Below are positions 1 to 16,179 of a DNA stretch of 16,179 nt, one piece after another. Below the pieces are notes generated by a model. It was not told the origin of the DNA, made no database searches, and was given only the letters and a program-made list of their open reading frames with translations. Within the stretch, counting starts at the first letter, position 1, and each line of letters starts with the position of its first letter. The translations under genes and the position numbers were made by a program. Origin of the DNA: Promethearchaeota archaeon Loki_b32 (GTDB taxonomy: Archaea > Asgardarchaeota > Lokiarchaeia > Sigyniarchaeales > SOKP01); NCBI GenBank assembly GCA_005223125.1, contig NJBH01000056.1, forward strand, positions 1 through 16,179, given 5' to 3'.

Positions 1-15
1 GAAAAATCTCCCTAT

Positions 16-177
16 AAATCTTTTCCTTATACAAAACTATTTTTCGATGGAAATCAAGGTTCACTCTTTTATTTCGACTGGGAGATTATAAGAACAACAG
101 ATTAAGATGCATATTATGATCCAATCTTCTCACCAGCACTGAATTTTGCACCCACTCCCTTTTTTTTCTTTAAATAT
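16..177 (+). repeat. ~160-bp diverged, indel-free repeat (copy A), homologous to 15099-15260
   Basis: Shared blocks GGAAAT.AAGGT, TGGGAGAT, ATTATGATC, TCACCA.CACTGAATTT, then the T-tract/TATA motif, all at identical spacing. Confidence 0.75.
160..176 (+). promoter_or_regulatory. T-tract + TATA promoter motif TTTTTT[CG]TTTAAATA upstream of radA
   Basis: TTTAAATA at 169-176 preceded by T8-C; one of five copies of the motif in the window. Confidence 0.65.
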
Positions 178-234
178 TCACGATACAATGAGATTTAACA
201 AAATTAAATATAAAGGAGATGATTAGCAAAAAGA

Positions 235-1486
235 ATGGCTGATTTAGATCAAGTGAAAGGAATCGCAGCTCGTCAAATCAAACTTCTCCAAGAAAATGGG
301 ATAAGTACTGCTGAGGCTTTGGCAATGAGTCCTCATTCTACGGTCGCTTCTATTGATGGTCTTGGAGAAAAGACCACTAAAAAGTTGATATGGAATGCAA
401 GAAATGCATTAGGTATGACTGAGTTTACAACAGCTGCAAAGATTGATGACAATGTAGAATATTTTACAACTGGTTCTGCTGAATTAAATCGCATTTTAGG
501 TGGGGGATTTCAAACCGGAAAGTTAACCGAAGTGTATGGACCATTTAAGTCTGGAAAAACTGCCTTAGCTCATACACTTTCAGTTACAGTCCAATTGCCT
601 CAAAAGAAAGGCGGAATCGATGGTGCTGTTGCCTATGTAGATACGGAGAATACCTTTTCAAAAGAGAAAATAAAAAGAATTGCCAAACGATTTGAACTTA
701 ACCCTGGTGATGTATTATCAAAGATATTTCATGCTCGAATTTATTCTTCTGACCACCAATCACAAATGATCCAGAAGGCGGAATCACTCTGTAAAACACG
801 TGGAGTACGATTAATAATAGTTGATAGTCTGATGGCATTACTTAGATCAGAATATGTAGGCATAGGAAAGCTAGCTCCAAGACAGGCAGTTTTGAATCAG
901 ATGATTCATGGCTTATCTCGAATTGCTGAGACGTATAATTGTGCCGTGTTACTCACAAATCAAGTAGCTGTCAAAATGATGGGCATGTTTTCTTCTAATA
1001 ACGCGATTGGGGGGAATAGTGATAATATATTTAATATATCACTCTCAAATAGTAGCCCATGGATGTCATTTTCGAGTAATGTTCAAGACGAAGGGGTTCT
1101 CAGCGAATAATTCACTAAAGCGACGGGCTGTTATAGTTGATGCTCCTGATTTACCTCCAGAAGAATGCGAGTTTTTCATAACAGGTGCTGGTGTTGCTGA
1201 CACCGATAAGGTAGAGCTTACAGAAGCAACTGGTCTTGATTTTAAAGTGGAGTCTCTCTATGAGGAGGAGGATGCGATTGAAAATGGAACGAATTCAGGT
1301 GTCCCATCAGAATCTGAAATACCATTAACCCTAGTAAAAGGCATAGGGAAGGGGACTGTTGAAAATCTCAATGCTCAAGGAGTTAACAGTATTTCAGAGT
1401 TATTAGCAGTTTTCTGGATGATGTTTCCTAATTTCAAATCCTTTACCTCTCTTAACATGCTTAAACACTTAGATAATATCATTTAA
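235..1486 (+). CDS. radA: RadA/Rad51-family recombinase with C-terminal HhH extension, split by a 31-nt intron-like insertion; predicted join(235..1017,1049..1486), 406 aa
   Basis: N-terminal HhH domain, Walker A GPFKSGKT, Walker B LIIVDS, YVDTENTF, TNQV. The frame changes between NAIGGN and IVAHGCHFRV, and removing 1018-1048 gives GGNIVAHG. C-terminal HhH VKGIGKGTVENL. The last ~25 aa come from the antisense of a neighbouring pseudogene. GGAG SD at 216-219. Confidence 0.93.
1018..1048 (+). other. Candidate bulge-helix-bulge(-like) intron in radA mRNA, 31 nt
   Basis: GGGA 1012-1015 pairs with UCUC 1043-1046 (one G-U). 3-nt bulges are AUA 1016-1018 and AAA 1047-1049. Intron stem GUGAUA 1019-1024 / UAUCAC 1037-1042. 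Cutting after the second nt of each bulge restores the frame. The exon-side helix is weak or shifted. Confidence 0.8.
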
Positions 1487-1764
1487 TAAGTCTATATGAG
1501 AAGCTGAGATATCAATATTATTAGGAATTTGTTAAAGACGTTCTCAAACTTTTCTTGAAAATTCAATAATGTATAAATAATTTCATCATTTTCAGAATTT
1601 GGAATTCCCAAAAGATCTGCTAACTTACTGAAATTAAATTTTTTATCCTAATGATCCTCAACCTCTCCTATACAATCAATTATTTGATTTAATACTCTAA
1701 GAACCTTTCCAAACTGTTCTTTATTAAATTGATCCGAACTTTTTTTACCTGAAGCGGTAGTCAT
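1410..1764 (-). pseudogene. Decayed hypothetical gene, possibly a winged-helix protein
   Basis: ATG at 1764 reads MTTASG...EDH*DKKFNFSKLADLLGIP...KFENVFNKF. The frame breaks near 1525-1530, then NIDISASHIDLLNDII*VFKHVKRGKGFEI. In-frame stops at 1648-1650 and 1469-1471. The 3' end collides with the radA tail. Confidence 0.6.
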
Positions 1765-1806
1765 AAAAAAACTTAATAAAAAGAAAAAATCTCTTTTTAT
1801 GCTTCA

Positions 1807-1823
1807 GCAAAACATTTAAATAC
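1807..1823 (+). promoter_or_regulatory. Canonical purine-rich BRE + TATA for the secreted-protein gene
   Basis: GCAAAACATTTAAATAC; a near-identical GCAAAATATTTATATAC lies at 14263-14279 before the paralog. Confidence 0.6.
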
Positions 1824-1903
1824 TAAATCTATATCTAATAACTTTAACAAAGATTTAAAAAAAACAGTATTTGTTATATTCTAAATTAAATTCATTGAGG
1901 AAG

Positions 1904-2458
1904 ATGAAAAAGTCAAAAATCAAGGCGGGTGTTGTTATTTTCGCCTGTATTGCTCTTTTTCCCCTATTTATAACCGAAGTTAATGCTGCACTAATCGGAC
2001 CCCCGAATCCGCCACCAGTAACAACCGTAGGAGCTCAAGCCAATTTATATATCAGTTATGATGGTTGGCCAAGGTTCGGGTTGAACCTTGATATACAAGC
2101 CAACGTACTCGAGGGAGTGAGATTAGACTGGTGCGTGGGGTGGTGTAACTATTGGGATTATAATGGCTTTGATGGTTACTCGATCGAATGCATAGATTTA
2201 TATCATGACTTCTATTATCTCGCAGGAGCGTTATGGAAATATAAAATAAGTTGGGTATATCGAGTGGTTGTATCGGGTAGTGGTTATTTCGAGTTTACCT
2301 TTTTCGGGGAAATTAATATATGTGGTGAACATTCTTTTGGTTATATATATTCTGAAGGCGGAGGGGCATATTTGGGACCATGGAATTTTGAAATCTATGA
2401 CATCACAGACAATTTTAGAATAGCTATGGATATATGGTTAAACCTTTTTAATTTTTAG
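1904..2458 (+). CDS. Secreted, aromatic/Cys-rich hypothetical protein with Pro-rich mature N-terminus; paralog of 14348..14944
   Basis: ATG 1904 follows GAGG (the ORF track starts at TTG 1871). Signal peptide MKKSKIK-hydrophobic-EVNA, then LIGPPNPPP. C-terminal GPW motif shared with the paralog. Confidence 0.75.
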   Translation: MKKSKIKAGVVIFACIALFPLFITEVNAALIGPPNPPPVTTVGAQANLYISYDGWPRFGLNLDIQANVLEGVRLDWCVGWCNYWDYNGFDGYSIECIDLYHDFYYLAGALWKYKISWVYRVVVSGSGYFEFTFFGEINICGEHSFGYIYSEGGGAYLGPWNFEIYDITDNFRIAMDIWLNLFNF

Positions 2459-2477
2459 GTCTGCCATTAGGGGGATA

Positions 2478-2508
2478 AATTGAATTAATTCAATTCTTTT
2501 TTTTTTTT
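2478..2508 (+). terminator. Palindrome plus T12 tract after the secreted-protein gene
   Basis: AATTGAATTAATTCAATT (perfect 18-bp palindrome) followed by C and 12 T. Confidence 0.6.
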
Positions 2509-2537
2509 AAAAACTTTAAAATCCTTTGGTACTGTTA

Positions 2538-2552
2538 TTTTTTGTTTAAATA
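2538..2552 (+). promoter_or_regulatory. T-tract + TATA motif upstream of FEN1 (and of a possible short uORF)
   Basis: TTTTTTGTTTAAATA followed by TTCATAGTTTATT, similar to 3823-3850. Confidence 0.6.
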
Positions 2553-2714
2553 TTCATAGTTTATTTTTACTCACCTAAAATTAAAGGTGAGAAATAAAAA
2601 TAAGACTTCATCCACTAAGAGCTATTTTCAGACTATACCACATGATAAAAGGCTGGTAGTAACTAATAACTTTTTTTATTTTTTCTTTTTATTTCTCGAG
2701 TTTAACAGTTTAAT

Positions 2715-3800
2715 ATGGGAGTAAAATTACAGCAGATTATTAATATTAAAAAAATAGATTTTCAAAGATTAGCAGGTAAAATTATCGCTGTTGATCCTCC
2801 CAACATCATTTTCAGTCTATTTAATTTTGCTCGGAAAAATACAGGAAATACCAATAATAGCTTAATTTTAGATAGAACCCAGAGACCAATATCACATTTA
2901 TATGGCCTACTCTATCGAATAAATTTTTATTATAGCAAGAAAATATTTCCGGTTTTTTGCTTTGATGGGAAAGTATCCCAGTTAAAAAGAATAATTACTA
3001 AAGATCAGCTTAAAGATTTCCTATTCACTCAGGACTGGTACAAGCAAGCAATTGAGAATGGTAATAAGGAATTAGCACGCCAGATTGCATCAAGTAAAGA
3101 GTATTTGTGGCAAAATATAATTCAAGAATCCAAACAACTTCTTGGGGCATTAGGAATCCCTTATATTGAATCACCCTCTTCGGCAGAATCTCAATGTGCG
3201 TACTTAGTAAAGAAACATTTCGTACATTTTTCCAATTCCCAAGATTATGATTCTCTTCTTTTTGGATGTCCACGTATAATTCAAAACCTCTCAAAATCAA
3301 TGAGAAGAAAAGTTCAAGGAAGATGGACATATAATAAAGTGGAGCCTGTGGTAATCAACTTAGAAAAGAATTTACAACAATTACAGATCTCAATTTTTCA
3401 ATTAGTTGATATGGCACTTTTGATCGGAACTGATTATTTTCCAGGTATCAAAGGGATCGGTCCAAAAAAAGCTCTCCACCTTATTAAAAAGTATAAGAAT
3501 ATAGAGCACATTATCAGACAAGAGAAATCCACCTATGATTTTGATGACTTAACTCACGAGATAATAAAAAATGTACGAAAAATATTCTTAATTCCTGATG
3601 TAATCGAATCGATCGATAATATCCATTGGAACCATCCTAATAGATCTCAAGTAATTTCATTATTATGTCATGAACACAACCTTAACAAAGAAAGAGTTGT
3701 AAAAAATTTTGATAAGTTTGAGACCAATTATGAAAAATGCAGAAAATATTTTTTGTTTCAAAAGAAAGCACCAAAGAAGACACAACTTACCCTATATTGA
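2715..3800 (+). CDS. fen: Flap endonuclease FEN1/XPG family protein, divergent paralog
   Basis: MGVK start, IAVD, SHLYGLLYR, FDG, SQDYDSLLFG, GTDYFPGIKGIGPKKAL (H3TH), C-terminal PIP-like KTQLTLY. Confidence 0.92.
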   Translation: MGVKLQQIINIKKIDFQRLAGKIIAVDPPNIIFSLFNFARKNTGNTNNSLILDRTQRPISHLYGLLYRINFYYSKKIFPVFCFDGKVSQLKRIITKDQLKDFLFTQDWYKQAIENGNKELARQIASSKEYLWQNIIQESKQLLGALGIPYIESPSSAESQCAYLVKKHFVHFSNSQDYDSLLFGCPRIIQNLSKSMRRKVQGRWTYNKVEPVVINLEKNLQQLQISIFQLVDMALLIGTDYFPGIKGIGPKKALHLIKKYKNIEHIIRQEKSTYDFDDLTHEIIKNVRKIFLIPDVIESIDNIHWNHPNRSQVISLLCHEHNLNKERVVKNFDKFETNYEKCRKYFLFQKKAPKKTQLTLY

Positions 3801-3822
3801 TAATGTTCTTCCTATTTCCACA

Positions 3823-3837
3823 TTTTTTGTTTAAATA
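3823..3837 (+). promoter_or_regulatory. T-tract + TATA motif upstream of the TFB-like gene
   Basis: TTTTTTGTTTAAATA, ~50 nt before ATG 3886. The T-tract could also terminate FEN1 transcription. Confidence 0.6.
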
Positions 3838-3885
3838 TCCTCAGTTTATTCATTGGTAACGAAAATTGGTAAAATTGAGGAAGTC

Positions 3886-4488
3886 ATGACTCAGACTCTG
3901 AAAAAACAGGATATTAATATTGATAGTGGTTCTGACTATTATACTAAATTTTATAAGAAACCAAGTGAAGTTAGAGAAACGGTTTTGAATTATTTATTTC
4001 GGAACATCTCTTTTTCTACAAGACGGGATAAAATTAGAGCCGTAACCATTAATGAGAATAATCAGGTTAGTGATATTACTGGAGTTCCTGAGTTTCTTGT
4101 CCATAAATTTATCAGTAGATGTCTTGTAGATATTGTAGTATTTAAGAATTTTCTGAGGGAAAACCCGACCGTCTTAAACTATAAAGGCAAATTACTCATG
4201 ATAAAAATATTATTACGTAAAATCTATCGTCTTGTTCCTGTATTTAATTTAAGAAGAGCAATCGAAAATGCGAGAAGACTTCAAGAGAAATTGGGTAGAC
4301 TGTATTTTTGGCCACAGATCATGACTCAAGTAGCGGTCGTCATTTTTATTACCGACTTGTTAGATACCCAAAGAGATATGAAAGTTATACAATCTAATTT
4401 GAGAGTTTTATGTAGTTGCTCTGCTTATGCGTTTCATAGGACTCGTAATAAAATAGGATTGACTTCTGAGTATATCAAGAGCCTATAA
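3886..4488 (+). CDS. Hypothetical protein with a divergent TFB/TFIIB-like C-terminal cyclin repeat and no Zn ribbon
   Basis: ATG 3886 follows GAGG (the ORF track starts at TTG 3853). RRAIE...P..TQVAVVIFITDLLD...KVIQSNLRVLCSCSAYAFHRTRNKI aligns by eye with the archaeal TFB repeat-2 pattern RRAIE...P.GLVAAALYIASLLE.K.TQ.EVA.VA.VTEVTVRNRYKEL. A partial paralog at 13920-14199 supports coding status. Confidence 0.6.
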   Translation: MTQTLKKQDINIDSGSDYYTKFYKKPSEVRETVLNYLFRNISFSTRRDKIRAVTINENNQVSDITGVPEFLVHKFISRCLVDIVVFKNFLRENPTVLNYKGKLLMIKILLRKIYRLVPVFNLRRAIENARRLQEKLGRLYFWPQIMTQVAVVIFITDLLDTQRDMKVIQSNLRVLCSCSAYAFHRTRNKIGLTSEYIKSL

Positions 4489-4610
4489 GAATGAAACTCA
4501 AACTCAACATTTATTCCAGAATCAAAAAAAGCTTGATAACATTATGCGACATTATTATCATCAAATTAAATTATTAAGAACACGATTTAAGAAAAAATCA
4601 TAGATTAAAT

Positions 4611-5084
4611 CTAAAACAAGTTCTCAATTTTCTGATATGATGTAAGCTTTAGTAAATATTCATTCTGAAACACATCCTTCACCTTATATTTTTTAAAGTA
4701 TACTCTGCTGATATCTCTGATAATATTTTTGAGGCTGTCAATATCTAATTTATTTTGAACTCCAAAGAAGAGAAAATTTATTTTCTGATGGAATTTCGCT
4801 TGAATATAGTTTTTTGATTTTAAATAATTCAATAGCTCTATGGCTTTAGTTAATAATGATGAGATGTTATTTGAATCTATTTTCTCATAATTACCATAAA
4901 AAGTAAAATCTCCAGTTTTAAAAATTTTAATTAGGAACTTCTCTTTTGCTGAATTATTCTCTAATTTAATAATAAATTCAGTCTCTTCCTTAGATTTAAA
5001 ACCAACGTCAATTATATCCTTTTTAATTCCATCTAAATCATTAAATCTCATATCAAGAGGTTTAAAATTAATACCTATTTTCAT
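4611..5084 (-). CDS. Hypothetical protein, possibly a TBP-like fold; last gene of a 3-gene operon
   Basis: 157-aa ORF translationally coupled (TAATG overlap at 5084). IKIFKTGDFTFYG resembles the TBP-fold IF.SG.....G motif. Confidence 0.6.
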   Translation of the reverse strand: MKIGINFKPLDMRFNDLDGIKKDIIDVGFKSKEETEFIIKLENNSAKEKFLIKIFKTGDFTFYGNYEKIDSNNISSLLTKAIELLNYLKSKNYIQAKFHQKINFLFFGVQNKLDIDSLKNIIRDISRVYFKKYKVKDVFQNEYLLKLTSYQKIENLF

Positions 5085-6151
5085 TAGTCCTCCTCTTCCT
5101 CATTTTTAGTAGTATCAAAAGCATAATTCCATCGATCCTTAATTCTTCTATGGAATCTTATATGCTCTTCCATATCTGTATATATTGTCCTCCTTTCTTT
5201 ATGTAATTCACTAAGTCTTTTTTTATTTTCAATTATACTAGCTTCAGATTCACTTAAGTCTTGGATATCCATCATTAATTCTTCCTTTATAATTTTATTC
5301 TCTATAGTATCTACGGATTCATTAAGAATATCAAGCATGTTTTTATTAATTCTATGAGTATCAGCATTTAATATCCTTTCAGCAGTTTGGATTTGATCGT
5401 CGAAATCTTTTAAAGATTGAAAACCATAACTTGCGGATTCACCAATATCCGGTTGTATAGATGCGAGAAAAACACCATATGGTATTTTGCACTTATGAAG
5501 TAACTCTTGGCGGGAGATAATACCTTGATTTTGATTATAAACATATCCAAGAATTGTCAATAACTTATTCTCATAATTATTAGGAAATCGAAGTTTTAAA
5601 TATTCAATAAGTTCTGTGATCATAGATTCACATTGTATTTGAATCCCTCGTATTCCTCGTAAAAATCGATTACGTTCCGAGAGTTCTAATTTCTTTATTT
5701 CTCTCTGAAAAGGAGTGTTGATTTGTCTAAACCTCTGGATTTGTCCGATAAATCTTTGGTAAGTTATTCGATTTCTGGACAGAGAATAGCAGTAATTAAA
5801 GAAATTTCGGAGCATAGGAGCAAATGTTTGATTTGTCTCTAAGATAAATAATAGTGCTTTGTCACGTTCGTTATAATCCTTATAAATATTGATAAATGTT
5901 GGTAAAACTCCTCTGAAAAAGGAATTGATGTTATATTGACCTGTTTCTTGATATTTACATTGGTAAAATCTGATTACATTTACATCGTGACTATTGTTAT
6001 AATGATCATGTATGTAATCTGCACCTTCAATTTCATAATTAATCTCTTTGAAACTTTTTATTACCAATTTATAAGCCACAATTACATCTTGATATCTATA
6101 TCCCTTTTTAGCTAGGATACCTGATATTTTCTCTCGTTCAGAGACTGACAT
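5084..6151 (-). CDS. PD-(D/E)XK nuclease, Cap4/DUF4297-like N-terminal domain, with C-terminal coiled coil
   Basis: Motifs GYRYQD, E.EGAD, FYQCK; heptad- and charge-rich C-terminus. Confidence 0.7.
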   Translation of the reverse strand: MSVSEREKISGILAKKGYRYQDVIVAYKLVIKSFKEINYEIEGADYIHDHYNNSHDVNVIRFYQCKYQETGQYNINSFFRGVLPTFINIYKDYNERDKALLFILETNQTFAPMLRNFFNYCYSLSRNRITYQRFIGQIQRFRQINTPFQREIKKLELSERNRFLRGIRGIQIQCESMITELIEYLKLRFPNNYENKLLTILGYVYNQNQGIISRQELLHKCKIPYGVFLASIQPDIGESASYGFQSLKDFDDQIQTAERILNADTHRINKNMLDILNESVDTIENKIIKEELMMDIQDLSESEASIIENKKRLSELHKERRTIYTDMEEHIRFHRRIKDRWNYAFDTTKNEEEED

Positions 6152-6174
6152 ATATAAATACTCGAATCTAAAAT

Positions 6175-7578
6175 TTAGATGTTAATTTCTTTTATTATTC
6201 TCTCTTGAATTTCTGCTAAATCCTCATCGTCATTGGCATAATAATAAAATTTAGGATTAATGGTTATTGTTTCTTTAAGCTTTTCTATACTTTTATTAAA
6301 CTCCTTTTTTAATGCATAATAACATGCAAGATTATAATTCGCTCTTGATTCTTCTAAAATGTTCCCTTTAATTTCTTCAGAATTAAGAGCTTTATTTGTA
6401 AAATCGATTGCTTTTTCTTGATCTCCCATTTTACTATAAACTAAGCCTAAATTTAGTAATGTAATGTAAGAATCCTTATATTTTTCTAAAATTTTATTCC
6501 CTAATTCTAAAGCTCCCTTTAAATCATCATTATCAATTCTAACTTTCAATAACGTATTTGATAATTCCTTGGAAAACTCCTCTTCATTAAATTTCTTTTC
6601 TATCTCTTCTCGATTTTCTATATTCATCTGCTTACTAATCTTATCCCAATTTTTCTGACAAGTGTAAAATTCAAATAAAATTTCCTTTAAATTTTCCAAG
6701 GATAATCCTAAGTCTATTTTTTCTAAATTCTTCAATGAATTTAATATTTGATTTAGGTAATGTAAAATTAAAACTATAATTGAATGATACTGAGAATCAA
6801 ATTTAATTATCTGTTCTTTAAGCATTAAAGAATATCTAAACCGGATATCGCCCCCAGGTGAAAAGAACAGACTCGATTTAACTTTAGTTGATAGATCAGT
6901 ATTACTGCTATTGATTTTAGAAGGCTTTTTATCATTTTTTGTTTCTAAAAATTTATCTCTATATTGAAAAATATCAATGAACACAGTTTCTATATCATTT
7001 AATCTCTGGTTCCGTAATGCTAGAATTATTTTCTCTTCCACTATTTGAATACTTTTATTAATATCATTTAATATATGGTTTATGAAAGAGATTACAGATG
7101 GAAGATCCATTTCGAAATAAACTAATTCCCCAGAATGTTTTGTTAACCGCGAATAATATTTAATTTCTTCATCCTTCGAAATTAAAAAAGCTGAAGATAT
7201 TCTTGTCCAACACAATTCAAGCATATGTGGTTTCAATTTACGAATTTTCCTTCCAAAAGTAGCAGAGAGTATTTTAATCGTAGCCAAAAATTCATCATTA
7301 TTCTCGACATCAATGTCTTTAATGAATTTCTCAACCATTTCGTTAAACCTAGCTATAGAATTGATTAAAAATACTGAAAATGTATTACTAAATAAATTTT
7401 CTAGGTCATCAAGTATTTCCTTAATGAGAGAATCCGAATCCGTATTATAATCAAATAATTCAGATATTAATGTGAAAATTGTTTTATTTCCCCATTTTTC
7501 TTTTATTTCAAGAAATTTTCCAATGCCTTCTTTAATGTCCTCTTTATCTTCATCTCTTATTTCCTCGATAAAACTCAT
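6175..7578 (-). CDS. Alpha-helical protein with C-terminal TPR repeats
   Basis: LLNLGLVYSKMGDQEKAIDFTNKAL and YNLACYYALKKEFNKSIEKLKETITINP...A..DEDL are typical TPR and TPR-capping motifs. Confidence 0.8.
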   Translation of the reverse strand: MSFIEEIRDEDKEDIKEGIGKFLEIKEKWGNKTIFTLISELFDYNTDSDSLIKEILDDLENLFSNTFSVFLINSIARFNEMVEKFIKDIDVENNDEFLATIKILSATFGRKIRKLKPHMLELCWTRISSAFLISKDEEIKYYSRLTKHSGELVYFEMDLPSVISFINHILNDINKSIQIVEEKIILALRNQRLNDIETVFIDIFQYRDKFLETKNDKKPSKINSSNTDLSTKVKSSLFFSPGGDIRFRYSLMLKEQIIKFDSQYHSIIVLILHYLNQILNSLKNLEKIDLGLSLENLKEILFEFYTCQKNWDKISKQMNIENREEIEKKFNEEEFSKELSNTLLKVRIDNDDLKGALELGNKILEKYKDSYITLLNLGLVYSKMGDQEKAIDFTNKALNSEEIKGNILEESRANYNLACYYALKKEFNKSIEKLKETITINPKFYYYANDDEDLAEIQERIIKEINI

Positions 7579-7856
7579 GATTTAGATCACTAAATAATTT
7601 CTGAATTTTTTTTATTATATAAGATTAATATGTTATAAAATTGTGAATCCAAATAAAAATAATATTTATTGGATACTTTAAGATTTTAATAAACCAAATA
7701 TATCATAACAATTAAGAATATTGAATTTTTATTTTCAAAATCATCAAAAACTCAAAATTCCAATTTTCAAAAAACAATACATTTCACATAAGAGTTTTGG
7801 ATTTACATATTTAATTTAATAAATTTATTCTGTAGCTCAAATTTAAAGAAAAAAAA

Positions 7857-8060
7857 TTATTTAATATTTTTTATATGTCTGAAATATAATATTGGAATAA
7901 TTATAAACAAAAGTAACGTTTCAATAATCAGAAAAGAAAGTATATAAGTAACTTGGTCACGTGCAGAACGCCAGTACCAATAAAATTCAGTAAGTTCTGG
8001 GTTAATAAAATCTGAAGGACTTGTCCTTGTAAAAAGGATAACCACTTCAATTATCATCAA
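7857..8060 (-). CDS. Small membrane protein or gene fragment
   Basis: 67 aa with hydrophobic N- and C-terminal segments. The frame is open further upstream, overlapping the 88-aa ORF. Confidence 0.4.
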   Translation of the reverse strand: MMIIEVVILFTRTSPSDFINPELTEFYWYWRSARDQVTYILSFLIIETLLLFIIIPILYFRHIKNIK

Positions 8061-8071
8061 TATAACACCTA

Positions 8072-8338
8072 TTACCTCTTCAATCGATTTATAATTAGCT
8101 TGAGCTTCTCATCTTTAGTTACATCGATAAAATAACCTATTTCAAATCCTTTCCTTCTTGATTCCTTAGTAGAAATCCACGCAAATATTTGTTTTCCAAT
8201 AAAGAATTCTATACTGTGTTCCTTAAACTTCAGAGTAACTAAAGGATTAATCTTCTTTGCTCCGTTAGCAATATCATCGGCATATGCTCTAAATTCAGGC
8301 TTAACATTTTTCAAATATTCCAAATATTCTTCACTCAT
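8072..8338 (-). CDS. Small hypothetical protein, weakly DUF1801/DUF5655-like, possibly truncated
   Basis: Strong SD GGAGGTGA before ATG; helix-helix-beta pattern. Confidence 0.6.
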   Translation of the reverse strand: MSEEYLEYLKNVKPEFRAYADDIANGAKKINPLVTLKFKEHSIEFFIGKQIFAWISTKESRRKGFEIGYFIDVTKDEKLKLIINRLKR

Positions 8339-8367
8339 ATTATCATCACCTCCTTCATCTTTAATTT

Positions 8368-8877
8368 TTATTTGTTTAATGATTTAATTTTATGGAATTT
8401 AAATAGTGCTTTATCAATTTCTCTCAATGTCCTACTTGTTTTTTTAGACATATCCAAAATTATTGTACGATAAATATAATATCCTTTTATAGTATCTCTT
8501 TTAACGTCTTTGTCAATATCTCCTAATGATTGTAATGTTTCAATTGTTCTAACATCAATAATAGGATAAATATCAGGATAAATAAAATGTAATATAGTTG
8601 ATGCGATTGGAACACCAATTCCATATAATCCTTCTAATTTCTCTAATTTATTCTCTACGGATAAAATTTTGGTAAATGTATTTTTATATTCTTCATACTC
8701 TCGTTTACGTGTATAACCTTTAGAACGCGCTGATTTCCAATTTATAATCCTTTCAAACGTATCTTTAGTAATAGTATTCTCTGTTTCTATATCATTCTTA
8801 ACTAATTTAATGATATTATTATACTCATACTCCTCAATATCCGTATTAGCCCATTTATCAATAAACTCCTCATCCAA
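8368..8877 (-). CDS. HhH-GPD / DNA glycosylase-fold protein, probably its own gene although in frame with the upstream membrane ORF
   Basis: IINWKSAR, LYGIGVPIASTILHF.YP..YPIIDVR, LREIDKALF. An internal GGAGGT SD lies 7 nt before TTG at 8877. Confidence 0.7.
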   Translation of the reverse strand: MDEEFIDKWANTDIEEYEYNNIIKLVKNDIETENTITKDTFERIINWKSARSKGYTRKREYEEYKNTFTKILSVENKLEKLEGLYGIGVPIASTILHFIYPDIYPIIDVRTIETLQSLGDIDKDVKRDTIKGYYIYRTIILDMSKKTSRTLREIDKALFKFHKIKSLNK

Positions 8878-8897
8878 TTTTATTACCTCCTTTTTAA

Positions 8898-9417
8898 TTA
8901 TTTTTTTACTGATGGTTGCAAGAAATAGGATTAGGAGTGCCACATAATTCAGAGGAAATACCAAAAACCACGCTAACCTGTATACGATTTCAAGAGAATC
9001 AGCTATTTGATTTAGCGCAACATCAAAAATTACAATGGCTATAGGGAAATCTAACCAACCCCACTTATTTCCGATTAAGTGGATGCTATAAACTACTAAA
9101 AGAAGACCAAAAAAATATGCTGGAATAGTGAACATTAAATATATTCCAACCCAGCCCACAAGAGACCTAAGTCCTATATCTACCCACATTGCTAGAATCG
9201 CTAATCCAATAATGATTGTACCAACCATAAAAATTATTTTACTTCTTTTTTTTACAATTTCTATATTCCCTCTCCACCCTGGAATAGATTTTGGGTACTT
9301 TGAAAAGTAAATTCCACCAATAATACAAGGTACACCTATGATTAAATTAAATCCCATAATAATCATTACTATTCCTACTATAATAAGAACTAAACAAACA
9401 AATTTACGATTTTCCAT
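8898..9417 (-). CDS. Multi-pass membrane protein (N-terminal half of the 349-aa ORF)
   Basis: About 5-6 hydrophobic helices; GAGGT SD before ATG 9417. One A fewer in the A7 run (T7 at 8901-8907) would give a TAA stop at 8898-8900. Confidence 0.6.
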
Positions 9418-9564
9418 TTTTTTTACCTCTTTTCTATTAATTTTTTTACTACTTATTTATTCAAATTTATTTTTGTTTGCTTTTCTTATTCGAAATTAAT
9501 AAAATTAAGCCAAAAATAAAAAGACGGGGATCAATGTAAGAATTGGACAATCAAGTATAAATTT

Positions 9565-9975
9565 TTATCGATCACTATCCAAAAATTCTTTTATTTGATT
9601 TGGCGTTAAAATCTCATAGATTTCAGGAAATTCATGTTTAAATAAATTTAGTTTATCTTGATTATTTATTCTTGATTGTATAATTACAGCATTTGGATTC
9701 TCGGCACACCTACCTTCGTGGAGATTTCGTTCTTTATTATGCTTGAATAATAAACTACAATACCTACATTTCCATTTTCTCTTAGTTTTATAGCTAATTT
9801 TTCGATTTGGATTTAATGAACAATATGTTTTATGTTTATAGAATCCACTTGGATGGAATAATCTATCACAGAATTCACATTTTTTGAATTTACCATTTAA
9901 CTCTTCATAATCGATGACTTCGTGTCTTTTTGCTTTTGCTTCAATACATTGTTCCATTAATGATTTTACAGGCAT
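9565..9975 (-). CDS. Double C2HC zinc-finger protein
   Basis: CEFC-x11-H-x3-C (then SLNPN) and CRYC-x12-H-x3-C (then AENPN); GGAGG SD. Confidence 0.8.
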   Translation of the reverse strand: MPVKSLMEQCIEAKAKRHEVIDYEELNGKFKKCEFCDRLFHPSGFYKHKTYCSLNPNRKISYKTKRKWKCRYCSLLFKHNKERNLHEGRCAENPNAVIIQSRINNQDKLNLFKHEFPEIYEILTPNQIKEFLDSDR

Positions 9976-10477
9976 TTTTTTAATCCTCCTTCAATTAATA
10001 ATTGCTTTAATTTGTACTTACTCCTATGATAAGTATTTCGGTCTTTTACCGATAAATATTTATCTAAAATCTTAGGTAACCCCATTTCGTCTACAAGCTT
10101 ACTGATCGCCTTAGTTTCTAATTTTCCAATAATTATAGATAAACGTTGAATAGTATCGTCTTTTAACTCTATAACATTTTTATTATATCAAATGATAGCT
10201 TTTATCACATTTTAGAAATTTTAGGCAAGAAATTACAGGAGAATATCAAATCTGATCAAGCAGAGCCAGATAAACCCATTTCAGATCAGACTCTATATGA
10301 TATGGGGTACACTGGATAAAATGTCTAAAATTTCTTTTTTTTTAGTCCTATAACTAAATTTTCATTGAAATTCAACTCTGAATTTACCTTTCCATTCAAT
10401 CTGTAAAATCAAAAATAATATATTACCTTATTTTTTGACAAGATATAAAAGCAAATTGTTGTAAATGTGCAGTATAA

Positions 10478-10492
10478 TTTTTTCTTTAAATA
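10478..10492 (+). promoter_or_regulatory. T-tract + TATA motif upstream of the small ORF-RPA unit
   Basis: TTTTTTCTTTAAATA, conserved in the paralogous copy at 15245-15259. Confidence 0.65.
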
Positions 10493-10526
10493 AATTCAAT
10501 GGGAAATTATTCCTAAACAATAAATA

Positions 10527-10742
10527 GTGATTAAAATTTCAACTGAATATCAAGATGTTGGCAGAAGGAATTTTAATGTCTGTATCCATCATTCGAATAG
10601 GTTCGGAGTAGTCTTTGAAGGGGAAAGAACTTCCTATATGTGGAATTATGCTTCAACTCCTTCACCTACTTCAAGACAAAATAATATACTTCCAGTTCGA
10701 GTGAATTACAGGCACAGCAATTCTCCCTTTATATATGAGTAA
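10527..10742 (+). CDS. Conserved small hypothetical protein (~70 aa) upstream of RPA
   Basis: The paralog at ~15310-15534 keeps VGRRNFN.CIHHSNRFGVVF.GERT.Y.WN and R.NYR.SNSPFIYE* with synonymous changes. Confidence 0.75.
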   Translation: MIKISTEYQDVGRRNFNVCIHHSNRFGVVFEGERTSYMWNYASTPSPTSRQNNILPVRVNYRHSNSPFIYE

Positions 10743-10786
10743 GAAATTGCTACGTGACGTTGGATGGTAGAACGAGCAGAAAAAAT
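10716..10786 (+). repeat. 71-bp direct repeat (70/71 identical to 15508-15578)
   Basis: Spans the small-ORF stop, a TTTATATA box flanked by the inverted repeat AGCAATT/AATTGCT, and the first codons of RPA. Confidence 0.9.
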
Positions 10787-11681
10787 ATTTGAGAAATTAT
10801 TGGACCTCGGATTAAGTGAGGAAGATATTAGTAGACAAGTGACCGAGAAACTAACTGAGTTTCAAGGATTTATGACAAAAGAAGGAGCGCTCTATTTGAT
10901 TGGAAAGGATAATGGTATTGACCTTTATTCTTCTGATCCTCAGATTCAAGAAGAAATCGAAGAGCTGATTGATTACAATGATTTTATGATCCCAATAGCA
11001 AATATCACCGAAACTATGAGTAATATCGTTATAGCTGGAAGGATTACAGAAATTTTCGGTGTAAATAGTTTTATTAAAAAAGATGGTACTCCAGGAGTAG
11101 TAGGCTCGTTTGTAATTTGTGATAAATCAGAGTGTATCAAACTTGTTCTTTGGAATGACCAAACTAAAATAATGGAAACTGAGTCTTTTCAAAAAGAGGA
11201 GATCATTCAAATTATTGGGGGATACGCTAAAGTAGGAGCAAATGGGAATTTACAGATACATTTAAGCAGGCAAGGAAAAATTGTGTTAGCACCTGAAAAG
11301 ATTGTTCTACCTGAAGTTGAGCGAGTTAGACCTTCATTAGTAGAAGATAAGAAGGGGGTGAAGTCCCCCACAAACCATACTATTGAGGAAATCTATAAGA
11401 AGGAAGGCTTTATTAAGTTTGTAAAGGGTATCGTGCACATTGAGATGTTTAAGGAACTAACCTTAAAGAGCGGAGAGAAATCTTTCTTGCTTAAATTGGC
11501 TTTATCCGATGATACTGCTTCAATTAGAGTAAATATTTGGGGGATGAAAGCTGTGGAAGGTATGAAACTTCTCACTGATGGATTTGGAGTTAAACTTACA
11601 AATGTCGTAATTAAGGAAAATAGCTATTCAAATGAAAAAGAGCTAAGTTTCAATAAAAGTTCTAGATTGGAAATAATCTAA
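10764..11681 (+). CDS. rpa: Replication protein A / single-stranded DNA-binding protein with two OB folds
   Basis: N-terminal helical domain GFMTKEGALYLIG. OB folds IAGRITEI...F.KKDG..G.V.SF.I.D.S..IKLVLWND and L.L.LSDDTASIRVNIWG. Confidence 0.88.
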   Translation: MVERAEKIFEKLLDLGLSEEDISRQVTEKLTEFQGFMTKEGALYLIGKDNGIDLYSSDPQIQEEIEELIDYNDFMIPIANITETMSNIVIAGRITEIFGVNSFIKKDGTPGVVGSFVICDKSECIKLVLWNDQTKIMETESFQKEEIIQIIGGYAKVGANGNLQIHLSRQGKIVLAPEKIVLPEVERVRPSLVEDKKGVKSPTNHTIEEIYKKEGFIKFVKGIVHIEMFKELTLKSGEKSFLLKLALSDDTASIRVNIWGMKAVEGMKLLTDGFGVKLTNVVIKENSYSNEKELSFNKSSRLEII

Positions 11682-11745
11682 GTCGAATAGTTTTATATGA
11701 TCTTTTCTTTTATATGGATTGCGTTCTAAATATATTTAATAGAAA

Positions 11746-13187
11746 ATGACAAGACATTACCCTTCATTTGCAATCATCACTGCATTAGAGAAAGAATACA
11801 GAACAGTTAAGATATTATTCAAACATAGGACAAAGGAGATTATTGAAGAGGTCTCAAGTTCTGAAGAAGTTTCCAAACGTGTTTTTGGAGAGATTCATAG
11901 CATTGACGGAGGGATACATGAAGTAGTTTTGTCAAAATTACCAGATATGGGGAATTTGGAAGCAGCGGTGGAATGTGAGAAATTGTTACAGACCTATAAA
12001 AGCATAAGGCATGTTCTTATGGTAGGAATAGCAGGAGGAATTCCTAATCTAAAGAAACCTAAGCATCATGTACGTTTGGGAGACATTGTCGTTTCCAAGG
12101 GAGTGATAGATTATGGCAATGTAAAATTGGAATCATTACGATATAACAAAATAATACCGAGACCAAAAAACAGGAAAGCTTCCGACATGTTGGTGGAAAA
12201 TGCTAAGAAGTTAAAAAATATATCTGATTCTCAAAAGCCTCCTTGGATTGAACATATAGCCCGTTGTGCAAGGGAACTTGGTGTTACCCGCCCTACTAAG
12301 GATATTCTATGGGTGCTAGAACGCAATGAAAATGGAAAGAATTTGTTGAGAGAGCTTTAGATAATAATCTTAATTTGCTCCAATTCGAAGAACTTTTTGA
12401 GGAGCATTATGAGGAACTATATGATATGAGGCCTGTAGAACATCCTCCCCAAGAGAGACCTAGAGATGAGCCGCTAATATTTATTGCCCCTATCGCTTCA
12501 GCAAACATTTTATTAAAAGATGAAATATTGAGAAATCGACTTCGGAAGAAAAAAGCTAAAGCCGTTGAAATGGAAAGTGCAGGAGTTGTTACTGCATGTA
12601 AGCGTGAAGAGAAGAATTTCATATCTATTAGAGGGATTTGTGATTACTGTAACTGGAAAAAAGATGATGAATGGCAAGAATACGCTGCCATTGTAGCTGC
12701 GGGTTTCACAATAGCATTTATTGAAATTCTACCTTCTGATTTAAAAGTAGATCCTGTCATCTTAAGTAATAGAGATCTTTTTTTTAACCTCATAGGTTTA
12801 ATTTTAATTATTCTTATTGCTGCAGGAATAGCTAATTTACTAAAACCAGATTTTTTTCTCTTTATTTTATATTTAGGGTTTCTTATATTCTATCTGTTTC
12901 TTCTTAGGTATACATATGACTACTGGAAAAGATATCGACAAGAGAGATTAAAACAAATCATGACAAATGTCTTAGGCTCATTATTTTTTTTTATTCCTGT
13001 TATTTCAATTTTTGTAAGGCTGTTTTATATTAATCAGGATAAAATTCCATATTTCATTTTTATAATGGTTGTTTTTAGTTTATTGTTTGAGTATCTTTAC
13101 AGATATAAGCCATTTAATCGCATTAAAATATTATATATTCTACTCGTAATTGCAGGCATCATGTCAATACCTTACATTCTCCGCTAA
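11746..13187 (+). CDS. PNP_UDP_1 (MTA/SAH nucleosidase-like) domain fused to ~5 TM helices, with a single frameshift; ~480 aa if joined
   Basis: IITALEKEY, MGNLEAA, VLMVGIAGG, VRLGDIVVS in ORF1; IASANILLKD, AVEMESAG, IRGICDY, KDDEWQEYAA in ORF2. The second frame is open from 12330 (KWKEFVERALD...), and one extra A in the A4 run at 12329-12332 joins the two. Confidence 0.85.
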
Positions 13188-13307
13188 CAACCTTAAGATG
13201 AGATAATAGTTATAATGATTATTATACATGTTGTCCAAGATCTTTTTCACTTCTTCCTTTTTCATTACTACATCTTTGTTAGAATCCGGTTTCTTATGAA
13301 TTCAAAA

Positions 13308-13924
13308 TTATCGATTCCAAAATCTTCCTGAGAGGGTGGATATTATTCCCTTTCTATCTGGAATCACCCGTACCTCACTATTTACCCATTCTGAAATCCA
13401 CTTCATTCTTCTATTAAACCGTTCATCCATAAAAATAATTAATCCTTTATCAGTCTTTCTTCTTATCGGTCTTCCTGAAGCTTGGTTTGCCCTCTGCATT
13501 GCTGGATAAAGATATGCAAAATTCAATCCTTGCCTATTAAATTGGGTATCGTAATATTTTATTTTTGCCTCTACTCGTGGGGTAGGTAAGTGATAAGGAA
13601 TTCCAACAATTATAACAGAATTCATGAAACCACCTGGATAATCTTCACCCTCAGAATTTCTCCCACCACAAACTCCTAATAATACTGCTCCCTGTTTATT
13701 AGAACATGCTTTAAATTCATCAAGCATATCTGCATTATCAGAGGCGGATTTTTGAGAGTTTTCAATAAATAATTCTTTCCCATACTTATTGACCATGGAA
13801 GCAAATTTATAAGTCATTCGAACATCATTTAAGAGCCCATCTAATATTTTATAAGAAGCACAAAATACCCCAATATTTGCAGGAGTAGTTGAGACTACTT
13901 CCTCAATTTTATATACAATTTTTT
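13308..13924 (-). pseudogene. 3' fragment of an XPD/Rad3/DinG-family helicase (HD2 only)
   Basis: TPANIGVFCASY, GGRNSEGEDY (motif V), VIIVGIPY, QASGRPIRRKTDKG.I.FMDERF (motif VI). Homology extends upstream of the called ATG 13817 to ~13924 and then stops; Walker A, DEAH and FeS regions are absent. Confidence 0.85.
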
Positions 13925-14199
13925 CATCGTCTTGCTCCCATTTTCGATTTAAAAAGAGCTAAAGAGAATGCGAAAATACTTCAGGAGAAATTAAGAAGAT
14001 TATGCATTTGTCCACAGGTCATGACTCAAGTTGCTGTTATTATTTTTATCACGGATTTGCTTGATAATACCTTATTTCGGAAGTACCAGAAGATTATACA
14101 ATCCAATGTAAGGGTGCTTTGTAATTGTTCTGCGTACGCATTTCATAGGACTCGTAATAAAATAGGGCTGACTCCTAAATAGATCAAGGGTTTATAATC
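13920..14199 (+). pseudogene. 3' fragment of a paralog of the TFB-like gene
   Basis: HRLAPIFDLKRAKENAKILQEKL...CSAYAFHRTRNKIGLT matches the C-terminal ~90 aa of 3886..4488. K*IKGL* aligns with EYIKSL*. The called first ~10 aa are antisense XPD. Confidence 0.85.
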
Positions 14200-14217
14200 A
14201 GAGTATGATCCTTTCCT

Positions 14218-14242
14218 TTTGGGTGGTTTCTAAACCCAGTGA
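14218..14242 (+). repeat. 25-bp direct repeat, left copy, flanking the secreted-protein gene
   Basis: TTTGGGTGGTTTCTAAACCCAGTGA, 24/25 identical to 15071-15095; internal TGGGT/ACCCA inverted arms. Confidence 0.85.
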
Positions 14243-14347
14243 ACGGTCTTGAATCTTTAATTGCAAAATATTTATATACATAAATATCTATATTAGATCT
14301 GAGTCTATGACTCTATATATAACGTATTTCTACGTGATCAGTTAGAG

Positions 14348-14944
14348 GTGAAAGGACTGAAAAATTTAAATAAAAAATTAGTTTTAGCATTTTGGATAAT
14401 CAGTATGATGGGTTTATCAGCGTTTCCTATATTTGTCAATGCAGGAATAGTACCGCCAGACGATGATCCACCACCAAGAGATCTTAACTGTGAAGCTCAA
14501 GTAAGAGCTTATCGTAGTGGAGGTTTACAATTTACATTTAAGGTTGTAGCAGGTGCTATTGTTGGTGAAATCTATGGAAATCCTCTATTAGTAGTTTGTT
14601 ATGGATTATTTGAAGAACCCATAGATTGGAGACCTTTTAATAATTTTGTCTGGGATATCTTAGGGATTGATCATGAATATTACTATAATTTTGGATCTCA
14701 GAGGGTTGGGTATAAACTCACTGTAACATTTAGAATCAGAAACAGAAATAATGGATTTCACCTGGATTTTGAATTATCAGCGTGTGTTCATCTTTGGTAT
14801 TATGAATTTGGTTATAGAAAGGTAAGCTGGAATGTACCAGCTGAAGGACCTGGAGGTCCTTGGGTGCTCATTCTTGATGATGTATCAAAAAACCCCCAAT
14901 TTATTGATGACTGGGTTGGACTTTTATTAGGAGGACCCTATTAA
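14348..14944 (+). CDS. Secreted, aromatic-rich hypothetical protein with Pro-rich mature N-terminus; paralog of 1904..2458
   Basis: Signal peptide ending FVNA, then GIVPPDDDPPP; C-terminal GPW...DD.S.N....D.W.. motif. Own BRE-TATA at 14263-14279 and T-tract at ~14973-14981. Confidence 0.78.
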   Translation: MKGLKNLNKKLVLAFWIISMMGLSAFPIFVNAGIVPPDDDPPPRDLNCEAQVRAYRSGGLQFTFKVVAGAIVGEIYGNPLLVVCYGLFEEPIDWRPFNNFVWDILGIDHEYYYNFGSQRVGYKLTVTFRIRNRNNGFHLDFELSACVHLWYYEFGYRKVSWNVPAEGPGGPWVLILDDVSKNPQFIDDWVGLLLGGPY

Positions 14945-15070
14945 TCTTATCTTAATAGAAAAATTAAATATCTTTTTTTTTAAAATTTACAATATTTTAT
15001 ATAATAATAGCTAATCTTTTTTCAGGATTTACCACGACCAAATCATATACGATCTATTAATTTTCTAGAA

Positions 15071-15095
15071 TTTGGGTGGTTACTAAACCCAGTGA
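15071..15095 (+). repeat. 25-bp direct repeat, right copy
   Basis: TTTGGGTGGTTACTAAACCCAGTGA. Confidence 0.85.
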
Positions 15096-15098
15096 TGT

Positions 15099-15260
15099 AA
15101 ACCTTTCGCCATCTCTAAATTATTTTCCATCGGAAATAAAGGTGTTCTCATTTATTCCGTTTGGGAGATCCTTATTCTCAGTGATTATGACACAAATTAT
15201 GATCAGATCATTTCACCATCACTGAATTTAGTACCCAATCTATCTTTTTTCTTTAAATAT
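15099..15260 (+). repeat. ~160-bp diverged repeat (copy B), ending in the T-tract + TATA motif (15245-15259)
   Basis: Colinear with 16-177. Confidence 0.75.
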
Positions 15261-15305
15261 ATTCAGTGGGAAATAATTCCTAAACCTAAAAAAAATAAGA
15301 AAAAA

Positions 15306-15534
15306 GTGATTTAAAATTTCATTTAAAAATCAAGAAGTTGGTAGAAGGAATTTTAATATCTGTATACATCATTCGAATAGATTCGGAGTGGTTTTTGATG
15401 GTGAAAGAACTACATATACTTGGAATTGTAGTCCAGAGCGTAATGGAAACCGTCAAGATGCTTCCAGGAATTTAACAACACACCCATATCGAATGAATTA
15501 CAGACCAAGCAATTCTCCCTTTATATATGAGTAA
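15306..15534 (+). CDS. Paralog of the ~70-aa small protein, missed by the ORF track; start uncertain (ATT, or a frameshifted GTG)
   Basis: Frame from 15310 reads FKISFKNQEVGRRNFNICIHHSNRFGVVFDGERTTYTWNCSPERNGNRQDASRNLTTHPYRMNYRPSNSPFIYE*. Confidence 0.7.
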
Positions 15535-15578
15535 GAAATTGCTACGTGACGTTGGATGGTAGAGCGAGCAGAAAAAAT
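15508..15578 (+). repeat. 71-bp direct repeat containing a truncated RPA start (MVERAEK)
   Basis: 70/71 identical to 10716-10786; homology ends abruptly at ~15579. Confidence 0.9.
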
Positions 15579-16179
15579 TTGCTGTTAGGCTCAGAGTATA
15601 ATGCTCATTATGAATATAAAAATTTATCTGCTTATGTAGAACATTTTTGTGGTTGTTATGGGGGTGTTGCTTCATTAATATTGACAATAGAGACATACAA
15701 TCATCAATTTGCTATTGGTAGGACGGGTGGTGATCTTTTAGGACAGTATTATATTGAACCATATGACGATACAATCATCTATTATTGTTATGCATTACTG
15801 AATCGATCCCTTACTCAAGGAGTTCATGATGTTGAAGGATTTACTGTACCTAATTACGCTCCTTTTGCATATGATGTGCTAAAAGTGTTTGAAGTACCTT
15901 ATATTCACTCAAATTATGACGTTTTAATGCAAAAAGCCGCATCATTTCAAGGAAGTATCGAAGCAGAAGGAGGATTTATAAAAGTTGAGAGAAATGTTGA
16001 AATAACTTTGGAAATTCCTCTAAAAACGAGCATTGATCTTCCCGACACCTTGATACCCGGAGATAATCTAAATGGTTTGCTGGGAACCATTATAGATCTC
16101 TCTGCAGCTGTTCTTACCATAGATTATTTTTTTAATATTTCAGCTGACTACAAAATATTCTTCTCTGAGTACCATTTTG
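15579..16179 (+). CDS. Partial ORF running off the window; beta-rich, extracellular-looking, apparently lacking its native 5' end
   Basis: Stop-free frame of ~200 codons LLLGSEYNAHYEYKNLSAYVEHFCGCYGG...SEYHF. In-frame GTG 15546 and TTG 15552 lie inside the RPA-derived repeat. Confidence 0.65.
   Translation, partial: MLLGSEYNAHYEYKNLSAYVEHFCGCYGGVASLILTIETYNHQFAIGRTGGDLLGQYYIEPYDDTIIYYCYALLNRSLTQGVHDVEGFTVPNYAPFAYDVLKVFEVPYIHSNYDVLMQKAASFQGSIEAEGGFIKVERNVEITLEIPLKTSIDLPDTLIPGDNLNGLLGTIIDLSAAVLTIDYFFNISADYKIFFSEYHF

Follow-up and report, generated by a model that had tools for sequence, protein, structure and literature searches.

Why does a gene of the RadA/Rad51 family change reading frame inside a conserved motif, and what could put the frame right? 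In the window (the whole 16,179-nt stretch of contig NJBH01000056.1 of the Promethearchaeota archaeon Loki_b32), an open reading frame (ORF) at positions 235 to 1110 (291 aa) and the frame from 1007 to 1486 are the two halves of a single gene of this family, with matches to the Pfam families Rad51 and HHH_5 in a profile scan. The initial annotation had placed the frame change in the motif GG[NH]I[VL]AH, attributed it to a 31-nt insertion, and named the gene radA. The insertion was confirmed, as removal of positions 1018 to 1048 yields the peptide of the orthologues. The family assignment was also right, while the name was not, since the genome has an intact canonical radA as a separate gene (contig C18, 332-aa ORF), which scores 334 bits on RadA models versus 272 bits for the interrupted gene. 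Exon 1 is 83 to 92% identical to same-genus orthologues and 39% identical to the canonical RadA of the genome; the orthologues are ca. 410 aa long and have a second HhH domain, and the homologues are labeled Promethearchaeota or Lokiarchaeota. By these comparisons, the interrupted gene is a RadA paralogue and not the canonical housekeeping radA, which has ca. 330 aa and lacks the C-terminal HhH. The parts of the gene are as follows.

235 to 1017, + strand: exon 1, residues 1 to 261 (N-terminal HhH, Walker A motif GPFKSGKT, ATPase core up to GGN)
1018 to 1048, + strand: candidate intron, 31 nt, absent from 29 orthologous loci
1049 to 1408, + strand: exon 2, native part, residues 262 to 381 (IVAH, last ATPase-core strands, acidic linker, half of the second HhH)
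1108 to 1110, + strand: stop codon of the unspliced frame, giving 291 aa (261 native and 30 foreign residues)
1409 to 1486, + strand: foreign 25-codon tail in place of the last 31 native residues

The native part of exon 2 was delimited by its match to intact orthologues, the alignment to solved RadA/Rad51 proteins reaching residue 312; the second HhH corresponds to an HHH_5 match in an intact orthologue, and the native part holds its first half. The insert site aligns with the GGHILAH motif of solved RadA, a type of motif that we take to be the end of DNA-binding loop L2. The unspliced product would lack core residues 262 to 312, in agreement with the earlier description of a 291-aa RadA without the end of its ATPase core.

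In the same genus and order, 29 insert-free orthologous loci have the peptide IGGN-I[VIL]AHG within uninterrupted frames of ca. 410 aa, and removal of 1018 to 1048 gives IGGN-IVAH, an exact match. Among the 18 possible 31-nt deletions, GGN-IVAH results from only two equivalent registers (1018 to 1048, which is the same as 1019 to 1049). These borders, defined by homology, coincide with the cut rule of the archaeal endonuclease EndA (after the second base of each bulge of the RNA fold given below), so that the outcome foreseen from that rule, GGNIVAH with no residue gained or lost, agrees with the 29 orthologues. As in introns of the cbf5 kind, the insert interrupts a coding sequence, and its precise removal restores a conserved protein. 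Two other classes were rejected: a target-site duplication, read from an AATAGT repeat with a 33-nt spacing, would leave the frame unrestored, and a group I or group II self-splicing intron, with its large ribozyme fold, is at odds with the length of only 31 nt and with the lack of any Rfam match at E values up to 1. There is no second copy of the intron in the genome, where the best partial match (19/20, contig C2, opposite strand) lies within an intact gene, so that no recent copy-and-paste family is seen.

The insert follows a run of six G residues, as a homopolymer error or a spurious insert from sequencing or assembly might. Such an artefact is practically out of the question. The identical insert occurs in three independent JGI assemblies, and diverged versions that read GGA GGA, with no G6 run, have the same 31-nt insert in NCBI, ENA, and Logan records. 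Nor does any orthologue carry an in-frame insert of ca. 10 aa that would leave a single G6 error as the explanation of the frameshift.

In the transcript, the end of exon 1 and the end of the insert can be paired in a BHB-like fold, with which a second hairpin competes.

1003 to 1009, + strand: 5′ arm of the exon-exon helix, pairing with 1050 to 1056; GG at 1010 to 1011 is unpaired before the central helix
1012 to 1018, + strand: 5′ strand of the central helix (1012 to 1015) and first 3-nt bulge (1016 to 1018); predicted cut 1017/1018
1047 to 1049, + strand: second 3-nt bulge, AAA; predicted cut 1048/1049
989 to 1016, + strand: competing exon-1 hairpin, 989 to 999 with 1006 to 1016; minimum free energy (MFE) fold of 970 to 1075

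The central helix, GGGA (1012 to 1015) with UCUC (1043 to 1046), has three Watson-Crick pairs and one G.U pair and lies between the bulges AUA (1016 to 1018) and AAA (1047 to 1049), the first and third bases of the latter being invariant across 12 loci. Next to it is a 6-bp stem (1019 to 1024 with 1037 to 1042); the intron hairpin consists of 5 bp, a 1-nt bulge, 4 bp, and a 5-nt loop and is followed by the 3′ strand of the central helix (1043 to 1046). All these coordinates of helix, bulges, and stem were as first proposed. On the exon side, the proposed pairing of 1006 to 1009 with 1050 to 1053 held and was lengthened by GC/GC (1003 to 1004 with 1055 to 1056), while that of 979 to 984 with 1055 to 1060 is now counted as an alternative exon pairing. 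None of 2,000 dinucleotide shuffles of the insert equaled the observed score of helix plus stem, and the proposed fold is the MFE structure of 1000 to 1062. With respect to the strict and relaxed definitions of the motif (PMC6379350), the 4-bp helix and 3-nt bulges common to both are present, with 4 of 4 central pairs in 17/17 loci, while the strict hBHBh′ form, with the exon helix stacked on the second bulge, is not formed: there are 0 to 2 adjoining pairs, with two unpaired bases between. The motif is of the relaxed HBh′/BHL form, not canonical.

Within a 106-nt context, the competing hairpin exceeds the BHB-forced fold in stability, by 4.5 kcal/mol in this gene and ca. 5 kcal/mol at loci L257 and L260; in naked RNA of this strain, it captures the 5′ strand of the central helix, the pair probability of which falls to ca. 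0. At 6 of the 12 homologous loci, the BHB fold lies within 0 to 1 kcal/mol of the MFE. RNAalifold favors a helix of 3 bp in which A1018 is paired. This allele may be spliced inefficiently, or it may depend on a ribosome or the enzyme to open the hairpin. The competing hairpin, the RNAalifold preference, the relaxed motif, and the broken C terminus of the gene (see below) all count against a splicing reading.

What, then, does the evolution of the insert say about its nature? DNA from 17 loci (12 distinct), retrieved from JGI, ENA, NCBI, and Logan, was compared, and the insert measures 31 nt in 17/17. Over the 12 distinct loci, 92.9% of cells were paired (slid controls, 30 to 47%), with 100% in the central helix, 90% in the inner stem, and 86% in the exon-exon helix, which is largely set by the Ala-Ile and Ile-Val-Ala codons. 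The orthologue alignment brought out both intron-less alleles (29 loci) and covarying introns, with changes on both sides in 8/13 pairs and covariation of 7/9 stem pairs across the 12 loci, although the controls for covariation are not probabilities, because the structure was derived from the same, related sequences. Even an exon base takes part: in the second Gly codon, the wobble position and the intron base opposite it change together (A-U at 9 loci, G-C at 3), and this codon is GGA or GGG at all intron-bearing loci, while 17/29 intron-free loci have GGT or GGC. Variability by codon position was flat in the insert (0.23/0.24/0.23) versus 0.01/0.00/0.33 in the exons, so that this pattern and the covariation together exclude a 10-residue insertion plus a homopolymer error. 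As in the cbf5 kind, there is a conserved structure with a variable interior and no ORF or coding pattern. In the terminal hairpin (alignment A1), the closing A-U pair is invariant and two loop U residues are kept; these features and the stop-free exon-1 frame may reflect common ancestry.

This stop-free frame, which runs through the insert in 12/12 loci, bears also on translational recoding, in which the RNA would stay uncut and the ribosome would hop over the 31 nt, as in T4 gene 60 or the mitochondrial byps of Magnusiomyces, or shift frame within the insert. The byps are short hairpin inserts in conserved genes, which counts for such a reading. Ribosome hopping requires matched take-off and landing codons, but those here are unmatched (AAT versus CAA; AAT versus TAA or AAC versus CAC in homologues), the exon-2 frame is closed within the insert in 7/12 loci, and the insert has no codon pattern. 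Recoding also leaves the covarying 4-bp exon-intron helix with its two 3-nt bulges unexplained, and we find it hardly credible. Covariation and the noncoding pattern argue against both recoding and decay.

Two EndA genes are present in the genome, together with a gene for RtcB. The alpha gene (contig C18, ca. 184.2 to 184.8 kb) has the triad of Tyr, His, and Lys, while the beta gene (contig C2, ca. 78.4 to 79.0 kb) lacks the His. The KPR loop of the alpha aligns with the specificity loop of PDB entries 3p1z and 3ajv, and in the Aeropyrum EndA, K44-P45-R46 of this loop leads to cleavage of relaxed motifs (PMC12397907, PMC6379350). The genome is thus predicted to encode RtcB and an (αβ)2 EndA with a crenarchaeal-type specificity loop, that is, a putative broad-specificity enzyme with the Lys-bearing loop as defined previously (PMC12397907). 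In the mechanism that we propose, the 4-bp helix would arise from the end of exon 1 and the end of the intron, with a 3-nt bulge at either border, the intron hairpin closing it at one end and a loose exon-exon helix at the other; the host (αβ)2 EndA would cut after the second base of each bulge (1017/1018 and 1048/1049); and RtcB would ligate the exons, restoring the frame. Splicing would be a constitutive requirement, arising from an insertion that persists because it can be spliced. With high confidence, we read the 31 nt as an intron of the archaeal endonuclease type that the mRNA of a RadA paralogue carries, with cutting by EndA and joining by RtcB; transcription, cleavage, ligation, and constitutive character are all predicted from the sequence.

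If the same enzymes act on mRNA in this organism, other genes might carry similar inserts. A motif-free comparison was made with proteins from 2.8 of the 3.3 Mb of a relative (G006), giving a lower bound that misses genes outside the 2.8 Mb and introns common to G006. It revealed seven more frame-breaking inserts of 30 to 31 nt in genes 85 to 93% identical. Six of the seven had the BHB shape at borders defined by homology (0 to 31 of 2,000 shuffles), while the GTPase insert was degenerate; ordinary in-frame protein indels from the same census had no such stems. Six more were added with the motif as a guide, bringing the total to 13 further inserts of 29 to 53 nt in the genome (G000), most of them BHB-shaped, which answers the earlier suggestion to scan the genome for other frameshifted genes with the same geometry.

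C66:7883: pyrG (census)
C3:75804: one of two EF-2 genes, the EF-2 paralogue (census)
C60:2422: acyl-CoA dehydrogenase, ACAD (census)
C32:33921: LsrF-like aldolase (census)
C4:82105: NDP-sugar epimerase (census)
C64:72137: metallo-hydrolase (census)
C63:17590: small GTPase (census)
C24:174991: small Cys-rich protein (motif-guided, 29 nt)
C30:11080: E2 enzyme (motif-guided, 31 nt)
C45:47178: cdhD (motif-guided, 33 nt)
C56:37059: gyrB (motif-guided, 53 nt)
C4:22685: psmA (motif-guided, 29 nt)
C32:11030: HdrB-like gene, a weaker case (motif-guided, 31 nt)

The insert sites are mostly within conserved motifs, and the introns of the genome have no sequence in common with each other. The pyrG insert was also found, with the same fold, in 7/41 genomes of the genus and at six metagenome loci. 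All in-frame inserts tested contained a stop (7/7; joint P of ca. 0.02). When BHB motifs were sought de novo, with no use of homology, 3,183 chance candidates came up. The genome also has tRNA genes of 102 to 119 nt, which point to inserts of ca. 30 nt. To judge from these comparisons, the tRNA-splicing enzymes very probably cut the mRNAs of the paralogue and of the other interrupted genes and join them again.

Two observations concern further split genes. In G006, contig C1 has two 30-nt stop-bearing inserts, near 1505072 (+ strand) and 1410049 (− strand), in genes that look by motif like uppS and cinA and are intact in G000. In the window itself, two frames (11746 to 12360 and 12375 to 13187) each hold part of a nucleoside phosphorylase domain (PNP_UDP_1), and the two parts could be joined by removing 32 nt near 12342 to 12373 (weak BHB with 3/4 helix pairs and a stem of 6) or by a one-base error.

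Is an insert at this site the rule in the family? A search with the frameshifted tail in JGI, ENA, NCBI, and Logan gave at least 35 protein clusters with a 10-codon insert at the site among the best 120, which is not a frequency, as the query favored interrupted copies. The less biased figure is 11/86: in 154 GTDB genomes of the order, there were 11 split copies, in nine genomes of four genera, all from one Lokiarchaeia family and all offset by 31 nt by arithmetic on their coordinates, and 75 intact ones in that family (ca. 87% intron-free). No split copies were found in the other families searched within these 154 genomes. On a quick tree of exon 1, the insert changed state 14 times, at least nine of them forced by strong branches; the deepest sampled lineages of the family carry it, and sisters 96% identical differ in it. 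Because the inserts can be aligned across loci, the simplest reading would be that the family gained the insert once, long ago, after which precise losses or exchanges of alleles recurred, with the direction of change not proven, since sampling favored interrupted copies. As for unusual copies, a partial gene in G044 lacks the N-terminal part and has no intron, and in G129 the paralogue is present three times, once intact and twice with the intron, at 9% contamination and with possibly mixed bins.

This distribution bears on whether splicing could be regulated, gating the recombinase paralogue after DNA damage in the manner of XBP1/HAC1, possibly by means of the competing hairpin, which a ribosome or protein would have to open. 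Without splicing, the product would end inside the ATPase core, the hairpin recurs here, in L257, and in L260, and a role as a negative regulator has been proposed for the cbf5 intron (PMC2738675). A T-rich motif in the window, common to the paralogue, FEN1, and RPA loci, points the same way.

162 to 176, + strand: T-rich upstream motif, a candidate promoter element of a DNA-repair regulon
162 to 176, 2538 to 2552, 3823 to 3837, 7840 to 7854, 10478 to 10492, and 15245 to 15259: all copies of the T-rich 15-mer

The six copies of this 15-mer, at no more than one mismatch (0.10 expected), lie upstream of the RadA paralogue, FEN1, the RPA locus, and others. The motif also occurs 65 to 75 nt upstream of the start in L257, L260, L262, and L263 and in the intron-free L273. 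Being common to intron-bearing and intron-free alleles, it makes induction more likely transcriptional. Against regulated splicing, the canonical radA is intact, so that recombination does not depend on the paralogue alone; intact copies far outnumber split ones, with the repeated changes on the tree and near-identical sister alleles that differ; the competing hairpin is weak in half of the loci; and housekeeping genes (pyrG and gyrB) carry such inserts too. We regard it as improbable, and the earlier idea that splicing is an on-switch for recombination is left without support by the intact canonical radA and the prevalence of intron-free copies. The constitutive splicing proposed above is the reading that we retain. 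The window also has two pairs of paralogous ORFs (1871 to 2458 with 14348 to 14944, and 3853 to 4488 with 13889 to 14182), which by appearance are secreted-looking proteins and TFB-like fragments; three of these ORFs were scanned, with no Pfam match.

The 3′ end of the gene has a separate history. The breakpoint at ca. 1408/1409 is specific to this assembly among the copies compared, the close relatives L257 and L273 retaining the native tail, and the DNA of the foreign tail is the antisense of a broken convergent gene. The latter is a pseudogene on the − strand (1409 to 1764, with a stop and a frameshift), the family of which is intact at L263:4751-5374; it is fused tail to tail with the RadA paralogue by either a deletion or misassembly. 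With its broken C terminus and pseudogene neighbor, this copy may be decaying, and loss of function of the truncated copy, independent of the fate of the intron, is conceivable but unlikely. At least 10 short one-base frameshifts in G000 relative to G006 mark some assembly errors or pseudogenes. An isolated C-terminal remnant of a second paralogue copy lies on contig C21 of G000 (ca. 193750 to 194000, − strand; 71% identity over the HhH domain). A third RadA-like paralogue (ca. 423 aa), present in most same-genus genomes, was not found in G000 (95.5% complete) with the query used.

Should the insertion itself then be seen as inactivating, never removed, and the gene as a pseudogene? The loss of the last 31 residues, the adjoining pseudogene, the masking of the motif by the competing hairpin, and the fact that the paralogue was not found in many relatives among the GTDB genomes of the order would fit. 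Yet in intron-bearing loci variation in the two exons is nearly confined to third codon positions, the insert is 31/31 identical between alleles only 92% identical in exon 1, and it is retained across four genera with compensatory changes. Moreover, the only pyrG and the only gyrB found in the genome are interrupted in the same way. An inactivating insertion is therefore very improbable.

With removal of the insert by splicing as the preferred reading, we think it likely that, in one large Lokiarchaeia family, introns of the tRNA type have come to interrupt the mRNAs of many conserved genes that are unrelated to each other, that each genome has twelve or more of them, sited in core motifs and repeatedly gained and lost, and that EndA and RtcB would act there as a general, spliceosome-free system of mRNA splicing. 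If so, these genomes would hold many intact genes that now bear an annotation as split or broken; pyrG, gyrB, EF-2, and psmA, now with the look of frameshifts or pseudogenes, would have their annotation changed. Asgard archaea are close prokaryotic relatives of eukaryotes, and routine spliceosome-free mRNA splicing in them, if true, would bear on when interrupted genes became tolerable on the way to eukaryotes. The idea can be tested directly: base-exact predictions exist for the junctions, and expression of the enzymes is feasible.

An intron in the cbf5 pre-mRNA was reportedly described by Watanabe in 2002 and by Yoshinari in 2006. The BHB intron of cbf5 pre-mRNA was treated by Yokobori in 2009, in a paper that also speaks of predicted introns in further genes (PMC2738675). 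A systematic study in 2020 gave cbf5 as the only archaeal BHB intron in a coding sequence, the mRNA cases in that paper being cbf5 and a Haloferax 5′ untranslated region (UTR) (PMC7714728). The papers of 2021 to 2026 on Asgard introns, within the mostly nonsubscription literature searched, deal with tRNA genes only. No published intron in a RadA paralogue was found in the searchable literature, which leaves out most subscription journals.

Among known systems, XBP1/HAC1 also has a short frame-shifting intron. There, the exons are joined by a tRNA ligase (RtcB in animals), and Ire1 cuts two separate stem-loops under stress. In contrast, the motif here is BHB-like, the predicted cutter is EndA, and the comparative data speak against regulation. 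Closer is the intron in the 5′ UTR of HVO_1309 of Haloferax volcanii (Schwarz 2020, PMC7714728), which is also a BHB intron in an mRNA and cut by EndA, although it is 46 nt long, lies outside the coding sequence, and restores no frame. The noncanonical tRNA introns of Asgard archaea (PMC11291895; bioRxiv 10.64898/2026.10.13.758758) share the motif, the predicted enzymes, and repeated gain, but those papers, in the passages searched, treat tRNA genes only, while the substrate here is an mRNA with no tRNA body. As to the gene, a second Asgard RadA clade has been described (Matsuo 2025, PMC12722695), so that more than one RadA/Rad51-like gene per genome is common to both cases. The closest likeness is to the cbf5 intron of Desulfurococcales and Sulfolobales (PMC2738675), which is short and ORF-less, lies within a coding sequence, has BHB or relaxed borders and a variable interior, was gained and secondarily lost among relatives, and occurs in hosts with a hetero-oligomeric EndA. 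The cbf5 intron concerns one gene, and its splicing was shown experimentally, while the RadA-paralogue intron is predicted from sequence, belongs to Lokiarchaeia/Promethearchaeota, and would be one of no fewer than a dozen per genome, spread over genes unrelated to each other. On all testable features, the predicted RadA-paralogue intron belongs with those of the cbf5 kind: the mechanism is already known, and the lineage and the many-gene scale are new.

Follow-up and report, generated by a model that had tools for sequence, protein, structure and literature searches.

The window, by which we mean the whole stretch of 16,179 nucleotides that was analysed, is taken from contig NJBH01000056.1 of Promethearchaeota archaeon Loki_b32. 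On its forward strand, positions 3886..4488 (stop codon included) translate into a protein of 200 amino acids with a pI of 10.0, which we call X. The ATG at its start is equivalent to that of all aligned homologues, in which MTQTLKK or a variant of it opens the protein, MTQTLKK itself being kept only in the closer relatives; a longer frame initiated by TTG from 3853 was rejected because the homologues all use the equivalent ATG. Five nucleotides before the ATG a ribosome-binding site, GAGG (3877..3880, forward strand), can be read from the sequence, and a conserved TGAGGAA stands ahead of the start in many homologous loci. Further upstream, a promoter motif made of a T-run and a TATA element (TTTTTTGTTTAAATA; 3823..3837, forward strand) ends 48 nt before the ATG. 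The open reading frame at 3886-4488 is a real gene with its own promoter and ribosome-binding site.

The gene lies within an island that carries a set of genes for RadA, FEN1 and RPA. Directly upstream of X is fen1-2, encoding an island-type FEN1 (2715..3800, forward strand; Pfam XPG_I and XPG_N), preceded by an island-type radA-2 that is split in two frames here (235..1486, forward strand; Pfam Rad51). Downstream, beyond a 5.4-kb insertion (4611-9975, minus strand), is rpa-2, encoding an RPA-like OB-fold protein (10764..11681, forward strand; Pfam OB fold). The island radA-2 is 78-92% identical to the RadA of related X loci and 39% identical to the genome's other RadA (contig C18); identity is only 36% between fen1-2 and the FEN1 encoded elsewhere in the genome (contig C4), and rpa-2 shares 33% identity with the housekeeping RPA of ~578 aa (contig C48). 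Since the genome has another RadA, FEN1 and RPA at this distance, the island is, judged by sequence comparison, an accessory, second and divergent radA/fen1/rpa set. The original prediction had placed X in a repair cluster; X does sit among radA, fen1 and rpa, but these are the accessory set and not the housekeeping genes. In addition, the island encodes membrane, secreted, Arf-like GTPase and Zn-finger proteins, and X is the only transcription-factor-like fold in its sequenced core.

Species-representative genomes supplied 63 loci, across which the succession fen1, X, RPA-like OB protein hardly varies, even at identities as low as 32%. The fen1-2 gene stands upstream of X in nearly all loci, rpa-2 follows X in 41 of 56, sometimes overlapping it or ~20-45 nt away, and radA lies ~5 kb upstream of X in related loci. 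One genus (g2) keeps the island-type fen1 and radA together with the T-run promoter and is devoid of X and rpa-2. Relatives without X have only a FEN1 of ~35% identity, along with the housekeeping RPA of ~578 aa and RadAs at 39-43%, and at the FEN1 loci of two other Asgard families X, rpa-2 and the T-run motif were all absent. The FEN1 gene of relatives that lack X adjoins ORFs that, named by eye only, are NAD-kinase-like and PIN-like.

More than 146 homologues of X, of ~200 aa and all annotated as hypothetical, were found in Asgard metagenome-assembled genomes, and clustering at 50% identity sorts them into 79 groups. When 400 genomes of the phylum were scanned, X turned up in 77 of the 134 genomes of one GTDB family of Loki-type Asgard archaea and in none of the ~265 genomes outside it, which rejects a pan-Asgard spread. 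One relative is 392 aa long, its extra part having no recognisable domain; longer or fused forms were otherwise not found. Our literature search returned no paper describing the family. The window itself holds a second copy, which the original prediction had described as a paralogue at 13920-14199. The family profile matches 13799-14173 from profile position 69, passing one in-frame TAG, and the remnant as a whole (13799..14194, forward strand; profile positions 69-193) has stops before and after its conserved core and has lost its 5' end. Over the last 85 aa it is 68% identical to X (E 4e-40) and the C-terminal motif C.CSAYAFHRTRNKIGL is the same in both, as had been noted; the copy is nonetheless a decayed pseudogene remnant, truncated at the 5' end and ended by an early stop. 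It adjoins a C-terminal fragment of an XPD-type helicase.

Whether X is cyclin-like at all, as the original prediction had supposed, was addressed with an AlphaFold2 model built from a 41-sequence alignment (pLDDT 88.6, pTM 0.82). In the model, a disordered N-terminal tail (residues 1-13; 3886..3924, forward strand; pLDDT <50) is followed by helices at residues 15-22, 26-40, 55-65 and 69-92 and by five to six more across 102-199. Residues 95-200 (4168..4485, forward strand) model as a cyclin box, so the original prediction passed the structural check that it had set for itself. When the model was compared with 48,161 PDB representatives by VIA-align, the six best matches were all TFIIB, TFB or Brf (3k1f_M, Z 8.1; 5iy6_M, 7.9; 7o4i_M, 7.5; 5wh1_A, 7.4; 8ity_V, 7.4; 1ais_B, 7.2), that is, yeast and human TFIIB, Brf1 and Pyrococcus TFB, aligned over 90-97 residues at an rmsd of 2.8-3.6. 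In every one of these alignments, residues ~95-200 superpose on cyclin repeat 1. Next came cyclins A, F, D, B and C (Z 6.0-6.5), ORC6 (Z 6.4) and the Rb pocket, the cyclins, ORC6 and Rb together spanning Z 5-6.5. Foldseek gave no match below E 1e-3, and its weak matches in PDB and BFVD were mostly TFIIB, TFB and Brf2; it aligned 160-210 columns of the full model with two-repeat TFIIB cores, but at an rmsd of 12-16 Å. In the ESM Atlas, 19 of the 30 clusters nearest to the whole protein partly carry PF00382, and of the 30 named clusters closest to residues 95-200 by themselves, 23 are of the TFIIB-repeat type, with 82-85% of members carrying PF00382 (score 0.94; 208 of 256 features in common). 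Because VIA-align, the weak Foldseek matches and the ESM Atlas agree, we accept a TFIIB-type cyclin box in the modelled C-terminal half, with the proviso that a Z of 7-8 is moderate for a helical domain and that the tool itself warns of common helical arrangements giving such scores. On the model, X has one recognisable cyclin box only.

That warning bears on a further explanation, in which X would be a general basic binder of chromatin or the nucleoid, or would serve some unrelated partner (a kinase or a GTPase, for instance) as a cyclin-like adaptor, and its resemblance to TFIIB would go no further than the architecture that cyclin boxes have in common. Such an explanation would account for structural scores arising from common helical arrangements and for a TFB homology that is undetectable in sequence, and the island does encode Arf-like GTPases and other proteins unconnected with DNA. 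We nevertheless regard it as very unlikely, given that three independent kinds of search put TFIIB first and that both the fixed place between fen1-2 and rpa-2 and the nearly invariant polar, basic helix 5 described below point to a specific role.

Kinship with TFB is not seen at the level of sequence. Neither PF00382 nor any cyclin model matched X or its family in Pfam, even at E <= 1 (60 members), and the Cyclin_N/Cyclin_C signature was absent from the same 60 members, although the fold is cyclin-like; PF00382 readily finds eight TFBs (16 repeats, E 1e-13 to 1e-24) in the same genome. Aligned by hhalign with these eight TFBs, X gave a probability of 0.9%, or 0.2% with repeat 1 alone and 0.1% with repeat 2 alone. 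No TFB was matched by tblastn of X at E <= 10, phmmer and a 41-sequence profile of X found nothing among PDB sequences, and Pfam found nothing relevant in the second-copy fragment. The N-terminal C4 Zn ribbon (PF08271) likewise had no Pfam match in X or 60 family members, and the translation contains three cysteines (C78, C176 and C178) and no CxxC pair, on which grounds X has no Zn ribbon, in agreement with what had been claimed. A B-reader and a B-linker are also missing. As a TFB by sequence, X therefore fails on the Zn ribbon, PF00382 and the recognition motif. The TFB repeat-2 pattern that had been read in the C-terminus survives only as a likeness of fold, and to repeat 1; Pfam, hhalign and tblastn lend it no sequence support. 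Judged by its sequence, X falls outside the TFB family; what the two have in common is the fold, and perhaps also the way of working. We describe X as a variant of the TFIIB/cyclin fold whose domain architecture is new. The register originally drawn by eye (P..., a hydrophobic helix ending in ITD, Q...L and a basic helix) coincides with cyclin helices 3-5 and is statistically unsupported.

In the N-terminal half, residues 14-92 (3925..4161, forward strand) form a three-helix HTH-like bundle. Folded alone, this domain reached a pLDDT of 80.8; its best structural matches, at Z 4.9-6.7, were the SRP54 M domain, many homeodomains, Myb/SANT domains, sigma region 4 and LuxR HTHs. Cyclins were absent from the top 50 structural matches, an absence whose weight is limited by the tool's caveat, and the domain is not recognisable as a cyclin repeat. 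The motif NQVSDITGVPEFLVHKFI (4060-4113, forward strand), originally likened to the HTH of TFB repeat 1, is instead the helix-turn-helix of this bundle, which as modelled is a generic three-helix HTH. No other part of the protein is as poorly conserved as the N-terminal domain (mean column conservation 0.31, vs 0.58 for the C-terminal domain), which varies far more than the neighbouring island enzymes, a variability that would be typical of regulators.

Conservation is instead concentrated in two elements of the C-terminal domain, the loop VPVF(D/N) (0.81) and helix 5 (AYAFHRTRNK), which at 0.79 is the most conserved helix of X. Helix 5 belongs to a helix 4-turn-helix 5 unit at residues 169-189 (QSNLRVL-CSCS-AYAFHRTRNK; 4390..4452, forward strand; DSSP helices 169-175 and 180-189), in which S179 is invariant and A180, Y181, A182, F183 and H184 are at least 90% conserved among 60 sequences that are 24-57% identical to the X of the window. 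Together with the preceding residue, helix 5 (SAYAFHRTRNK) sits at the position of the recognition helix in the TFIIB HTH. In the eight genuine TFBs that this genome encodes, repeat 2 closes with VTEVT[LV]R.R.KEL, which bears out the reference motif of the original prediction; X has helix 5 in its place. On the model, this nearly invariant basic unit is a candidate surface for reading DNA or a partner. Basic charge is a feature of the whole family, with a median pI of 9.9 for the protein and 10.3 for the C-terminal domain. With its HTH domain and TFIIB-type box, a pI of 10 and a basic helix that does not vary, X likely binds DNA. It is probably a DNA-binding regulator or an accessory factor of its gene island, since it is a basic protein combining an HTH with a TFIIB-like box and is placed between a spare fen1 and a spare rpa.

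The second of these roles would make X an accessory subunit of a second recombination and flap-processing machinery, a DNA- or protein-binding adaptor for rpa-2, fen1-2 or both, in a use of the fold like that of ORC6. In eukaryotes, ORC6 carries a pair of TFIIB-like domains, functions as part of ORC and so puts the TFIIB fold to use outside transcription. Like X, it has a TFIIB-type cyclin box and a link to genes of DNA replication or repair, and it is among the structural matches of X (8s0d chain F, or 8s0d_F, Z 6.4 over 87 residues; 3m03_A, Z 3.9). The match to ORC6 is weaker than that to TFIIB and is accompanied by no sequence similarity, and TFIIB outranks both ORC6 and the cyclins in the structural and language-model searches, albeit by at most 1.5 Z units in the former. 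In support of a physical partnership, the order fen1-2, X, rpa-2 is nearly constant across ~60 loci, X and rpa-2 overlap or are separated by the short gap noted above in several genomes (for example, L002/L003, L010, L048 and L062), and a surface that does not vary is what a conserved partner protein would call for. The genus g2 appears to have lost X and rpa-2 jointly while keeping fen1-2 and radA-2, yet this could reflect a single deletion of adjacent genes. Against an adaptor, a small ORF and a separate promoter intervene between X and rpa-2 in most loci, and membrane, secreted, GTPase and Zn-finger genes use the same class of promoter; because such unrelated gene types share the island promoter, neighbourhood alone implies no biochemical partnership. 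We view a subunit role as a serious alternative, if less probable than the role favoured below. Should X work with RPA and FEN1, archaea would have their own counterpart of ORC6, in which the TFIIB fold was recruited to DNA metabolism.

The first role, regulation, draws on the promoters of the island. The motif TTTTTT[CG]TTTAAATA occurs in five exact copies in the window, where 0.13 would be expected, and in only 21 copies in the 4.13-Mb genome. In a relaxed form, the T-run motif reaches 4.05 per 10 kb over 64 loci vs 0.22 per 10 kb in the whole genome, and a T-run with TATA lies ~50 nt ahead of the X ATG in 57 of 58 related loci. Almost all transcription units of the island have the motif ahead of them: two Zn-finger genes, radA-2, two genes for small membrane proteins, a gene for a 74-aa Zn-ribbon protein, fen1-2, X, a small ORF with rpa-2, and a gene for a 182-aa protein. 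Owing to this enrichment and near-universal placement, the premise that X and the rest of the island have an unusual promoter in common is well supported. On whether X reads the motif, the comparison across genomes that the original prediction proposed gave a mixed outcome, for the motif is not confined to genomes with X. Scored against reversed controls, it has a ratio of 1.4-2.2 in five genomes with X and of 2.1 in G182, a 99% complete genome without X or the island radA, fen1 and rpa, and genus g2 likewise retains it. In G181, in which X was not found and the ratio is 1.9, radA-2 lies at a contig end and X may be unassembled; three other genomes without X gave 0.85-1.2.

We tentatively favour, at somewhat less than an even chance, the explanation that X acts at the island promoters as a core-like TFB equivalent without a Zn ribbon, either a competitor and repressor or a co-factor in trans, and that it is probably autoregulated. 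At promoters with a T-run and TATA, its own included, X would take up a place on the TBP/TATA complex or next to it, where it might contact TBP. Because the Zn ribbon, B-reader and B-linker are absent, X alone could not be expected to recruit RNA polymerase, and it would thus act either as a competitor of TFB, that is, a repressor providing a feedback brake, or as a trans-acting co-factor of full-length TFB. Several observations are consistent with such a mechanism. The cyclin box is nearest to TFIIB, TFB and Brf, the N-terminal domain resembles homeodomains, Myb, sigma-4 and LuxR HTHs, the protein is basic, and its most conserved helix occupies the recognition-helix position. X has a promoter of the class that it would read, as do nearly all island units. 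In two complete relatives, no TFB detectable with PF00382 lies on the island contigs (G204:C24 and G184:C46), so a canonical TFB inside the island was rejected there and X, the only transcription-factor-like fold of the sequenced core, is the sole TFIIB-like candidate on them.

Other observations weigh against action at the promoters. X has no kinship with TFB at the sequence level, its structural scores are moderate with cyclins and ORC6 close behind, and the T-run could be read by the eight full TFBs encoded elsewhere in the genome rather than by X. Enrichment of the motif is as high in G182 as in genomes that have X, and the motif is kept in g2 without X. The other motif-bearing genes are also heterogeneous: the 18 that were scanned outside the island encode CDC48_N, HxlR, HNH, ParB_N and radical SAM proteins, a T2SSE ATPase, a PALP enzyme and unknowns, by which a clean DNA-repair regulon beyond the island was rejected.

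A stronger form of regulation can be envisaged, in which X would be a private sigma-like specificity factor: a TFB core without its Zn ribbon that, alone or with the Zn-ribbon protein of the island, takes the T-run rather than the BRE as its site and switches the second radA, fen1 and rpa on or off. We think this unlikely. Its most specific version, in which a split TFB has X for its core half, is completed by the free 74-aa Zn-ribbon protein and acts as a sigma-like factor, strikes us as very unlikely, even though the parts missing from X are exactly those that such a protein could supply. In related loci, a conserved Zn-ribbon protein of 74-85 aa with an acidic tail is encoded just upstream of fen1-2 under the same promoter, and in the present genome its gene is on contig C64 beside a cluster of T-run sites. 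The Zn ribbon is nevertheless generic, matching the TFIIB Zn ribbon at E 0.05 and RPA_interact_C at E 0.01, both short of the threshold, and its assignment to the TFIIB type was rejected as not significant. No equivalent of the B-reader or B-linker was identified, X has one recognisable cyclin box and not two, and T-run motifs occur where X does not (G182 and g2).

TFB/TFIIB is the universal initiation factor of archaea and eukaryotes, and X resembles this factor in some respects and departs from it in others. The cores of archaeal TFB, TFIIB and Brf (PF00382; 1ais, 3k1f and 5iy6) have, like X, a five-helix cyclin box alignable over 90-97 residues at an rmsd of ~3 Å, and X, a basic protein, has an HTH-like helix-4/helix-5 element at the position of the DNA-reading helix of TFIIB. 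X differs from all of them in having one recognisable box, corresponding to repeat 1, preceded by an N-terminal HTH bundle and without a Zn ribbon, B-reader or B-linker, and it differs from the TFBs of its own genome in that SAYAFHRTRNK replaces VTEVT.R.RYKEL and profile similarity is undetectable. The TFB3 of Sulfolobales has kept the Zn ribbon and lost the cyclin core, the opposite of the architecture of X, which has a cyclin box without a Zn ribbon. The DNA-damage response of Sulfolobales is activated by TFB3, itself a truncated paralogue of TFB (PMC6101594, PMC6101591). Both proteins are truncated and TFB-like, both are tied to DNA-damage or recombination genes, and neither would be expected to initiate transcription alone, so that each may act in trans with a full TFB; TFB3 is, however, recognisably related to TFB by sequence, which X is not, and their lineages (Thermoproteota vs Lokiarchaeia) are unrelated. 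Alternative TFBs with partly distinct regulons include the haloarchaeal TfbA-G and Sulfolobus TFB2 (bioRxiv 10.64898/2026.09.06.749720). They resemble X in concept, each being a TFB-family factor that serves one set of genes under a characteristic promoter, but are full-length proteins with a Zn ribbon and two repeats, whereas X has 200 aa and a single box.

Truncated and alternative TFBs count among the few ways known in which archaea switch promoters globally. The X family joins one TFIIB-type box to an HTH, lies beyond sequence recognition, and is fixed in a spare recombination gene set that has its own promoter class. If X acts in transcription, it would represent a new use of the TFIIB fold and would offer an experimental handle on how Asgard archaea control DNA recombination. 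As the locus defines both a candidate DNA site and candidate partners, action in transcription and action with RPA and FEN1 are each testable with recombinant proteins. In a crude survey of TATA-like octamers before long ORFs, which gave no clear signal for a general BRE consensus, promoters of the T-run class formed a minority of 13 in 354.

The genome encodes housekeeping versions of the repair proteins elsewhere, namely RadA (contig C18:178303-179043), FEN1 (C4:54189-55067) and a multi-OB RPA (C48:124019-125164). The copies in the window share only 33-39% identity with these proteins and therefore constitute a second, divergent set. Within this set, the island-type radA (235-1486) is broken across two frames that overlap, 235-1110 and 1007-1486. 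Most relatives have these parts contiguous; in two related loci, L012 and L067, radA is also represented by two overlapping HSPs, as in the window, and for this reason a simple error of assembly may not explain the break. For fen1-2, the assigned T-run promoter lies approximately 163-180 nt upstream of the ATG, both in the window (2538-2714) and in relatives, a distance which implies that the transcript has a long leader or that a small ORF precedes fen1-2.

Relatives carry, close upstream of fen1-2, the gene for a conserved Zn-ribbon protein of 74 aa whose tail is very acidic (locus L008:5347-5571). In Loki_b32 this gene is found on contig C64 (42686-42889), where it adjoins a cluster of T-run sites and lies near unannotated genes encoding proteins of 335, 385, 645 and 1228 aa. 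This stretch of C64 is probably a further piece of the same island.

The otherwise conserved adjacency of X, the gene for the TFIIB-type cyclin-box protein, and rpa is split in the window by a 5.4-kb block on the minus strand (4611-9975), encoding a TPR protein, proteins of 355 and 157 aa, a membrane protein and a Zn-finger protein. The block looks like an inserted cassette, possibly with a role in defence. Toward the contig end, a PNP_UDP_1 phosphorylase-family gene is broken into two ORFs and adjoins an XPD-type helicase fragment (11746-13187 and 13308-13817). At this site the helicase is represented by a lone C-terminal fragment, of which contig C14 carries a 64% identical copy. Taken with the remnant of X, these pieces make this contig end look like part of the island that was duplicated and has since decayed.

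The T-run+TATA motif also occurs directly ahead of each of three genes for paralogous proteins of approximately 257 aa (C40:37419-38195, C64:90406-91179 and C65:26236-27009), which weakly match radical-SAM/DUF5131. Separately, a 1720-aa open frame in the relative G178 contains three weak TFIIB-repeat matches (C76:6077-7399), and a tight group of four T-run motifs (C76:17587-17862) lies approximately 10 kb from it.
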